IMG/VR virus record: IMGVR_UViG_3300028805_000041
Coordinates: 147,224-211,223 of that record
Strand: one strand, 5' to 3'
Source: a virus
Lineage: Duplodnaviria > Caudoviricetes
DNA length: 64,000 nucleotides
Shown: positions 1 to 64,000 of the stretch, piece by piece
Numbering within the stretch: the first letter of the stretch is position 1
How the letters are laid out: the number at the start of each line of letters is the position of its first letter
The notes under the pieces: model-generated
Database searches by the model: none
The model's input: only the letters and a program-made list of their open reading frames with translations
Told to the model about the DNA's origin: nothing
Translations under genes and position numbers: made by a program

Positions 1-2
1 GA

Positions 3-434
3 GACGGTGAGTTTAATGTGCTTGATCTTTATGAGGGAAAGGATTTGAAGGTCACAATAACCGCAGTGCTTGACAAGAACACGAACAAGCCAACAAACAA
101 GACAAGTGTAAGTATCGTTGACTATGGAAAGATTAAGCCCATCTCTGAAGACGATGAACTTATAGAGAAGTGGGTTGATGACCCAAAGGTTTGGTCTGAT
201 GTATTTGTACCAAAGACATACGATTACCTCTCTATCCTTAATGAAGGCGGTATTCCTTGGTTTGACAGGAATGCAAACAAGTGGGTGCCAAAGAGTGTTG
301 TAGATGAAGAGGTACAGAAACAAAAGGAAGAGACAAAGGTCAAAGCAGACGAAATGGACAAGGAAATTGAAAAAGCAAAACAGTCAGTTACTACTGTTAT
401 TGTAGAAAATAATGAAGAAGAATTACCTTTTTAA
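3..434 (+). CDS. Single-stranded DNA-binding protein, C-terminal part (5'-truncated)
   Basis: Frame is open to the window edge; acidic C-terminal tip EEELPF is typical of SSBs; lies directly upstream of the recombinase. Confidence 0.6.
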   Translation, partial: DGEFNVLDLYEGKDLKVTITAVLDKNTNKPTNKTSVSIVDYGKIKPISEDDELIEKWVDDPKVWSDVFVPKTYDYLSILNEGGIPWFDRNANKWVPKSVVDEEVQKQKEETKVKADEMDKEIEKAKQSVTTVIVENNEEELPF

Positions 435-437
435 AAA

Positions 438-1619
438 ATGCCAAAACAACCATTAAAAAAGAAAGAAGTAGGGAAGACTTCAATCAGTGCATTTAAGTCA
501 AGTCTCGGACTCGGAGGTAAAGACTCCGGTAATGCAGACAAGAAACTCGAGTGGCTCATAATGCCAAAGGGTTTTCAGGACGCTTTAAAGATTCCCGGAT
601 TACCGCTCGGTTATGTTACCACAATTGTCGGGCACTCAAACGTTGGTAAATCAACACTTGTAAATCATGCGGTCGTTGCTGCACAAAGGCGTGGTGATAT
701 TCCTGTAATTTATGACACGGAGAATAATTTCGACTTCACATATGCAATCAATATGGGTCTTGAAGCAGAACCTGTATATGGTGATATTGAAGTTGAGGTA
801 TTCAATCAGGAAACCAATGAATTTGAGACGAAAATTGAGCGCAGAATAGTAAGTTATGAAGGTGACTTCATCTATTTTAACAATGCACTACTCGCTGAAC
901 GTTACGGTAAGATGGATTATTCAACCGGTAAGGAAACAAAGGCAGCAAGAAAGACAGCCGTAATTGAAGATATTGCTGCAAGTATGAAGGAATTGCTTGA
1001 TGCACAAGACAGGGGCGAAATAGACAGAGGCTTTATGTTTGTATGGGATTCAGTCGGATCAATTGGCTCATTTAAGTCATACAAATCTGCTGTAGGTAAC
1101 AATATGTTTGATGCCGGTGCAATCAGTCAGGCATTTCAGGGTATTGTGAATGACAGAATTCCGCGTTCAAGAAAGGTGACTTCAGAATGCACCAATACAC
1201 TCATTCTTGTCAACAAGGTATGGCTTGATTCAATGACCGCACCAATGGCACAACCATCACTTTCTTTGAAGGGTGGCAATTCAATGTATTACGCTTCGAG
1301 ACTTATCATTCTTCTTGGTGGTACATTGAAGGCTGCAACAAAGAAACTTGTAGCATCATCAAAGGGTGTTAATTACAACTATGGTATTGACACAAAAATC
1401 AAGGTACTCAAGAATCAACTTCCTGCACCTTATACGGTGACATATGAGGGAAATGTCTTGTGTACGGCTCATGGAATGCTTGCACCGGATGAGGCTGATG
1501 ATTACAAGAAGAACTACATTGGTGACATTTTGAAACAGTTGGAGGAAATTTCCAATGGTGAAGTGTCAATTAGTGAGGATGACATTGTATTCTCAACAGA
1601 GGAAAGTGAAGAAGCGTAA
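438..1619 (+). CDS. recA: RecA/UvsX-like recombinase
   Basis: Walker A GHSNVGKST, DTEN, Walker B FVWDSVGS, LKGGNSMYY, KVLKNQL. Confidence 0.9.
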   Translation: MPKQPLKKKEVGKTSISAFKSSLGLGGKDSGNADKKLEWLIMPKGFQDALKIPGLPLGYVTTIVGHSNVGKSTLVNHAVVAAQRRGDIPVIYDTENNFDFTYAINMGLEAEPVYGDIEVEVFNQETNEFETKIERRIVSYEGDFIYFNNALLAERYGKMDYSTGKETKAARKTAVIEDIAASMKELLDAQDRGEIDRGFMFVWDSVGSIGSFKSYKSAVGNNMFDAGAISQAFQGIVNDRIPRSRKVTSECTNTLILVNKVWLDSMTAPMAQPSLSLKGGNSMYYASRLIILLGGTLKAATKKLVASSKGVNYNYGIDTKIKVLKNQLPAPYTVTYEGNVLCTAHGMLAPDEADDYKKNYIGDILKQLEEISNGEVSISEDDIVFSTEESEEA

Positions 1620-1641
1620 CTTAAAATTTCTTTCATTGTGG

Positions 1642-1678
1642 ATAAATGCAGTCAGAAATGGCTGCATTTATTGTTTTT
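1642..1678 (+). terminator. Rho-independent terminator
   Basis: Hairpin ATAAATGCAGTCA-GAAA-TGGCTGCATTTAT followed by a T tract. Confidence 0.85.
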
Positions 1679-1683
1679 GGAAG

Positions 1684-1690
1684 TATTTAT
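1684..1690 (+). promoter_or_regulatory. Putative late promoter (TATTTAT)
   Basis: Motif 28 nt upstream of ATG 1712; same motif and spacing at 7 other genes. Confidence 0.6.
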
Positions 1691-1711
1691 CTAAAAATAT
1701 ACTTTTGATTT

Positions 1712-2608
1712 ATGAAAAGGGTCACACAATCTGAGTTGTCACAAATGATATATGAGGCTATAGGTGAAAGTTTTTTTAATGGAGGTAATGACACCCAAAA
1801 TGATGTTGTGAGTGTTAAAAATACGGAGATGTTCATCAATTACATTAAAGAAATTAATCAAGAACTATATGAATTGTATAATTGGTTGAATGAGATTAAA
1901 AAAACAAAGAATTATGAGAAACCCCATGCATGGGGTAATAAACAAGGGGTCAACGAAAGTATAGTTAAAGAGTGTGTAAGAAGGAGTATTAGAAGATTTT
2001 TGAATGAAAGCGGCGAGATACAACTTGATCCGAATGCCATTGCTAATATGGAGACCATAATAAACAATGCCAAAAGAAATGGTGGTCAAATTAGTCAGAA
2101 AGAACAGGAAAATTTGATGAGAGACCTTCAAATAAATCAGAATTTTAATGATAGGAGCTTTAATTACCAAGAAAACTATAAAAAAAGTCAAATAGAAAAC
2201 AGAATTGGCAAATTGTTGCAGAGTATGGCATCAAAGTATGTCGAAATATATAAAGAATTAAAGAAGTATTCATCTTTAAATGAAAATTTCCTTAAAAATC
2301 TATTTAAGAATGCTTTTAATAATAGTGAATTTGGACGAAATTATAATGCATGGCAGGAAGAAAAAGCAACTAAAGATCTTAGGGATTTAAAGAACCCCAA
2401 AGAAATTATGACACTTCTTAAAAATACGTATGAAAGGGTTTTCAGACCATTATATAATAGTGTGGTAAACGGGGCTTATGATAATGCAATTGCTTTATCA
2501 GAGAAATTGAATAACTGCAACGAACAGATTTTAGAAAAGTTAGGAAAAATTCAAGAAACCGGAAATGAACAGACCCAACAGCAACAAAATGGCAATCAAC
2601 AACAATAA
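1712..2608 (+). CDS. Hypothetical protein, putative internal head protein
   Basis: N-terminal VTQSELSQMIYEAIGES and internal IVKECVRRSIRRFLNES leader-like motifs; own TATTTAT motif. Confidence 0.55.
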   Translation: MKRVTQSELSQMIYEAIGESFFNGGNDTQNDVVSVKNTEMFINYIKEINQELYELYNWLNEIKKTKNYEKPHAWGNKQGVNESIVKECVRRSIRRFLNESGEIQLDPNAIANMETIINNAKRNGGQISQKEQENLMRDLQINQNFNDRSFNYQENYKKSQIENRIGKLLQSMASKYVEIYKELKKYSSLNENFLKNLFKNAFNNSEFGRNYNAWQEEKATKDLRDLKNPKEIMTLLKNTYERVFRPLYNSVVNGAYDNAIALSEKLNNCNEQILEKLGKIQETGNEQTQQQQNGNQQQ

Positions 2609-2650
2609 TTGTTAATTCCTATTGTTGTCAGTCATTGTTTTTGATTTATT

Positions 2651-2660
2651 TGTATATTTG
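2651..2660 (+). promoter_or_regulatory. TGTATATTTG promoter element (Bacteroidota -7 TAnnTTTG type)
   Basis: Identical decamer found upstream of 6 non-structural units. Confidence 0.7.
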
Positions 2661-2681
2661 TAATATACATTTTTTAAAACG

Positions 2682-3875
2682 ATGTCACAACCCGTAAGAA
2701 AACAAATTCAAGAAACATATTCTGATATCATAAAGGAAAAACCAATATACACATTATTGGTTGACGGAAACAGCCTTCTTTTCTCATGCTTTGCTGATGA
2801 TAAGATCAACAGTGAGGGTGTCCATTATGGAGGTGTGTATCAGTTCCTTCTTCAGCTGAGAATGCTTATGCAGAAGAAGGATTTCGATTATATATATGTA
2901 TTTTTTGACAATGAGTATTCCGGGTGGTTAAGATGGGACATCTATAAACCATACAAGCAGAATCGAGACAAGAATTACGAGGATTATGCCCTTTCCGAAT
3001 ATATGAAGGCTTGTAATGCAAAGATAAGATCAATGCAAGACTACTTCTTCAACAAGAACAAGAAGAAAGAAACCCCAAATAAGAAAACAAACAAATGGGA
3101 AGAGTTCATTGATGCCAATTTTGACAGGGAAAGGGACATTCTTTGTAGATACTTCAACGAATTGTTCATAAGATGGTATATTGACGAAATAGTTGAGGGT
3201 GATGACCTGATATCCTATTATTGTCTGAATAAAAAACCGGAGGAAAAGATAGTGATAGTGTCATCTGATATGGATCTTTCACAACTATTGTCTGATGACA
3301 TATGCATCTACAACCAAAAAAAGAAAAAATTCATTACAGATAAGAACTTTAGTGAATACTTTGGATACTATTATGAAAATACTTTGATCAAGAAGATATT
3401 TTGTGGTGATGTAAGTGACAACATTGGAAATATAAAGGGTTTGTCAGAGGAAGGTTTTGCAAAAATGATGCCCGAATACACCACAAAGAAGATAACAGTT
3501 GAAGATGTTAAGGAAAGAGCAAAGAAACTGATTGACGAACGTGTTTCATCAAAGAAAAAACCATTACAAGTTCACGAAAATATAGTTAATGGCGTTTCAA
3601 ACAAGAAATATGATGGGGATTTTTATGACATTAACAAAAAAATCATAGATTTGAAACACCCCCTATTGACCGATGATGCAAAGAATGAGATGGATGCGAT
3701 GATGTATGCACCACAGGACCCCGATGGCAGATCATTTGAGAATTTATATGAAATGATAAACGAGGACGGTATTATCGAACTTATTGGGGCAACAAAATTC
3801 GCAAGTTTCTTCAATTTATACAAGCGCCTAACCGAAAAAGAAATTAAAAGATACAACGAAGAATACGGAAAATAA
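2682..3875 (+). CDS. 5'-3' exonuclease / RNase H (T4 rnh, PolI N-terminal-like)
   Basis: LLVDGNSL, YKQNR, EGDDLI, SSDMDLSQL, GDVSDNIGNIKG motifs. Confidence 0.9.
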   Translation: MSQPVRKQIQETYSDIIKEKPIYTLLVDGNSLLFSCFADDKINSEGVHYGGVYQFLLQLRMLMQKKDFDYIYVFFDNEYSGWLRWDIYKPYKQNRDKNYEDYALSEYMKACNAKIRSMQDYFFNKNKKKETPNKKTNKWEEFIDANFDRERDILCRYFNELFIRWYIDEIVEGDDLISYYCLNKKPEEKIVIVSSDMDLSQLLSDDICIYNQKKKKFITDKNFSEYFGYYYENTLIKKIFCGDVSDNIGNIKGLSEEGFAKMMPEYTTKKITVEDVKERAKKLIDERVSSKKKPLQVHENIVNGVSNKKYDGDFYDINKKIIDLKHPLLTDDAKNEMDAMMYAPQDPDGRSFENLYEMINEDGIIELIGATKFASFFNLYKRLTEKEIKRYNEEYGK

Positions 3876-3883
3876 AAAAATGT

Positions 3884-3893
3884 TGTATATTTG
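3884..3893 (+). promoter_or_regulatory. TGTATATTTG promoter element
   Basis: Exact decamer in the intergenic gap before ORF 3933 and the helicase. Confidence 0.7.
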
Positions 3894-3932
3894 TATTGAA
3901 TTTATTGTTTAACCTTTTAAAAATATTTTTTT

Positions 3933-4757
3933 ATGACTGAAAAAACAGTTAATGAACTTCAGAGCGCAGCAAAAAAGGAGCGTTTTGAATTTGTACTTAC
4001 AATTAACGGCAATATCGTTTGCCAACGTTATTTTAGGATTAATGGTTTCAATAACGAATCACTTCGTTCATTTGAACTTGTTGAAACCATTGACAAATGT
4101 GTGTCCTTGATTGACCGAGACCTTAAGGCTAAGTCGCACATTTATCACGAATGTGCCGCACCACAGGTATTTGACACTATTGACAGTATGAACAGGTGGG
4201 TTGAAAACCCAAGAGAGAGAAAGTTCACTATCAAGGTACCTTCGTTTGTTGTTACGAGAGATAGTGACGACACGTTTGTTTGGAATGGTGTTGGAATGGA
4301 GAAGTATGACAAGTACTTTAATAAGGCTGATTTCCTCCAACCAAGTGATGGTGAGTGTGTTTTAAAGTTCGCATTCCTTGACAGTGGTCATGAGGTCTGC
4401 TCAAAGGTATGGGACGGAGCCGTTTATCCGCGTTTTGTGAGGACTAACATCGATTTGTCCAACTCTAAGAACAAGTATGAGGGTGGCGACCTCTTCGCAC
4501 CATTTGAATCCGGTCTTATTAAGATGTTCAACGAGAGCCAAACCGACTTGATTCCTATTATTGTGAAGGAAATCTGCAACTGTTGTAGTAGTAAGGACGA
4601 ATATGTCACAAGTGACACATACAACACCGTTGTTGACGGCAAGGTTACAGGAACAAAGAAGTACAACTTCGACATTTGGCTTCAAAACTATAAATTCTAC
4701 AAGAAACTCGAAAGGGTATACAAACAGAAAACTGACAAGTACTTTGGTAGGGGTTAA
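3933..4757 (+). CDS. Hypothetical protein in the replication operon
   Basis: 274-aa ORF between exonuclease and helicase; no recognised motif. Confidence 0.7.
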   Translation: MTEKTVNELQSAAKKERFEFVLTINGNIVCQRYFRINGFNNESLRSFELVETIDKCVSLIDRDLKAKSHIYHECAAPQVFDTIDSMNRWVENPRERKFTIKVPSFVVTRDSDDTFVWNGVGMEKYDKYFNKADFLQPSDGECVLKFAFLDSGHEVCSKVWDGAVYPRFVRTNIDLSNSKNKYEGGDLFAPFESGLIKMFNESQTDLIPIIVKEICNCCSSKDEYVTSDTYNTVVDGKVTGTKKYNFDIWLQNYKFYKKLERVYKQKTDKYFGRG

Positions 4758-4769
4758 TTCTTAAAAATT

Positions 4770-6215
4770 ATGACAAAAGCAGTAAAGAAAACACTTGGTT
4801 ATCTTGGTGTAGACTTTCAGTATCGTCTTGTCAATGCATTTTTTGAACGACCCAAGTTCTTCAAGGATTTGTATTCGATAATTGACCAAAATATGTTCAC
4901 TGAAACATATTTGAAGACAATTGTCGGTATAATGAAGGAATATTATGCCAAATATGAGTCGGTTCCGTCATATGATATGCTAAAGATCAAGATAAATGAA
5001 ATAGCATTCAATGATGATGACGCTCAATTCTATAACGAAACCCTCGAAAAACTCAAGGATACCACAACTGAAGGTATTGATGAGGTCGAAGATATGGCTG
5101 AAAAGTTTTTCAAACAACAGAATTGGGTTAGGGTCGCTAACGAGATAATTAAAATCGCAGGTTACGGCGACATGTCCAAATATGATGATTGTCAAAAACT
5201 TATGGAAGATGCAATGTCAGTTGGACGCCACAATGACGATGATATGACATCACCGCTCGATTCTGTAGAGGACGACCTTTCTGAAGAATCACATGTCTCT
5301 ATACCAACAGGTATATCCAAATTGGATGAAACGCTTGGTGGCGGTCTTGATAAAGGCAAACTCGGACTTATAATCGGTCCAAGTGGTTTCGGAAAGACAT
5401 CAATGACAACGGGACTTGCAGCATATGCAGCCACATACGCTTGTGAACAGAATGACTTTAAGGGGTATAAGGTACTTCAGATTGTCTTTGAGGATACGCA
5501 GAGGGATATCCATAGAAAATATTTCTCAAGACTGACACAAATCGAAACCTGTAGAATCAATGAGACCCCCGAGACCACCGCAATGGTTAGGGCAATTCTT
5601 GATACACACCCAGACAGGGATAAAATCAAGAACAATATCAGGATTATGCGTCTTAAATCAGGTGTATTTTCGGCAAGCGATATACGTGGAAAGATTAAAA
5701 AACTCATAAATGAGGGTTTCAAGCCTGATATGGTAATCATTGACTACTTTGAATGTGTCGATGCGGAAAGAGGCACCAAGACACTTACAAAGTGGGAACA
5801 GGAGGCGAAGACAATGCGTTGTTTTGAGAATGATGCGGCAGAATTGGATATTGCACTGTGGATTCCTGTACAAGGAAACAGAGATAGTATTTCAGCAGAA
5901 CTTGTGACTATGGATAAAGCCGGTGGCGCAATCCAAAAAGTACAAATTGCACAGGTCATACTCAGTATCACAAGAAGTGTTGAGGACACCAAGAATCAGA
6001 AAGCAACCCTGTCCGTTTTGAAGAATAGAAGCGGTGCTGCGGGTATAGTGCTGAATGGCATTAAGTTCAACAACGGAACCTGTACTATCAGTTGCGACGA
6101 GGTAATTGAATTTGATGATGCCCTATCTTATGACAATTATGTGGAAGACTTTGAAAATAAGGCAGTTAATGCCGCAAAGAAGTCAATTATCGCAACAATT
6201 AACGGGTCAAAATAA
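4770..6215 (+). CDS. DnaB/gp41-like replicative helicase
   Basis: IPTGISKLD, Walker A GPSGFGKT, IIDYFE, QGNR, KNRSG. Confidence 0.92.
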   Translation: MTKAVKKTLGYLGVDFQYRLVNAFFERPKFFKDLYSIIDQNMFTETYLKTIVGIMKEYYAKYESVPSYDMLKIKINEIAFNDDDAQFYNETLEKLKDTTTEGIDEVEDMAEKFFKQQNWVRVANEIIKIAGYGDMSKYDDCQKLMEDAMSVGRHNDDDMTSPLDSVEDDLSEESHVSIPTGISKLDETLGGGLDKGKLGLIIGPSGFGKTSMTTGLAAYAATYACEQNDFKGYKVLQIVFEDTQRDIHRKYFSRLTQIETCRINETPETTAMVRAILDTHPDRDKIKNNIRIMRLKSGVFSASDIRGKIKKLINEGFKPDMVIIDYFECVDAERGTKTLTKWEQEAKTMRCFENDAAELDIALWIPVQGNRDSISAELVTMDKAGGAIQKVQIAQVILSITRSVEDTKNQKATLSVLKNRSGAAGIVLNGIKFNNGTCTISCDEVIEFDDALSYDNYVEDFENKAVNAAKKSIIATINGSK

Positions 6216-6328
6216 TGTAAGTATAAAGGTATCAGTTTGTTATCTAAAAAGGTAAAAATTTGATGCCTTTTTTATTGAAAATATAAGCTTAGTTAGGTAT
6301 ATATTATTATATAAAAATAATAGAATGT

Positions 6329-8533
6329 ATGATAGTAATTAAGAGAGACAATTCCGAGGAATTATTTCAGGTTGAGAAAATTGAGAGGGTAGTAAAGAAG
6401 GCGTTTGAATCGTGTGGTCTCAGAATGGAATACAGCGTAATTGACTGTATCATTTCGGATTACGACATTGACTCCGACACCTATGTTAAGGCGCAGGAAC
6501 TACAGGATAGGATAGAGAAGTGTCTTATGGATGTAAACAAGGATGCAGCAAGAGCCTACATTGCAAATCACGAACAACAGTACGGTAAGACAAAGGTACT
6601 GAAAAAGGACAATGATTTCATCAATGACTACATAAACGCATCCAACGCATCAACGGGGTCAAAATATGATGCAAATGCAAATGTGGAGAATAAGAATATC
6701 GTCACTCTCGGACAGGAACTTCACAAGGGGAAGAATATTCAGCAGAATAGATATATGATGCAGAATAAATTGAGACAACTGTATTCAAAAAAACTCGCAA
6801 ATCAGTATGTGAAGGACCTTGAAAGCCATATACTGTACAAACACGATGAATCAGGTACACCTGGTTATCCATATTGTGTGGCAATCACTATGTATCCGTT
6901 CCTTATCGATGGTCTAAAGGAACTTGGTGGGCAATCAACCGCACCAACTGATTTAAAGTCGTTTTGTGGTGAATTCATTAACTTAGTTTACTCTGTTTCT
7001 TCACAGTTTATGGGTGCTGTAGCAACCCCGGAGTTCCTTATGTATATGGATTATTTCATTAGAAAGGATTATGGTGAAGACTATTTAAACAAACTTAATG
7101 CGGTTGTTGAAATAAATAGAAAGAACAGGACACTTGAAGAGGTAATTGAAAATTGTTTTCAACAAGTCGTACATTCTATGAATATGCCGGCAGGTAATCG
7201 TGGTTATCAGACCGTCTTTTGGAATATCGGCTATTTTGATGTGAATTATTTCAATGGCGTATTTGGTGAATTCAAGTTCCCTGACGGTACAAAGCCAAAG
7301 TGGGAGACATTGTCTTGGTTACAGAAAAAGTTTATGAAGTGGTTCAATCAGGAGAGGACAAAATACATCCTAACATTCCCTGTAGAGACTATGGCTATGC
7401 TTACAGACGGTCATGACGTTGTCGATAAGGAATATGCTGATTTCACCGCCGAAATGTGGGCTGAAGGTCACTCATTCTTCTGTTATCTCAGTGATTCGCC
7501 CGATAGTCTCTCCAGCTGTTGCCGGTTACGCAACTCATTGAAAGACAGTCAGGATGATGAACACAACCAAACAACACACCAATTCTCTATGGGTACCGCA
7601 TCAGTTGCAACCGGTTCCAAGTCAGTAATGACAATCAACTTAAACAGGCTTGTACAGGATGCAACAAGAAAGTACTATCACGATGTAGAAGGAAGGGATT
7701 TGGAACCTGAGAAGCAAGTTGATGTCGCTTCCGTAAAGGACAAGGTTGAACTTTATAGTATGATTGCTACAGAGTTGGTTAGTGTTGTGGAAAGGGTGCA
7801 TAAGTACCAAAAGGCTTTCAATTCCATTATTAAGGACTTCTTCAATGCAAATATGCTTGATGTTTACAGGGCGGGATTCATTGATCTCAAGAAACAATAT
7901 CTTACTATTGGTGTTAACGGTTTGACTGATGCTGCTGAGTTCCTTTCTATCGAACCAAATCTCAATAAGGATTATGAAGAGTTTGTCAATCTAATTCTCG
8001 AAACAATCAATAAGTCGAATAAGAAGGACAGGACAAGGGATTGTATGTTCAACACTGAATTTGTACCCGGTGAGAATTTGAGTAATAAAAACTATAAGTG
8101 GGACAAATTGGACGGATATTATGTTTCTCCAAAGCATATTATGTACAGTAGTTACTTCTTTAACCCTGAGGATGATAGTCTGTCAATAATCGACAAGATG
8201 AAACTGCACGGAAACAATTTTGTCAAGTACCTTGACGGTGGACAGGCTGCACATCTGAATATCAATGAGCACCTTTCATTTGCCCAATATAGGCAACTCT
8301 TAAAGGTTGCAGCAGAGAATGGGTGTAGTTATTATACATTCAACTGCAAGAACACCGTATGTAATGATTGTGGCTATATAAGTAAGGACACATTGGATAC
8401 CTGTCCGAAGTGTGGAAGTCAGAATCTCGATTACCTGACAAGAATAATTGGGTATCTCAAGAGAGTTTCTTCATTTGCTGAACCAAGACAGATTGAGGAA
8501 GGTATGAGATACTATTCAAAAAGCGAAGAATAA
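6329..8533 (+). CDS. nrdD: Anaerobic ribonucleoside-triphosphate reductase (class III)
   Basis: N-terminal ATP cone VIKRD, SCCRL, CxxC...CPKCGS zinc site, glycyl radical loop RIIGYL. Confidence 0.95.
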   Translation: MIVIKRDNSEELFQVEKIERVVKKAFESCGLRMEYSVIDCIISDYDIDSDTYVKAQELQDRIEKCLMDVNKDAARAYIANHEQQYGKTKVLKKDNDFINDYINASNASTGSKYDANANVENKNIVTLGQELHKGKNIQQNRYMMQNKLRQLYSKKLANQYVKDLESHILYKHDESGTPGYPYCVAITMYPFLIDGLKELGGQSTAPTDLKSFCGEFINLVYSVSSQFMGAVATPEFLMYMDYFIRKDYGEDYLNKLNAVVEINRKNRTLEEVIENCFQQVVHSMNMPAGNRGYQTVFWNIGYFDVNYFNGVFGEFKFPDGTKPKWETLSWLQKKFMKWFNQERTKYILTFPVETMAMLTDGHDVVDKEYADFTAEMWAEGHSFFCYLSDSPDSLSSCCRLRNSLKDSQDDEHNQTTHQFSMGTASVATGSKSVMTINLNRLVQDATRKYYHDVEGRDLEPEKQVDVASVKDKVELYSMIATELVSVVERVHKYQKAFNSIIKDFFNANMLDVYRAGFIDLKKQYLTIGVNGLTDAAEFLSIEPNLNKDYEEFVNLILETINKSNKKDRTRDCMFNTEFVPGENLSNKNYKWDKLDGYYVSPKHIMYSSYFFNPEDDSLSIIDKMKLHGNNFVKYLDGGQAAHLNINEHLSFAQYRQLLKVAAENGCSYYTFNCKNTVCNDCGYISKDTLDTCPKCGSQNLDYLTRIIGYLKRVSSFAEPRQIEEGMRYYSKSEE

Positions 8534-8536
8534 AAA

Positions 8537-8797
8537 ATGAAATTATTAAAATTTTCCGCCCCTTGGTGTGGGCAGTGTAAGGTTCTCTCAAAGAATATGA
8601 AGGGCTTTGATGCCTGTGAGGTTGTTGAATGTGATGTTGAGGATGATGCTAATGAGAGTATTGTTGGCAAATATTCAATTAAAAGTCTACCAACATTGGT
8701 CCTCGTTAATGATGACGGTTCAGAAATAAAGAGATGGAACGGTATTGTTAATGTTAATGACCTTAAGATTGAAATAGAGGGACTTAAAAATGACTAA
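8537..8797 (+). CDS. Thioredoxin
   Basis: FSAPWCGQCK and IKSLPTLV. Confidence 0.9.
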   Translation: MKLLKFSAPWCGQCKVLSKNMKGFDACEVVECDVEDDANESIVGKYSIKSLPTLVLVNDDGSEIKRWNGIVNVNDLKIEIEGLKND

Positions 8798-9248
8798 GTA
8801 CTACAATGCAATGGTGGTTTTTGAGGAGATTCCCGACGAAATCACCCTTGCTATCAATATTACAAACTGTCCTTGCAGATGTCCCGGCTGTCATTCAAAG
8901 TTTTTATGGGGTGACATCGGTGATGAATTGACAAATGAGGAATGTTCTAAACTTGTGGAGAAAAACAAGGGAGTAACGTGTGTTTGTTTTATGGGTGGCG
9001 ATGCTAATCCTGAGGAAATAAATGATTTGGCGGTGTATGTCAAGAACAATTTAGGTCTTAAACCTGCGTGGTATAGTGGGATGGACGAAATGAGTGAAAA
9101 GATAGATGTCAATAATTTTTCATACATCAAAATCGGGCGATATGATGAAAAATACGGACCGCTTAACGTTAAAACGACAAATCAGAAGTTGTATAAGGTT
9201 TCTAATGGAGAATTGAATGACATAACGGAAAGGTTTTGGAAAAGATAG
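8790..9248 (+). CDS. nrdG: Anaerobic RNR activating radical SAM protein
   Basis: CPCRCPGCH (CxxxCxxC), FMGGD, KIGRY...TTNQ. Confidence 0.92.
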   Translation: MTKYYNAMVVFEEIPDEITLAINITNCPCRCPGCHSKFLWGDIGDELTNEECSKLVEKNKGVTCVCFMGGDANPEEINDLAVYVKNNLGLKPAWYSGMDEMSEKIDVNNFSYIKIGRYDEKYGPLNVKTTNQKLYKVSNGELNDITERFWKR

Positions 9249-9250
9249 GG

Positions 9251-9279
9251 AAAGAGGTGCAAAAAACACCTCTTTTTTT
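9251..9279 (+). terminator. Rho-independent terminator
   Basis: AAAGAGGTG-loop-CACCTCTTT followed by a T tract. Confidence 0.85.
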
Positions 9280-9320
9280 GTGTTTATAGGATATTTATAT
9301 ATGATATAACTCAAATTAGA

Positions 9321-9698
9321 ATGTTTGATTACAAACCATATATAAAATCATTGACAAATTTTATGTACAAGAACGGATATACAAAGAAACCGTTCCCAAA
9401 GGTGTGCTTAATCACAAAGAAACAGGATGAAAAAGTGTTCATAAGAACAGCAAATTACAATCCTGACGAACATATTGTGAATTTATATATAGCGGATAGA
9501 CACCCAAAGGATGTTTTGAGGTCATTTGCACATGAGATGATACATCACAAGCAGAATATTGAAGGGAGGCTTGGAGAAGGGAGTTATGAAGGTGAAAGAA
9601 TCGTCGATGATGACAAACTGATGGGTCTTGAGAAGGAAGCGTATTTATATGGCAACATTTCCTTCAGAAAATGGACCGAAACAGTACATAAGGATTGA
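9321..9698 (+). CDS. HExxH zinc metallopeptidase-like protein
   Basis: LRSFAHEMIHHKQ plus a downstream EKEAY; TATTTAT at 9292. Confidence 0.65.
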   Translation: MFDYKPYIKSLTNFMYKNGYTKKPFPKVCLITKKQDEKVFIRTANYNPDEHIVNLYIADRHPKDVLRSFAHEMIHHKQNIEGRLGEGSYEGERIVDDDKLMGLEKEAYLYGNISFRKWTETVHKD

Positions 9699-9726
9699 AA
9701 ACAAGTTTATTTGCTTGTTTTTCATA

Positions 9727-9753
9727 AAAGCAAGTGTTATCGCTTGCTTTTTT
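9727..9753 (+). terminator. Rho-independent terminator
   Basis: AAAGCAAGTG-TTAT-CGCTTGCTTT followed by a T tract. Confidence 0.8.
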
Positions 9754-9825
9754 CTGTTTATAGTGTTATATTTTACATAAGTAAAATAATTGATTTCCGG
9801 TATTTATTGTTATATAAATAGCATT

Positions 9826-10218
9826 ATGGCAGAAACAACTCAATATTATGGTATAAAGTTCCCCTTTACCGACAATAATAACAAGGGGTTCTTTATTGAT
9901 TTGAACGGCAATCCTGAAGACAAGATTGCAAGTGAAATACTCCACACAATCCTGACAACAAAGGGTACGAGGATACGTAGACCTGATTTTGGCACGAGAT
10001 TAATAGATTTTATCTTTGAACCAAGTGACGAACTTACATGGGATAAGGTCGAGGCTGAGGTCAAAAGTGCCGTTCAGAGATTTGTTCCAAAGACGGTGTT
10101 AAACAACATAGAAATTTATGTTGATGAAAATAATGACAGTGCAATCTTTCTTGACCTGGATTATAGCGTAACGAGAGGTTTGCATATCGTAAATAACAGA
10201 ATGGTAGTTAAGTTATAA
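9826..10218 (+). CDS. Baseplate wedge protein gp25/gpW-like
   Basis: YGIKFPF, ILTTKGTRIRRPDFGTRL, FEP; ATG 9826 preferred over TTG 9790; TATTTAT at 9801. Confidence 0.9.
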   Translation: MAETTQYYGIKFPFTDNNNKGFFIDLNGNPEDKIASEILHTILTTKGTRIRRPDFGTRLIDFIFEPSDELTWDKVEAEVKSAVQRFVPKTVLNNIEIYVDENNDSAIFLDLDYSVTRGLHIVNNRMVVKL

Positions 10219-10223
10219 TTTTT

Positions 10224-12227
10224 ATGGCAGAAAAGAAGATTTCCTATTTGAATCGCACATTTGAGGATTACAGAGATTCACTGAAAACACTTATAGCAAC
10301 TTATTATCCGGATATTGCAAACGATTTCGATGATGCATCGATCGGTTCTTGGCTAATTGACCTTGTTGCTGCAATTGGTGATAACCTTAGTTATCACATC
10401 GACAGTATGTATACTGAGACAAATTTGGACACTGCACGTCAATTGAATTCATTGAAGGCAATTGCAAGGACAAATGGTTTGAAGATACCCGGTCCTAAGG
10501 GTGCAATGGCAGAACTTAGACTTTCTGTTATTTTACCCGTATCGGGAAACTACAGCAACGGCTCACAGTATCCGATGCCAAACTATTTCTTTGCACCGAT
10601 TATTAAAAAGGGCACGAGATTCAGAGCAAAGAGCGGTGAATATTTTGAGTTGATGGATGATGTTGATTTCAATAGTCAATTTAACAATGATGGTGTGTCT
10701 GATAGAATTGTTGAGCCATATACAGACTCGAACAGCATTATACAGTCATATCGTGTCACAAAGACAAATGTGGTTGTGATTGCTGGACAAAGCCAAATTT
10801 ATCGCGAAGTCATAAAGGGTGAAAACACATTAAAACCATTTATGGAGTACGTAATTCCCGAAACAAATGTAATGAATGTTGAGAGCATAATATTCAAGAC
10901 GGGTGGAAATTTCAGTTCTGATCCTTCTATAAGTGAGTTTATGACAAATAGGGAATACAATTCCATAAATAACGGGGAAAACGTTGATATTGAATATTAT
11001 AGGTATTTCGAGGTTGACAATTTGACAGAACAGTACAGATGGGGCGACGATAATACACATCAGAATGGAAATCAGGACGTACCACCAACTGTAAGTTATA
11101 TGTACAGTTATTATTCTGACGGAAAATACATTCCAACAACAATGATAACAAAGGGAATGTGGATACCCCTTACGCAAAAGTTCATTACTGAATATACCGA
11201 CAACGGACATTTGAAGATTACATTCGGAAGTGGAGTTCAGCCTAATCATAATATGTCATTAATCAAGAATTGCGATGACTATTCAAAAAATGCAATTTCA
11301 AAGATGATAATGAACAATTCTCTTGGCAAAACACCTATACCGAATTCGACAATGTACATCCTATACCGTATTGGTGGCGGCTATGGTTCCAATGTACCTG
11401 CTAACACCATAACAAGCATAAGTTATTTGAATTATGAATGGGCACATTGTCCAAGCACCCAAGAGGAAATGGGTGTTGCACAGGGTGTTATCGGAAGTTT
11501 GTCTGTTACAAATCCAGAACCTTCGATATCCGGTAAGGATGGTCCGAATGCAGACGAATTGAGGTATATGATAAAGTACAATAATATGGAGCAGAACCGT
11601 TGTGTTACGGTAAAGGACTATGAAAGCAGGGTTATGAAGATGCCACCAAGATATGGGTGTCCATTCAGGGTAAGTGCGACTGAGGAAAACAACAAGATAA
11701 TGCTGTACCTGCTGAATATAGATAACAATGGGTACTTGACTGATGTCATACCTGCCGCAATGTCAAACAACATCCAAAAATACCTTACACGTTTCAGGAC
11801 AATAACTGACTTTGTTGAAATAAAGGCGGGAAGAATAATAAATCTGTCTTTTGAAATTGACATTATCATTGATAAGGCATATAATACGAATGATGTTATA
11901 AGGATGGTTTTGGATAAGGTCAAGGATTATATGGACGTTAACAAGCATTTCCTTGGTGAAGACATTTTTGTTGGTGATATTGAAAAGGAAGTAAGTAAGA
12001 TTGACGGTGTATTGAACCTAATTGATCTTAGGGTATATAACAACTACGACGGAGCATATTCATCAACAATTACAAGCCAACTGTCCTATGGCGAACCAAC
12101 TGTTGGTGAAACAAGAAACAGGATTGACCTTGACGCAAGCGATTATGTGCTGTATAGTGAGGCGGATGAGATGTTTGAGGTGAAATATCCTGAAAGTGAC
12201 ATAAAGGTAAGAGCAAAAACAAGATAA
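10224..12227 (+). CDS. Baseplate wedge protein (gp6/gpJ-like)
   Basis: YLNRTFEDYR, YRIGGG..SNV, QNRCVTVKDYE; follows the gp25-like gene. Confidence 0.88.
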   Translation: MAEKKISYLNRTFEDYRDSLKTLIATYYPDIANDFDDASIGSWLIDLVAAIGDNLSYHIDSMYTETNLDTARQLNSLKAIARTNGLKIPGPKGAMAELRLSVILPVSGNYSNGSQYPMPNYFFAPIIKKGTRFRAKSGEYFELMDDVDFNSQFNNDGVSDRIVEPYTDSNSIIQSYRVTKTNVVVIAGQSQIYREVIKGENTLKPFMEYVIPETNVMNVESIIFKTGGNFSSDPSISEFMTNREYNSINNGENVDIEYYRYFEVDNLTEQYRWGDDNTHQNGNQDVPPTVSYMYSYYSDGKYIPTTMITKGMWIPLTQKFITEYTDNGHLKITFGSGVQPNHNMSLIKNCDDYSKNAISKMIMNNSLGKTPIPNSTMYILYRIGGGYGSNVPANTITSISYLNYEWAHCPSTQEEMGVAQGVIGSLSVTNPEPSISGKDGPNADELRYMIKYNNMEQNRCVTVKDYESRVMKMPPRYGCPFRVSATEENNKIMLYLLNIDNNGYLTDVIPAAMSNNIQKYLTRFRTITDFVEIKAGRIINLSFEIDIIIDKAYNTNDVIRMVLDKVKDYMDVNKHFLGEDIFVGDIEKEVSKIDGVLNLIDLRVYNNYDGAYSSTITSQLSYGEPTVGETRNRIDLDASDYVLYSEADEMFEVKYPESDIKVRAKTR

Positions 12228-12228
12228 T

Positions 12229-12480
12229 ATGGCATGTAATTGTGCAACAAACGAACAGTTAAACGAAATATACAAAAAATTTGGAACGAAGATAAGGGTG
12301 TCTAAAAGCGACAGCCTCGCATTTAGGGTAAAGGCGTTTATGATGAACACATTTGCACTGACAACGCTTATTACTACAGCACCCATTTTAATGTTTTACA
12401 TTACATTTAACTATGCGCGTGGAAACAACAAAATAAGTCTCGCCGATTTTTTCGGTTTAAGAAGGGAAACAATAGTTTAA
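12229..12480 (+). CDS. Small protein with N-terminal CxC and a hydrophobic segment
   Basis: MACNC start; hydrophobic FALTTLITTAPILMFYITF; tightly packed in the operon. Confidence 0.6.
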   Translation: MACNCATNEQLNEIYKKFGTKIRVSKSDSLAFRVKAFMMNTFALTTLITTAPILMFYITFNYARGNNKISLADFFGLRRETIV

Positions 12481-12483
12481 ACA

Positions 12484-15400
12484 ATGTCAGACAACAATCG
12501 CAATTTAAGGGTTAGGGCAAATATCAATGGCAACGAGAACAACGTATCGCTTAAACTTGACCAAGATATAGACAACATAGATATCCTCTCATTGAGTATA
12601 TCAACCGGTAATTTCTACAAATACCATACTTCTGATTATGGTTGTCTTGTCGGTAGGGTAATAGCAAATGGCGGTATTGGCGTTCCCAATGCAAGAATTT
12701 CATTATTTGTACAGGCAGATAACAATTGGTTGGATGAGAACATTCTCTCTGATTTATATCCATACACGTCAGTTGTGACAAAGAACAGTGATGGAATCAG
12801 GTATAATGTGCTGCCCGAAGAGGTGGTGTCGAAATGCCACACACCGGTTGGCACAATGCCAAGTAAACGAATGTTGCTTGATGACAGTAACATATTGGAA
12901 ATATATGAGAATTTCTATAAATTCACCACTGTTACAAACAATGCCGGAGACTATATGCTGTTTGGAATACCTACTGGTGACCAAATAATACATATGGACC
13001 TTGACCTTTCAGATTGTGGTTATTTATCACAAAGACCGAGGGATATGATGTATAAGGGTTATAACATCGATATGTTTGAAAATGCGAACAAGTTTAAGAA
13101 AAGTGATAATATCGATGGTCTCCCACAAATCATATCTCAAAACAATAGTATTTACATTTACCCGTTTTGGAGTAATGATGGTGAAAGTGAAGCCAAGATT
13201 ACAAGAAATGACATAAGCGTAAACTATCAGTTTATTCCAACCTGTGTATTCATTGGTTCAATTGTATCTGATGAAGAAAGCAGTTCACTGTCCGAGAAAT
13301 GCATACCGGCGGAAAGAATGGGTCAAATGAACCGTCTTATGACGGGAAGCGGAAGAATTGAAATGATCCGTAAAAATGCAAACGGTGCTGTTGAGGAATT
13401 TCAGGTTCAGGGAACGGAACTAATCGACGGTAATGGAACGTGGTGTTATCAAATACCGATGAATCTTGACTATGTTAAGACTGACGAATATGGTAACCTT
13501 GTTCCTTCCGAGGATCCGAATGTTGGTATAGCAACAAGAACGAGAGTTCGTTTTAGAGTGTCTTTGAGCGATTACGAGAGTGACTATGGTGCAACACATA
13601 TTGTCAAGATGCTTGTTCCGAATAATCCCAAGACATATGAGGATTATGAAGACACATTCCATTTTGGAAGTAAGACAAGTGATAACGAAGAGGGCACAAA
13701 ATCATTTAGGGACCTGTTTTGGAACAATGTGTATACAGTAAAGTCATACATACCTAGAATACAGAAGGGCAATAGAAATCGAAACAGGAAGTTTTCCGGT
13801 TTCAAGATGGTTAATATAGCCGAAGGAAAGAACCAAATACCATATAATAATCTCAGAGTAAGACTAACATTTATGTTTGTCCTCCAATGTGCAATCTTGA
13901 AGTTTATGATATGGGTTATGGGTGTGTTCAATAAACGCCTGTTGGTTGTTGCATATAAACTTGCGCGTCCAAAAAAGAAAAAGGAGTTAAAATGTGCAAC
14001 ACTTGGTGACGGTGTTTGTCCCGATCTTGATGGATGGTATTTTGCACCCAAGTGTACACACGGGAGTCTGTTTTCACAGACGTTCCAATATCTTGATGAT
14101 GAAAAGATTACAGATCCAAAATCAATCGATGCTATAAACAAGGACACCAGTGAACCCATATGTCTTACAAATGAGATAGACTACCTCCTTCAATGTGTCG
14201 AAATAAATTTGGCTCAGGAGTATGAAGTAATAAAATTCGATTTCTACAATGATTGGATAAATGGACTCATCTATATTCCTCGTTGGACGGCAAAATATAG
14301 AAAGAAGAAGACACTTTTCTTTGGACTCATAAAGAGAAAGGCAAAAACTTTGGGGTGTTTTGACTATTCTTCAGAATCACCATTTAGAAATTCAAGAAGA
14401 CAAACACAACAATGCTCACTTGAATATAGAGAAAAGACAAATGGTGATGGTTATTATACTGAGATAACAAATTATGCCGGATGTCATAAAAGCAAAGAAA
14501 AATGTCATAAGACTCCTGGCAGAAATTATACAAGGGTCTTCAACGGAAACTTAAAAGCCGGTGGTGGACTTTGTCATATTGAGGAGACAATTAAGGGCGA
14601 AAAGGCATATTATTTCAAACCATGTGAATTTCATAAGAGTTATGATGGAACTTATGAAAACAGGATAATTATGTTTGCAACTGATTTGGTCCTTTTAGGC
14701 AGTCTTAACGAATGTGATGAAAATGGTATACCGATAGCATTCAAGGAATTACCATCAACGTCTTATAAAATGCCCGGTAATTTAGCCGGAACAAATATGG
14801 ACAATGAAGGGTATATGTATTCCTATGGACAAACTAGACAATCAATATGTAAGAATAAGAAAATTGAAGAACCACTTCTTCCACTAACCGGTAGTTCACA
14901 AACATTAGGAAATTTTGTAAATTGGTCGAAAACCATTGAAGAATATGAAAAAGTACCAGATGACATAACAGAATATGCAGTGACCGAATCAGCCGGAATT
15001 GATTGGGGATGGACAGGACCAAATCAAGGTGAGTCCAATTCAAGTATACCATATTATCCCGGTGGACATTTCTTGGGTATTTCTTGTTTTAATGCACAGA
15101 CAAACATCAAATCCTGCGTCAATCTATCAAGAGTTTGTGAGGTTGGTGCTGAAATATCATCAAGAAACTACGTTTTATTGAAAAATAAGGACGATGTTGA
15201 GTTTGCATACACACAGCCAACCGGTTTTATTTCAAAAGATGAATTGTCTGACAGTCAGTTTAGAACCATGTTTGCTACAATGAACATCAATGGTCTTAAG
15301 ACTGTTATTGATAAGGACACAAATTATAGGAAATACGAGTTTATATCAAATGTCCCAACAAATTTTGGTGGGGAATTTGAAAAATACACCAATAATGAAT

Positions 15401-18400
15401 ATTACAACAAACTTAACAGTAGATCAGATAGGGGTGGTGACGTATCATCAACCGACGCATACTTGTTTACGAGGACATTTGAATACAGGAGCAACGACTA
15501 TTATAAGTTTAGATTTGGCTTAATAGATGAACCTGACAGCAAGGATATGCGAAAACACTATGCACTAAAAAATGGTAGTATAGTGGCAATGCCAATGTAT
15601 GAGAACTCATTCTATTTCTATTTTGGACTTGTTAACGGAAGTACCTCATTAGAGCGCTTATTCAGAGATTACTTTTCTAATTGTGAGTCTAATGATGAAG
15701 ATGCGTCTTTCTTTACTTATAGTACAGGTGATGCTGATTTATGTAAAACAGATACGGGAACGTTTACCGTCGGATTCAATAATATTGCATCACCATATAT
15801 GGTTAGTATAAGTGACTCTGACGGAAACTCACTTTATTTCTACGAGATGAAGAGTGGGGATGGTAGTAAGAGCATATATGTGGACGCAACAACAACATAT
15901 TATTATTACATATACAAGAAAAACGACGGTGATAGCGATGACATATTTGAAGAATATGGCACAAGTGTACCGTATGGTGATTCTCAAAAGGAGATACTAT
16001 ATAGTACTGTTGCAACCGCATATACAACAAATTTAAAGGAAATAACAATAAATGGTTTAGTTGGTTCAAAAAATGGAAAAGGGTACTCTGTAAAATTATC
16101 CTCAACTGACGGACAATACAAGGTGGTAGAAATCAGTGTTGGCTTGGCTACTCCGGATATATTTAAACTCATAACCTGTATTGGTAGTGATTATAAAAAG
16201 GATGTTCAGAAGACAAACAGCCTAAAATGGAAAACGATAACTTATTATGTGGACCAATACGCAATATCCGGGGATATAACCTGCATAGACGCTCTTGAAG
16301 ACTATGGTTATGTCCAGATATTTAGTGAAAACGGTGCGGCTAATTTTGTAAAACCAGCCGGTAGTGAGGGTATAATCGGTTATGTAATCGCCACAGATTC
16401 GATGTTTACTGCCGTACAAGACAGTGATTTGCCCGATAATTTTGTTAGGGATGAATATTGCCGTGTTGAACTTGACCCAAATAGAATATCCTTATCTTAC
16501 CGTAAATATGCAAGTAATTTTATTTTTAATGATGATGATATAAACAATAAAATATATCTGTGGGATGATAATGACACGTACAACGTGTATGCTGCCTATA
16601 CTTGTAATAAACCATCAAAGGATGATACCGGTACTATTGGTGAAACAAGATTTGTATTAATTGGCGAAATTACGCTAAAGATACAAAAAACATTAGACAT
16701 ATACATTACCGATGAAGATTTGTTATATAATGAAACAATAAAGCCACTGATAGATGCCGGAATTTGTACAAGGACGAATTGGTGGGGTTATATGATGGTA
16801 GAATTTAGCGGTATAACAAACACCGTATATGTTAAGAGAAACGGTGAAATAATAAACAACGAAGATGCGTTCAGTGATGAAATTATTACCGAGATAACAC
16901 CAAAACAAATATGGAATATTAAAAGAGCGTTTTACTTTCAAAAATCAGGACATGATGTAACATCAAGTGAATCGGCTAGCATACTTGTAGGACCAACCGG
17001 TGGTGTTCCGCCATATAAAGAAATATTGTTTGGCGCAGTGGAGCGCGTTATTGACTATGATGATGGCGATGAGGATACGGAACCATACTCTATTGTTGAA
17101 ACAAGTGTAGCAAGTAAGGCGTTTATAAACGACCAAAATATAGTCAAGGAAATAAATTCTGAAATAGGTGGTACACCGGCGGTATATGTTGGAAACGTTG
17201 ACTCATCAGCATCATTGTCGTTTGGTCTCCGTGAATTTATATTCCCGACATTAGGCGCCGACTTTGCTGTAGGAAATTATAATGATGATTATGGTTATGG
17301 GGTAAACGAAAAGGGTATAAATGACTATGTTCATTATGGTGTACTTACTTTTAAAGGAAATACCCCAAGTCTTGATTGTGACTCATTCTATCAATTATCT
17401 GCGCTTGGTTCTAAATGTTTCTACTCGAGACAACTTGTTAGCAGATATGGTAAACCAGGATGGGGGAGTGGTGACGAAAAGAAAGAATATTATCAAAGTG
17501 GATACGGTGGACTGTATATTACACCCGAAACGAGAATGTATAACGGCAATTTAAAAAGAATAACCGAGGATAACTCAAAAAGGATGCATCTTGGTTTCTT
17601 GAAAGGTAATTTATCTCCAAAATGGGGTCCTAAAATACATTATGGTGTGCGTTACGAGGATTCACTGTATTGCGAAATCGAATATGCTAATTCCGCTGAC
17701 ACAAATGGCACCTTAGTTTACGGAACAGGAGAGGTCCCAATAAAAAATGGTAATAAAAAGGGTTGTGGTGGTGGAACATATAAAAATAATGAAGAATTTA
17801 TTGGCGGTACGTATTGGGATGCTTATGATAAATCCAGTAAACCAAATACGTGGCATAATCCGGATGAACGTTTCTTCTTGACGCTGCCGTCAATCTATGC
17901 CCCATTCTTTTTCAATACGGTATTCATTATTGAAGGACCGGTTGATGTTGTTTCTGATGATGCGGAATATCATGACAAAGTAACACCGATAGAAGAGGTT
18001 GTCCAAATCGATTTTGGGCTACAGAGTGGGATATTGTGGTCCAAATATTGTGTTGGTGCAATAAATGTTCAGGATTGTGGTACATCTTTTGCGTGGGCTG
18101 AAACTGAAACAAGGGAATCATTTGATGATGAGTCATTTGTAACAAAACCACATAGATATGGGAATGATCCGGAATATACAAGATACTGTGGAGATAGTAG
18201 TCACGGCTTAAGTGGATTTACTGATGATGTATTGGTACTTTATCCATCTGACGACGCCGCATCAGAAAACTATGGTGCTAAAATTGTTTATGATGAAACT
18301 GATACTGCACGAACAGAAGGAACATTTGTTTATGGGTGGAGAACTCCAACTATAGAAGAGTTTGAAGAACTTTTTAATAGTGAGAATACGGAAATGAGTG

Positions 18401-20328
18401 CTACTACCATTAATGAACAGACAGGTATCCTGATAAGGGGTCGTGGCGATTACAGTAATAATAGTATTTTCCTCCCTAACGGCACATATTGGACTTCTGA
18501 AATTGAATATACCACGGGTGGTACAAATACTAATCCGACTTGTGTAATCATTAACGCGACTTCAGGTGGTACAATTAACATAAATTACGAAAGTGTCGAT
18601 AGAAACAATGGCTATTACGTTCGCCCAATATATGTTGCTGGTGAAGAAGAGACAAGTGAAACAACAACAACAGATATTATAAAAGGTCCAAGTATTAGAT
18701 GTAAATTCAGAATTACCGGTGGTATTACATATCCTGAAGTGGAAGACGGAACAACCAAGTTTAAATTTGACAGAATTTCAGCAAAAATTTCCGGTTCTGA
18801 GGGCACTGTAAATATAATACTTGATGAGAAAAACAATGACGATAGCCATGAATATGATGACTTCTACAGAACTGATGGTGACTTTCCAAATAAGAAATCA
18901 ACTGTTTTAAATATGTTACAAAAAGGAGATGATGGAAAATTTGGGTTCTATAGTGAGGATATATGTTATTTTAAAGGTAAGATAGAAAACCCGGAAAACG
19001 GCGAATTTAGCAACAGTTCTGATTTACCGGCATACAAAAATGTTAAAGTATATAATGGGACTAATGCAAGGAATGAGAGAAAACTTGATATGGATATGTA
19101 CTATACATTTCCGTTTGATCTTGGGGATTGTATGTATGATGCAATGCCAATGATTGGATGGCGTTGGGATAAGGGTGATGATGATGATAACGGTGGTAAT
19201 GTTGGCGGTAGTTTTGGACCGTTTGACTCGTTTAATGACTCGTATACATCCGGAGAAAGTATGACGTGGGCGTGGGGTTCAGAAGACGCTGAAAGCGGTA
19301 GTACAATTTATAGGACAAACGGAACATTGGCTGATCTGGTAAATGGTGGAAGTGTTACACTGTCGTTCGAGGTTGCTGATGCTGTTCCACCAAATAGCGA
19401 TGGTGCACCATTTAAAGAAATAGAAAGCAGCACCACTGTTAAGTTTTTTAATATGGCTGATGGTGGTGATAGCGGAAACATAAGGTATTTCTTCTTAGGT
19501 TATCAACAATTGTATGGCAAAGGCTCGGAACAACGTACTCCGTTTTACGAGAATGTACATAGGTCATTTACATATTACGGGTATGTCTATAATAGTTTTG
19601 TAAGGTGGGATGAACTACGTAGAGGCGGTAAAGACAGATTAGCACTTAGTATATATCATGATCCTGAATCTTATAGTACGGACTACGGATGGTTCAGACC
19701 GGATAAAAGTTATGTCTATTATTCTAATGATCGTGATCCAAACTCAACTGCAACCAAGCCGTTATTCTCGGGTATATACAGTAGTACCTTCCTTGACTCA
19801 AGCGATGCATATGGTAATACCATTCACGTACTAGACGATTTTGACCAGGAATTCAATCGTAGCAGAAATAGTGGTCTTAGATTGGCGGACTTTGATTATG
19901 CGGTAAATAAATTGTATGAAGATAAACAGAAAGCGATTGAAGATAGAGTTGCAACATTGACTAGACTTCAAAAAATGCATGAAATGTTCCCCTATATGCC
20001 CGTGTACCCTGATGTATCAAAAGCGTTAGAAGCGGCTAAGGAAATGGTTGTGGAAATATCAATATATGACATTTTTAAAGCCATTGGATTGGACCACATA
20101 ACACCAAATAGTGTAGGAAATTATAGCGGGGCAACATGGATTGGAATAAATGACCCGTTTATGGATAACAACGGAAATCCTAAAGCCGGATGGGATAATT
20201 GGACAATGTGGGATTCATTACCTAAAGACACAAATATGGTTTCTGCGGTTAGGGTATATGATTTCAATGACTTTATGAAACTATTAATTATGAGATATGA
20301 GACAAAGGAATATCCTAAGGATCAATAG
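12484..20328 (+). CDS. Giant virion/baseplate-associated protein (2614 aa) with carboxypeptidase-regulatory-like N-domain and an inserted CLec/DUF1566-like domain
   Basis: GRVIANGGIGVPNARI...TNNAGDYMLFGIP; DFGLQSGILW...GWRTPT...IFLP...YWTS...VRPI. Confidence 0.7.
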   Translation: MSDNNRNLRVRANINGNENNVSLKLDQDIDNIDILSLSISTGNFYKYHTSDYGCLVGRVIANGGIGVPNARISLFVQADNNWLDENILSDLYPYTSVVTKNSDGIRYNVLPEEVVSKCHTPVGTMPSKRMLLDDSNILEIYENFYKFTTVTNNAGDYMLFGIPTGDQIIHMDLDLSDCGYLSQRPRDMMYKGYNIDMFENANKFKKSDNIDGLPQIISQNNSIYIYPFWSNDGESEAKITRNDISVNYQFIPTCVFIGSIVSDEESSSLSEKCIPAERMGQMNRLMTGSGRIEMIRKNANGAVEEFQVQGTELIDGNGTWCYQIPMNLDYVKTDEYGNLVPSEDPNVGIATRTRVRFRVSLSDYESDYGATHIVKMLVPNNPKTYEDYEDTFHFGSKTSDNEEGTKSFRDLFWNNVYTVKSYIPRIQKGNRNRNRKFSGFKMVNIAEGKNQIPYNNLRVRLTFMFVLQCAILKFMIWVMGVFNKRLLVVAYKLARPKKKKELKCATLGDGVCPDLDGWYFAPKCTHGSLFSQTFQYLDDEKITDPKSIDAINKDTSEPICLTNEIDYLLQCVEINLAQEYEVIKFDFYNDWINGLIYIPRWTAKYRKKKTLFFGLIKRKAKTLGCFDYSSESPFRNSRRQTQQCSLEYREKTNGDGYYTEITNYAGCHKSKEKCHKTPGRNYTRVFNGNLKAGGGLCHIEETIKGEKAYYFKPCEFHKSYDGTYENRIIMFATDLVLLGSLNECDENGIPIAFKELPSTSYKMPGNLAGTNMDNEGYMYSYGQTRQSICKNKKIEEPLLPLTGSSQTLGNFVNWSKTIEEYEKVPDDITEYAVTESAGIDWGWTGPNQGESNSSIPYYPGGHFLGISCFNAQTNIKSCVNLSRVCEVGAEISSRNYVLLKNKDDVEFAYTQPTGFISKDELSDSQFRTMFATMNINGLKTVIDKDTNYRKYEFISNVPTNFGGEFEKYTNNEYYNKLNSRSDRGGDVSSTDAYLFTRTFEYRSNDYYKFRFGLIDEPDSKDMRKHYALKNGSIVAMPMYENSFYFYFGLVNGSTSLERLFRDYFSNCESNDEDASFFTYSTGDADLCKTDTGTFTVGFNNIASPYMVSISDSDGNSLYFYEMKSGDGSKSIYVDATTTYYYYIYKKNDGDSDDIFEEYGTSVPYGDSQKEILYSTVATAYTTNLKEITINGLVGSKNGKGYSVKLSSTDGQYKVVEISVGLATPDIFKLITCIGSDYKKDVQKTNSLKWKTITYYVDQYAISGDITCIDALEDYGYVQIFSENGAANFVKPAGSEGIIGYVIATDSMFTAVQDSDLPDNFVRDEYCRVELDPNRISLSYRKYASNFIFNDDDINNKIYLWDDNDTYNVYAAYTCNKPSKDDTGTIGETRFVLIGEITLKIQKTLDIYITDEDLLYNETIKPLIDAGICTRTNWWGYMMVEFSGITNTVYVKRNGEIINNEDAFSDEIITEITPKQIWNIKRAFYFQKSGHDVTSSESASILVGPTGGVPPYKEILFGAVERVIDYDDGDEDTEPYSIVETSVASKAFINDQNIVKEINSEIGGTPAVYVGNVDSSASLSFGLREFIFPTLGADFAVGNYNDDYGYGVNEKGINDYVHYGVLTFKGNTPSLDCDSFYQLSALGSKCFYSRQLVSRYGKPGWGSGDEKKEYYQSGYGGLYITPETRMYNGNLKRITEDNSKRMHLGFLKGNLSPKWGPKIHYGVRYEDSLYCEIEYANSADTNGTLVYGTGEVPIKNGNKKGCGGGTYKNNEEFIGGTYWDAYDKSSKPNTWHNPDERFFLTLPSIYAPFFFNTVFIIEGPVDVVSDDAEYHDKVTPIEEVVQIDFGLQSGILWSKYCVGAINVQDCGTSFAWAETETRESFDDESFVTKPHRYGNDPEYTRYCGDSSHGLSGFTDDVLVLYPSDDAASENYGAKIVYDETDTARTEGTFVYGWRTPTIEEFEELFNSENTEMSATTINEQTGILIRGRGDYSNNSIFLPNGTYWTSEIEYTTGGTNTNPTCVIINATSGGTININYESVDRNNGYYVRPIYVAGEEETSETTTTDIIKGPSIRCKFRITGGITYPEVEDGTTKFKFDRISAKISGSEGTVNIILDEKNNDDSHEYDDFYRTDGDFPNKKSTVLNMLQKGDDGKFGFYSEDICYFKGKIENPENGEFSNSSDLPAYKNVKVYNGTNARNERKLDMDMYYTFPFDLGDCMYDAMPMIGWRWDKGDDDDNGGNVGGSFGPFDSFNDSYTSGESMTWAWGSEDAESGSTIYRTNGTLADLVNGGSVTLSFEVADAVPPNSDGAPFKEIESSTTVKFFNMADGGDSGNIRYFFLGYQQLYGKGSEQRTPFYENVHRSFTYYGYVYNSFVRWDELRRGGKDRLALSIYHDPESYSTDYGWFRPDKSYVYYSNDRDPNSTATKPLFSGIYSSTFLDSSDAYGNTIHVLDDFDQEFNRSRNSGLRLADFDYAVNKLYEDKQKAIEDRVATLTRLQKMHEMFPYMPVYPDVSKALEAAKEMVVEISIYDIFKAIGLDHITPNSVGNYSGATWIGINDPFMDNNGNPKAGWDNWTMWDSLPKDTNMVSAVRVYDFNDFMKLLIMRYETKEYPKDQ

Positions 20329-20378
20329 ATTCGGAAAAACTAATAACATCTCCGTTTGGGGTAAAAAATAAGACAAAT

Positions 20379-23300
20379 ATGGACAAACAATATACGATAA
20401 TACTTGGTGAAAACAGGTCTAAGACAAGTACGAACAGTGATACAAACTTGACATTTGATATCGCTGACAATCGACGTGTATTACCCGAAGACACCATTGT
20501 GGGTAAAGTTGATGAATACGAGCAGTACATAAAGGAAAAGGACGCTTGTACTAAATTCAACATGATATTCACAATGAATGTTGTTGCGTCAAATGTCTTA
20601 TTTAACAGGGTGAGCGAGATTGTTTATCACGAGGGTTCTGATGATTGTATATTCTTTGGTCGGAACGGAGCATCAACAAAAAACCTACCAGACAATATCA
20701 ATGTTTATAATACCTATAAGACAAACGACAATGGTGAATATTTAGAGGAGGTCGGAAGGCGTGGAAAAAACATACTTGCATCTATGACATATTTGCCGAT
20801 TAGTCTCAATCAAGGTGCTTCGTATAGCGACACTATATATTTTGCGGCTGACAGTTCCGTAACAATTATTGATGTTTATACCGAGGAAACTAAATCTATA
20901 GAGATTACAGACGTTTTTGGAAAGTATTTCAACTATAAGGTAAAATATCAAGATAATGTTAATTACCCAAAGATTGGGAGTATTTTGATATGTGGTTTGA
21001 AGGGTACGGCATTCCAATATCAGGCTATTACATTTTTTATAAATTTTAGAACAGCCCAAGAAACACGAGGTTATATAACGTTTAAAGACACAAATGGATA
21101 TAAAACGGCAGTATATGTTGTTTCGGATGATGACACCACAGGAGGAACAATAGACGGAAATATAGAATTTAATAGGTTGCACAATGGAATTAATGTAGCG
21201 GGAGAAATATCCGCCAGTTTTAAGGAACTATATGTTAATGAATCAGGAAAAACAAATTCAAGAAGTGCTGCTTGGGCTACCGGAGATACTGTAGATAGTG
21301 ATAGTAGTACATTTACTTATCATATAAGTAAAAACAAGGCAGATGATAATAATACCGGAAAACAAAGAGAAGGCTATTTTGTATTCAAAAACAATAACCA
21401 AGAAGTTGGGCGTTTATATGTGTTTCAGGAAGCGGATAAAGATATAAGAGTATCCAGTGAATTAATGATGCGATATAATCTCCTAAGGGACACCGCATAT
21501 TCCCACAAGGATATTGGCGGGGTTGTATATCATTGCGGATATGATATATTCGGTAATCATATGTTAAGAAAGGGCGTATTCAACGTTATTAATAAATTAG
21601 GTGAAAAAGAAACACCCGATAAAAAGATAAATTTCAACACCCTGTCTGATTACAATCGTGATTATAACGGGAATATAATAAAAGATAATATTGCAACTAT
21701 AATACATGGCAGAAATGGTGCAGCCGGTAGTGGAAATAGAAGTAACTTAAGGGTAAACAGGGAAACGAATAATACACACCAGTACCTTTACGACTCTGTA
21801 TTGTCAATGAACGACACAATACGTGAGAGACTTGTTGAGAAGAACGGGTGGTTTGGTTTCATAAATCCGTCAGGAATGGATATTAAGAATTATGGCGATA
21901 TTTCCATAAACAAGTGTATGAACAACAACAAGGCTTGTGAACAGATAGATATGTATCCTGACAGGTCATTGTTCTATGTGGTTCCAAAGTATAACAAATA
22001 CAGACACAGGGTTGAAAACAATTGGGAATATTGTATAACATTCCCATATAAGAGCCTATACGACCACGAATTGGTAACATCAAATAGGATAATAGTCGGT
22101 GAAAAATATGTGAACGGTTTGAAATGTGAACTGGTAACACGTTCTGCAACCATTCTATTCTCTTTGACAGATGAAAGATATGAAGAGAGTGCGCTTGAAT
22201 ACAAGGACAATGTTGAAATAATGTTTTCATCCGATGTCAGTCATAATCTTTCCGTTGGGGACATAATTATTATGTGGGTGAAGTATAGCGGAGAGACTTA
22301 TGAAATAACCACAGATATTGTAAGTGTCGGTGTTGGTGGAGACTATCCAAATAACTTTTTCACCATTAACAGCAGCGAATTCGCTAACATATTTTCAGAA
22401 ATCACAAATGGGGTTGCTAACCCGAAAAAAGGCGTAATTGACTATGGCGATTATGACGAGGAATATGAATATGGTTTCATTAAATGGAATAACGAAGAAG
22501 ATGAAATACGTATAGCAAAGGTTGTTAGGGGTAAACCGTGTGAGTACTACATAAGATTGTTCAAGAAACTCCCAAATTTCAAAAACACGGATGCATATGC
22601 CGATGGCATTATCAGTGACGATGAGATACAGAAATACTCATCAAATGACTTCAATTCTTCATTGAACAATCTCGCATTTTCAAACAACATATATGGCGAC
22701 CCTATTGGGCAGATTGTTTTCAATGATGATATAGACATCAATGGTTTGAAGGACAATCTTGGGCGGGATGTGAGTGAATTGTATCTCACCATCATAAAAA
22801 CCAACAAGGGTTACAGGGAATGGTACGATGAAAAAGATTACGGCTCGGAAAATGTCGAATTTTCACATTGTTTTGGAAAAATTACCGCAGGATTTGACTT
22901 CTTACCTTATTCGGATGATTACAACATACATAAATTACATAATGTAAACCTTGATAGTTTTTCAGGTGAAAGTTTTAATGAAATAAACAAGGAAACCGTC
23001 GATGGTAAAGAAATTCAATACGATAGTTCTTCAATTGAATCTTATTATAAGGAAATGACAAATTATGTGGATAGTCCGAAAAGTCTTGAGGGACCGTTTG
23101 ATAGTGAAAATGAAGTAACCACATCGGGTGACACTTTTTTTGGCGAGAATAACCTGTTTTTTGGAGACGTTGCCGAGTTTTCATTGTATGATGTAAATGA
23201 GACCATCCTTGAAAATGTCAATTTCAGATTTAACACGGTACAGAGGGAATATACCAAAGACGCTGAGTTCTATGATTTTGTGTATGAGGATATAATAGAG

Positions 23301-24368
23301 GATGACTATAAATTGTTTGATTTGGGAAAGAAGGAAAGCAATTTTTCACCGTTCAAGACGAGTGCAGTCACATATAATGTATTCAGAACAAATAAAAATC
23401 TGATTTATACACGAAAAAATAACGCTGATGTCAAAAAATATCTGTATAATCCAAGGTATCCGTTTAATATTGCCCCTGAGGGATATTATTATTCCCCGCA
23501 TATAAGAATACCCGTAAGGGAATACTCCGAAGATATAAAACAAGGCACACATACAGAAATCAAGTTCGAACCGGCAAACATAATATACAACGATTGTGAC
23601 GGTATAGAAAGATGGGTGACAATGAATTGGAATAGTGCAATAAGTAATGATTGGAGTGGCGGAACCGTATTTAATATAATCACTGCAAAGAACTATTATA
23701 TGAATGTTGGTGATAGAGTATTTCTATATGAAATCGGCTCCGACGGCAAAAAGACAATATGGGGTCGTGTTATCGAAGTGTCCGGTAGAATGTACAACCA
23801 CCTGACAATTAGATTTGATGAAAGTGTTGAATTATACATTGAGGATGGCGACATCAGAAAGTTCAAGTACAAACTGTTCAAGTATAATGTTGCCAAACCA
23901 TCGAATGCAATCGAAATGAATGACGGAACAGGTAATTATCTATGGAGACCGTTCTTAAGCGAATCTGAGATGATGCGTGGAAATGAACTGTATGACAGAC
24001 CATTTACCAACGGTAAAATATATGTACACAAGTTCGTTGACGTATTTCTTAGAAGACAGGACCCATATAATGAATACGGCTTGAATTGTGACGATTGTTC
24101 AACAAAGATAAGCGATTTGACAATATATGGGGAATACAAGGATGTTTCTATGTATGAAAGCGAGGAAGCAACACAAAGTAAGATATGTGCGTCAGTTGTT
24201 GGTGATATGTTCTCAGATGTGGCTTCCCAACTTGAGACAAGGGCGAAGAACAAGGTATCTAACTTCAACATTGACAAGGTTATAAACACCTACAGAGAGA
24301 AGAGAAAGAAAGCTAAGGAAGAAGCAAAGGCGGCGGCTGAATCAAACGCACAACAAGGACAAGGGTAA
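20379..24368 (+). CDS. Large virion structural protein (1329 aa) with BACON-like segments
   Basis: Lies in the structural operon; NNTGKQREGYFVFK...LYVFQEA. Confidence 0.6.
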   Translation: MDKQYTIILGENRSKTSTNSDTNLTFDIADNRRVLPEDTIVGKVDEYEQYIKEKDACTKFNMIFTMNVVASNVLFNRVSEIVYHEGSDDCIFFGRNGASTKNLPDNINVYNTYKTNDNGEYLEEVGRRGKNILASMTYLPISLNQGASYSDTIYFAADSSVTIIDVYTEETKSIEITDVFGKYFNYKVKYQDNVNYPKIGSILICGLKGTAFQYQAITFFINFRTAQETRGYITFKDTNGYKTAVYVVSDDDTTGGTIDGNIEFNRLHNGINVAGEISASFKELYVNESGKTNSRSAAWATGDTVDSDSSTFTYHISKNKADDNNTGKQREGYFVFKNNNQEVGRLYVFQEADKDIRVSSELMMRYNLLRDTAYSHKDIGGVVYHCGYDIFGNHMLRKGVFNVINKLGEKETPDKKINFNTLSDYNRDYNGNIIKDNIATIIHGRNGAAGSGNRSNLRVNRETNNTHQYLYDSVLSMNDTIRERLVEKNGWFGFINPSGMDIKNYGDISINKCMNNNKACEQIDMYPDRSLFYVVPKYNKYRHRVENNWEYCITFPYKSLYDHELVTSNRIIVGEKYVNGLKCELVTRSATILFSLTDERYEESALEYKDNVEIMFSSDVSHNLSVGDIIIMWVKYSGETYEITTDIVSVGVGGDYPNNFFTINSSEFANIFSEITNGVANPKKGVIDYGDYDEEYEYGFIKWNNEEDEIRIAKVVRGKPCEYYIRLFKKLPNFKNTDAYADGIISDDEIQKYSSNDFNSSLNNLAFSNNIYGDPIGQIVFNDDIDINGLKDNLGRDVSELYLTIIKTNKGYREWYDEKDYGSENVEFSHCFGKITAGFDFLPYSDDYNIHKLHNVNLDSFSGESFNEINKETVDGKEIQYDSSSIESYYKEMTNYVDSPKSLEGPFDSENEVTTSGDTFFGENNLFFGDVAEFSLYDVNETILENVNFRFNTVQREYTKDAEFYDFVYEDIIEDDYKLFDLGKKESNFSPFKTSAVTYNVFRTNKNLIYTRKNNADVKKYLYNPRYPFNIAPEGYYYSPHIRIPVREYSEDIKQGTHTEIKFEPANIIYNDCDGIERWVTMNWNSAISNDWSGGTVFNIITAKNYYMNVGDRVFLYEIGSDGKKTIWGRVIEVSGRMYNHLTIRFDESVELYIEDGDIRKFKYKLFKYNVAKPSNAIEMNDGTGNYLWRPFLSESEMMRGNELYDRPFTNGKIYVHKFVDVFLRRQDPYNEYGLNCDDCSTKISDLTIYGEYKDVSMYESEEATQSKICASVVGDMFSDVASQLETRAKNKVSNFNIDKVINTYREKRKKAKEEAKAAAESNAQQGQG

Positions 24369-24380
24369 AAAACAGAAAAG

Positions 24381-26663
24381 ATGATCAGGGCGACGATAAA
24401 CAATAGCGGCATACATAACGAGGAAAGAAAACTCGATATAAAGAGAATGTATTACGGCGATTCAACTGATAGCATCGTAGTTGAGTCACACAGTCATGCA
24501 CTAAAGCCGGATGATGTCATAACATTTAACGAGAATGACGAAGACCAGAGATACTTTACCGAAACAAGAACAGTCCTTTCAGTAATTGATGAGGACCATT
24601 TTACTATTGACTCATTTCCGGACAGGCGAATATATCCCGTCTCCGCATCCACTGCGGAAACAACCTGTAATGTACAGATGAGTGAGGATAATAAGCCGAT
24701 AATAACAACCATAAATTATGTAAAGTTAACTTTCTCGAATATTTTCCCGCATAATTTCACCAAATGCCGAAATGAATATAATGTAGTTGACAATATAGAC
24801 AACTTGTATTATTATGGGAAACTTGATAAATACAAGAGAATGTGTGTCGGCGACTACATACTATGTGACAGGTTTCTGTACAAATCTAATGGGATGGCTG
24901 AGAATCACAAACTCACCATTCCAAGTGATGTAAACGAGATTTTGAACATAAAGGACAAGTATATATACTATGTCGGAGATTACAGTGAAAGGGTATATCT
25001 TGGTGGAGAGGATTTGTTTACCGTATGCAGTGGTGATACCTGTGTTGCCGTTCCATCTTTAAGCGGCGATACGGAAAAGATAACCGAAAACATAAATGGT
25101 GTTCTAATTACTCCGTTAAACTATTATGGACGTGATGACATTTATGAACTCTTTTGGGTTTTTGACAAGGAGAATGATGAACACAACGAAATTGTCAAAT
25201 ATCTTTTGGACAATTTTGCAACTACGGAGTTCTTTTGTAAGGACGAACGTTTTTTTACCGAAAAATATGGGTGGATAGGTGCAAATGACATCTTTGTTGA
25301 CAGGAACAATCTCTATGAGAAAGATATAACAGGGGCCACAATAGAGGAAATAAATGAAAATTACCCCGTAAAATGGTATAACAGGGGAAAACAGTTCAGA
25401 GTTAACGACCCTTGCACAGACATATGTATTTGCGATTGTGTTGAACTTGTATTGAATGAGAAGGAAACTTGTGAGGGCATAGTTCCAACGACAAACGTAA
25501 CAAGAAATTATGGATTTTTTGACCTGATGCTGCCAATTTCAGATGATTTTGGAATTGACACTTACAGGAATGAATTACTTAATGATATGCTTGTCAATCA
25601 AGAGGCGGGGAACTCAATAAATGACATAATAGACTACGAACGCGCACAATTTGTTCCAATGTTTGCGGAATATGATGAAAATAACAATGTCGTCTTCAAA
25701 CCATTGTCGAAAATCATTTTCAAACTGCATTTCAGGGCGCGACCATATGAATATGAAGAGGGTATAGGGAGAGATTATGGCGAATTCGAGACAAGTGACT
25801 CGTATTATTGGAATACGGCAACTATGATACAAGATGGTTCTGACTTTGTTTTCACTGCGGATTCGTTTGATTCGGACTTACTTGGAGATATAGGGTTTAC
25901 AGACGATGATGTGTATTATCAGAAGAAAAAACTGAAGAACACATTTATAAGAATATCCTGTTATGACACAAGGTACAGATCAACACAAAGTCTTTTAGAA
26001 TACAGTACAATCTTTTTGGACTCAGGAAAATACTACAAGAAATATACTACGGCGTTGGCAAATGACGAAAACATTGAAGAGGGTACAATCGTATATACCG
26101 ACAATATAGAAGATTACAGACTTGGTACTGAATTCGAATGTACGAGCAAGTATGACAGGGAGATGTCAAGTGATGGTTTCTATATTTATACGTATCCGAC
26201 AATTGTTAATGGCACAGAGCCGAGAACTGCGTATTTAAAGGTTGAATTCAACCATGCGAAATATGGTAAAACAATACCAATGTCATATCCGACATATAGC
26301 GAGGGGTCAGATGAACATATATCAGGTGATCCGATTTTAAGGGGCAACGGTGGACTTCCAAACGAGTTTCCGATAAACTACAGAAAATACGGTGATGCTA
26401 TAAGTGGAATAACCGGGGATACAAGTCAGATAATTGACATTGATACAAAAAAGGTATTTGAGAATTCCTATATTAAAATACAACTAAAATATGACGATGT
26501 CGCCAACCAATATATTTGGTATGTGGTAAACAATGAGGGCGTGACCCCAAGTAGCATCATAAACGGAACTGAGATGACCATAATTATGTGGGAACCGAGA
26601 TTGAATGGTATTCTTCAGGAGGAGAACAGGATATCAAATAACAACAGCGATGATAACGGCTAA
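24381..26663 (+). CDS. Virion structural protein (760 aa)
   Basis: Operon context; acidic composition; several SGxT motifs. Confidence 0.6.
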   Translation: MIRATINNSGIHNEERKLDIKRMYYGDSTDSIVVESHSHALKPDDVITFNENDEDQRYFTETRTVLSVIDEDHFTIDSFPDRRIYPVSASTAETTCNVQMSEDNKPIITTINYVKLTFSNIFPHNFTKCRNEYNVVDNIDNLYYYGKLDKYKRMCVGDYILCDRFLYKSNGMAENHKLTIPSDVNEILNIKDKYIYYVGDYSERVYLGGEDLFTVCSGDTCVAVPSLSGDTEKITENINGVLITPLNYYGRDDIYELFWVFDKENDEHNEIVKYLLDNFATTEFFCKDERFFTEKYGWIGANDIFVDRNNLYEKDITGATIEEINENYPVKWYNRGKQFRVNDPCTDICICDCVELVLNEKETCEGIVPTTNVTRNYGFFDLMLPISDDFGIDTYRNELLNDMLVNQEAGNSINDIIDYERAQFVPMFAEYDENNNVVFKPLSKIIFKLHFRARPYEYEEGIGRDYGEFETSDSYYWNTATMIQDGSDFVFTADSFDSDLLGDIGFTDDDVYYQKKKLKNTFIRISCYDTRYRSTQSLLEYSTIFLDSGKYYKKYTTALANDENIEEGTIVYTDNIEDYRLGTEFECTSKYDREMSSDGFYIYTYPTIVNGTEPRTAYLKVEFNHAKYGKTIPMSYPTYSEGSDEHISGDPILRGNGGLPNEFPINYRKYGDAISGITGDTSQIIDIDTKKVFENSYIKIQLKYDDVANQYIWYVVNNEGVTPSSIINGTEMTIIMWEPRLNGILQEENRISNNNSDDNG

Positions 26664-26665
26664 AA

Positions 26666-29461
26666 ATGGAAACAATAAGTAAGAAAATATGTCTTGAATC
26701 TTTCAGAAGCAGATTTGACGGAAAATTACCGACATTGGGGACAATAAACTTTGGTAATGTTACCGGTGATACCGAACCGTATTTCGAATATGACGATTAT
26801 ACGGATTACGGTGGTATTCCATATGACATAAAGTTTAAAGAAACGGATTTGGCGGACAGTAAACTTGCGGATTTGATAAACGACCTCCTACCGATAGCAA
26901 AGAATTTTCCGTGTACTCAAAGTGGTAACACGCAAGACAAAACCGATACCGGATATACGGAAACGGATATCTTGAGGTATAAGACCATTATCGAGAATCG
27001 GAATCTCATTTATAGGATTGCAAAAGGTCTCTCTTATGATGCGGCAGAGGGGCAACCTTATAAGGACACAAGATACTACTATCTTTGCAAGAGGGATGGT
27101 GAGGAATACGAATGGCTTGACTTTACCGAAGAAATGTGGAGAGACAGATTTTCATATTTTGGAAATGGTGATGATGTGAGCGGAGAAACCGATTGTTATT
27201 ATTACGACAGCAACCTTCCAACGTCACTGAAGAAGTTCTTCTTCCACAAATGTATGTACTTGGATAAGGAATTGCCGAATGTCTATTTATATTACTATAT
27301 TACAGATACCGGTGATGTTGGTGTTACTTTTGAAAAGGACAGAGTACCAACATATTATTCATATACAAATGAAAATGGTGAAACAGAGTATGTCGATAAC
27401 CTCGAATATGTTCCAACATATTATCAATATATCGATAAAAACGGAAATACAAGATATGCGCGTTTTGCAACGGATATTGAAAGGGGCGTTAACACGTATA
27501 ACATATATCACCCAACAGTAAAAAGGGTGACAGCCGAGATTAAATCTGTTAAACAACTCTTTAAGGAGGGTGATGTGATATGTATAAATCCGAAAATGGA
27601 TGTTTTCATTAAAAAATTCAGGGATAAATTCGAATTAATGGAAACGTGGCTCGGATATGGAAGCAAGGCGGTGGAAAGCGGTTTCACACCAACCGTAGAA
27701 GATTACAGGAATGGTGATATAGTCATTTTTAATGACGATACGGGGGAAACCACCTATTACAGGATAATACCAAGCGCATGTGTTGAAAACCGTTTCGAAA
27801 TAAAATTCATTGAAATGGTCAATTATCTTTTTGAAAACAAATTGACAAGAGAGGAAATAGACAATTTCGTATCGGAACCATATACTGACATACCAATCTA
27901 CATAGAGGAAGAATATCACGATATGGGACTTATGTCCGCATATTATGACGAATGGGTTCCAAACAAGAAATACTATATAGGTGATGCTGTTAGGTATGGA
28001 AACAGATGTTATGTGCTTGTAAATCCGGGTGTTGATGAAACAGGTGGGACACTCTATGATGAATGTGAAGTGTCTGTGGATTTTTATGAGGAAAATAAAG
28101 ACAATGAGAATATTGAAATTGTCGAAAGAGATGGAAAATACTACACTAAATTACCATATTACAAGGGTTATTTTGACAAGTCGAAGATAACAAGGTTTGA
28201 TGAGAAGGATGCAAACGGAAACCTGTTACATTGGAAATTGGCACATACAACAGAAGAGGATTTCGATGAATTTTTTGATGATGAAGACGAGATTGTTCAG
28301 ACAGTAACCTCAGGTAAGTTGAATACACTTCAGAGGTACAAGAAGTCCACAGATGACGAAAAAGGTGAGGAATTACCATTTGTTTTCAAAAACAGCATCA
28401 CATCTTACAGTGGTGATACGGGTGAAACAAGTGAGTTGGTGTGTGCACACACTGAATTGAAATATACCGTTGGCGTACAGAACATAACACAGTATCAGGA
28501 TAGAATATATTGTGATATTTTGAATTCCATCACTATAAGAAAAGACGATGACGAAGACAGTGAGATATACTTTGTCGGAAGAGGCAGTGATTTTCCAATA
28601 GAAAATACGGAAAGGACCATAGAGTGTGCTGTAATTGACACTGAAATGCTATCATCAGGACATTCAGACTACAATACAATTATTTTCAATTATGGACTCC
28701 GTTACCTTGTCAACGATGAGATTGACATTGCGGATACCGGTGCAACCTTGATAAACTATGATTCAGGAATAAGGTATGAAGAGGAATACACATATAGTCT
28801 TAAAGAAATGTGGATTGAATGTGAAAACTATGATACCGAAAGTGATGATGCTGAAGTTAGATATATGTGGGTTGAATATAACCCGTCAAACATTCGCGGT
28901 GTTGTTGATACACAGGAAGAATATGATGACGCGGATGATTTTGAATACATTGACAGAAACATTTACCCAACCATATATGATGATGAAATGCCATTCTATG
29001 AAGGTGACGAAGCAGAAAGAAAAGTGAAAGAACACTACTTATTAAGGTGGATGGGTGAATCATATACCGATGAAGTGAGTGGAACAACCGTATCGTTCAG
29101 ACAGGGTGGCGTATACAGATTTACAAGACTTTGCAAATTCATATATTTCGAATTGGGCAAGCCAAAAATGTACAGTGATGAAATTGAGATGGAAGATGGC
29201 GGAGTACAAGCCTTAGTCAGTTTCAAGAGAAGTCTTATGTCAAATGACATATTCCAAACGCTTGATGTTTATCGGGACGAGGCACTTCTCGGAATACATG
29301 ACATTAACGTCGATGCAAGTGTGTTCATAGACAGGGGTGAGGGTGTTTCCGTGTTAGAACGTCATTCAGTCTTGTCAGAAGTAGCGACGCTCGAAGACCT
29401 TGAGCACTACAGAAATGACTTTTTCGGAATAAGTTCAGCAATAACAACAACGATAGCGTAA
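26666..29461 (+). CDS. Virion structural protein (931 aa) with a CBM5/12-like motif
   Basis: Operon context; EWVPNKKYYIGDAVRYGNRCY. Confidence 0.6.
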   Translation: METISKKICLESFRSRFDGKLPTLGTINFGNVTGDTEPYFEYDDYTDYGGIPYDIKFKETDLADSKLADLINDLLPIAKNFPCTQSGNTQDKTDTGYTETDILRYKTIIENRNLIYRIAKGLSYDAAEGQPYKDTRYYYLCKRDGEEYEWLDFTEEMWRDRFSYFGNGDDVSGETDCYYYDSNLPTSLKKFFFHKCMYLDKELPNVYLYYYITDTGDVGVTFEKDRVPTYYSYTNENGETEYVDNLEYVPTYYQYIDKNGNTRYARFATDIERGVNTYNIYHPTVKRVTAEIKSVKQLFKEGDVICINPKMDVFIKKFRDKFELMETWLGYGSKAVESGFTPTVEDYRNGDIVIFNDDTGETTYYRIIPSACVENRFEIKFIEMVNYLFENKLTREEIDNFVSEPYTDIPIYIEEEYHDMGLMSAYYDEWVPNKKYYIGDAVRYGNRCYVLVNPGVDETGGTLYDECEVSVDFYEENKDNENIEIVERDGKYYTKLPYYKGYFDKSKITRFDEKDANGNLLHWKLAHTTEEDFDEFFDDEDEIVQTVTSGKLNTLQRYKKSTDDEKGEELPFVFKNSITSYSGDTGETSELVCAHTELKYTVGVQNITQYQDRIYCDILNSITIRKDDDEDSEIYFVGRGSDFPIENTERTIECAVIDTEMLSSGHSDYNTIIFNYGLRYLVNDEIDIADTGATLINYDSGIRYEEEYTYSLKEMWIECENYDTESDDAEVRYMWVEYNPSNIRGVVDTQEEYDDADDFEYIDRNIYPTIYDDEMPFYEGDEAERKVKEHYLLRWMGESYTDEVSGTTVSFRQGGVYRFTRLCKFIYFELGKPKMYSDEIEMEDGGVQALVSFKRSLMSNDIFQTLDVYRDEALLGIHDINVDASVFIDRGEGVSVLERHSVLSEVATLEDLEHYRNDFFGISSAITTTIA

Positions 29462-29510
29462 AGGTCTAAAAATGTACCTTTCTTATGTACTTAAAATAAG
29501 CAAAATATTA

Positions 29511-29517
29511 TATTTAT
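29511..29517 (+). promoter_or_regulatory. Putative late promoter (TATTTAT)
   Basis: 29 nt upstream of ATG 29540. Confidence 0.6.
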
Positions 29518-29539
29518 ATATAAATAATTTACACTTTAT

Positions 29540-30469
29540 ATGGCAAATTCGAACGGAACATACGGAACGAGAAGAGCGGCTGATATTTCAACATCTGACG
29601 TAGAGATATTCTACCACTATCGTCCTGACAGAAGCAGGGATTCTGAAGACTTCCCGTCGTTTAAAAAATTGGATAGTTCATACCTGACACAGTTTGAACG
29701 GGAAGGGGAAACAACCGGTGCAGGGGCAAATGTTTTACCAAACTTACCCGGAATGTACAATTTAAGGCTTCCACTTACTGAATTCAGCAATACAGGCATA
29801 TATACAATATACATCAGGCCAAAGGAAATATATGGGAAAATATTTGATGTGAGCAATCTGACACTTTACCCGAACATAAAGGGTATTGTGTTGGATATAA
29901 CACAGTTCGGCGGAAATGACAGGTCAATATTTGAAAATGGTGCGCTTGTAGGATATAGGGTTGAATATTTTGACTCTTCAGGAAACAGAGAAAAATACTA
30001 CAGGATAATAACATCAAATTACAAGTGTGAACCGGTTGCACAGAACCTGATAGATTCATCCCAAACAGGCGTAAGTTACCGTCATAACAACTCGAGCAAT
30101 CTTGTTTTCTGCACCCTCACACCAAGCACGGCATTGTCATTTAAACCGACAGATAAACCGAATATTGGAAGTCCGATGCAGACAGTGGCACTGATTAACA
30201 CAAAATTCAACCCGGTAATGTTGGAGGTTGAAATGGTTAATCACGATATTGAGAGTGTTTCCACAATGCTTGAAGGTAAGCAAATACGTAATTTGGACAA
30301 TGCACTTATAACAACGTTCAACTCAGAAGACGGCATATATCATCAGGCTATGTACGGTAATATAGTAAATCCGAACACAGGAATAAATCACGACTTCAAG
30401 ATACCTATGACTGACATCATTGATTTCAATGAATCTGACAGACTTAGAGAAATAGAGGAAAACATTTAA
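29540..30469 (+). CDS. Putative baseplate/structural protein (309 aa)
   Basis: Late motif upstream; beta-rich; context. Confidence 0.55.
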   Translation: MANSNGTYGTRRAADISTSDVEIFYHYRPDRSRDSEDFPSFKKLDSSYLTQFEREGETTGAGANVLPNLPGMYNLRLPLTEFSNTGIYTIYIRPKEIYGKIFDVSNLTLYPNIKGIVLDITQFGGNDRSIFENGALVGYRVEYFDSSGNREKYYRIITSNYKCEPVAQNLIDSSQTGVSYRHNNSSNLVFCTLTPSTALSFKPTDKPNIGSPMQTVALINTKFNPVMLEVEMVNHDIESVSTMLEGKQIRNLDNALITTFNSEDGIYHQAMYGNIVNPNTGINHDFKIPMTDIIDFNESDRLREIEENI

Positions 30470-30478
30470 AAAAAAGAC

Positions 30479-33400
30479 ATGGCAAATTCAGGCGGATATA
30501 TAGTAAGAAGAAGCAACTACACATTACTCCAGCACCATAAGTCTCTTTCATCGGGAACGATTTATGTAAGGGACTACATGACCACAAACGGAACAAATTG
30601 GGCTGCATCAGACACGCTTCCATATGGTGAATCGAATTTCAGGATAATCAGGACAAGACAAACACCGACAAGCCGTGAACACGGAAAGAACAATTGGGTA
30701 TTGTGGTGTGATGGAAGCGAGGAGTCACCTGACGTTGAGTGTGATGTTTGGACTTATAATACAATTTCGGATGATAAGAGCACAGAGAGTGAAATAAAGA
30801 TAAAGCCCGATTATTCGACATTACGTGACTTTGTATATTATGGAAGTTGTGTTGAGACAATAAAAAACGCAATTAAACATATTATTACAACGTTCCCTGG
30901 TGAACTGTATGTAACTGACATTAAATATGGAAGTTTTAGAGACCTTGACAATATACACGACCCAAGTGGTGACACAAAAAACGAAGAGGAATTTGTAGTC
31001 GTTTCAAATCCGTTTAACATAAACATATCAAGTTTAAGGGTTCCATCACACATACCGAATCTTAACAGGATGAGATTTTTCTGTAATTATTTCGGAGATG
31101 TAAGTGCATATACCCATGAGATGTACAATCTTATAACATTTGTTGACAGGGGTGATGTGATAGAAGAGGTTATCGAAAATTTGGATTGGAATGTTGAAAG
31201 ATTCTCCCCTAAATGCGGTAACGGACAATATATGGACGGACAACTTGTGGCAAAGGTAACAATAAAAACCGAGCCAAAGGCTTCCAGTGGCGACACAGAA
31301 GATGACAAATCGGGTGATTTTGTGATATATCAATTCTATAAGGACAGGGAATTCATACTCTTAACAGAACCGGTCAATAAAAACAAGAGGATCAGACCGA
31401 ATGAAGAATACATCACAGATTTCTTTAATAACCTGATTGGTGTAGAACAACTATTGCTCAATCCAAACAGTAATCCAAAATATACAACAAGGATAGAATA
31501 TCCGTTTGAAAGTGAGTATGGCATCCTGACAAGACACGATGACATAACATGGCATACGGATAATGGCGGTTGGAATATCATAGTCGATGCCAATATGGAT
31601 TTATTCAGAAATTTTGTCAACAAACTGTTGGGTGTCGCGGAAGCGTATGATGAATACTACACAAACAATTTGTGGAAGAATATGGTTCATCCTTCAATTA
31701 AGAATATGGACCTTACATATGTTAACGAGAAGACACAGGAAGACAGTACAGACTTCAATATTGGTCTGACAAAGATGGAAAAACTGATGTATTCCTATGG
31801 CATTTTCTTTGACATTATTAAAAGACACATTGATAATATCAAGACCGTAAACAAGATTTCATATAACGGATATAACAACAATCCGGACTATTTCCTGTCA
31901 GATATGGTTGATATGTCAGGATGGGAGGTATATAGCGCGGTGAACGGGCTTAACAGAAATGCCGTGACCGATGAAGATATTTTTCCCGGACTTATTCAGC
32001 AGTTTACAACAAATGACGCAAATGTACACTTCCTCAGAAACCTTAAGATAAATTCAAAGAATATATTGTTGAACAAGGGAACAAGGGAAGGACTTGAAGA
32101 AATATTCGCACTATTTGGTTTAACCTCTTATGACTTTGCGGAAAGTCTTGCAAAAGTAAATGGGTTACCAACAGACACAGGCTTAACCTATGACTATAAG
32201 ATAGATGAGTTTATTTGTGTGGCAAAACCGAGAACTGGGTGTACCGGCATATACAGTGGCACAAGTGAACTTGATTGGACATTCGATGTTGATGATGATG
32301 CAAATGTAGAAGTGTTCAATACTTTTAAGAACACATACAATCCTGAGGGTGGAAAACTCGAAGGTTTGCCATTGGCAACCGTTTATTGCACAAAAACAAA
32401 TGACAGTGGTGACACATATACAATAAAATACTTCGTGCCTTGGTTCAATAACGGAACAAAATATGACGGTGATTTGTATTATCAGATGAATGGCGGTTGG
32501 GGTAGTACAGACAAGATTATTCTCAATTCGAATACGCCAAGTCACAAATTGACTGCAATAACAGCAGATGACGAATATAAACTGTATGATGAAACAGTAA
32601 GAAACCTTATTGTTGTTAGCAATGTGCACGACCTGACACTGATACCGCTTGCATTCTTGAGAGACGGTATGATAGTGAAATACGAACCAAACGATTACAG
32701 TTTGGATTTAGACCGTGTTGCAAGAGATATTGAATATGAGTTTGGTGTTACAGGAATAACAGATGAATGTTCGAATTATTTCATATTGAGAAACAAAGAC
32801 TATTCCAACTATTACTCAGACTATGGAATTGAAACAGATGAAGTTGACGATGGGGTTGACAGACGCGGGTGGGAAAATATACCACAATCTGAGTTGGAAA
32901 TGGAAGGAAGCGGAATGACGACAGATGCCAAGAAAGTCCTTTATGTGGAGAATATAATAGAGGACAAGAAGGCAAACAACCCACATGATGGTTATTGGAA
33001 ATACGATAGCGGTAAGGAATACATAGAGTATTTCGATAAAATCTTCAAATACTCCATAGAGAACAATAATTTCAATAGTAATGCATATTATTGTAACTCA
33101 GACCGTACAGCCGAATACGAAGATGAAAATCCGTGTAACCAATGCAATAATCTGTTGGACGAGATATCGTGTATAGGATTTGACAACCTTATTGACAAGA
33201 ATGGAAATGTCAACTATCTGTTGGATAATATGAAGTGTTGGTTTTTCTCGGACGGAACAAAAAATATTGATGCCGAAACAGAAGGTGTTCCTGTTTACAC
33301 TAAGTATAATGATGAAATGGAAACCATTAGTGGTATAACCGAAATACACAGAACGGTTGAATGTGCTGCCAGTGGAAATACGGACCTCATCAATCACGTT

Positions 33401-33730
33401 GGCGAAATACCAATTGATGAAATGTACGATGATGTTGATTGCGCGATGCCATATAATGCTACGGGATATACTGAAACAACCCGTCTTGATTCCGAATTCA
33501 CACCATTTGACTTCGAGAGTGATGATAACGAGGGAAGAAATAACGAATCCGCCGCAAATTCAATCATCAATACAAAGGGTGTAAGAATTACATTCAATCT
33601 ATGCGGTGATGAGGAAACCATCGAAGAAAGAGTGCATTTGTATCAGAGTATACTGAAATATGCAAAACAAGTAATACCATCAGGTGCAATACTTGAAACA
33701 GTTTTTAACATAAAAAAAATAAAAAAATGA
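30479..33730 (+). CDS. Baseplate wedge protein (gpI/gp7-like)
   Basis: PDYFLSDMVDMSGW, ILLNKGTREGLEEIFALFG, C-terminal VIPSG. Confidence 0.6.
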   Translation: MANSGGYIVRRSNYTLLQHHKSLSSGTIYVRDYMTTNGTNWAASDTLPYGESNFRIIRTRQTPTSREHGKNNWVLWCDGSEESPDVECDVWTYNTISDDKSTESEIKIKPDYSTLRDFVYYGSCVETIKNAIKHIITTFPGELYVTDIKYGSFRDLDNIHDPSGDTKNEEEFVVVSNPFNINISSLRVPSHIPNLNRMRFFCNYFGDVSAYTHEMYNLITFVDRGDVIEEVIENLDWNVERFSPKCGNGQYMDGQLVAKVTIKTEPKASSGDTEDDKSGDFVIYQFYKDREFILLTEPVNKNKRIRPNEEYITDFFNNLIGVEQLLLNPNSNPKYTTRIEYPFESEYGILTRHDDITWHTDNGGWNIIVDANMDLFRNFVNKLLGVAEAYDEYYTNNLWKNMVHPSIKNMDLTYVNEKTQEDSTDFNIGLTKMEKLMYSYGIFFDIIKRHIDNIKTVNKISYNGYNNNPDYFLSDMVDMSGWEVYSAVNGLNRNAVTDEDIFPGLIQQFTTNDANVHFLRNLKINSKNILLNKGTREGLEEIFALFGLTSYDFAESLAKVNGLPTDTGLTYDYKIDEFICVAKPRTGCTGIYSGTSELDWTFDVDDDANVEVFNTFKNTYNPEGGKLEGLPLATVYCTKTNDSGDTYTIKYFVPWFNNGTKYDGDLYYQMNGGWGSTDKIILNSNTPSHKLTAITADDEYKLYDETVRNLIVVSNVHDLTLIPLAFLRDGMIVKYEPNDYSLDLDRVARDIEYEFGVTGITDECSNYFILRNKDYSNYYSDYGIETDEVDDGVDRRGWENIPQSELEMEGSGMTTDAKKVLYVENIIEDKKANNPHDGYWKYDSGKEYIEYFDKIFKYSIENNNFNSNAYYCNSDRTAEYEDENPCNQCNNLLDEISCIGFDNLIDKNGNVNYLLDNMKCWFFSDGTKNIDAETEGVPVYTKYNDEMETISGITEIHRTVECAASGNTDLINHVGEIPIDEMYDDVDCAMPYNATGYTETTRLDSEFTPFDFESDDNEGRNNESAANSIINTKGVRITFNLCGDEETIEERVHLYQSILKYAKQVIPSGAILETVFNIKKIKK

Positions 33731-33737
33731 GCGAATC

Positions 33738-34565
33738 TTATAAGTTTAAGATTCGCTCCTCGTCTTTATCAATATCCTCTATATCATTTATGGAGAAGGT
33801 ATAATAACCGTAATTGTCATTCGGTATATCGTGTACCTCATATGTTCTATTTTCAACATCCCACACAACAAAACCGTGACCGCTTATGTTTTCTCCGTGA
33901 TCCTGTTGTATAAGACTGCCACAATACACCAAAGGTACGCCATCTGCCTTTATCTCCTGTCTTTTGTGTATGTGTCCTAAGATACCGAAATCCAAATCAT
34001 CAAAATAGGAAGCCTCGATTCCGTTCTCCGACTGATAACCCGCATCTGTCTTTGCGCTCTTGATATCTCCGTGAAAAAGTCCGACAAATGTACTGTTTGG
34101 ATGACTGATTCTGTATTCCTTTATGTTTGGCTTTGCAAATTTGTCAAATGTTGAATAGAGACACCACATTATGTTTTCATCTTCAAGACAATCGGATTCA
34201 CGGTTCATTTCTTTGTCCAAATAAAACACACGGTTAAACTTAACCATCGAAAAAATTGCACTCAACGGATCAATCCTAGTCAGATTTCCCATATTCATAT
34301 CATGATTTCCTGCGATAACAATAGTACTTGCAATTTCATCCAATTGTTTTAAAAACCATGATGCAAGTATATAACCCTCGCTACTAATGTCAAGTTTATT
34401 ATGAAGAAGGTCTCCCGCTATAACAATTCTTGTGTTCTCGGCACCGTTTTCTTCCGTTATTCTTTTACACTCTTCTATAAATTTTGTCAGGCATTCCAAA
34501 TATTCATTCTGTCTTTTAAAATTCCTAATGTGAATGTCTGCACATGCAATAATTTTTGTAATCAT
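33738..34565 (-). CDS. Mre11/SbcD/gp47-like metallophosphoesterase nuclease
   Basis: ADIH, AGDLLH, AGNHD, FHG, LGHIH, GSLIQQDHGE. Confidence 0.9.
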   Translation of the reverse strand: MITKIIACADIHIRNFKRQNEYLECLTKFIEECKRITEENGAENTRIVIAGDLLHNKLDISSEGYILASWFLKQLDEIASTIVIAGNHDMNMGNLTRIDPLSAIFSMVKFNRVFYLDKEMNRESDCLEDENIMWCLYSTFDKFAKPNIKEYRISHPNSTFVGLFHGDIKSAKTDAGYQSENGIEASYFDDLDFGILGHIHKRQEIKADGVPLVYCGSLIQQDHGENISGHGFVVWDVENRTYEVHDIPNDNYGYYTFSINDIEDIDKDEERILNL

Positions 34566-35563
34566 TAAAAAACTAATTCGTATTCTTTAAATTGTAATTT
34601 ATTTTTAATGGTGTTTATGACACCTTTTTTCCCTTCGTTCTCATAAACCTCTCCGATATCCTTGTATTTTTCCATTCTGACATACCATATCTTATTCTTC
34701 AATCTCCCGAAATTCAAAAGACCGTATATTCTCTTAGTCTCTGTTATATCCGTATCGGAATCCAATACGATTATTATGTTTCCATTTGCCCTCTTGGTCA
34801 GACTCCCAAACAATGCAGTGTCCTTAGTCAGTTTCTTTCCTAACATCGATATGGCATTCACAGGATAAAGACAGTCAATTGCCCCTTCGCACAATATGAT
34901 GTCAAAATCCCAATTTATATGCGATTCCTGAAAGATTATCTTCTTTTTATCTGAATCGCAGTTCTTGTATTTTATTTTCTGCGTACCTGTGAAATCTCTC
35001 CCAACCCAATAGTTCAAATCACCATATTCATCATACGATGGTATTATAATACGGTTTCTCATCATCCTCTCATATTCGTTCCAAGATGTGTAACCGATGT
35101 TGAATTTGTCAATTATGTTCTGATCAATTTTTCTCTTTTCAAGATATTTCCTTAAAGTGTCAGGACAATTTGAAAGGTCTATTTTTGAAAATGTTCTCGG
35201 TAATGTTATGAATGTTTCATTCTCCTCTTCCTTTTTGGCGGAAAAAAGATTGATGTCATACATCTTGCTCTTAATAAGAAATGTTATTTCATCCTTATAT
35301 CTCTTATATAAGAGCGGGGTACCGTATTTCTTTACAAGATATCTTATGTTTCCCTTTGTTCCGTCAGTATCGCCGCATTTCCAACAATTGTACTTTCCAA
35401 GTTTTAAATTAACCTCCAAATTATATTTGTTATCGGGTTTTCCACCATTTTCCTCAGCACAACACGGACAATTGAATTGATATTGATCAGTGTCCTTATT
35501 GTAATCACCCTGCCTGCTTGCGCCCAATATTTCCTCTAAAATCCGATAAATTTTCTCAAACAT
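34565..35563 (-). CDS. DNA primase
   Basis: Zinc finger CPCC...CWKC, RIIIP, GRDF, KYKN, TOPRIM EGAID and LDSD; ATG 35563 preferred. Confidence 0.88.
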   Translation of the reverse strand: MFEKIYRILEEILGASRQGDYNKDTDQYQFNCPCCAEENGGKPDNKYNLEVNLKLGKYNCWKCGDTDGTKGNIRYLVKKYGTPLLYKRYKDEITFLIKSKMYDINLFSAKKEEENETFITLPRTFSKIDLSNCPDTLRKYLEKRKIDQNIIDKFNIGYTSWNEYERMMRNRIIIPSYDEYGDLNYWVGRDFTGTQKIKYKNCDSDKKKIIFQESHINWDFDIILCEGAIDCLYPVNAISMLGKKLTKDTALFGSLTKRANGNIIIVLDSDTDITETKRIYGLLNFGRLKNKIWYVRMEKYKDIGEVYENEGKKGVINTIKNKLQFKEYELVF

Positions 35564-35579
35564 AAAATTAACTTTTGAA

Positions 35580-35610
35580 CAAATATACAAAAAAAAATGG
35601 GCAATTCAAA
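35580..35610 (-). promoter_or_regulatory. Bacteroidota-type promoter TTTG-N19-TATATTTG for primase/Mre11
   Basis: Minus strand reads TTTGaattgcccatttttttttgTATATTTG. Confidence 0.75.
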
Positions 35611-35625
35611 TTGAATCACCCATTT
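35589..35625 (-). terminator. Terminator of the fibre operon
   Basis: AAATGGG...CCCATTT stem followed by T9 on the minus strand. Confidence 0.7.
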
Positions 35626-35647
35626 ATCTTAGTTTAATAGTAAAAAA

Positions 35648-37330
35648 CTATTCAACATCATCGCCACCGTAGTAGAGCATACCGTAGAGAGCGCCACTTT
35701 CATTCTTTGCAATCTCAATGTGACCTGCATCAACAGTTGAAGCGGTACCCGTTTCGAGGTTAACCTCAACATTGTTGCCTGTAGCACCTGTGGTTACAGT
35801 GATTGTCTGACCGGTTGACTCAATCTTAGAAGCGTTGCTTGCAGCATCAATCTTCTGATAAACATCATCGAATGATTGAGTGATTGAACTTGTTGCGGGA
35901 AGAATTGTGGTAGCACCACTTGTTACAGCCTGACCAAGTTGGATTTCAGTTGCATCGATGGTTATTGCGGTACCTGTATTGTTGTTGACACTCTGTACAG
36001 CAGTACCGGCAGCGGTAACGGCATCAGTAAGAGCCTGAGTAGCAGAAACGGTTACGGCGTGGTCTGTTGCGCTTGCACTAACCAATGTATCACCTGTAGC
36101 AGTTACGTCAGGATATGAACCGTAAGTAACACTTATCTTACCATCGGTTTCGGTAACATCGGCAACAAATGAGTTTTCTGTTGGCTTTGTGTTTGTGGTG
36201 CTTCCATCCAAGCCTGCAATTGCTGTAGCAATCTTATTGTCAACAGAACCTGCGGTTGTGCTATCAGCCTTCAAGGTGTTGACATCACTTTCAATGGCCT
36301 GAGTTGTTGCACTAAGTTGACTGACGCCAGTGTTAACACCTTCAATTGCGGCAGCAATCTTTTGGTCAACAGAACCCGTAGTAGCACTGTTAGCATTCAG
36401 AGTTGTGATAGCCTGTGTGTTGGCACTTGTAAGACCACTGAGAGCCACAATGTCTTGAGAAACACCACTTGTGATTGCTGTGGCAGCAAAACCTTCAGTC
36501 GTCAAACCGGAGGCATCCTTAAGAACAACGTTACCGTTGTCGAGCATTACATCTACAATGTCAGTACGCATTAATGTTTCAATGTCGTCCGCATTTGCTT
36601 TGCTCTTGTCATAGAGGTCTTGAAGAGCGGCCTGTACTTTAGTTGTTGCAGCAACTTCGGTATCACCTGTGATGGCTGTGCCAATCTCGATGTCATTTGC
36701 ATCAATGGTAACTGTATTACCGGTTTCACCATTTACGCTCTGAACGGCGCTGTTAGCATTTGCGACAGCAGAAGTAAGGTCCTGAGTAGCAGAAACAGTT
36801 ACGCTGTGTCCTGTTGCAGTTGCACTAACCAATGTATCACCTGTAGCGGTTACTTGAGACTCAGTTGGGAGAGTACCATAAGTTACGGTTACGATACCAT
36901 CGGTTTCGGTTACGTCAGCAACGTATGCATTTTCTGCTGGCTTTGTGCCTTCGACAGCACCATCCAAACCTGCAATTGCTGTAGCAATCTTTTGGTCAAC
37001 AGAACCTGAAACACCACTGTTAGCATTCAGGGTTTCAACATCAACTGCAATACCTGAAGTAGTTGCGCTGAGAGTGGCAAGGTCTTGAGTGATAGCGGTA
37101 GTAGCACCTGAGATAGAGTCAACGAATGCTCTCCAAGTAGCAAAACCTTCAGGAAGACTTCCAAGAAGAGTCTTTATCTCTTCGGCTGTACCGTACTTCT
37201 TACCGTTAAGTTGGAGATAACCATCAGTCTTACCTGTGTTAGTTCTCACGAAATAGAGCACATCACTGTCAAATGTACCAGTGGTGGCGCTTGTTAAAAT
37301 AATACCTTTTAAAAGATGTTTGTTTTCCAT
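35648..37330 (-). CDS. Fibre/adhesin-like protein, Thr/Ala-rich, internally duplicated
   Basis: GSVDQKIATAI repeats, VQSVNG; C-terminal GDDVE. Confidence 0.65.
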   Translation of the reverse strand: MENKHLLKGIILTSATTGTFDSDVLYFVRTNTGKTDGYLQLNGKKYGTAEEIKTLLGSLPEGFATWRAFVDSISGATTAITQDLATLSATTSGIAVDVETLNANSGVSGSVDQKIATAIAGLDGAVEGTKPAENAYVADVTETDGIVTVTYGTLPTESQVTATGDTLVSATATGHSVTVSATQDLTSAVANANSAVQSVNGETGNTVTIDANDIEIGTAITGDTEVAATTKVQAALQDLYDKSKANADDIETLMRTDIVDVMLDNGNVVLKDASGLTTEGFAATAITSGVSQDIVALSGLTSANTQAITTLNANSATTGSVDQKIAAAIEGVNTGVSQLSATTQAIESDVNTLKADSTTAGSVDNKIATAIAGLDGSTTNTKPTENSFVADVTETDGKISVTYGSYPDVTATGDTLVSASATDHAVTVSATQALTDAVTAAGTAVQSVNNNTGTAITIDATEIQLGQAVTSGATTILPATSSITQSFDDVYQKIDAASNASKIESTGQTITVTTGATGNNVEVNLETGTASTVDAGHIEIAKNESGALYGMLYYGGDDVE

Positions 37331-37357
37331 TCTGTTATAATTAATTAATTATCTTTA

Positions 37358-37957
37358 TTATGCGTTTGTTTCGAAATCATCTCCTGCGAGAGATATTGCG
37401 GTCTCGGTTGAGGAGACGCGGACATCCAATGCCGCCACGTCGCTCTCAATGTCGCCAGAGGCCGACGATTGTGCGATTTTTTGTAGTGAGTTGCCTGTAA
37501 CAACGTATAATCCCGGATCGTATGTCGTATAGTCTTCGCCTTCGGGTTCTGTTGTTGTGTAAATTGTTTCACCGCTTTCTTCATATGAATATGTTCTTGT
37601 TTTCACATACACCATGCGTCCTGCGTTTTCAGGTGAAGCATATTCAAGGGCGTCGGAGTAGTCGTTTACCACCACAGTAGAGAGTGGCGAACCGACCTCC
37701 TTAAGACCCTTAACTCCATCTTCACCCTCAGTGATGACGTACACAGTAACATTACCGTTTTCGTATACGGTAAGAACCTGTCCGACGAATGACGTACCGC
37801 CCAAACCCCTACTATCGCTACCATCACCTTTGGCGTAGGCAGTTGCATCAGCCAATGAACTGAACAAGTCTGTTCTGTCCAAAGGTACTGGTGCCGTTCT
37901 TTGGAGAACGTTTGCCCAGTTCAATTTACTTTTAAAAATTTCAATATAACTTGCCAT
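37358..37957 (-). CDS. Fibre adaptor-like protein (199 aa)
   Basis: N-terminal PLDR...FVGQVLTV domain; C-terminal SASGDI coiled coil and GDDFE. Confidence 0.6.
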   Translation of the reverse strand: MASYIEIFKSKLNWANVLQRTAPVPLDRTDLFSSLADATAYAKGDGSDSRGLGGTSFVGQVLTVYENGNVTVYVITEGEDGVKGLKEVGSPLSTVVVNDYSDALEYASPENAGRMVYVKTRTYSYEESGETIYTTTEPEGEDYTTYDPGLYVVTGNSLQKIAQSSASGDIESDVAALDVRVSSTETAISLAGDDFETNA

Positions 37958-37969
37958 TTATTCTTTTAT

Positions 37970-39439
37970 TTATGATAACGTTATTGTGTAGGTGTTAGCG
38001 TCAAGGTCAGTGGATGGTGTCCAAGACCAAACGTCATACGCTACTGAATCATAGTCGTTGGCCGAAAATACATTTACACTACCCTGTTTCTCGAAGTTAC
38101 CCGTTATAGCGGCCTCAGATGCATTCCTGTCCGTAACCTTGACCAATGTCTTGTTTGCAGATGATGGGAAAGCAAATAGGACTTGTTTCGTACCGTTTGC
38201 GGTTACGAGCGAGAGTGAATTGGAACTTGTCCATCCACTGTACTGTAAACCTCTTACTGTTGAACTTGTTATTTGGGCAACAGGAGAAGAGAGATAGCCG
38301 TAGAAGTATTTTCTTGCACCTGTTATTGTTTTTGATGCACTGTTTGTAGCGACAAGTGTCTTTCCGTTTGTCCAATCAGACGGTGTCGTGATTGTGAGCA
38401 CATTATCCGTTTCCTTATCGTTCTGATAATAGTTGCCTAAGTTTGTGGCAATGTAGATATTGTCGTTAGACACAGTGTTGCTTGCAGTGTAAGTTTTACC
38501 TGATTGCGATACTGTCACCTTATTAGTGCCCTGCGTTACCGTCAATGCTTCACCATTGAGGTTTTCATTTGTTACCGTGCGTCCTGTTGCGCCGTTGAAA
38601 CCTGTGTATGCAACGGTAAGTGAAACGTCCTCATTGCTGACAGTTGGTGTCAATGTTTGAGTATATTTTGTGTTTGAGTATTTGGTTTCGCCTATCTTGT
38701 AGCCGTAATCAAACGTTGATGCTGAAATATACTGAGATGCAGATGATGTCTTCGGTGAAACACTGCTCAAGGTAACAGTTGAACCGACCTCTTGTGTGGC
38801 TGCTGTGTTTGAAAGGGTGATTGTAGGTGCAGCAACAGACACACCGAAGTGATTGTACTGTTGTACACTTGCTGCCCATTTCTCGACACAGAGCATACTT
38901 ACGAGGAAATCCTGAATGGATGTTCCTGAAGGAATCTTACCATTCGAATATGCCTCCATTGCAAGGTCAGCCAAAGGTCCACCTGCGATTGTTATATCCG
39001 ATGATGTGACAGTTGCGTCAGTATCAACTCCGTTAACTTCCAACTCATTGTTTGAATTGAGTTTCAGGAAGTTTTTGTTTGTGTCCACATCATCAACCGC
39101 ATTTTCAGTTTCATCAGCAACGTTAACCGAAATGGCACCGTCATAAATGGTAATTGCAGAACCCTCTACAAGTTGTGCATCGGCAATCATTGATGCGATA
39201 TCCACAGTATTACCTGTTTCGTCAATAATACCGGCGTCTGACAAAATCTGATAGATGTCATTAACAGACTCCATTGATTCGTCATATACACCATAGCATC
39301 TATTACCGAAATAGATTTTACCATAGGTATCTTGTGCATTCTCACGAACTAACCACAAAAATGCTTTTCTATCCTCAACAGAAGCGCTGTCATACGTAGA
39401 TTGGTATGCTTGCTTTATACCTTTGAAGATTATTTCCAT
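37970..39439 (-). CDS. Fibre protein (489 aa)
   Basis: N-terminal KGIKQ...IYFGNR domain; S/T-rich beta region; C-terminal YFYG...AFP domain. Confidence 0.6.
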   Translation of the reverse strand: MEIIFKGIKQAYQSTYDSASVEDRKAFLWLVRENAQDTYGKIYFGNRCYGVYDESMESVNDIYQILSDAGIIDETGNTVDIASMIADAQLVEGSAITIYDGAISVNVADETENAVDDVDTNKNFLKLNSNNELEVNGVDTDATVTSSDITIAGGPLADLAMEAYSNGKIPSGTSIQDFLVSMLCVEKWAASVQQYNHFGVSVAAPTITLSNTAATQEVGSTVTLSSVSPKTSSASQYISASTFDYGYKIGETKYSNTKYTQTLTPTVSNEDVSLTVAYTGFNGATGRTVTNENLNGEALTVTQGTNKVTVSQSGKTYTASNTVSNDNIYIATNLGNYYQNDKETDNVLTITTPSDWTNGKTLVATNSASKTITGARKYFYGYLSSPVAQITSSTVRGLQYSGWTSSNSLSLVTANGTKQVLFAFPSSANKTLVKVTDRNASEAAITGNFEKQGSVNVFSANDYDSVAYDVWSWTPSTDLDANTYTITLS

Positions 39440-39523
39440 TTATATTGTGTTTGTTTCTTTTTTTGTTAGCTTATTTAGTTGGGGTAGGAATGTTCCCACC
39501 CCAACATGTGTGTTTGTGTTAAA

Positions 39524-40678
39524 TTACACCTCAACGTCGTCGCCTGTAATGGTGCTGTGCTTGTCAGCCTCCAAAACAGTAACTCTCTGTTCGAGGTTAG
39601 CAACGGCTTGATCGATGTCGCCGCTTGCGGAAGTTGTACCAAGTTTTTGGACTGTGCCTTCACCTGTTACAACATATGCACCCTCCGTATAACCTGTGTC
39701 ACCATATTGGTTGGTGATATAGATTATCTGACCAAGATTGTCCTCTGAAGCGAGTTCCTCTGCTTCTGAGAGAGTTGCTGCGGTTGTTGTTGCCTTTTCT
39801 TCCAAGTCATTAACTGCACTGCTGATTTCGTTAATGTCTGAAGAAATGCCTGAAAGAGCCTCATTTACGTTTTCAACTACTTCGTCAATGGCGTCTTCAA
39901 CGTCTTGCTTTGTAGCATAGTTTGAGAGGTCAAGATTGAAACCGAGTTCAACCCATTCTGTTCCATTCCAAGCATATTCCTTTTCTCCAACCTGATAAAC
40001 GTCACCATTTTCTGCGTCGTTTGGAAGTTCTTCAATTGATTCAACTTCACCCTTGAAGTGCCATACACCCGCAATCTTACCATCAATTTCGTCCTTTGTG
40101 TAGACATTTTCGAGGTCGGCTGTAAGTCCTGAAATTACTTCGTTGATATCAGCAACATCAGACTTCAGGTCAGCAACTTCGTCTTGGAGGTTTGAAACAT
40201 CACCTTGAAGGTCAATGACGTCTTCCTTGATGTCAGCAACATCACCCTGTACTGCTTCAATGTCAGCAACAGCGGCTTGGAAATCAGCAACGTCCACCGT
40301 CTCAGTGAGAGCGGACTGTGCTTCTACGATTGCGCTTTCGAGGTTCTTGAGAATGTCGAGAACATCATCGGCGTTTTGAGAGAGAATTGGATGGTCTGCT
40401 GCGGTGTCTTCTCCGCCAAATGGGAAACCGACGAATTCGCCGTTTTCGTCTAAAAGACCACCAAATGCGGTTTTAAGGTTGTCAGCAAGAGTTGCAGCAG
40501 AACCGTCGTTTGTCTCAGCATAGAGACGATTACCAAAGTAAATCTTTGAACTTACAACGTCGCTACCGTCTAAATCTCTAACAACCCACAAATAGCCTTT
40601 CTTTTCTTCGGCTGTGTAGTCATTCAGATAACTGTTAAGAGTCACCTGTTTAATACCTAAAAATTTAGCATCTGCCAT
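39524..40678 (-). CDS. Coiled-coil fibre protein (384 aa)
   Basis: Heptads DVADIKEDVIDLQGDVSNLQ; VYTKDEID...WHFKG...GDVYQV...WNGTEWVELG motif; C-terminal GDDVEV. Confidence 0.7.
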   Translation of the reverse strand: MADAKFLGIKQVTLNSYLNDYTAEEKKGYLWVVRDLDGSDVVSSKIYFGNRLYAETNDGSAATLADNLKTAFGGLLDENGEFVGFPFGGEDTAADHPILSQNADDVLDILKNLESAIVEAQSALTETVDVADFQAAVADIEAVQGDVADIKEDVIDLQGDVSNLQDEVADLKSDVADINEVISGLTADLENVYTKDEIDGKIAGVWHFKGEVESIEELPNDAENGDVYQVGEKEYAWNGTEWVELGFNLDLSNYATKQDVEDAIDEVVENVNEALSGISSDINEISSAVNDLEEKATTTAATLSEAEELASEDNLGQIIYITNQYGDTGYTEGAYVVTGEGTVQKLGTTSASGDIDQAVANLEQRVTVLEADKHSTITGDDVEV

Positions 40679-40721
40679 AGTTTTTATAAACGTTTATATT
40701 TTAATTATTTATTATTATTTG

Positions 40722-41018
40722 TTAAATACCACTTGTTTCGACATCATTACCTGAAACAACGTCAAGGTTGGCTCTACAGCCTTTTTTCTCCCATGATGTG
40801 TTTGACACACCACTCTTAAGCCAATATTCGGTTGGCTCTCCGTTTTCTCCGTTTAATACGGTTACTGTAAGACCAATAAAACGTTGTGCTCTCGGAATGT
40901 CGTTAAGGTCAGCGAATTCAGGTACGGGCTGCATCTTTGCATCGAGATAGCCCTTTCCGCTCCATCTTCTTTGTTCATCCAGTTCTACTGAATCTGTATA
41001 AGAAATTGTTCTTGCCAT
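40722..41018 (-). CDS. Small fibre adaptor-like protein (98 aa)
   Basis: YLDAK...RFIGLTVTV...EYWL domain; C-terminal GNDVE. Confidence 0.6.
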   Translation of the reverse strand: MARTISYTDSVELDEQRRWSGKGYLDAKMQPVPEFADLNDIPRAQRFIGLTVTVLNGENGEPTEYWLKSGVSNTSWEKKGCRANLDVVSGNDVETSGI

Positions 41019-41020
41019 AT

Positions 41021-43978
41021 TTATAAAACTAATTTTTTACTCTTATCTGTTATTCCGACACTTGCAACACTCATCTTGTTCTTAATTACGAAACATTCTG
41101 TTCCGTCAATCATGACACCGGTCTCTGCAACAACATATTTTCTTGGGTTGGTGTTGTTTGATACCTCAGCACCGTCCTCTAAGATAGAATAGGTTGTAAT
41201 GACCGAAGGAATTGCAATGACATAACCGTAATAATTATCAACTTCCCATTGTTCCCATTCTTCATCCGGAGCATCATCAGCAGGCTCAGGAGTTGGTTCA
41301 GGTGAGAACATTGTCAGGTCATACGTATTGCCTGTTTCAACTTCAATACTATTCAATGTTGAATAATCAGTCAAATTGTCAATATCCGTATTCATAAGAC
41401 AAGCATAGTATACCTTGTTTTTAATCTCTGTATATGTACCACTAATTGTCAGGTCCTGTGCCGGCATTGTTGTCGGTTCACTGTCCCAACTGAATACATA
41501 TCCTTCACGTTCTGCCACTGTTGGGTAGACGATTGTTGAACCGTACTCAACACTTCCACTTGATACGAAATTACCATCAACAATAAATGTCAGGATAAAT
41601 GACTGAACCGCGTATTCACCATTTATGGTAACATCGTGCGCGGGCATATTTGTTATATTGCTGTCCCAAGCAAAATCATACCCTTCACGTTCTGTGTGCG
41701 ACGGATAAGTGATTACCGAGTTGTAATCCACACTTCCGCTTGATACGAAATTACCTTCGATTGTAAATGTCAGAACGTATTGGTTAATCGTGAACGTACC
41801 GTTGACCGTCATATCTTGTGCGGGCATTGTTTCCGGTAGTTCCTCATCCCAAGCGAAACTATAACCTTCCTTAGTCGGGTCACTTATTACAATCTCAGTT
41901 CCATAGTCTTGAGTAATGCTCGAATAAGGTTCATTGTCAATAGTGAGTGTCAGTGTGTATTGGTTAACTGTGAATACACCATTGATTGTCTGGTCATATG
42001 CGGGCATTGTAGCGGGAATTGGTTTCTCCCAAGCGAAACTATAGCCTTCTCTTGTCGGTTCGTCTACAATAATCTCTGTACCATAATTCAATGTGAGGCT
42101 CGTATAAACAGTACCATCTATTGAAAGATACAATGTGTACTGATTGATTGTAAATTCACCATTGATTGTCAAGTCTTGTGCGGGCATTGTTTCTGGCAGT
42201 TCCTCGTCCCAAGCAAAACTGTAGCCTTCCTTAGTTGGTTCCGCAACTGATATCACACTTCCATAATCCTGAGTGATGCTTGAATATGCTTCACCACCAA
42301 CTGTCAGTGTCAGTGTGTATTGGTTAACTGTGAATACACCATTGATTGTAGTGTCGCTACTTGGCATAGTTGCGGGAATTGGAGTACTCCAAGCGAAACT
42401 GTAGCCCTCTTTAGTGGGATCAGTTACAGAGATTGCCGTTCCGAAGTCCTGTGTGAAACTTGTATAAGGTTCACCATCGACTGTAAGTGTCAGTGTGTAC
42501 TGATTGATGGTGAATGCACCATCGATAGTCACGTCGCTACTTGGCATTGTGGTCGGTAATGGAGAATCCCAAGCGAAACTGTACCCTTCACGGGTTGGTG
42601 TTTCAACTGAAATTACGGTTCCAAAGTCCTGAGTGATGCTTGTGTAAGGTTCACCTTCTACCGTCAATGTCAGTGTGTATTGGTTAACCGTGAATATGCC
42701 ATTGATCGTGATGTCGCTACTTGGCATAGTTGCGGGAATTGGAGTACTCCAAGCGAAACTGTAGCCCTCCTTAGTCGGGTCAGTTACAGATATTGCAGTG
42801 CCAAAGTCCTGAGTGAAACTTGTATAAGGTTTCCCATCAACTGTAAGTGTCAGTGTATACTGATTAATGACGTGATCTACTGTTATTGTAATAACGTCAA
42901 CGTCCGGAACAGTTGTTGGGTGCTCACCCCATACGATACGATAGCCTTCTTGTTCGTCGATTGTCGGGAGGACTATTGTATCTCCGTATGAATATGTTTG
43001 TGTCAAGTCATCTCTTTCGATGCCGTCCACAACATATTTAACTGTATATACTTTCGCGGTTGTTGTGCCTTGTATTTCTACATCATTATATGGCATAGTT
43101 TGTGGCACTTCGGTACTCCAACCATTGAATATATAACCCGTTGCGGGTGTATATGTGTATTCAGTTACGGTGGATTTGTATGCAAAACTGTCCGTATGTA
43201 CAAGATTACCATCTACATAGTATTTGATATGATATGTATTTGGTGTTGTACGTCCATTGATTGTGATGTCCTCTGCTGGCATTGTGGAAGGTACGTTTTC
43301 CCAACCGTTGAATGTATAGCCCGTTTCGGGTGTCACATCAGGAGCAACTATCGTTTCACCGAACGCATAGTTTTTCTTAGTATATTCAACGCAGTCAAGG
43401 ATGAATGTTATTACAAATCCATCCGCAACAATCTTTGTTGAATAATCGTACTTCTTGTCATCATACTTCAGAGTTGGGTCGATTGAACTCTCCTTAGAAA
43501 TAAGGATATCTCCGGCAGAGTAATCACTTTCTTTGGGAGTAGCATAAATACCAACGTTGTATTTGCCCTTTGTCTTTGAAGGGACAGTGACCTTATAGGT
43601 TCCGCCACCTTCACTGACAACACCGCTTGATGGGTCTATATCAACAACGAACTTATCCTCGTTAAGGATAATTGTCATTTCGACACTTGATTCCGTCTGA
43701 TATTCAGGAGAAATGTTCATTTGATATCTTCCTGAAGTCTCAGTAAACGAGATATACAGTGTATTAGCCGTTGTTTCTGTGTCGCCGCTTGTGTCACCGC
43801 TCGTATCTCCGCTTGGCACGACAGGAACTCTGTTTTGCCAGTTCATTGCGTCCTCTGCGGACATTCCACACAGATCGATATATGAGCCAAACGTATAGTA
43901 TTTATCTTCGGTCAAGCAGTTGTCAAATGCATTATCCCACTCATAACCGTATAAAAAACTCGGTATTAATTTGCTCAT
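41021..43978 (-). CDS. InlB B-repeat (Listeria-Bacteroides repeat/Flg_new) array protein
   Basis: Roughly 10-11 repeats of about 60 aa: YTLTLTVDG...PTKEGYSFAW...TMP..D.TING.F. Confidence 0.8.
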   Translation of the reverse strand: MSKLIPSFLYGYEWDNAFDNCLTEDKYYTFGSYIDLCGMSAEDAMNWQNRVPVVPSGDTSGDTSGDTETTANTLYISFTETSGRYQMNISPEYQTESSVEMTIILNEDKFVVDIDPSSGVVSEGGGTYKVTVPSKTKGKYNVGIYATPKESDYSAGDILISKESSIDPTLKYDDKKYDYSTKIVADGFVITFILDCVEYTKKNYAFGETIVAPDVTPETGYTFNGWENVPSTMPAEDITINGRTTPNTYHIKYYVDGNLVHTDSFAYKSTVTEYTYTPATGYIFNGWSTEVPQTMPYNDVEIQGTTTAKVYTVKYVVDGIERDDLTQTYSYGDTIVLPTIDEQEGYRIVWGEHPTTVPDVDVITITVDHVINQYTLTLTVDGKPYTSFTQDFGTAISVTDPTKEGYSFAWSTPIPATMPSSDITINGIFTVNQYTLTLTVEGEPYTSITQDFGTVISVETPTREGYSFAWDSPLPTTMPSSDVTIDGAFTINQYTLTLTVDGEPYTSFTQDFGTAISVTDPTKEGYSFAWSTPIPATMPSSDTTINGVFTVNQYTLTLTVGGEAYSSITQDYGSVISVAEPTKEGYSFAWDEELPETMPAQDLTINGEFTINQYTLYLSIDGTVYTSLTLNYGTEIIVDEPTREGYSFAWEKPIPATMPAYDQTINGVFTVNQYTLTLTIDNEPYSSITQDYGTEIVISDPTKEGYSFAWDEELPETMPAQDMTVNGTFTINQYVLTFTIEGNFVSSGSVDYNSVITYPSHTEREGYDFAWDSNITNMPAHDVTINGEYAVQSFILTFIVDGNFVSSGSVEYGSTIVYPTVAEREGYVFSWDSEPTTMPAQDLTISGTYTEIKNKVYYACLMNTDIDNLTDYSTLNSIEVETGNTYDLTMFSPEPTPEPADDAPDEEWEQWEVDNYYGYVIAIPSVITTYSILEDGAEVSNNTNPRKYVVAETGVMIDGTECFVIKNKMSVASVGITDKSKKLVL
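41460..42865 (-). repeat. About 180-nt tandem coding repeats
   Basis: Recurring ccaagcgaaactgtagcc and gtcagtgtgtattggttaac at 180-nt spacing. Confidence 0.85.
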
Positions 43979-44002
43979 AATTATTTATGGTTTTACTATA
44001 AT

Positions 44003-44009
44003 ATAAATA
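44003..44009 (-). promoter_or_regulatory. Putative late promoter (TATTTAT) for the fibre operon
   Basis: 31 nt upstream of ATG 43978. Confidence 0.6.
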
Positions 44010-44040
44010 GTAAATGAAGTTGTTTTGTGCTATGTGGAAT

Positions 44041-44078
44041 AAAAAAAAATGGAGCAATGTTTAATATTGCCCCATTTT
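44041..44078 (-). terminator. Rho-independent terminator after RuvC
   Basis: Imperfect stem AAAATGGGGCAAT...ATTGCTCCATTTT followed by a T run on the minus strand. Confidence 0.7.
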
Positions 44079-44096
44079 GTTGTGGATGTATGTTTT

Positions 44097-44894
44097 TTAT
44101 TTGTTGATAACAATTTTCTTACTGTACAATTTATCCCATATTCTCGTTGTGTATGCAATGGTTGTCTCCTTTTCGTTTTCTTCTATTGAACAATCGACAA
44201 TTTCAGCCTTTATTTCCCCATATCTTTTTTTGTTTATATGGGCAAGCGAACATACAAGTGAGTCACAGGCATCATAATTTTGCTTCTTTAGTTCCCCCTT
44301 CTTGTCATATGTCCATTTTATATATGGATATTTTTCATTAACGACATTCATCATAACATTTTTCTTGTCACAATCGAATGGATAGGAGCCGAACAGGACA
44401 AGATGATTCTCCCTCAATGCTTTTTTAAAGTGTGATAACGTGTATATTTCACCCTTTTTGTTGAATTTTCTTACAGACAGTAACTCCGGGAATGACAGCA
44501 TTCTTGCATCGTGGGATGAAAGATAATTTGGAACAATTCCCAATATCCTGTAGACGGATTCGGACAGAAGTCCGTTGAACTGAAGCAATTGAGATACTGT
44601 TTGTGCGTTTGAATTTCCTGATGCATATTTCAACGGGGATTCTATTACGCATTCAACAATACCCTTATCCTTTATTCTTAATAGATATTCCTTTTCAAAA
44701 ATATCCTTCCTGAGTATCAATGCCTCAATACCTTTCTTATTCTTTGGTATTTTTGGTGATATGTGTGTGATTTCCATTATTTTAGGCTCATTTTCGCCAT
44801 CATCATAGACAATTGAGATACCAATACATTCCGTACTGATATCCAAACCTAATATTAGTCCTTTCTTATATTCGTTTTCTTTTTCCATAATCAT
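44097..44894 (-). CDS. RuvC-like Holliday junction resolvase
   Basis: ILGLDISTECIG, VIESP, YDACDSL (RNase H-fold acidic residues). Confidence 0.75.
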   Translation of the reverse strand: MIMEKENEYKKGLILGLDISTECIGISIVYDDGENEPKIMEITHISPKIPKNKKGIEALILRKDIFEKEYLLRIKDKGIVECVIESPLKYASGNSNAQTVSQLLQFNGLLSESVYRILGIVPNYLSSHDARMLSFPELLSVRKFNKKGEIYTLSHFKKALRENHLVLFGSYPFDCDKKNVMMNVVNEKYPYIKWTYDKKGELKKQNYDACDSLVCSLAHINKKRYGEIKAEIVDCSIEENEKETTIAYTTRIWDKLYSKKIVINK

Positions 44895-45538
44895 TTAAAA
44901 GTTAAAATAGCACATTTGGACACCGGATATTCCTTACAATGTGTGTCATAAATATTATATATTATACTGCTTTTCAGTCTCTTGTGTATTTCTAAGGAAT
45001 CGGGTATACCATAAGGGTCTCCTCCAAAATTCAGGTAATACAAAGCATCTATTGCATCTTCTGAATGCAGGTCTTCAATTATATAGATACCATCCTTGCT
45101 CAATTGTTTATGGAGAATTGATAGACCGTTGATGATATCATATGATTGATGTGAGCCGTCATCTATAATGATGTCAAAATACGGGATTATTCCGACAGCC
45201 GCTTCAAAATATTTCTGATTGAAAATACCCTCAAAATATTCTCTGTCATTTATGTCAACCTCGAATATGTGTATGTTATCGTATTTCGAAATGTCAAACT
45301 GTAATTTGGTTGTGTCGATGTCATACCCGAATATTTCACAATTACCCTTGAAATATTCATTTATCATAAGCAGATCGTGTCCATATTGGATGCCTATTTC
45401 CATAATGAATACTTTTCGGTTCTCATCTCTCAGTTTTTTGAAATATTGGTCGTATATTTCCGTATAACAATGAGAATTTGTATAAGTAACCCCCTTATCG
45501 GTCTTGTAATTTGAGGCGATTTTACTTAATTCAGTCAT
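44891..45538 (-). CDS. Class I SAM-dependent methyltransferase (sugar O-methyltransferase-like)
   Basis: TDKG...HCYTEIY, MEIGIQYG, GYDID, IIIDDGSH, GIYIIEDL. Confidence 0.8.
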   Translation of the reverse strand: MTELSKIASNYKTDKGVTYTNSHCYTEIYDQYFKKLRDENRKVFIMEIGIQYGHDLLMINEYFKGNCEIFGYDIDTTKLQFDISKYDNIHIFEVDINDREYFEGIFNQKYFEAAVGIIPYFDIIIDDGSHQSYDIINGLSILHKQLSKDGIYIIEDLHSEDAIDALYYLNFGGDPYGIPDSLEIHKRLKSSIIYNIYDTHCKEYPVSKCAILTFK

Positions 45539-45590
45539 AGGTTATTTTATAATAATATAATATTAGAATAATAAATTCTCAATAGTTTTT

Positions 45591-45600
45591 TGTATATTTG
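45591..45600 (+). promoter_or_regulatory. TGTATATTTG promoter element
   Basis: Exact decamer upstream of the operon carrying Rad50 and sigma. Confidence 0.7.
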
Positions 45601-45642
45601 TTCATGAACATGAAAATTAATTAATTAAATTTTTAATAAAAC

Positions 45643-45984
45643 ATGAATATTAATAATAAATTACTTTTGGATATAGAGTCCTATTGTAAGATTAATGAAC
45701 TCAATACAGAAGAATTTGTCAATGATTTACTGAAGCGTGCTTTTATGATTGAAAAATACGGGGAAAAACCACCATTTATGGTTAAATCCGAAAATACCCC
45801 AAAAAAGGTGGAAATACAAACAATATCGGTCACGGATATGAATGGTGAGAATGAAACAGTGCCTGAAGATTTTGATGATAAAAAGTATGAGGAACAAGTG
45901 ACTGAGGTTAAAGAGAAACAAGAGACAAACGAATACAAACTTATAGAAAAACCAAAAAGATCAAAAAAACGTAAATTATCTTAA
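45643..45984 (+). CDS. Hypothetical protein
   Basis: 113-aa ORF heading the operon. Confidence 0.65.
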   Translation: MNINNKLLLDIESYCKINELNTEEFVNDLLKRAFMIEKYGEKPPFMVKSENTPKKVEIQTISVTDMNGENETVPEDFDDKKYEEQVTEVKEKQETNEYKLIEKPKRSKKRKLS

Positions 45985-45986
45985 TA

Positions 45987-48380
45987 ATGAGTAAGAAAGT
46001 AGAAATCGGAGAGAATGGTAGGGTGAACGTGAAATGGACTGTTTTACCAATGGACTATTCAAAGGATGGTGAAGAAACTATTAAAAACAAGGTAGCCAAG
46101 AAATATGGAATATCGAAGGATCACGTAGGAGTTGAAGCCGTTTTTGTGCAGAAAAACTCTGACGGTGAAATTATTCCAATAACGAATGACATCACACATA
46201 ATATACAAAACAAGGAGTTTCAACAGAAACTCTTTAAAGAGTATATTGCAGAGAGGGAAATAAAGGATTATGATTTTGACAAGATAATTGAGATAGATGA
46301 ACTGATCAATAATAATATGAATTATGAAGTGTATGACGCAAGCAAACGTTATACTTTCAAATGGATAAAGTGGTCGAATTTTATGTCCTATGGTGAGGAC
46401 AATTTCTTTGACTTCACAACATTAAAGGGGCTTGTTCTTCTTTGTTCAGAACCCGCAAATCAGGGTGGTAAGTCAACATTCTGTCTTGATCTTTTCAGAT
46501 TTTTACTATTTGGAAAGGTGACATCAAGGGAAAATGATTGGGTGTTGGCTAAAACATTCAATAAGCATTTACCGGATGCAACGGAAGTGTTGGTTGAGGG
46601 GTGTATTGTCATTGACGGTAATGAATATGTAATCAGGAGAACCGTTACAAGACCTGCAAAGAACAAGAGAACGGATAAGAGTAAGGTTACACAAAAAGTA
46701 AATTATTTCCGTCTAGTCAATAATGAATTTATTGAACTGTCTGATCCTGAGAAGGAAAATGAGGAGGAATCCACAACAACCGAGACAAACAAGGCTATAA
46801 GAGAGGCTATTGGTAATGAGCGTGATTTTGATCTTATGATTTGTGTTAACTCGGATAATCTTAAGGGTCTTATATCCCTTAAGGATACCGAGAGAGGGCG
46901 TCTCATATCAAGGTGGATTGGACTTTTACCATTGGAGGATAAGGAGGAAATTGCCGGTGAAATCTACAACAAGAAAGTATATCCAAGTCTATTACTTAAC
47001 AGATACAATTCTGAAGAACTGAAGAATCAGATTGAAGTCTTGGATGAACAAGTAAAGAGTTACACAAAAGAACTTGATAAATTAAAGGTATCTGAAAAAG
47101 AGGCAACGGATAAAATAGATGAATTCAATAAGACAAAGGAAACTCTTCTTAACTCAAGACCGAAGATTGACAGTGACCTTATAAACGTTGATGTCAAAAC
47201 CGTTGAAAATGAGATAAATAGCATTACTGAAAAGGGTAAAAGAAAACGTGCCGAATTAAATGAAAACACAAAAAAACGGTCTCAAATAACTTGTAATGCA
47301 TTTGATGAGGAAAATTACAAAGAGGTTGATAAGAAGTGTTCTGATGAAAGAACAAGACTTGCGGTAATTGGTGAACAGGAAAAGAACCTGAATAAAGAGA
47401 TAGATGTCTTGAAAAAGAGCGAAATCTGTCCTGTTTGTGGAAGAAAGTTTGAGAATGTTGACAACAGCGGGTCCATTAAGTTAAAGGAGGTGGAATTGAA
47501 AAAGTTGGAAAAAGAGAAAGGCAATTTAGAAAAAGAACTTAAAACTCATTTTGCCGAAAAGGAAAAATTAGAGGCACAACGGAAAGAATTTAATGAAGGT
47601 GAGAAGTTGGACCTTAAGATTACCGCCAATAAAGCCGAAATTAAAAATTTGATTGAGCAATACAACAAAAAGAAAACATTGCTTAGTAATATTGAAGCGA
47701 ATAAGAGCGCAATTGAAAAGAACAACGAGATTGATACGTCGTTAAATATTATAAAAGCGAATACTGAAAATTTCAATAATTTCTTGAAGAGTGTGCAGTC
47801 TAAAATTACGGGATATGAAAGTAATATAAAGCAGAATGAAAATACAATAAAGCAATATAATGAAATCATAGCCACATTGGATGAAGAGACAAAACTCGTA
47901 AGGAATTGGAAAATTTACCGTGAAATGATAGGAAAGAACGGTATTTCAAAATTAGTCCTTAGGAATACGCTTCCATTGATAAATGGTGAATTGAAGAGAT
48001 TATTGAATGACGTGTGTGACTTTTACATAGAGATATCAATTGACGATAGGAATGATGTTGCATTCAGCCTTATACATGATGGTGTAAAGTCGAATCTTGC
48101 ATCAGGTTCGGGTTTTGAGCAGACGGTTGCAAGTCTCGCCCTTAGAAGTGTCCTTAATAAGATATCCACATTCAGTAAACCGTCATTTGTTGTGTTTGAC
48201 GAGATACTCGGTGGCGTATCCGATGACAACTACGATAATATCAAATTGTTATATGACAAGATAGTGAAGGATTATGATTTTGTTTTCCAAATCACACACT
48301 TGAAGCAGATTGCCGATTGGCACGACAAGACAATTATAGTCAGGAAGGAAAATAATATTTCAAAAATAGAAACAGTATGA
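45987..48380 (+). CDS. Rad50/SbcC/gp46-like ATPase
   Basis: NFMSYG, Walker A NQGGKST, coiled coil with hook CPVCG, SGFE signature, FVVFDE, ITH. Confidence 0.92.
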   Translation: MSKKVEIGENGRVNVKWTVLPMDYSKDGEETIKNKVAKKYGISKDHVGVEAVFVQKNSDGEIIPITNDITHNIQNKEFQQKLFKEYIAEREIKDYDFDKIIEIDELINNNMNYEVYDASKRYTFKWIKWSNFMSYGEDNFFDFTTLKGLVLLCSEPANQGGKSTFCLDLFRFLLFGKVTSRENDWVLAKTFNKHLPDATEVLVEGCIVIDGNEYVIRRTVTRPAKNKRTDKSKVTQKVNYFRLVNNEFIELSDPEKENEEESTTTETNKAIREAIGNERDFDLMICVNSDNLKGLISLKDTERGRLISRWIGLLPLEDKEEIAGEIYNKKVYPSLLLNRYNSEELKNQIEVLDEQVKSYTKELDKLKVSEKEATDKIDEFNKTKETLLNSRPKIDSDLINVDVKTVENEINSITEKGKRKRAELNENTKKRSQITCNAFDEENYKEVDKKCSDERTRLAVIGEQEKNLNKEIDVLKKSEICPVCGRKFENVDNSGSIKLKEVELKKLEKEKGNLEKELKTHFAEKEKLEAQRKEFNEGEKLDLKITANKAEIKNLIEQYNKKKTLLSNIEANKSAIEKNNEIDTSLNIIKANTENFNNFLKSVQSKITGYESNIKQNENTIKQYNEIIATLDEETKLVRNWKIYREMIGKNGISKLVLRNTLPLINGELKRLLNDVCDFYIEISIDDRNDVAFSLIHDGVKSNLASGSGFEQTVASLALRSVLNKISTFSKPSFVVFDEILGGVSDDNYDNIKLLYDKIVKDYDFVFQITHLKQIADWHDKTIIVRKENNISKIETV

Positions 48381-48619
48381 TTAATATGAATGACGAAGAA
48401 GAAAAATTCACAAGACTTACATTAGATCAAAAAGATTTGCACATTGTGTGGGAGGTCCGGTATGACGATGTTAGCGGTGAGGACATGATGAATGCCATCC
48501 GAACAATAATGATAGGTATGGGGTTTTCTGACCTTGGGATTGAAAAGGCAATGGCTGATTATCTTAGAGACCATTACAGTAACTATGATGTTGTCGAAAA
48601 TAATGGCGAGTATATGTAG
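48377..48619 (+). CDS. Hypothetical protein
   Basis: ATGA overlap with the Rad50 stop. Confidence 0.6.
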   Translation: MINMNDEEEKFTRLTLDQKDLHIVWEVRYDDVSGEDMMNAIRTIMIGMGFSDLGIEKAMADYLRDHYSNYDVVENNGEYM

Positions 48620-48627
48620 TGTTTAAA

Positions 48628-49332
48628 ATGGTTAAGACTAAATTAGACATAGATGAATGTGTACAGAATTACTTTGACTCCCTGAAGGACACGTGCCCGT
48701 TGACAAAAGAAGAGGAACGCGAGTTATTCATCCTATACAGGACAAAGAATGACATAAATGCAAGAAACAGGCTAATAGTGAGCAACTTAAAGTATGCAAG
48801 TCAATTAGCCTCGTCATTCAGGGGTAAGGGAATACCATATTATGAACTCATTTCAGAAGCCAACAACGGTCTTATGGAGGCGATTGAAAAGTTTGACCTC
48901 GAAAAGGATGTTAAGTTGATAAGTTATGCAAAGTGGTGGATAATACAGAGGATACAGGCGGCTTTTACAAGAAACGGGAAGATGCCGTCGTCAGAATTAC
49001 CAACCGATACTGAGGTACCGTTAAGCGAGGATGAGGACGGTTTGTCATACAGAGACGGAAGGCAACCGACGGATGATGACACCTTTATTTTTGAAAATGG
49101 AAAATATGATGAAGGTGAGAACGCATTCCTTGATAAGATATTCTCGTGCCTTACAAATAGGGAGATTGATATGATAAACATGTATTATGGAAGGAATTAT
49201 GGGAAACAGTACACACTTGAAGAAATTGGGGCGAAATATTCCCTGACAAAGGAAAGAGTTAGGCAGATAATCAACAAGGCATTTATTAAGGTGCGTTCTG
49301 AAGCCCTGTTATTTGAGACCAAATATCTGTAA
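48628..49332 (+). CDS. Sigma-70 family RNA polymerase sigma factor (short, little region 3)
   Basis: RLIVSNLK, ELISEANNGLMEAIEKFD, SYAKWWI, TLEEIG...TKERVRQI. Confidence 0.9.
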   Translation: MVKTKLDIDECVQNYFDSLKDTCPLTKEEERELFILYRTKNDINARNRLIVSNLKYASQLASSFRGKGIPYYELISEANNGLMEAIEKFDLEKDVKLISYAKWWIIQRIQAAFTRNGKMPSSELPTDTEVPLSEDEDGLSYRDGRQPTDDDTFIFENGKYDEGENAFLDKIFSCLTNREIDMINMYYGRNYGKQYTLEEIGAKYSLTKERVRQIINKAFIKVRSEALLFETKYL

Positions 49333-49375
49333 AAACGTTTAAAATAATATTTATTATATATAATAAAAAAAAAAT

Positions 49376-49765
49376 ATGTTTGGAAAGAAAGAGAAGACAA
49401 AGACAAAGAAAAAAGGAACCATCAAGAATGAAGAGGAAGAAGTAATCATCAGCAATAACACTAATGATGTTATCGAACCGGAAAAGGTTGATGATACACC
49501 GGATGAAGAGGTTGAAATGTCAGCAGAGGACATTGTCGATGAATATAATTCACTTACAACCGAGATAAATGACTCCCTTTCTAATATTTATGATGAAAAA
49601 CAGTTGGTTGAAACAGCAACTGACAAATTGGAAAAACTTGATTCAATCGAGGAAATGGTTGACAAGAAAATGGAGCAATTGAAAAATAATGACATCGTAA
49701 AGAAGCAGTTAAACAGAGATTTTGGCGGTTTTTGGAACGGTGTAAGTTCAGGTTGGGAAAATTAG
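49376..49765 (+). CDS. Hypothetical acidic protein
   Basis: TATTTAT at 49348 upstream. Confidence 0.6.
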   Translation: MFGKKEKTKTKKKGTIKNEEEEVIISNNTNDVIEPEKVDDTPDEEVEMSAEDIVDEYNSLTTEINDSLSNIYDEKQLVETATDKLEKLDSIEEMVDKKMEQLKNNDIVKKQLNRDFGGFWNGVSSGWEN

Positions 49766-49771
49766 AAGAAA

Positions 49772-50290
49772 ATGAACAAAAAAGTTGATTACGAGTACGA
49801 TTTAACAAAATCTATTTTAGGGACGATAAAGAAACTAAATGAGGAAAATCGTTTCAAGAAACGTCCTATCAATGAAGAGGATAAAAAGGAGAAAGAGGAA
49901 GACAAGGACCCGATTGCAATTACAAATGATGCCAAGTTCGGACAGAATGTACTCCAAAACCAAATTGATTCGTTTAAGCAGACGGTCAATGCGGGCGCGA
50001 AATTTGCTGCCGAGAATTCGGAAAAACCCGATGATAATCCATTGGTGTATTTCCCAAATACAGGAAACCTTGTTTTCGCAGGAACAATACCAAGTATGTC
50101 CGGTCTGAAGTTCCAATTCAGTCTTAATGATGTGACGAACGCCCCATATATTTTTGCAGATGGTCTCGCAATCACAGATGACGTACTCACCACTCTTTCA
50201 AAACTACACGGTTTCTACCTGAATTGGAAGGAAGAATGGCAGACCGCCGGAGACCTTTTGGATAAGTTGGGAAAGGACAAGGAGGACTAA
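49772..50290 (+). CDS. Hypothetical protein (LNE/INE leader)
   Basis: IKKLNEE, PINEE. Confidence 0.6.
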   Translation: MNKKVDYEYDLTKSILGTIKKLNEENRFKKRPINEEDKKEKEEDKDPIAITNDAKFGQNVLQNQIDSFKQTVNAGAKFAAENSEKPDDNPLVYFPNTGNLVFAGTIPSMSGLKFQFSLNDVTNAPYIFADGLAITDDVLTTLSKLHGFYLNWKEEWQTAGDLLDKLGKDKED

Positions 50291-50320
50291 ATACAAAATA
50301 TTTTGCTCTAATCTCAATAT

Positions 50321-50347
50321 ACGCGGTGCATTTGTGCCGCGTTTTTT
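50321..50347 (+). terminator. Rho-independent terminator
   Basis: ACGCGGTGC-ATTT-GTGCCGCGT followed by a T tract. Confidence 0.8.
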
Positions 50348-50389
50348 GTGTTTTGTTTATATTTATAATATAAATAAATAAGGTGTAAG

Positions 50390-51133
50390 ATGGCAGGTAA
50401 AAAAGACATAACATTCTATAGATTCTATTCGGGAATGAGGTCGTTTCTTTCTAAATTATTAAAGAAACCGATTGAGGCTGAGGTGCCGTCTTTTTTGGAA
50501 GATATTGGCGTAAGCCGAAAGAAACTCATAAACGAATTGATGGACAAGAGCGTTATAGAACGTCATGAACGGATACTTGACAGTACCAACTCTGACAAGG
50601 AAAGTCCAACTTACTCCGTTAAATATAAGGTCAGAAGAAAGAATTTCGAAAAGAAAATGCATCGTCTATACAGCAAATATTTCGAGAATGACGACAAGGA
50701 AGAATTGAATGAGTGTGACTGTGGCGGTTGTCTTGGCGGTGGCGGTTCGTTTGGTGACGGTGGAGAGGGTGCAACAAATACATCAGTTAACGCCGGTCAT
50801 CCTGACGTACTTGCCACAAACACAGTGATTAACAGGGGTTCTTTCTACAAGGACAGGGATGAACTAAAGGAACCCAAGAAAAACAAGAAGAAGAAAAACA
50901 TCTATCTAACAGAAAGTCAGGTAAAATACTTAAATGAATTCTTCAATACCAAGACCATTGGGGATTTGCTTATGGAAGATGAAGCGATTGGAGCAACGAC
51001 CACGGAGATAGTCAATGGTAACGAAGTTCCAAGAAGAAGTGATAAGAAAAAGGGTATTGCCGGTGGTGTTGTTTTCAGGACAAAAGACGGTAAGTTAGAC
51101 CCTGCATATGACAGAAAATACAAGGCTAATTGA
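50390..51133 (+). CDS. Hypothetical late protein
   Basis: TATTTAT at 50360; internal IYLTESQVKYLNE. Confidence 0.6.
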   Translation: MAGKKDITFYRFYSGMRSFLSKLLKKPIEAEVPSFLEDIGVSRKKLINELMDKSVIERHERILDSTNSDKESPTYSVKYKVRRKNFEKKMHRLYSKYFENDDKEELNECDCGGCLGGGGSFGDGGEGATNTSVNAGHPDVLATNTVINRGSFYKDRDELKEPKKNKKKKNIYLTESQVKYLNEFFNTKTIGDLLMEDEAIGATTTEIVNGNEVPRRSDKKKGIAGGVVFRTKDGKLDPAYDRKYKAN

Positions 51134-51134
51134 T

Positions 51135-51323
51135 ATGTACCACGATCCGTATAACAGTATAATAAATACGAAGTTAAAGAGAGACATAGAGGCTATATCC
51201 GAAAAAATAAAAAAGGAGGATGATAAGTACAAGATAGCCAAGCTGGAGGAGCAGAAACTCATTCAGGGAATGTTCTCAAATGAACTTGGTCATTCTTATG
51301 GGAAATACAGAAGTCCGTGGTAA
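51135..51323 (+). CDS. Small hypothetical protein
   Basis: ATG 2 nt after the previous stop. Confidence 0.5.
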   Translation: MYHDPYNSIINTKLKRDIEAISEKIKKEDDKYKIAKLEEQKLIQGMFSNELGHSYGKYRSPW

Positions 51324-51373
51324 ATATAGAAAGGATTTAAAAAATAAATAATAAAATATAAACAACAAAACAA

Positions 51374-52225
51374 ATGAAGACATTATCTTACAATGTAGGA
51401 GAGTTGAAAAGAGTTATCAAGGAAAGCTCGAACGAGTTCAAGGCAAAACTCGGTCCGAATGTAGAGAGAGATAACAAAAAGAACAACAGAGAGTCCTACA
51501 ACAAGTCCAAAGAAAGGGCTAAAGATTTTGATGGTGGTTTGGAAGAACCTAAGAAGAAGGAGATACCACCAAGAACAGATGGAAACGCAACAATGTTTGA
51601 TCTAAATCCCGTAACCGAGCCATCAAAGGAATATCAGGAGGACCAGGAGGCAAGAATGAAGGGTTACACAACTAAAATGGAAATGGACAACGGTATAAAG
51701 AAAGCCGGTGCCACATTTGACAGTGACGGAAAACTCCTGAAGAACTATCAAGATGCGAGGGATGCAAGAAACAAGGAGAAGGAGGATATCGAATCGTCCG
51801 GACTTGTTGGTCGTGTTATCTACGACAAGGATAAAAATAAGTTCAAGAAAAACACATTGTGTAAAGAAAATATGAAAGCCAAGAGGTTGATTTTTAAGAA
51901 TACGAGATTTATGAATGAGTCTCAAATGTTTGACCGTATTCCAGAAGAATATAAGGTTGACGGACAGAAGATATTTATGAAGGACGGTTATGAGAACGAG
52001 TATCTCGTTGAGTGTGAGAAGAATGAAATGGGTGTAGTTGAAACAAACATCATCTCATACAACAACAAGAACATTATGAATGAACAGGTTGACAGAATTT
52101 TTGATCTTTTCCAATATAATGACAAGGAAGAAAAAGCCGAGAGAAATTACCACACAAACATTAATGAGGACAAGGAGTTCAAGGACCTGATGGATGTGGT
52201 TAGAAATAAGGAATTACTTAAATAA
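51374..52225 (+). CDS. Hypothetical late protein, putative head-associated
   Basis: VGELKRVIKES leader; repeated MNE/INE. Confidence 0.6.
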   Translation: MKTLSYNVGELKRVIKESSNEFKAKLGPNVERDNKKNNRESYNKSKERAKDFDGGLEEPKKKEIPPRTDGNATMFDLNPVTEPSKEYQEDQEARMKGYTTKMEMDNGIKKAGATFDSDGKLLKNYQDARDARNKEKEDIESSGLVGRVIYDKDKNKFKKNTLCKENMKAKRLIFKNTRFMNESQMFDRIPEEYKVDGQKIFMKDGYENEYLVECEKNEMGVVETNIISYNNKNIMNEQVDRIFDLFQYNDKEEKAERNYHTNINEDKEFKDLMDVVRNKELLK

Positions 52226-52237
52226 ACCGTTGGTGTT

Positions 52238-52930
52238 ATGTCAAAAGGAGGAAACAAGTCGTTCATACGAGAAATTCTTGAACTTATTGACAAATACGGG
52301 GTATTCAGAATCATTGGTGCTGTGATTATGATGCTGTTCATATCCTATGCAACCTATCTCTCTTTCAATCCGTCGATTCTCTTCGAGAGATATGAGAAAT
52401 ATGAGATGGAACAGCATTATGAGATGTTCGATTACAGAATGAACAGTATACCGTATGTTCAGTCAAGCCTCAACTCACTTCTGCATGAGACAAATGCGAC
52501 AAGGGCATACATAATCGAACTCCATAACGGAAAATCAAACTCTGCCGGTCTTTCTTTTAATTATGGAACACTGACATATGAAGCTAATGTAGAGGGTTCA
52601 TATTCAATAAGAGAGGATTATATAGAATTTTCTCTTGAGAGGTATCCGTTATTTGTCAAGATATATCATGACGGATTTTGGTGTGGAAATATTGAAGAAT
52701 TATCGTTAATTGATAAACGCCTGGCTCATAAGATGTGTGCGAATGATGGAGCATATCTTGCAATTGTGATGATTTATGGCATTAAATCCGAGATTGGCTT
52801 TCTTGGAGTAACGTTTTCAGAAGAACCCGATGAAAATACCGATCTTAGAAAGATATTGTCAAAACACTCATCAATGATATCCCCGTTATTGGATGGTGAA
52901 AAAGCAAAACAAGAAAGGAAAAATAGATGA
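52238..52930 (+). CDS. Putative holin (single TM plus GAF-like domain, T4 gpT-like architecture)
   Basis: TM IIGAVIMMLFISYATYL, then RAYIIELHNG...IGFLGVTF; adjacent to a spanin-like gene. Confidence 0.5.
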   Translation: MSKGGNKSFIREILELIDKYGVFRIIGAVIMMLFISYATYLSFNPSILFERYEKYEMEQHYEMFDYRMNSIPYVQSSLNSLLHETNATRAYIIELHNGKSNSAGLSFNYGTLTYEANVEGSYSIREDYIEFSLERYPLFVKIYHDGFWCGNIEELSLIDKRLAHKMCANDGAYLAIVMIYGIKSEIGFLGVTFSEEPDENTDLRKILSKHSSMISPLLDGEKAKQERKNR

Positions 52931-53571
52931 CAATTTTAAGCATTTTGAAATGGATTGTGTCGAACAAGACACTTATTCTAATTGCCTATGCTCTATTAAT
53001 GACATTGGCACTTGCGTTTGGTATCGGTATGTATCGCAATCTCCTTGCGGAGAAAAACAGATACAAGAATAATCAACAGGCACTGACTACCGAACTGGTA
53101 ACGTACAAGACCGAGAACGGTAAAAACGCGGCAAAGATACAGCAGCTTGAACTCACGAAGAAGGAGTTTGAGAAGATATGTGCGGAACAGGCTGAAATCG
53201 TTGAGGATATGGGAGTTAAGTTAAAGAGACTGCAATCAGTATCCTCTACAGGTTCAAAGACAATAGTTGAAATCGAAACCATCCTTAGGGATACTATAGT
53301 TCAGACAATTGTGGATTCCACATCAGTTTACGAAAAAGCGAGACATTTCGCTTGGAATGACAATTGGAACAAAATTGAGGGAACGATTGTCGGTGACAAG
53401 GTAAAATGCAATTATGAAGGTTTTGATACATTGACAGTTGCCGCAGTTAGAGTACCGAAGAAGTTCCTGTTTTTCAAGTGGGGTTGTAAGTATGTTGATG
53501 TACACATTGCACATCAGAATCCCGCAAGCGAGATAACATATAACAGAACGGTACAGATTAAGAAGAAGTAA
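52927..53571 (+). CDS. Putative spanin-like membrane protein (DUF6549-like)
   Basis: N-terminal TM, coiled coil, LRDTIV, KKFLFFKWG. Confidence 0.55.
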   Translation: MTILSILKWIVSNKTLILIAYALLMTLALAFGIGMYRNLLAEKNRYKNNQQALTTELVTYKTENGKNAAKIQQLELTKKEFEKICAEQAEIVEDMGVKLKRLQSVSSTGSKTIVEIETILRDTIVQTIVDSTSVYEKARHFAWNDNWNKIEGTIVGDKVKCNYEGFDTLTVAAVRVPKKFLFFKWGCKYVDVHIAHQNPASEITYNRTVQIKKK

Positions 53572-53576
53572 AAGCA

Positions 53577-54086
53577 ATGAAAAAGAAGTTAATTACGTTG
53601 TCAGAATCAGATTTGCACAATATAATCAAGGAATCAGTCAAAAGAGTAATAAATGAATCACAAAAATGTGTTAGGAGCATTTATTATGATATGGATAATA
53701 AATTTCAAGATGAAATGTATGAATTATTGAAAAAATACCCAGACCAAGAAGATGAGTTTGATGAATTGTATGACAAGTTTGGGTGGTATATTTCTGATAA
53801 ATATAACAATCGTTATGGTTCAATTGAGGTAGAGGTTGAATATGTCATGGACTATGATGTGGTTGATGATTTTTGGGTTTCAGAGAATAGTAAACGGGAG
53901 TTTGCTGAACTCGTAAAAAATTTCCAATGCAACAATCAAGAATTTAAAAATATTTTGCTTCAAGCATTTGACAATGCATGTGAGGATATTGAACCTATTG
54001 ATGTCCTAGAAGACATCTATGATAACGAAGAGGATTATGGTGAATATTGTCGAGAATTGGCCTATCAAAACAACAGAGATTATTAA
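53577..54086 (+). CDS. Putative internal head protein
   Basis: Leader LITLSESDLHNIIKESVKRVINE. Confidence 0.55.
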   Translation: MKKKLITLSESDLHNIIKESVKRVINESQKCVRSIYYDMDNKFQDEMYELLKKYPDQEDEFDELYDKFGWYISDKYNNRYGSIEVEVEYVMDYDVVDDFWVSENSKREFAELVKNFQCNNQEFKNILLQAFDNACEDIEPIDVLEDIYDNEEDYGEYCRELAYQNNRDY

Positions 54087-54110
54087 AAAAAAAACGGTAA
54101 TAAAATGTAT

Positions 54111-54140
54111 TGGCGAATCTTTTTAAGGTTCGCCATTTTC
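54111..54140 (+). terminator. Rho-independent terminator
   Basis: TGGCGAATCTT-TTT-AAGGTTCGCCA followed by a T tract. Confidence 0.8.
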
Positions 54141-54192
54141 TTTCTTTACTTTTCACAATATTTTTAGTATATTTAGTAAAAAAGTTAATAAT

Positions 54193-54387
54193 ATGGTTAT
54201 TGCAACAAAAATTTTGTTTTTTTTCCTTGTTTTTGCAATTCTGAATGTCATTAGGGAGGCTTTTTCATTCCTTATGGCATTTTTGACAGACAGTAAATAT
54301 GGTATTACAACAAGGAGACTATTTTTACTTGGTGTATCATTATCGTACATCTTCACAATAATTTTTACAGGGTTTAGTTTGGTATGA
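54193..54387 (+). CDS. Small membrane protein (2 TM)
   Basis: Two hydrophobic segments; ATGA overlap with the next gene. Confidence 0.65.
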   Translation: MVIATKILFFFLVFAILNVIREAFSFLMAFLTDSKYGITTRRLFLLGVSLSYIFTIIFTGFSLV

Positions 54388-54944
54388 TGGATTTAAGAGA
54401 AAGAATCAGGAATATTTTGGATTACTTCTTGTTTATGAATGTAAACGAAGAAGCATTTTATATTTTAGTGAAGTTTCCGAGCAAATGGGTGGTTCCAACG
54501 GATGCAAGCGACAGTGTTAAGATAATGAAGGGTGATAACGCAAAGGACACATATTACTTCTTTACTGACTTCAATAACGGATATGAACCGTTATTTGACA
54601 CCGTCGATGAGATAATCAGGCAAAATAGGGAAATAGAAGAGAAATATAAACTTTTCAACTCAAAACTGTCTGAATTGAAGTTACTTTTTGAAAATGAGGA
54701 CCTTTCCGTTCTTGAAAATATGAAATTCAATATCGGTGCAACAACCAACGACAAGAAGGATGAGACCGTTGAGACTGAAATGGCGGTTGAAACACCCGAA
54801 AAGGAGGAACAGCCGAATGAAGAACAAAAGGAGGAGGCTGTAGAGGAAGAGGAAAAGACGGAAAAGAAGAACAAACCGAAAAACAAGAAAAATAACATCA
54901 GTGCGTCTATAATGGATAGTGCTAAAAAATTGATCAATCAATGA
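54384..54944 (+). CDS. Hypothetical protein
   Basis: Coupled ORF with a charged tail. Confidence 0.65.
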   Translation: MMDLRERIRNILDYFLFMNVNEEAFYILVKFPSKWVVPTDASDSVKIMKGDNAKDTYYFFTDFNNGYEPLFDTVDEIIRQNREIEEKYKLFNSKLSELKLLFENEDLSVLENMKFNIGATTNDKKDETVETEMAVETPEKEEQPNEEQKEEAVEEEEKTEKKNKPKNKKNNISASIMDSAKKLINQ

Positions 54945-55345
54945 TGTGGTTTACAAGTATAATGTATATTTTGTTTGCATATGGAATCAGTGTCATTATA
55001 ACACAAGGTATTGGTCCTGCAAACATATTCATTAGAACAAGAATATGGGCTGAAAGTGTCGGCCCGAACTTTGGTCTTCTGTTCAGATGTATGCTCTGTA
55101 TGCCGACGAACGTTGGAATCATTTTCTCGCTATTCAACTGGTTCCTTGTCCCTGTGGCAATTACTCCGTTTAATATCATACTTGGGGGTACAGGTCTATG
55201 GTGGCTTGCAGCAATTATGGACGGGTGCCTTACAGGTGGAATATGCCATTTCTTATGGAATATTGATGATTATATTGATAAAATAACACCCGTATACGAC
55301 GAACCGGATGATAAAGATTATGATTTAGATGGAGAAGACGATTGA
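54941..55345 (+). CDS. DUF1360-like membrane protein
   Basis: Hydrophobic; LLFRCMLCMPTNVG CxxC motif. Confidence 0.55.
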   Translation: MMWFTSIMYILFAYGISVIITQGIGPANIFIRTRIWAESVGPNFGLLFRCMLCMPTNVGIIFSLFNWFLVPVAITPFNIILGGTGLWWLAAIMDGCLTGGICHFLWNIDDYIDKITPVYDEPDDKDYDLDGEDD

Positions 55346-55556
55346 TGGTGAACTGTGTAAGGCTATTGCACGGGCAAAAGTCGAAGCGGAACAGGGTGCA
55401 GAAGAAATAGACAATTTCAAAAAGCAATATGCCCAATGGATTAGTGAGTTCGGTGACGACATAAAGATAAAAAAAGAGGAAGAAAAAAAGACAAAGTCTG
55501 AAAATTGTCTCATAAAGTTCCTTAAGAAGTTATATAATACAGTTTCATATGATTAG
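55329..55556 (+). CDS. Hypothetical protein
   Basis: Overlapping, operon-packed ORF. Confidence 0.55.
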   Translation: MEKTIDGELCKAIARAKVEAEQGAEEIDNFKKQYAQWISEFGDDIKIKKEEEKKTKSENCLIKFLKKLYNTVSYD

Positions 55557-55812
55557 GGTGCTAAAACAGGAAGATATATTGAAAATTTCTGATTTTCTCA
55601 CGAAAAACGGATATTCAGGACTCGATATTGAGTTGACAAATTATGTTGAAAGCCAAGAAGTGCTAAACAAGGTTAATGAGGAGTTTTTTTACCGTTCAGA
55701 AGAACACGATAAAGAAGATTTCAATAGTGAATGTGATGGTGTCGATATCGAATGTGACGGTGTGAAATTTAAGTTCAGAGTAAGGGATACAGATGAAAAT
55801 AGTCAAGAGTGA
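55549..55812 (+). CDS. Hypothetical protein
   Basis: Operon-packed ORF. Confidence 0.55.
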   Translation: MIRVLKQEDILKISDFLTKNGYSGLDIELTNYVESQEVLNKVNEEFFYRSEEHDKEDFNSECDGVDIECDGVKFKFRVRDTDENSQE

Positions 55813-56434
55813 CAGGATATTGGATGATGTGAATGACGGTCTATATGATGTATTGTTGGTGCCAATGAGCATATACAATTCAATGAATTCAGGATTTGTG
55901 TATGATGTTGGCATTAATTTTAAACATGTTAGGGAAGAAGAGAAAAATACACCATACGGAGACAGGAGAAAATACGGCACTATATATATTATAAGTGGTA
56001 AAACCGATTATGTAATGTGCTACATCCATAACGGTGGTTATAATAAGGATGATGATGGTTCATTCATATCATATGATAACCTTAGGCGGTGTCTTACTCT
56101 TGTTAATGACAGGTATAAAGATAAAAAAGTTGCTTCTGTCATTATGGGTTCAGATAAATCCGATGGAAATGGGGATAAAGAGAAGATATTGAAGATATTT
56201 GAAGAAACGTGTACCGATATAGACCTGACATTATATGACTACGAACAGACGGACACACAACTTGAGACCTTCCATAAGATTGCCGAATTGAGAGAAAAGA
56301 GAAAGAACAAGACAATAACATCAGAAGAATACATTCATTTAAGAAGTAAACTCGAATGGGAACGTAGAAATGGAAGATTCATTCCTATGCCTGAAGGGTA
56401 CAGATATAAACCAAAGGGTAAAAAAATTGGTTAA
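55793..56434 (+). CDS. Divergent macrodomain-like protein
   Basis: VPMSIYNSMNSGF, GTIYI, SYDNLRRCL, VASVIMG...GNGD spacing resembles Poa1p/Tk.4 macrodomains. Confidence 0.5.
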   Translation: MKIVKSDRILDDVNDGLYDVLLVPMSIYNSMNSGFVYDVGINFKHVREEEKNTPYGDRRKYGTIYIISGKTDYVMCYIHNGGYNKDDDGSFISYDNLRRCLTLVNDRYKDKKVASVIMGSDKSDGNGDKEKILKIFEETCTDIDLTLYDYEQTDTQLETFHKIAELREKRKNKTITSEEYIHLRSKLEWERRNGRFIPMPEGYRYKPKGKKIG

Positions 56435-56457
56435 TTAAAATAATTTTTGTATATTTG
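56426..56457 (+). promoter_or_regulatory. Promoter ATTG-N20-TATATTTG
   Basis: TGTATATTTG at 56448-56457 with a near-consensus -33 element. Confidence 0.7.
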
Positions 56458-56473
56458 CATTAAGAAACAAAAT

Positions 56474-56863
56474 ATGGCTACAGTAAAACTTACATTAACA
56501 AAAGACATGTTGGCACTGATTTCCAATATACGGTTCACAAAACTGCCAACAATGAACTCAGAAAAGAAATATCTTAATTGGGGTATAGATTTTAATAGTA
56601 TTTATGGCGGATCATATCTGTTGGAGGATATATCTCTGATTTTGGATAAGTATGACGAGCACATTGCGGGCACGGAAGAATCAGCAATGGGACCTGAATT
56701 TCCACCTGAATTGGAGGACTATATGTTTGATCTTCACACAAAGATATTGAACAATCTCCCATATATAGAAGACCTCGTACATCAGTTTGCAACAAAGGGT
56801 GGCCTTTCTGAAGGTACATATAAGTGTAAGGATTATGAACGAATTTGGACTAAAGTCGAATAA
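56474..56863 (+). CDS. Hypothetical protein
   Basis: ATG 56474 preferred over a TTG that lies inside the promoter. Confidence 0.65.
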   Translation: MATVKLTLTKDMLALISNIRFTKLPTMNSEKKYLNWGIDFNSIYGGSYLLEDISLILDKYDEHIAGTEESAMGPEFPPELEDYMFDLHTKILNNLPYIEDLVHQFATKGGLSEGTYKCKDYERIWTKVE

Positions 56864-56884
56864 ACTTTTTAAAAAATAAAATTT

Positions 56885-57187
56885 ATGGATATCTGTGTTT
56901 TTTGCGGGGAACCGCTTGTCGATGGTAAATGTGAAAAAGATCACACCATCAAGAAAATGTGTGTAAATTGCAAGTTTTCGGAGAAGAATGAAGACGGAAG
57001 TTACACGTGTAAGAATGAAAAGAATTTGAATACTACCAAGGACAAAATGCTTGAGGCTATTAAGAATGTCAGCGAAGCATATGCTGTCAAGGAGTTCGAG
57101 ATTGATCCACTTCCTTTGAAGAAGCCAACATTGAAGTGTAAGGAATGGACACTTGATGAGAATATTCTCGAACAATTATTTGTATAG
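56885..57187 (+). CDS. Cys-rich putative zinc-binding protein
   Basis: CVFCG...C, CVNC...C. Confidence 0.6.
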   Translation: MDICVFCGEPLVDGKCEKDHTIKKMCVNCKFSEKNEDGSYTCKNEKNLNTTKDKMLEAIKNVSEAYAVKEFEIDPLPLKKPTLKCKEWTLDENILEQLFV

Positions 57188-57190
57188 ACA

Positions 57191-57889
57191 ATGGAAGGTA
57201 ACAATCAACATAGTTATTGTATCTACTACATAACCACAGATAGATATGTTAATTATGCACCGAATTTTTTTAAATCGTTACATAATTTTATGCCTAATGA
57301 TTTAAAGACGGTCATATGGCTTTCAGACAATTTTATTGATGTGGAAACCGATGATAAGATTGATGTCTTAAAGAAGAATATTTTAGATATGCCTTGGCCA
57401 TTGGTTACATTATTGAAAATGCATTATATTACCGATAACAGAATAAATGGTTATGATGGGTATTTCTATTTTAATGGGAACGCAGTAATAGAAGAAATGA
57501 GTCAAGAAACACAGGATTTATTATACAATTCTATACGTAATAATTTATTTATCGCAACAAATCATGCGTGTGCCCCATTAGATACATCATATAGTCAAGG
57601 AGGGTTCTTCGGCGGTGGATATGAGACATTCTTCTCTATTTGCCAAGAAGTTGTTGATGAAATAAATTATCTTTTGAAGAAGAATACCATCCCAACGTGG
57701 CACGATGAAACAACATTAAACAATGTACTAAAAAAACACGATAATGTACTTAGAGAAGCCTTCTTTTGTAATGACAATAGTTTATATAAAGAAGAATATA
57801 GAGATATGTTGAATAAATGTAATCATATCTTCATTGGACTAACGTTTGGGGGCTTTAAAAAGGATAAAACAATAGAATCTTCGGATTAA
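57191..57889 (+). CDS. Family 6 glycosyltransferase (GT6, ABO-like)
   Basis: ITTDRY, WLSD, PWPLVTL, YFNGN (NxN), YSQGGFFGG, WHDETTLN. Confidence 0.8.
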   Translation: MEGNNQHSYCIYYITTDRYVNYAPNFFKSLHNFMPNDLKTVIWLSDNFIDVETDDKIDVLKKNILDMPWPLVTLLKMHYITDNRINGYDGYFYFNGNAVIEEMSQETQDLLYNSIRNNLFIATNHACAPLDTSYSQGGFFGGGYETFFSICQEVVDEINYLLKKNTIPTWHDETTLNNVLKKHDNVLREAFFCNDNSLYKEEYRDMLNKCNHIFIGLTFGGFKKDKTIESSD

Positions 57890-57912
57890 AATGCATTTTT
57901 TTCATTAAAAAA

Positions 57913-57944
57913 TTTGGCCAATTCAAAAAAAAGTACTACCTTTG
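57913..57944 (+). promoter_or_regulatory. Canonical Bacteroidota primary-sigma promoter TTTG-N20-TACCTTTG
   Basis: Exact -33/-7 consensus upstream of the sigma gene. Confidence 0.85.
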
Positions 57945-57986
57945 CGTAGTTAACGAACAACGAGAACAAAAAAATTTAAAAAAAAT

Positions 57987-58838
57987 ATGAATATTAAAAA
58001 TTTATCTACGAAGTTTTTTGGAACAAACAAAAGTCTGTCTTTATACCTTAATGAGATAAGGAAGACAGAACCACCAACAGCAGAAGAAGAGAAAGAACTC
58101 TTCGAACGCATCAAGAATGGCGATGAAGATGCGAGAACAGAAATAATTGTAAGACACCAAAAATTTGTCTATTCAATTGCTAAGGTCTATGCCAAGTCAG
58201 AAGATGATGTACTTGAATATGTAAACGAGGGAAACATTGGTCTTATGCAAGCAATCAATGAATATAACCCGGAACGCGGAACACGTTTCCTTACGTTTGC
58301 CGTATGGTATATGAGACGTTCTATGAACTATTATCAGGACAACACCAATAATATGATTGTTCGTTCTAATAATATGAAACTGTCTAAAAAAATCGATACA
58401 GTAAAGGAAACATACTTCAAGGAAAATGGCACAATGCCAACAAATGCAATGGTCGTTGACCTCATCAATGAAAAGTATGACATCGGCATTAAGGATGTAC
58501 GTGATGTGTATGATGTGAATGTGTCAAGTATCAGTGACGAACTTGACGATGACTTCACGGTAGAGGAAAACAGCGAGTACAACAGCAAGACCGCAAGTTT
58601 CAATGAATATGAGACGGAAGTTGACAATGATTATAAGTCAGCATTAATTGAGAAACTTATGGGAAAGATTTCGGGGAAACAGGCTGATATGATTAAGATG
58701 CTTTACGGAGTTGGTTATGACAGACAATACTCAATTGACGAAATTGCACAAAAATACAATATGTATCCCGATGACACACAATCACTGATAAATAAGATTA
58801 TGCAATACTTGAAGCAAGAAGGAAAACTTGCAGTATAA
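57987..58838 (+). CDS. Sigma-70 factor resembling the Bacteroidota primary sigma
   Basis: SLSLYLNEI, EEEKELFERIKNGD, VNEGNIGLMQAI, RFLTFAVWYMR; 283 aa; no region 1.1. Confidence 0.9.
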   Translation: MNIKNLSTKFFGTNKSLSLYLNEIRKTEPPTAEEEKELFERIKNGDEDARTEIIVRHQKFVYSIAKVYAKSEDDVLEYVNEGNIGLMQAINEYNPERGTRFLTFAVWYMRRSMNYYQDNTNNMIVRSNNMKLSKKIDTVKETYFKENGTMPTNAMVVDLINEKYDIGIKDVRDVYDVNVSSISDELDDDFTVEENSEYNSKTASFNEYETEVDNDYKSALIEKLMGKISGKQADMIKMLYGVGYDRQYSIDEIAQKYNMYPDDTQSLINKIMQYLKQEGKLAV

Positions 58839-58844
58839 GAAACG

Positions 58845-58873
58845 AAAAATGGCGGTTGAATACCGCCATTTTT
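58845..58873. terminator. Bidirectional terminator
   Basis: AAAAATGGCGGT-TGAAT-ACCGCCATTTTT between convergent genes. Confidence 0.88.
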
Positions 58874-58881
58874 ATTTTCTA

Positions 58882-59226
58882 TTAATCACTGGACATAATG
58901 TTAACAATAGCCGGTGCACCACCTTTAGGTATTTTTCTTTCTCCCCTCTTCCACTTACTGATAAGTCCTCGAATTGTATCCTCGCTACCGTGTACGACAC
59001 CTTGGTCTTTCAATTCTCTTCCAAGTTCAGCATTGTTAACTGTAGGATCATTTAAAATATCTGTTGCCTGTGCGGACAAACCGGCTGACTCCTTGTTTTT
59101 ATCTTTATCACCACCATTCGAACCTTCGAAGAACCCTTCAAAGAATCCTTCACTCAAAATATTTCTTACGCTTTCTGTTACCAGACTTTTTAATTGTCCC
59201 TCGGTTATTGTAATTGTCTTTTCCAT
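58882..59226 (-). CDS. Leader-bearing small protein with an HTH-like domain
   Basis: ITITEGQLKSLVTESVRNILSE leader; NNAELGREL...LISKWKRGERKIP; TATTTAT at 59253-59247. Confidence 0.55.
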   Translation of the reverse strand: MEKTITITEGQLKSLVTESVRNILSEGFFEGFFEGSNGGDKDKNKESAGLSAQATDILNDPTVNNAELGRELKDQGVVHGSEDTIRGLISKWKRGERKIPKGGAPAIVNIMSSD

Positions 59227-59257
59227 ATAATATCGTTCTTTATATTATAAATACTTT

Positions 59258-59689
59258 TTATTCTTGTTTTATGTTGCCTAAATTTTTGAAAACTTCAGCA
59301 TTTGAAATGGCATCCTCGTTTTCGGGCTGTATTAAGAGAACAGCATTGTTATATTCGATTGCCTTGTCAATATCCCCAATCGCATACATTATATACGACA
59401 AGCGAAGCATTGGTATCCACGTGTAGAATGATTCATCGAGTTTTTCACCACTAATATCCACATATATGTTTCCTATTGCCGCTTCAAACCAAAAACGTGC
59501 CCACACCAAATTCCCCATTTCTAAATATAGGTCACCCATGTGACAGCAAACATCGGCTCTTGGATAATCGGTTGAAACAGAGGCAAGTGCGGCATATTTC
59601 AGCGCATTTTTAAGGTCCTTGTCCTTTTTATATTTGAAGGACATTGCCATAAACTCATTCAAATTGTCTATACTATTTGGTGTATCCAT
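59258..59689 (-). CDS. TPR-repeat protein
   Basis: RADVCCHMGDLY, ARFWFEAA, DKAIEYNNAVLLIQPEN. Confidence 0.75.
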   Translation of the reverse strand: MDTPNSIDNLNEFMAMSFKYKKDKDLKNALKYAALASVSTDYPRADVCCHMGDLYLEMGNLVWARFWFEAAIGNIYVDISGEKLDESFYTWIPMLRLSYIMYAIGDIDKAIEYNNAVLLIQPENEDAISNAEVFKNLGNIKQE

Positions 59690-59729
59690 CTTCCTTTTTC
59701 TTTAAATATAAGATTTTCAATTATTTTTA

Positions 59730-59739
59730 TGTATATTTG
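59730..59739 (+). promoter_or_regulatory. TGTATATTTG promoter element
   Basis: Exact decamer 33 nt before the MTase ATG. Confidence 0.7.
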
Positions 59740-59762
59740 TTATGAAAAAAATATAGAAGCAA

Positions 59763-60569
59763 ATGACAAAATCACCATTGAGATATCCGGGTGGAAAGAC
59801 AAGAAGTGCTGACATTATAGTAAGTTATGCACCCGAAGATTTTAAAGAATACAGGGAACCGTTTGTCGGCGGTGCATCTGTCTTTCTTAAAATCAAGGAG
59901 AAACATCCGAATATAAAGTTTTGGCTCAATGACATCTACGAAGACTTGTATGCATTTCTTAACCAATGCAGATACAATTCAAAATCGCTTGTAAATGAAA
60001 TTAAGCAAATAAAGGCGATGAATAATGTTCCTGACGGTAAAACGCTGTTCAACACCTTAAAGTCAGCCATAGACAAACAAAACAAATTTTGGAAGGCGGT
60101 GTATTTCTTTGTAATCAACAGGATAAGTTTCAGTGGCACAGCGATGAGCGGAGGATATAGTCAGGCAGCATTTGACGGTAGGTTCACTGATAATTCAATA
60201 AATGCGATTATACCGTTCGGAAATGAACTTAAAAAGAACATGAAAATTACAAATTGGGATTATGAGCGTGTGGTTGAACGTGATGGTGATGATGTGTTCA
60301 TTTATCTTGATCCGCCATACTATACGGCGGAGAAATCAGCATTATATGGAAAAAACGGGAAATTCCATAAGGGTTTTGATCATGAACGTTTTGCAAGGGT
60401 AATGAAAGAGTGCAAACACAAGTGGCTCATAACATATGATGATTGCGAATACATAAGGAACCTTTTCTCCTTTGCCAATATTGTTCCGTTTGAAGCAAGT
60501 TACGGAATGAAAAATGTCGGAGAGGAATCCAAACAGAAGGGCAGGGAAATATTGATTATGAACTATTAA
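59763..60569 (+). CDS. DNA adenine methyltransferase (D12/Dam family)
   Basis: SPLRYPGGK, EPFVGGASV, YLDPPYY, EILIMNY. Confidence 0.92.
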   Translation: MTKSPLRYPGGKTRSADIIVSYAPEDFKEYREPFVGGASVFLKIKEKHPNIKFWLNDIYEDLYAFLNQCRYNSKSLVNEIKQIKAMNNVPDGKTLFNTLKSAIDKQNKFWKAVYFFVINRISFSGTAMSGGYSQAAFDGRFTDNSINAIIPFGNELKKNMKITNWDYERVVERDGDDVFIYLDPPYYTAEKSALYGKNGKFHKGFDHERFARVMKECKHKWLITYDDCEYIRNLFSFANIVPFEASYGMKNVGEESKQKGREILIMNY

Positions 60570-60593
60570 TAACAGTTGTAAATAAAACGATTA

Positions 60594-60974
60594 ATGCCAA
60601 TAACAGTCTATAACAGGTCAAAAGAGAGCCATTACGGTCCATATAATTTTCCCATTTTTAGGGGAAAAAGTCATCTTGGCAATCCATATACGCACATAAA
60701 GGACAGGGATACAAAGGCTATGTATGTTGTGTCGGATAGAGATGAAGCCATTGATATGTATGAAAAATATTTTGACATAATGTATGGTTCGAATATAGAA
60801 TTCACAAGAGAGGTGGATACTATATATGAGGCATATAAAAATGGCGAGGATGTCTATCTTGAATGTTATTGCAAACCGCAAAGATGTCATGGCGACATAA
60901 TTGCGGAAAAACTTAGAAAAAGACTTATTAAAGAAAAACTTAAAGAATATAGAAATGAGCAGAATACTAAATAA
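60594..60974 (+). CDS. DUF4326-like protein
   Basis: LGNPY, AIDMYE, LECYCKPQRCHGD. Confidence 0.75.
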   Translation: MPITVYNRSKESHYGPYNFPIFRGKSHLGNPYTHIKDRDTKAMYVVSDRDEAIDMYEKYFDIMYGSNIEFTREVDTIYEAYKNGEDVYLECYCKPQRCHGDIIAEKLRKRLIKEKLKEYRNEQNTK

Positions 60975-61863
60975 TGGTAAATGGCACGGTATTTGGGACA
61001 GACCAAAATACAAGGAATTTAGGGACAGAATACTCAATACCTTTAATGAACTCGTGTTTGACGAGGGACCACATAAATACTACCTCAATGGTGTTGAGAT
61101 AACCTGTGTCTCAAATGTGACACATCTGTTCCAAGAACACTTTGATGAAGAGGGAATTGCACAGAGGACATTTGAAAAACATTACAACAATCCCGATTCA
61201 AAATATTATCAGATGACCGTTGATGAGATTATAGAGTCGTGGCACAATTACTCAAAACAGGCTTGTGATCACGGAACGGAACGTCATGAGTTCGGCGAAT
61301 CGTGTTTCTATTTTATGACGGAGCAGTATGACAAGATACTTCCCGCATTCAAGGACAGACTCATTTTGCCTGAGAACAATGACGGAAAGTACGGTTTTGA
61401 GGCAATTTATCCGAAGGAGGAGGCAACTGTCAAGTTTTGGGAGGACATACCACAATGTGTGGTGCCAATACTTGCGGAAAATAAGGTATATGACAATGGA
61501 CTTGGTTATTCAGGTACATTTGATATGTTATTCTATTATGATGCGGAACTTGACGGAAAAAGCGCGGATAAGAGCGGATTCTACATTATGGACTATAAGA
61601 CCAACAAGGACCTTTATAAGAATTTCAATGAGAAAAAACTCTTGGCACCATTCAATGAATTGCTTGATATGCCGTTGAACATATATAAGTTGCAATTGTC
61701 ACTTTATCAGAATTGTATCGAACTGATTGATATGCACGTAATTGCAAGAAGTCTCATATGGCTTAAGCCAAATGGGGAATATGAGAAAGTAAAACTTGAG
61801 GAATATGTAAAAAAATTGAGGGATGCGTTGAGCAAGATGAATTTATTGGAACATAAGAAATAA
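60955..61863 (+). CDS. PD-(D/E)xK exonuclease
   Basis: FDEGPHKY, GTERH, SGTFD, IMDYKTN, YKLQLSLY. Confidence 0.85.
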   Translation: MSRILNNGKWHGIWDRPKYKEFRDRILNTFNELVFDEGPHKYYLNGVEITCVSNVTHLFQEHFDEEGIAQRTFEKHYNNPDSKYYQMTVDEIIESWHNYSKQACDHGTERHEFGESCFYFMTEQYDKILPAFKDRLILPENNDGKYGFEAIYPKEEATVKFWEDIPQCVVPILAENKVYDNGLGYSGTFDMLFYYDAELDGKSADKSGFYIMDYKTNKDLYKNFNEKKLLAPFNELLDMPLNIYKLQLSLYQNCIELIDMHVIARSLIWLKPNGEYEKVKLEEYVKKLRDALSKMNLLEHKK

Positions 61864-61874
61864 AACATATAACT

Positions 61875-62456
61875 ATGATTATCAAAATTGACGTTGACGG
61901 TGTTATCCGCAACATAACAAAACCAATGACGGAATTGTATGAAAGGGATTTCGGAGATACAATTTCGGAAGACGATTTCACCGATTATGACGTGGATGTC
62001 GTATTCCCGAAACTTAATGGCAAGGCAAGGGAATATTTCTTTATTGAGAATGGAAAGTATGTTTTCAAGGATGGTGCAACGGTTATAGACGGAGCAAAGG
62101 AGGCCATTGACATATTGCATAACGCAGGACATAAGATTGTGATAGTGACGTGGCAGATAGGGTTGGCAAATAAGATATACACCCTTCAGTTCTTAGAGGA
62201 ACACGGCATCTATTATGATGACATATGTTTTACAAGGGACAAAGACATTGTTTTTGGAGATGTGATAATCGATGATAATCCTGAATTTCTTGAAAATGAG
62301 GAAAATGCGTTGAAGGTGTGTGTCAATGCACCATATAATGCGAATTATAACCCGCTTAATACGATAAAGGTCAATAAACTGTTTGATTTAACGGAAATAT
62401 TGGCTGTTTGTGGTGAAGTAAAAAATAAAAATGAAAAATATGGAAAAAAACTCTAA
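61875..62456 (+). CDS. HAD-family 5'(3')-deoxyribonucleotidase
   Basis: IDVDGVI, IVT, IIDDNP, APYN. Confidence 0.85.
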   Translation: MIIKIDVDGVIRNITKPMTELYERDFGDTISEDDFTDYDVDVVFPKLNGKAREYFFIENGKYVFKDGATVIDGAKEAIDILHNAGHKIVIVTWQIGLANKIYTLQFLEEHGIYYDDICFTRDKDIVFGDVIIDDNPEFLENEENALKVCVNAPYNANYNPLNTIKVNKLFDLTEILAVCGEVKNKNEKYGKKL

Positions 62457-62820
62457 ACAACCCTCCCCAATATCTCAAACCGCAGTGTTTGGGGATTACG
62501 AAATGGTTAATGAACCCTCCCATTACGGGAAGTACGGTCAACAGACAGTTGACATTATGAATTCTATTTGGAAACCGTTCCTGATATCAATGTGGTGCAA
62601 AATCACCGCATTCAAATACAGGATGAGACTCGGAGAAAAACCCGACAATCCAATCGAACGGGAACTCGACAAGGAAAACAAATACCTGTCAATGTATGAG
62701 AAATATAAGAAAATGTGGACGGGAATGGAAACAATACCATATGATTGGCTCGACGACGACTTCAAACTTTTCCTTGAAAAAATACACTTCAGCGACGGAA
62801 CGAAACTAACAGTACTGTAG
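62431..62820 (+). CDS. DUF3310-like protein
   Basis: MVNEPSHY...AFKYRMRLGEK. Confidence 0.7.
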   Translation: MKNMEKNSKQPSPISQTAVFGDYEMVNEPSHYGKYGQQTVDIMNSIWKPFLISMWCKITAFKYRMRLGEKPDNPIERELDKENKYLSMYEKYKKMWTGMETIPYDWLDDDFKLFLEKIHFSDGTKLTVL

Positions 62821-62835
62821 AAAGAAAACAGTTTT

Positions 62836-62871
62836 AAGATGCACCAAAAACAAGTGCATCTTTTTTTTTTT
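62836..62871 (+). terminator. Rho-independent terminator
   Basis: AAGATGCAC-loop-GTGCATCTT followed by a long T run. Confidence 0.85.
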
Positions 62872-63015
62872 ATGACAATAGTTCGGAACCTTCTCTTTTT
62901 TTCTCTTTTTTACACTAAAAATATCTGTATTATTGGCGGTGTTTCACTATTTATTTATGATACGTTTATATGTATCTTAATATATTAAGGAATAATAAAA
63001 AAATAAGTTTAAAAT

Positions 63016-64000
63016 ATGGACGAAAGAGAAAAAATTGTACATATTCATAGTGGTGTAGAAGGGCGGCTCCCCCAAGAAAACCAAATTGAATATGGTGAAA
63101 TCGCGATTAATTACAATTCTAACAGCCCATTTATTGCAATTAAAACTTCGGGAGAAACCATTGCCGACAACAAGGTAATTACCGCAGTGTTCGCAGGTGA
63201 ATACGTTGAGGCCACAGAGGGTGTCATCTCCCCCTATGTATCCGCAGGTACACTGATGTTCCCCGTGTCAATCGGAGAACAGGGAGAAATGGGTATCGAC
63301 GGATATAGGGGCGATCAAGGTGTTATCGGAGCAAGAGGTCCACAAGGACACCGAGGCGAACGAGGACCGCAAGGTAATACCGGACGAGCTGGATTAACCG
63401 GCGTTCAAGGCGACCAAGGCGAAACAGGTGAACAAGGTGATACCGGAGACCGTGGTGCACAAGGTGAACGTGGTGCACAAGGAATTAAGGGCTATCAGGG
63501 TGAACAAGGATTTGTCGGAGAACAAGGTTTCCAAGGAAGTCAGGGAGACATGGGTCCACAAGGTGCCACCGGTGCTGATGGCGAAAAAGGTTATCAGGGT
63601 GCACAAGGTGCCGCTAACACGGAGACAGGTTCCGTAGGTGCTGAAGGTAACAGAGGTCCGCAAGGTGCTACAGGCGAGGATGGTTCTCAGGGTTATCAAG
63701 GCTCACAGGGTTCTGAGAACATCATTACGGGTTCCGTAGGTGCTGAAGGTAACAGAGGTCCACAAGGTGCTACAGGCAAGGATGGTTCTCAGGGTTATCA
63801 AGGCTCACAAGGTACGCCAAACACAGAGACGGGTGTAATCGGTGCTGAAGGTAACAGAGGCCCACAAGGTGCTACAGGCGAGGATGGTTCTCAGGGTTAT
63901 CAAGGCTCACAGGGTTCTGAGAACATCATTACGGGTTCCGTAGGTGCTGAAGGTAACAGAGGTCCACAAGGTGCTACGGGTGTCAACGGTTCTCAGGGTT
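63016..64000 (+). CDS. Collagen-like fibre protein (3'-truncated; absent from the ORF track)
   Basis: MDEREKIVHIHSGVEGRLPQENQIEYGEIAINY... then G-X-Y repeats to the window end; TATTTAT at 62948. Confidence 0.88.
   Translation, partial: MDEREKIVHIHSGVEGRLPQENQIEYGEIAINYNSNSPFIAIKTSGETIADNKVITAVFAGEYVEATEGVISPYVSAGTLMFPVSIGEQGEMGIDGYRGDQGVIGARGPQGHRGERGPQGNTGRAGLTGVQGDQGETGEQGDTGDRGAQGERGAQGIKGYQGEQGFVGEQGFQGSQGDMGPQGATGADGEKGYQGAQGAANTETGSVGAEGNRGPQGATGEDGSQGYQGSQGSENIITGSVGAEGNRGPQGATGKDGSQGYQGSQGTPNTETGVIGAEGNRGPQGATGEDGSQGYQGSQGSENIITGSVGAEGNRGPQGATGVNGSQG
63628..64000 (+). repeat. 102-nt tandem repeat (34 aa)
   Basis: Unit starts at 63628, 63730, 63832 and 63934. Confidence 0.9.

Follow-up and report, generated by a model that had tools for sequence, protein, structure and literature searches.

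Conserved end modules on six consecutive tail-fibre genes of a 211-kb myophage suggest end-to-end docking of fibre proteins

In the genome of a 211-kb myophage, six tail-fibre genes (g1 to g6), all on the minus strand and lying between two terminator-like hairpins, carry matching end modules in gene order, which suggests that their products link up end to end as composite fibres. The proteins would make up a modular fibre system of several polypeptides, linked through conserved docking modules at their ends, a reading that we hold to be a little better than evenly probable; jointly with it, and to the same degree, we consider that the six genes encode a side- or tail-fibre apparatus assembled from a few interchangeable end modules. 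The N-terminal modules would be A0 (g1), L (g2, g5) and G (g3, g4, g6), and the C-terminal ones T (g4, probably g1) and the acidic tail E (g2, g3, g5, g6). A probably trimeric protein would dock, by its E tail, on the G domain of the next-encoded protein, and the L domain of a downstream protein would bind the upstream T, as the gp38 N-terminal domain does on the gp37 tip. In such composite fibres g2 would be a pure adaptor, turning a T end into an E plug, assembly order would be gene order, and the conserved g1 N-domain would be the anchor.

The window is the whole 64,000-nt stretch analysed (positions 147,224 to 211,223 of IMG/VR record IMGVR_UViG_3300028805_000041); the genome measures 211,223 bp, and coordinates are those of the window unless stated otherwise. 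The carrier is an uncultivated large gut phage of the jumbo class (~211 kb), with a contractile tail. One hairpin, 5' of g1 and behind a RuvC-like gene, has a 13-pair stem and a T run (44046..44078, minus strand), and the other, 3' of g6, a 14-pair stem and a T run (35595..35625, minus strand). From g1 to g6 the successive gaps are 2, 43, 84, 12 and 27 nt. Just upstream of the operon lie gp25-like and gp6-like baseplate wedge genes and then giant ORFs of 2614, 1329, 760, 931, 309 and 1083 aa, so that the fibre operon is set in a virion gene context.

All six minus-strand ORFs listed in the preliminary description are present, with their lengths and end motifs. The base fibre protein, g1 or A0 (985 aa; ORF, 41021..43978), combines an N-domain common to the first gene of six related operons, Listeria-Bacteroides repeats (Pfam Flg_new PF09479, E 1.1e-26, 93.1 bits for a cut-off of 27) and a T-like C-domain, KVYYA...AIP (aa 844-972; 41063..41449, minus strand, A0C HMM alignment). 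Tandem Repeats Finder places a tandem array coding 60-aa repeats within the gene, either as a 180-nt unit in 6.1 copies or as a 360-nt unit in 2.9 copies (41762..42867, minus strand). Such Listeria-Bacteroides repeats are typical of monomeric, bead-like surface proteins and fit a trimeric fibre poorly, which counts against the reading favoured here. The likeness of the g1 C-domain to the g4-type one, named at the outset as the weakest link, is moderate (hhalign probability 69%, E 4.5e-5, 53 columns) and the T HMM gives no direct match to g1; the g1 C-domain probably belongs with T.

The next product, g2 (98 aa; ORF, 40722..41018, minus strand; L HMM E 4.9e-25), is a candidate adaptor consisting of an L (PLD-type) domain and an acidic tail, GNDVE (aa 90-94; 40737..40751, minus strand, motif scan); in its AF2 model the core, residues 30-80, reaches a pLDDT of 83-87 and the ends are of low confidence. 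In g3 (384 aa; ORF, 39524..40678, minus strand; G HMM E 5.3e-23), a G domain (aa 1-55, FLGIKQ..YLWVVR..IYFGNRLY; 40514..40678, minus strand, alignments A1 and A2 and HMM) is followed by a coiled coil, for which all coiled-coil-type Pfam matches fall below their respective cut-offs, an internal L-like module and a tail, GDDVE (aa 379-383; 39530..39544, minus strand, motif scan), whose context H-x-I-x-GDDVE is conserved in alignment A5 (27 rows). The 489-aa g4 (ORF, 37970..39439, minus strand), which has 26 homologues, comprises a G domain (aa 1-55; 39275..39439, minus strand, G HMM E 5.2e-24), a shaft, a beta-rich body and a T-type C-terminal domain, KYFYG...AFP (aa 365-489; 37973..38347, minus strand, T HMM E 4.6e-36, alignment of 17 T domains), and has no acidic tail. 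Its AF2 model (mean pLDDT 83.1, residues 190-489 mostly >90) predicts T to be a beta-rich domain and gives the G domain a strand (7-12), two helices (13-18 and 21-26) and three further strands (27-32, 39-44 and 47-53).

The 199-aa g5 (ORF, 37358..37957, minus strand; L HMM E 2.3e-14), which matches phrog_33094, of unknown function (E 2.5e-5), has an L domain of the g5/L2 subtype, an L-like module, a short coiled coil and a tail, GDDFE (aa 192-196; 37370..37384, minus strand, motif scan). Residues 282-383 of g3 resemble residues 75-196 of g5 (E 3e-11), and L-like modules thus occur inside both proteins, so that L is not purely a terminal socket. Finally, g6 (560 aa; ORF, 35648..37330, minus strand; G HMM E 2e-12) has a G domain of its own subtype (G'), a long repetitive shaft and an end module, '..GALYGMLYYGGDDVE', with the tail GDDVE of the 'YY-GDDxE' class (aa 556-560; 35651..35665, minus strand, motif scan).

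The end modules are specific to these genes. Only 4 of the genome's 927 ORFs of at least 50 aa, namely g2, g3, g5 and g6, carry the pattern G[DN]D[VFIL]E among their last 15 residues; the tails proposed earlier are all there, but not always at the very end, being followed by 4, 1, 3 and 0 residues, respectively. Among 1316 genome ORFs, the G HMM (consensus FKGIKQ..YLWLVR..IYFGxRxY) matches only g3, g4, g6 and one 66-aa ORF elsewhere, and the L HMM only g2, g5 and one 187-aa ORF elsewhere. The subtypes are related to one another: the G and G' profiles match with a probability of 97.8%, and the g2-type and g5-type L profiles with one of 94.2%. Beyond this genome, the unannotated G family comprises 266 representative clusters (E<=0.001); in 158 of 160 matches G stands right at the N-terminus, the other two having an internal Met at the expected start, and a strict tail ends 43 of 150 G-family clusters among the matches listed. 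Small L-plus-tail relatives, also unannotated, number 107 (81-281 aa), 53 of which end in the strict motif and 82 in a looser GxDx[ED]-like form. Proteins of 87-98 aa that are little more than an L domain and a tail are common, as are G-plus-tail mini-proteins of 66-79 aa; such a composition, one N-module plus a tail, makes most sense for adaptors.

Tail and partner also agree in number and charge. This genome (G000) has four tails and four G-type domains, and G001 two tails and two partners. The general form of the tail is phi-x-phi-x-G-D-D-V-E, and its conserved D, D and E face, in sequence terms, a conserved K, R and R in G (alignment A2). In nine other operons, the 'YY-GDDxE' class precedes a W-type gene in six (the exceptions are L003, L006 and L025), and tail and W co-vary in charge, albeit within a single lineage: GDDVE or GDDAE precede WRGKRSTY or WRGSRESY, and TSDPE or TTDPE precede WIGSLESY. 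Profile comparison reveals no homology between W and G (hhalign probability 0.8%), so that the tail would need to fit two different folds at the N-terminus, a point against the docking reading.

The rule first described for the five junctions of this operon is that the protein encoded behind an acidic tail opens with an FKGIKQ-type N-terminus, and the one behind a T-type C-domain with a PLD-type N-domain; given the element assignments, 12 of the 720 possible gene orders satisfy it throughout. Extended to small W-type N-termini behind a tail, it holds in related phages too, at 43/43 junctions (T>L at 16, E>G at 21 and E>W at 6) in 10 operons of differing architectures, this one and nine others, which are syntenic relatives whose junctions are not independent events. 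The operons contain 0, 1 or 2 G.E modules (G domain first, tail last) and may have or lack a [T + L2] unit, and the rule is kept at every such gain or loss; in place of the single G.E gene of locus L001, the close relative L007 has a G.T and an L.E gene, and both obey. Furthermore, L009 and L011 resemble each other in G (0.61) and at the C-end of L.E (0.38), but their T domains (0.07) and next L domains (0.10) are unrelated, whereas T and L of L009 match those of L002 and L003 (0.59-0.70 for T, 0.59-0.67 for L). Judged by these similarities, T and following-L subtypes are swapped jointly, as one cassette spanning the gene boundary. A third T>L pair of this genome lies at an unlinked locus (genome positions 100774-104360), where a 981-aa fibre-like protein with another N-type and a T end precedes the 187-aa L protein.

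Could the order simply be inherited synteny? A0, L and G would then each anchor directly to a baseplate socket, as independent fibres, and the tails would have another role. We regard this as unlikely, albeit the best placed of the alternatives. The same primase, SbcD, RuvC and SbcC genes flank all 10 operons, which marks them as relatives, and L004 and L005 open with a G-domain protein with no tail-bearing gene upstream within the locus. The tail of g6 has no downstream partner gene, no W homologue being detected in this genome (best HMM match 12.3 bits), and that of the last L006 protein is likewise unpaired. Moreover, L, G or another N-type can be fused straight to a g4-like body with a T end (P0009, P0015, P0019, P0012), so that single-chain fibres are viable. 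However, independent fibres leave the L-plus-tail and G-plus-tail mini-proteins unexplained, no acidic tail was found on the baseplate ORFs in the genome ORF scan, and both the survival of the rule through module gain and loss and the joint exchange of T and L argue against them.

Another alternative is that the L proteins behind T are gp38/Tfa-like tip factors, chaperones or terminal adhesins, only the tail-to-G contacts being fibre joints. Genes for tail fibre assembly are similarly placed, and T>L gaps are short here (-1 to 10 nt behind g1-type genes, 12-42 nt behind G.T genes). The 187-aa L protein behind the 981-aa fibre lacks an acidic tail, and gp37/gp38 offer a precedent (PMC3157838). 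Yet every L protein in the operons bears a tail and is followed by a G, G' or W gene, and the L.E proteins of L007, L009 and L011 (482-561 aa) look like long shafts; we find such tip factors rather improbable, and they would depart from the docking reading only distal to T.

Slightly more doubtful still is that tail and G domain are generic end-caps without mutual contact, a C-terminal registry or metal cap and an N-terminal trimerisation nucleus. Three structurally different contexts precede the pentapeptide (a coiled coil whose conserved His lies 4 residues upstream, an aromatic 'LYxxMYY' strand and a short beta segment), and the strand-turn-strand YLWLVR..IYFG in G presumably recalls the fibritin foldon hairpin, both of which would suit end-caps. 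But G.T proteins have no tail and L.E proteins no G domain; across genes the tail nevertheless always precedes G, G' or W, with no exception to the junction rule, and mini-proteins of just these two modules would be purposeless. Although fibre genes are mosaic, with cassettes clearly exchanged, it is hardly credible that the gene ends are DNA-level recombination linkers with protein conservation as a by-product, as DNA identity among the window's three G-coding starts is just 49-54%, the longest exact word common to two junctions is 8-11 nt, and conservation is at the protein level in operons that are 33-52% identical.

Two docking pairs, as originally proposed, remain the favoured reading: the modules, their specificity to these genes, the constancy of their order and the joint transfer of T and L speak for them, while the L-like modules in g3 and g5 and the unpaired g6 tail do not. 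The further claim of one extensible fibre is not upheld, being one of several parses, and branched or separate fibres fit equally well; we infer all physical contacts, the oligomeric state and the choice between one chain, a branched structure and two to three fibres.

For neither G nor L did structure searches retrieve a relative whose docking role is known, but several known systems can be compared. Polyketide synthases, to which the operon was likened at the outset, have docking domains: the C-terminal element of one product matches the N-terminal element of the next, in the order of the genes. They form an enzyme assembly line, not a virion fibre, and are unrelated as a system and in fold, so that they serve as an analogy only. 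The fibre networks of phiKp24, RaK2 and CBA120-type phages rely on T4 gp10-like domains or other adaptors at the N-terminus, unlike these fibre genes, in which Pfam and PHROGs detect none. These are multi-fibre jumbo or large myophages and, as here, many fibre genes adjoin a complex baseplate (bioRxiv 10.1101/2022.03.15.484430, PMC10253068, PMC11721090).

In the Klebsiella podophages KP32 and K11, an RBP2 docking peptide and an RBP1 branching domain are reported as an experimentally validated pair (PMC13352976, PMC6872550). A short conserved peptide and a globular docking domain form an exchangeable pair there, as tail and G would here. In KP32/K11 the distal protein bears the peptide N-terminally and the proximal one has the domain in its interior, whereas here the putative proximal protein would carry the peptide C-terminally and the distal one the domain N-terminally.

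The T4 long tail fibre (gp34-gp35-gp36-gp37) joins several polypeptides end to end with the N-terminus proximal, its genes being clustered in fibre order, a layout that the operon would share (PMC3004832, PMC5537660). No homology to it was detected with Pfam or PHROG, its joints are not known to be marked by one repeated short motif, and the tail/G pair here is reused up to 3 times per operon, and across hundreds of protein clusters. [quoted passage not shown] There, as with T and the following L, a downstream N-domain is matched to an upstream C-domain; Pfam and PHROG reveal no sequence similarity, and the downstream protein here usually bears a further plug, the acidic tail, with more fibre genes behind it, and a second, peptide-type pair (tail > G) is present. 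Lock-and-key ends on consecutive fibre genes are a principle already known from T-even gp37/gp38 and the T4 long tail fibre.

The window covers the final 64 kb of one virus contig (211,223 bp) and carries six co-oriented ORFs on the minus strand, g1 to g6 in transcription order (985, 98, 384, 489, 199 and 560 aa). They are separated by spacers of 2, 43, 84, 12 and 27 nt, and the block is bounded by strong terminator-like hairpins at window 44078-44046 and 35625-35595. gp25-like and gp6-like baseplate wedge genes are found upstream on the plus strand, and the nearest neighbours are primase, SbcD, RuvC-like, methyltransferase and SbcC genes. Together the six genes form the fibre block of a jumbo phage with a contractile tail, in which gene order would run from proximal to distal. 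The wedge genes are followed by very large ORFs (2614, 1329, 760, 931, 309 and 1083 aa; window 12484-33730, plus strand), none of which matches a PHROG family at E<=1e-5; the 1083-aa protein also adjoins the fibre block at three related loci (L001, L004 and L007). The 84-nt spacer between g3 and g4 contains a G+C-rich inverted repeat with 8-bp arms and no T run (window 39478-39505, minus strand), which may serve as an internal attenuator or a site of RNA processing, splitting g1-g3 from g4-g6. The G+C content is 0.41-0.45 in the fibre block (window 36000-44000) versus 0.32-0.38 around it, a rise that probably results from a Thr/Ser/Ala/Gly/Asp-rich composition and is then not evidence of foreign origin.

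The preliminary description had proposed that two docking pairs, an acidic tail with a G-type N-domain and a C-domain with an L-type N-domain, join these polypeptides into one extensible fibre, and all the motifs that it named are present in g1-g6. The N-modules are A0 (g1), the PLD-type L (g2 and g5), the FKGIKQ-type G (g3 and g4) and its subtype G' (g6); the C-modules are T, the domain ending g4 and probably g1, and E, the acidic tail G[DN]D[VF]E of g2, g3, g5 and g6. The operon reads A0.T > L.E > G.E > G.T > L.E > G'.E and, with module assignments taken as given, only 12 of the 720 possible orders of the genes fit at all five junctions. When looked for as G[DN]D[VFIL]E in the last 15 residues, the tail occurs in 4 of the 927 ORFs of the whole genome, which are exactly g2, g3, g5 and g6. 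HMMs made from sequences of the window and of related loci detect G (FKGIKQ..YLWLVR..IYFGxRxY) in g3, g4 and g6, and L in g2 and g5, each with one further match in the genome. Profile-profile comparison relates G to the g6 subtype (97.8%) and the g2-type L to the g5-type L (94.2%). The likeness between the C-domains of g1 and g4, already regarded as the weakest link of the scheme, holds at a moderate level (hhalign 69%, E 4.5e-5, over 53 columns).

Relatives of the operon were sought in several ways. No match was given by megablast of the operon against GenBank phages, by IMG/VR scans with single proteins (g4, g3 and protein P0026) or with a g2-type alignment, or by a first scan of genome contigs. 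tblastn with g3 returned 10 records, every one limited to a central motif of 16-30%. This region, GVWHFKGEVESIEELPNDAENGDVYQVGEKEYAWNGTEWVELG (aa ~200-250, window 39930-40080), is the sole part of the operon with matches in GenBank phages, namely crAss-like cr10_1 and cr109_1, Enterocloster phages and two unclassified ones, at 28-41% identity; it also matches phrog_13666, and a similar LPxxLxxGDRYLVG is found in W proteins, the small end proteins of related operons. As judged by megablast with the operon and tblastn with g3, there is no close relative among GenBank phages. Alignment scans with the G domain and the g2-type adaptor recovered one IMG/VR contig, ten metagenome contigs and one rumen MAG contig, giving ten operons including the window after near-duplicates (L005, L008 and L010) were dropped. 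All ten lie between the same genes for replication and repair.

The architectures of these operons vary. L002 has that of the window plus a small W-type end protein, and L006 and L025 read A0.T > L.E > G.E > G.E > G'.E. L007 reads A0.T (251 aa) > L.E (90 aa) > G.T (672 aa) > L.E (482 aa) > W, and L009 and L011 resemble it. L001 is like its close relative L007, except that one G.E protein of 433 aa (L001:9995-11296) replaces G.T and L.E of 672 and 482 aa (L007:9995-13492); as the N- and C-terminal ends are the same in both, this is a natural deletion, insertion or fusion that removed or added a whole T + L unit. L004, which is inverted relative to its flanks, reads G.E (198 aa) > G.T > L.E > G'.E > W, and within the locus no tail-bearing gene lies upstream of its first G protein. 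At L003 (5574-9011), the contig turns, inside a G'-type start (99-aa ORF), into bacterial-looking genes on the opposite strand (radical-SAM HemN-like, sigma factor, SLH-like), probably a chimeric assembly or the end of a decayed prophage.

The adjacency rule (after E comes G, G' or W, and after T comes L) is obeyed at 43 of 43 junctions in the ten operons (16 T>L, 21 E>G and 6 E>W), which are not independent events because the operons are relatives. What is informative is that module gain, loss or fusion never breaks the order rule. The observation made on the window is real, and the order grammar is conserved. The source labels of locus L025 and proteins P0177 and P0222 name a yak-rumen Paludibacteraceae MAG, a Bacteroidales MAG and a Lachnospiraceae MAG, which hints at gut or rumen anaerobes as hosts, the binning of phage contigs being unreliable.

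The two further matches in the genome lie outside the window. A 187-aa L-domain protein (E 4e-12) starts 77 nt after the gene of a 981-aa fibre-like protein (genome 100774-104360, L026:4775-8361, plus strand), which has a different N-terminus, a T-type C-domain (E 1.6e-7) and a weak tail-fibre PHROG match. With this pair, 3/3 L-domain genes of the genome follow 3/3 T-type ends. The 187-aa protein has a Cys/Gly-rich stretch and lacks an acidic tail; a Fib_succ_major-domain protein is encoded upstream of the pair, and an M23 peptidase-LysM protein downstream. The other match is a 66-aa G'-type ORF (genome 34720-34920, L027:721-921, plus strand; G HMM E 2.8e-9) ending in ..INCGEY, the only occurrence in this genome of the CG[TE][YF] end found on W proteins. 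Tails and partners are balanced, with four tails and four G-type domains in this genome, and two tails and two partners in a second one (G001). The g6 tail is of a class, 'YY-GDDxE', found just before W in 6 of the 9 other operons (not in L003, L006 and L025), although no W protein was found in the genome of the window. The 66-aa ORF is a candidate cap for the unpaired g6 tail.

Joint exchange of T and the following L is seen when similarity matrices of the two are compared across seven operons. L009 and L011 are close in their G domain (0.61) and in the C-end of L.E (0.38) and, despite this, unrelated in T (0.07) and in the following L (0.10); L009 is instead similar to L002 and L003 in T (0.59-0.70) and in the following L (0.59-0.67). 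The L009/L011 pattern implies that the swapped block spans the gene boundary, from mid-gene to mid-gene. Among the seven operons compared, the T subtype of a fibre C-terminus is invariably paired with the L subtype of the next product's N-terminus, as in gp37/gp38. A single cassette type shared by g4/g5 and L011 is rejected, the similarities being only 0.10 and 0.17, and so are DNA recombination linkers at the junctions (49-54% identity, longest shared words of 8-11 nt). On the side of the acidic tail, GDDVE or GDDAE precedes W starts in ..WRGKRSTY or ..WRGSRESY, and TSDPE or TTDPE precedes ..WIGSLESY; this co-variation of charge, within one lineage, is no more than suggestive. A reading of W as a divergent G domain finds no support in profile comparison (probability 0.8%), and no Rosetta-stone fusion of tail and G in one ORF was found among the collected proteins.

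The modules extend well beyond the operons. The G profile matches 266 representative clusters (E<=0.001) among 1.84 billion proteins, and the domain begins no later than residue 15 in 158 of 160 hits, the other two having an internal Met at the expected start. The strict acidic motif ends 43 of the 150 G-family matches listed (of 266), and variants end many more. Relatives of the g2-type adaptor number 107 (81-281 aa); 53 of them carry the strict tail motif and 82 a looser GxDx[ED]-like one. Some G-family proteins, of 66-79 aa, consist of the G domain and tail only, and proteins made of an N-module and a tail alone are hard to explain except as adaptors. G001 also encodes fibre-like proteins of 657 and 1057 aa with other N-types (C1 26277-28250, plus strand, and 116689-119862, minus strand), ending in ..DCGEY and ..DCGTY. 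As [DN]CG[TE][YF] also ends W proteins and the mini-proteins P0141, P0041 and P0111, it seems to be a third end motif that recurs in fibre proteins.

Known families say little about these proteins. Among g1-g6, g1 alone is above curated-family cut-offs in Pfam and PHROGs: three stretches match the Listeria-Bacteroides repeats PF09479 Flg_new (E 1.1e-26; 93.1 bits, where the gathering cut-off is 27), and a tandem array of 6.1 copies of a 180-nt unit encodes these repeats. g2 and g4 have no Pfam or PHROG match, the Pfam matches of g6 are all sub-threshold, and g3 and g5 match weak or unnamed families only, in the case of g5 phrog_33094 alone (function unknown). An L-like module is also found internally in g3 and g5. 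The predicted model of g4 (pLDDT 83) has the G domain as a small alpha/beta unit (residues 7-53); that of g2 has a core at pLDDT 83-87, with 25 N-terminal residues and a tail of low confidence. Foldseek with both models gave nothing at E<=0.001 (best for g2, E 1.4), and PDB sequences gave nothing below E 0.09 with the G and L profiles. A wide VIA-align search with the g2 L domain reached a best Z of 4.6, too weak for naming the fold; many of the weak rows (Z 2.2-4.6) are N-terminal or linker domains of phage tailspikes or fibres. For g5, the ESM Atlas gave weak leads only, Phage_fiber_rpt and Phage_tail_C (scores 0.88-0.92).

All these results are best read as a variant of a known fibre-joining principle, the joining mechanism being one that we infer from sequence. 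The single extensible fibre is one parse of the operon; a branched assembly, or two to three separate fibres (g1 alone, g2-g3-g4 and g5-g6), fits equally well. A more ambitious reading, possible but on balance doubtful, is that two orthogonal, reusable snap-fit codes (E>G and T>L), together with 66-98-aa links converting or extending joints, end-caps and possibly self-chaining proteins bearing both plug and socket, would turn separate gene products into fibres of open-ended length and branching in a large uncultivated clade of gut/rumen phages.

Fibres determine the host range of a tailed phage, and their engineering is limited by knowing where proteins can be joined. The tail/G and T/L modules are conserved over hundreds of protein clusters without current Pfam or PHROG annotation. 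If they are true joints, they would (i) define short, portable junction modules, (ii) explain how complex fibre sets are built and reshuffled in these large phages, (iii) provide annotation rules for many 'hypothetical' virion genes of gut metagenomes, and (iv) supply junction points, open to testing, at which receptor-binding parts could be swapped. On the more ambitious reading, joints with the portability that the gene mosaics suggest would amount to a natural plug-and-play standard for fibre engineering.

The joining principle is already known from the T4 long tail fibre, gp37/gp38 and Klebsiella docking peptides, which limits the surprise. In KP32-type phages, the docking peptide is N-terminal on the secondary RBP and the docking domain internal to the primary RBP, whereas the present proteins carry the peptide at their C-terminus and the domain at their very N-terminal end. 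Docking peptide and docking domain of Klebsiella podophages are experimentally validated (PMC13352976); in the present proteins, the tail and the G domain are both conserved, and a contact between them is putative. In T4, gp34-37 are several gene products joined end to end, with gene order equal to fibre order (PMC3004832). The g1-g6 genes are clustered and co-oriented between terminators, and gene order together with motif complementarity suggests that their products may be joined in this manner. In T-even phages, gp37 and gp38 are reported to be products of consecutive genes with matched C- and N-terminal subtypes, their mid-gene exchange being read as lock-and-key (PMC3157838); T and the following L are similarly exchanged together across a gene boundary. 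Pfam and PHROG searches gave no homology of the T4, gp37/gp38 or Klebsiella families to the present modules: none of g1-g6 matches the gp34, gp35, gp36 or gp37 families, and neither g2 nor g5 matches the gp38 adhesin or Tfa chaperone families. In full-text literature, no phage paper was among the matches listed for 'GDDVE', and no account of fibre joints of this kind in gut jumbo phages, or of these modules, was found in the main texts searched. In its polarity, with a C-terminal peptide and an N-terminal domain, and in its repeated reuse of one short tail, the present operon differs from the known systems.
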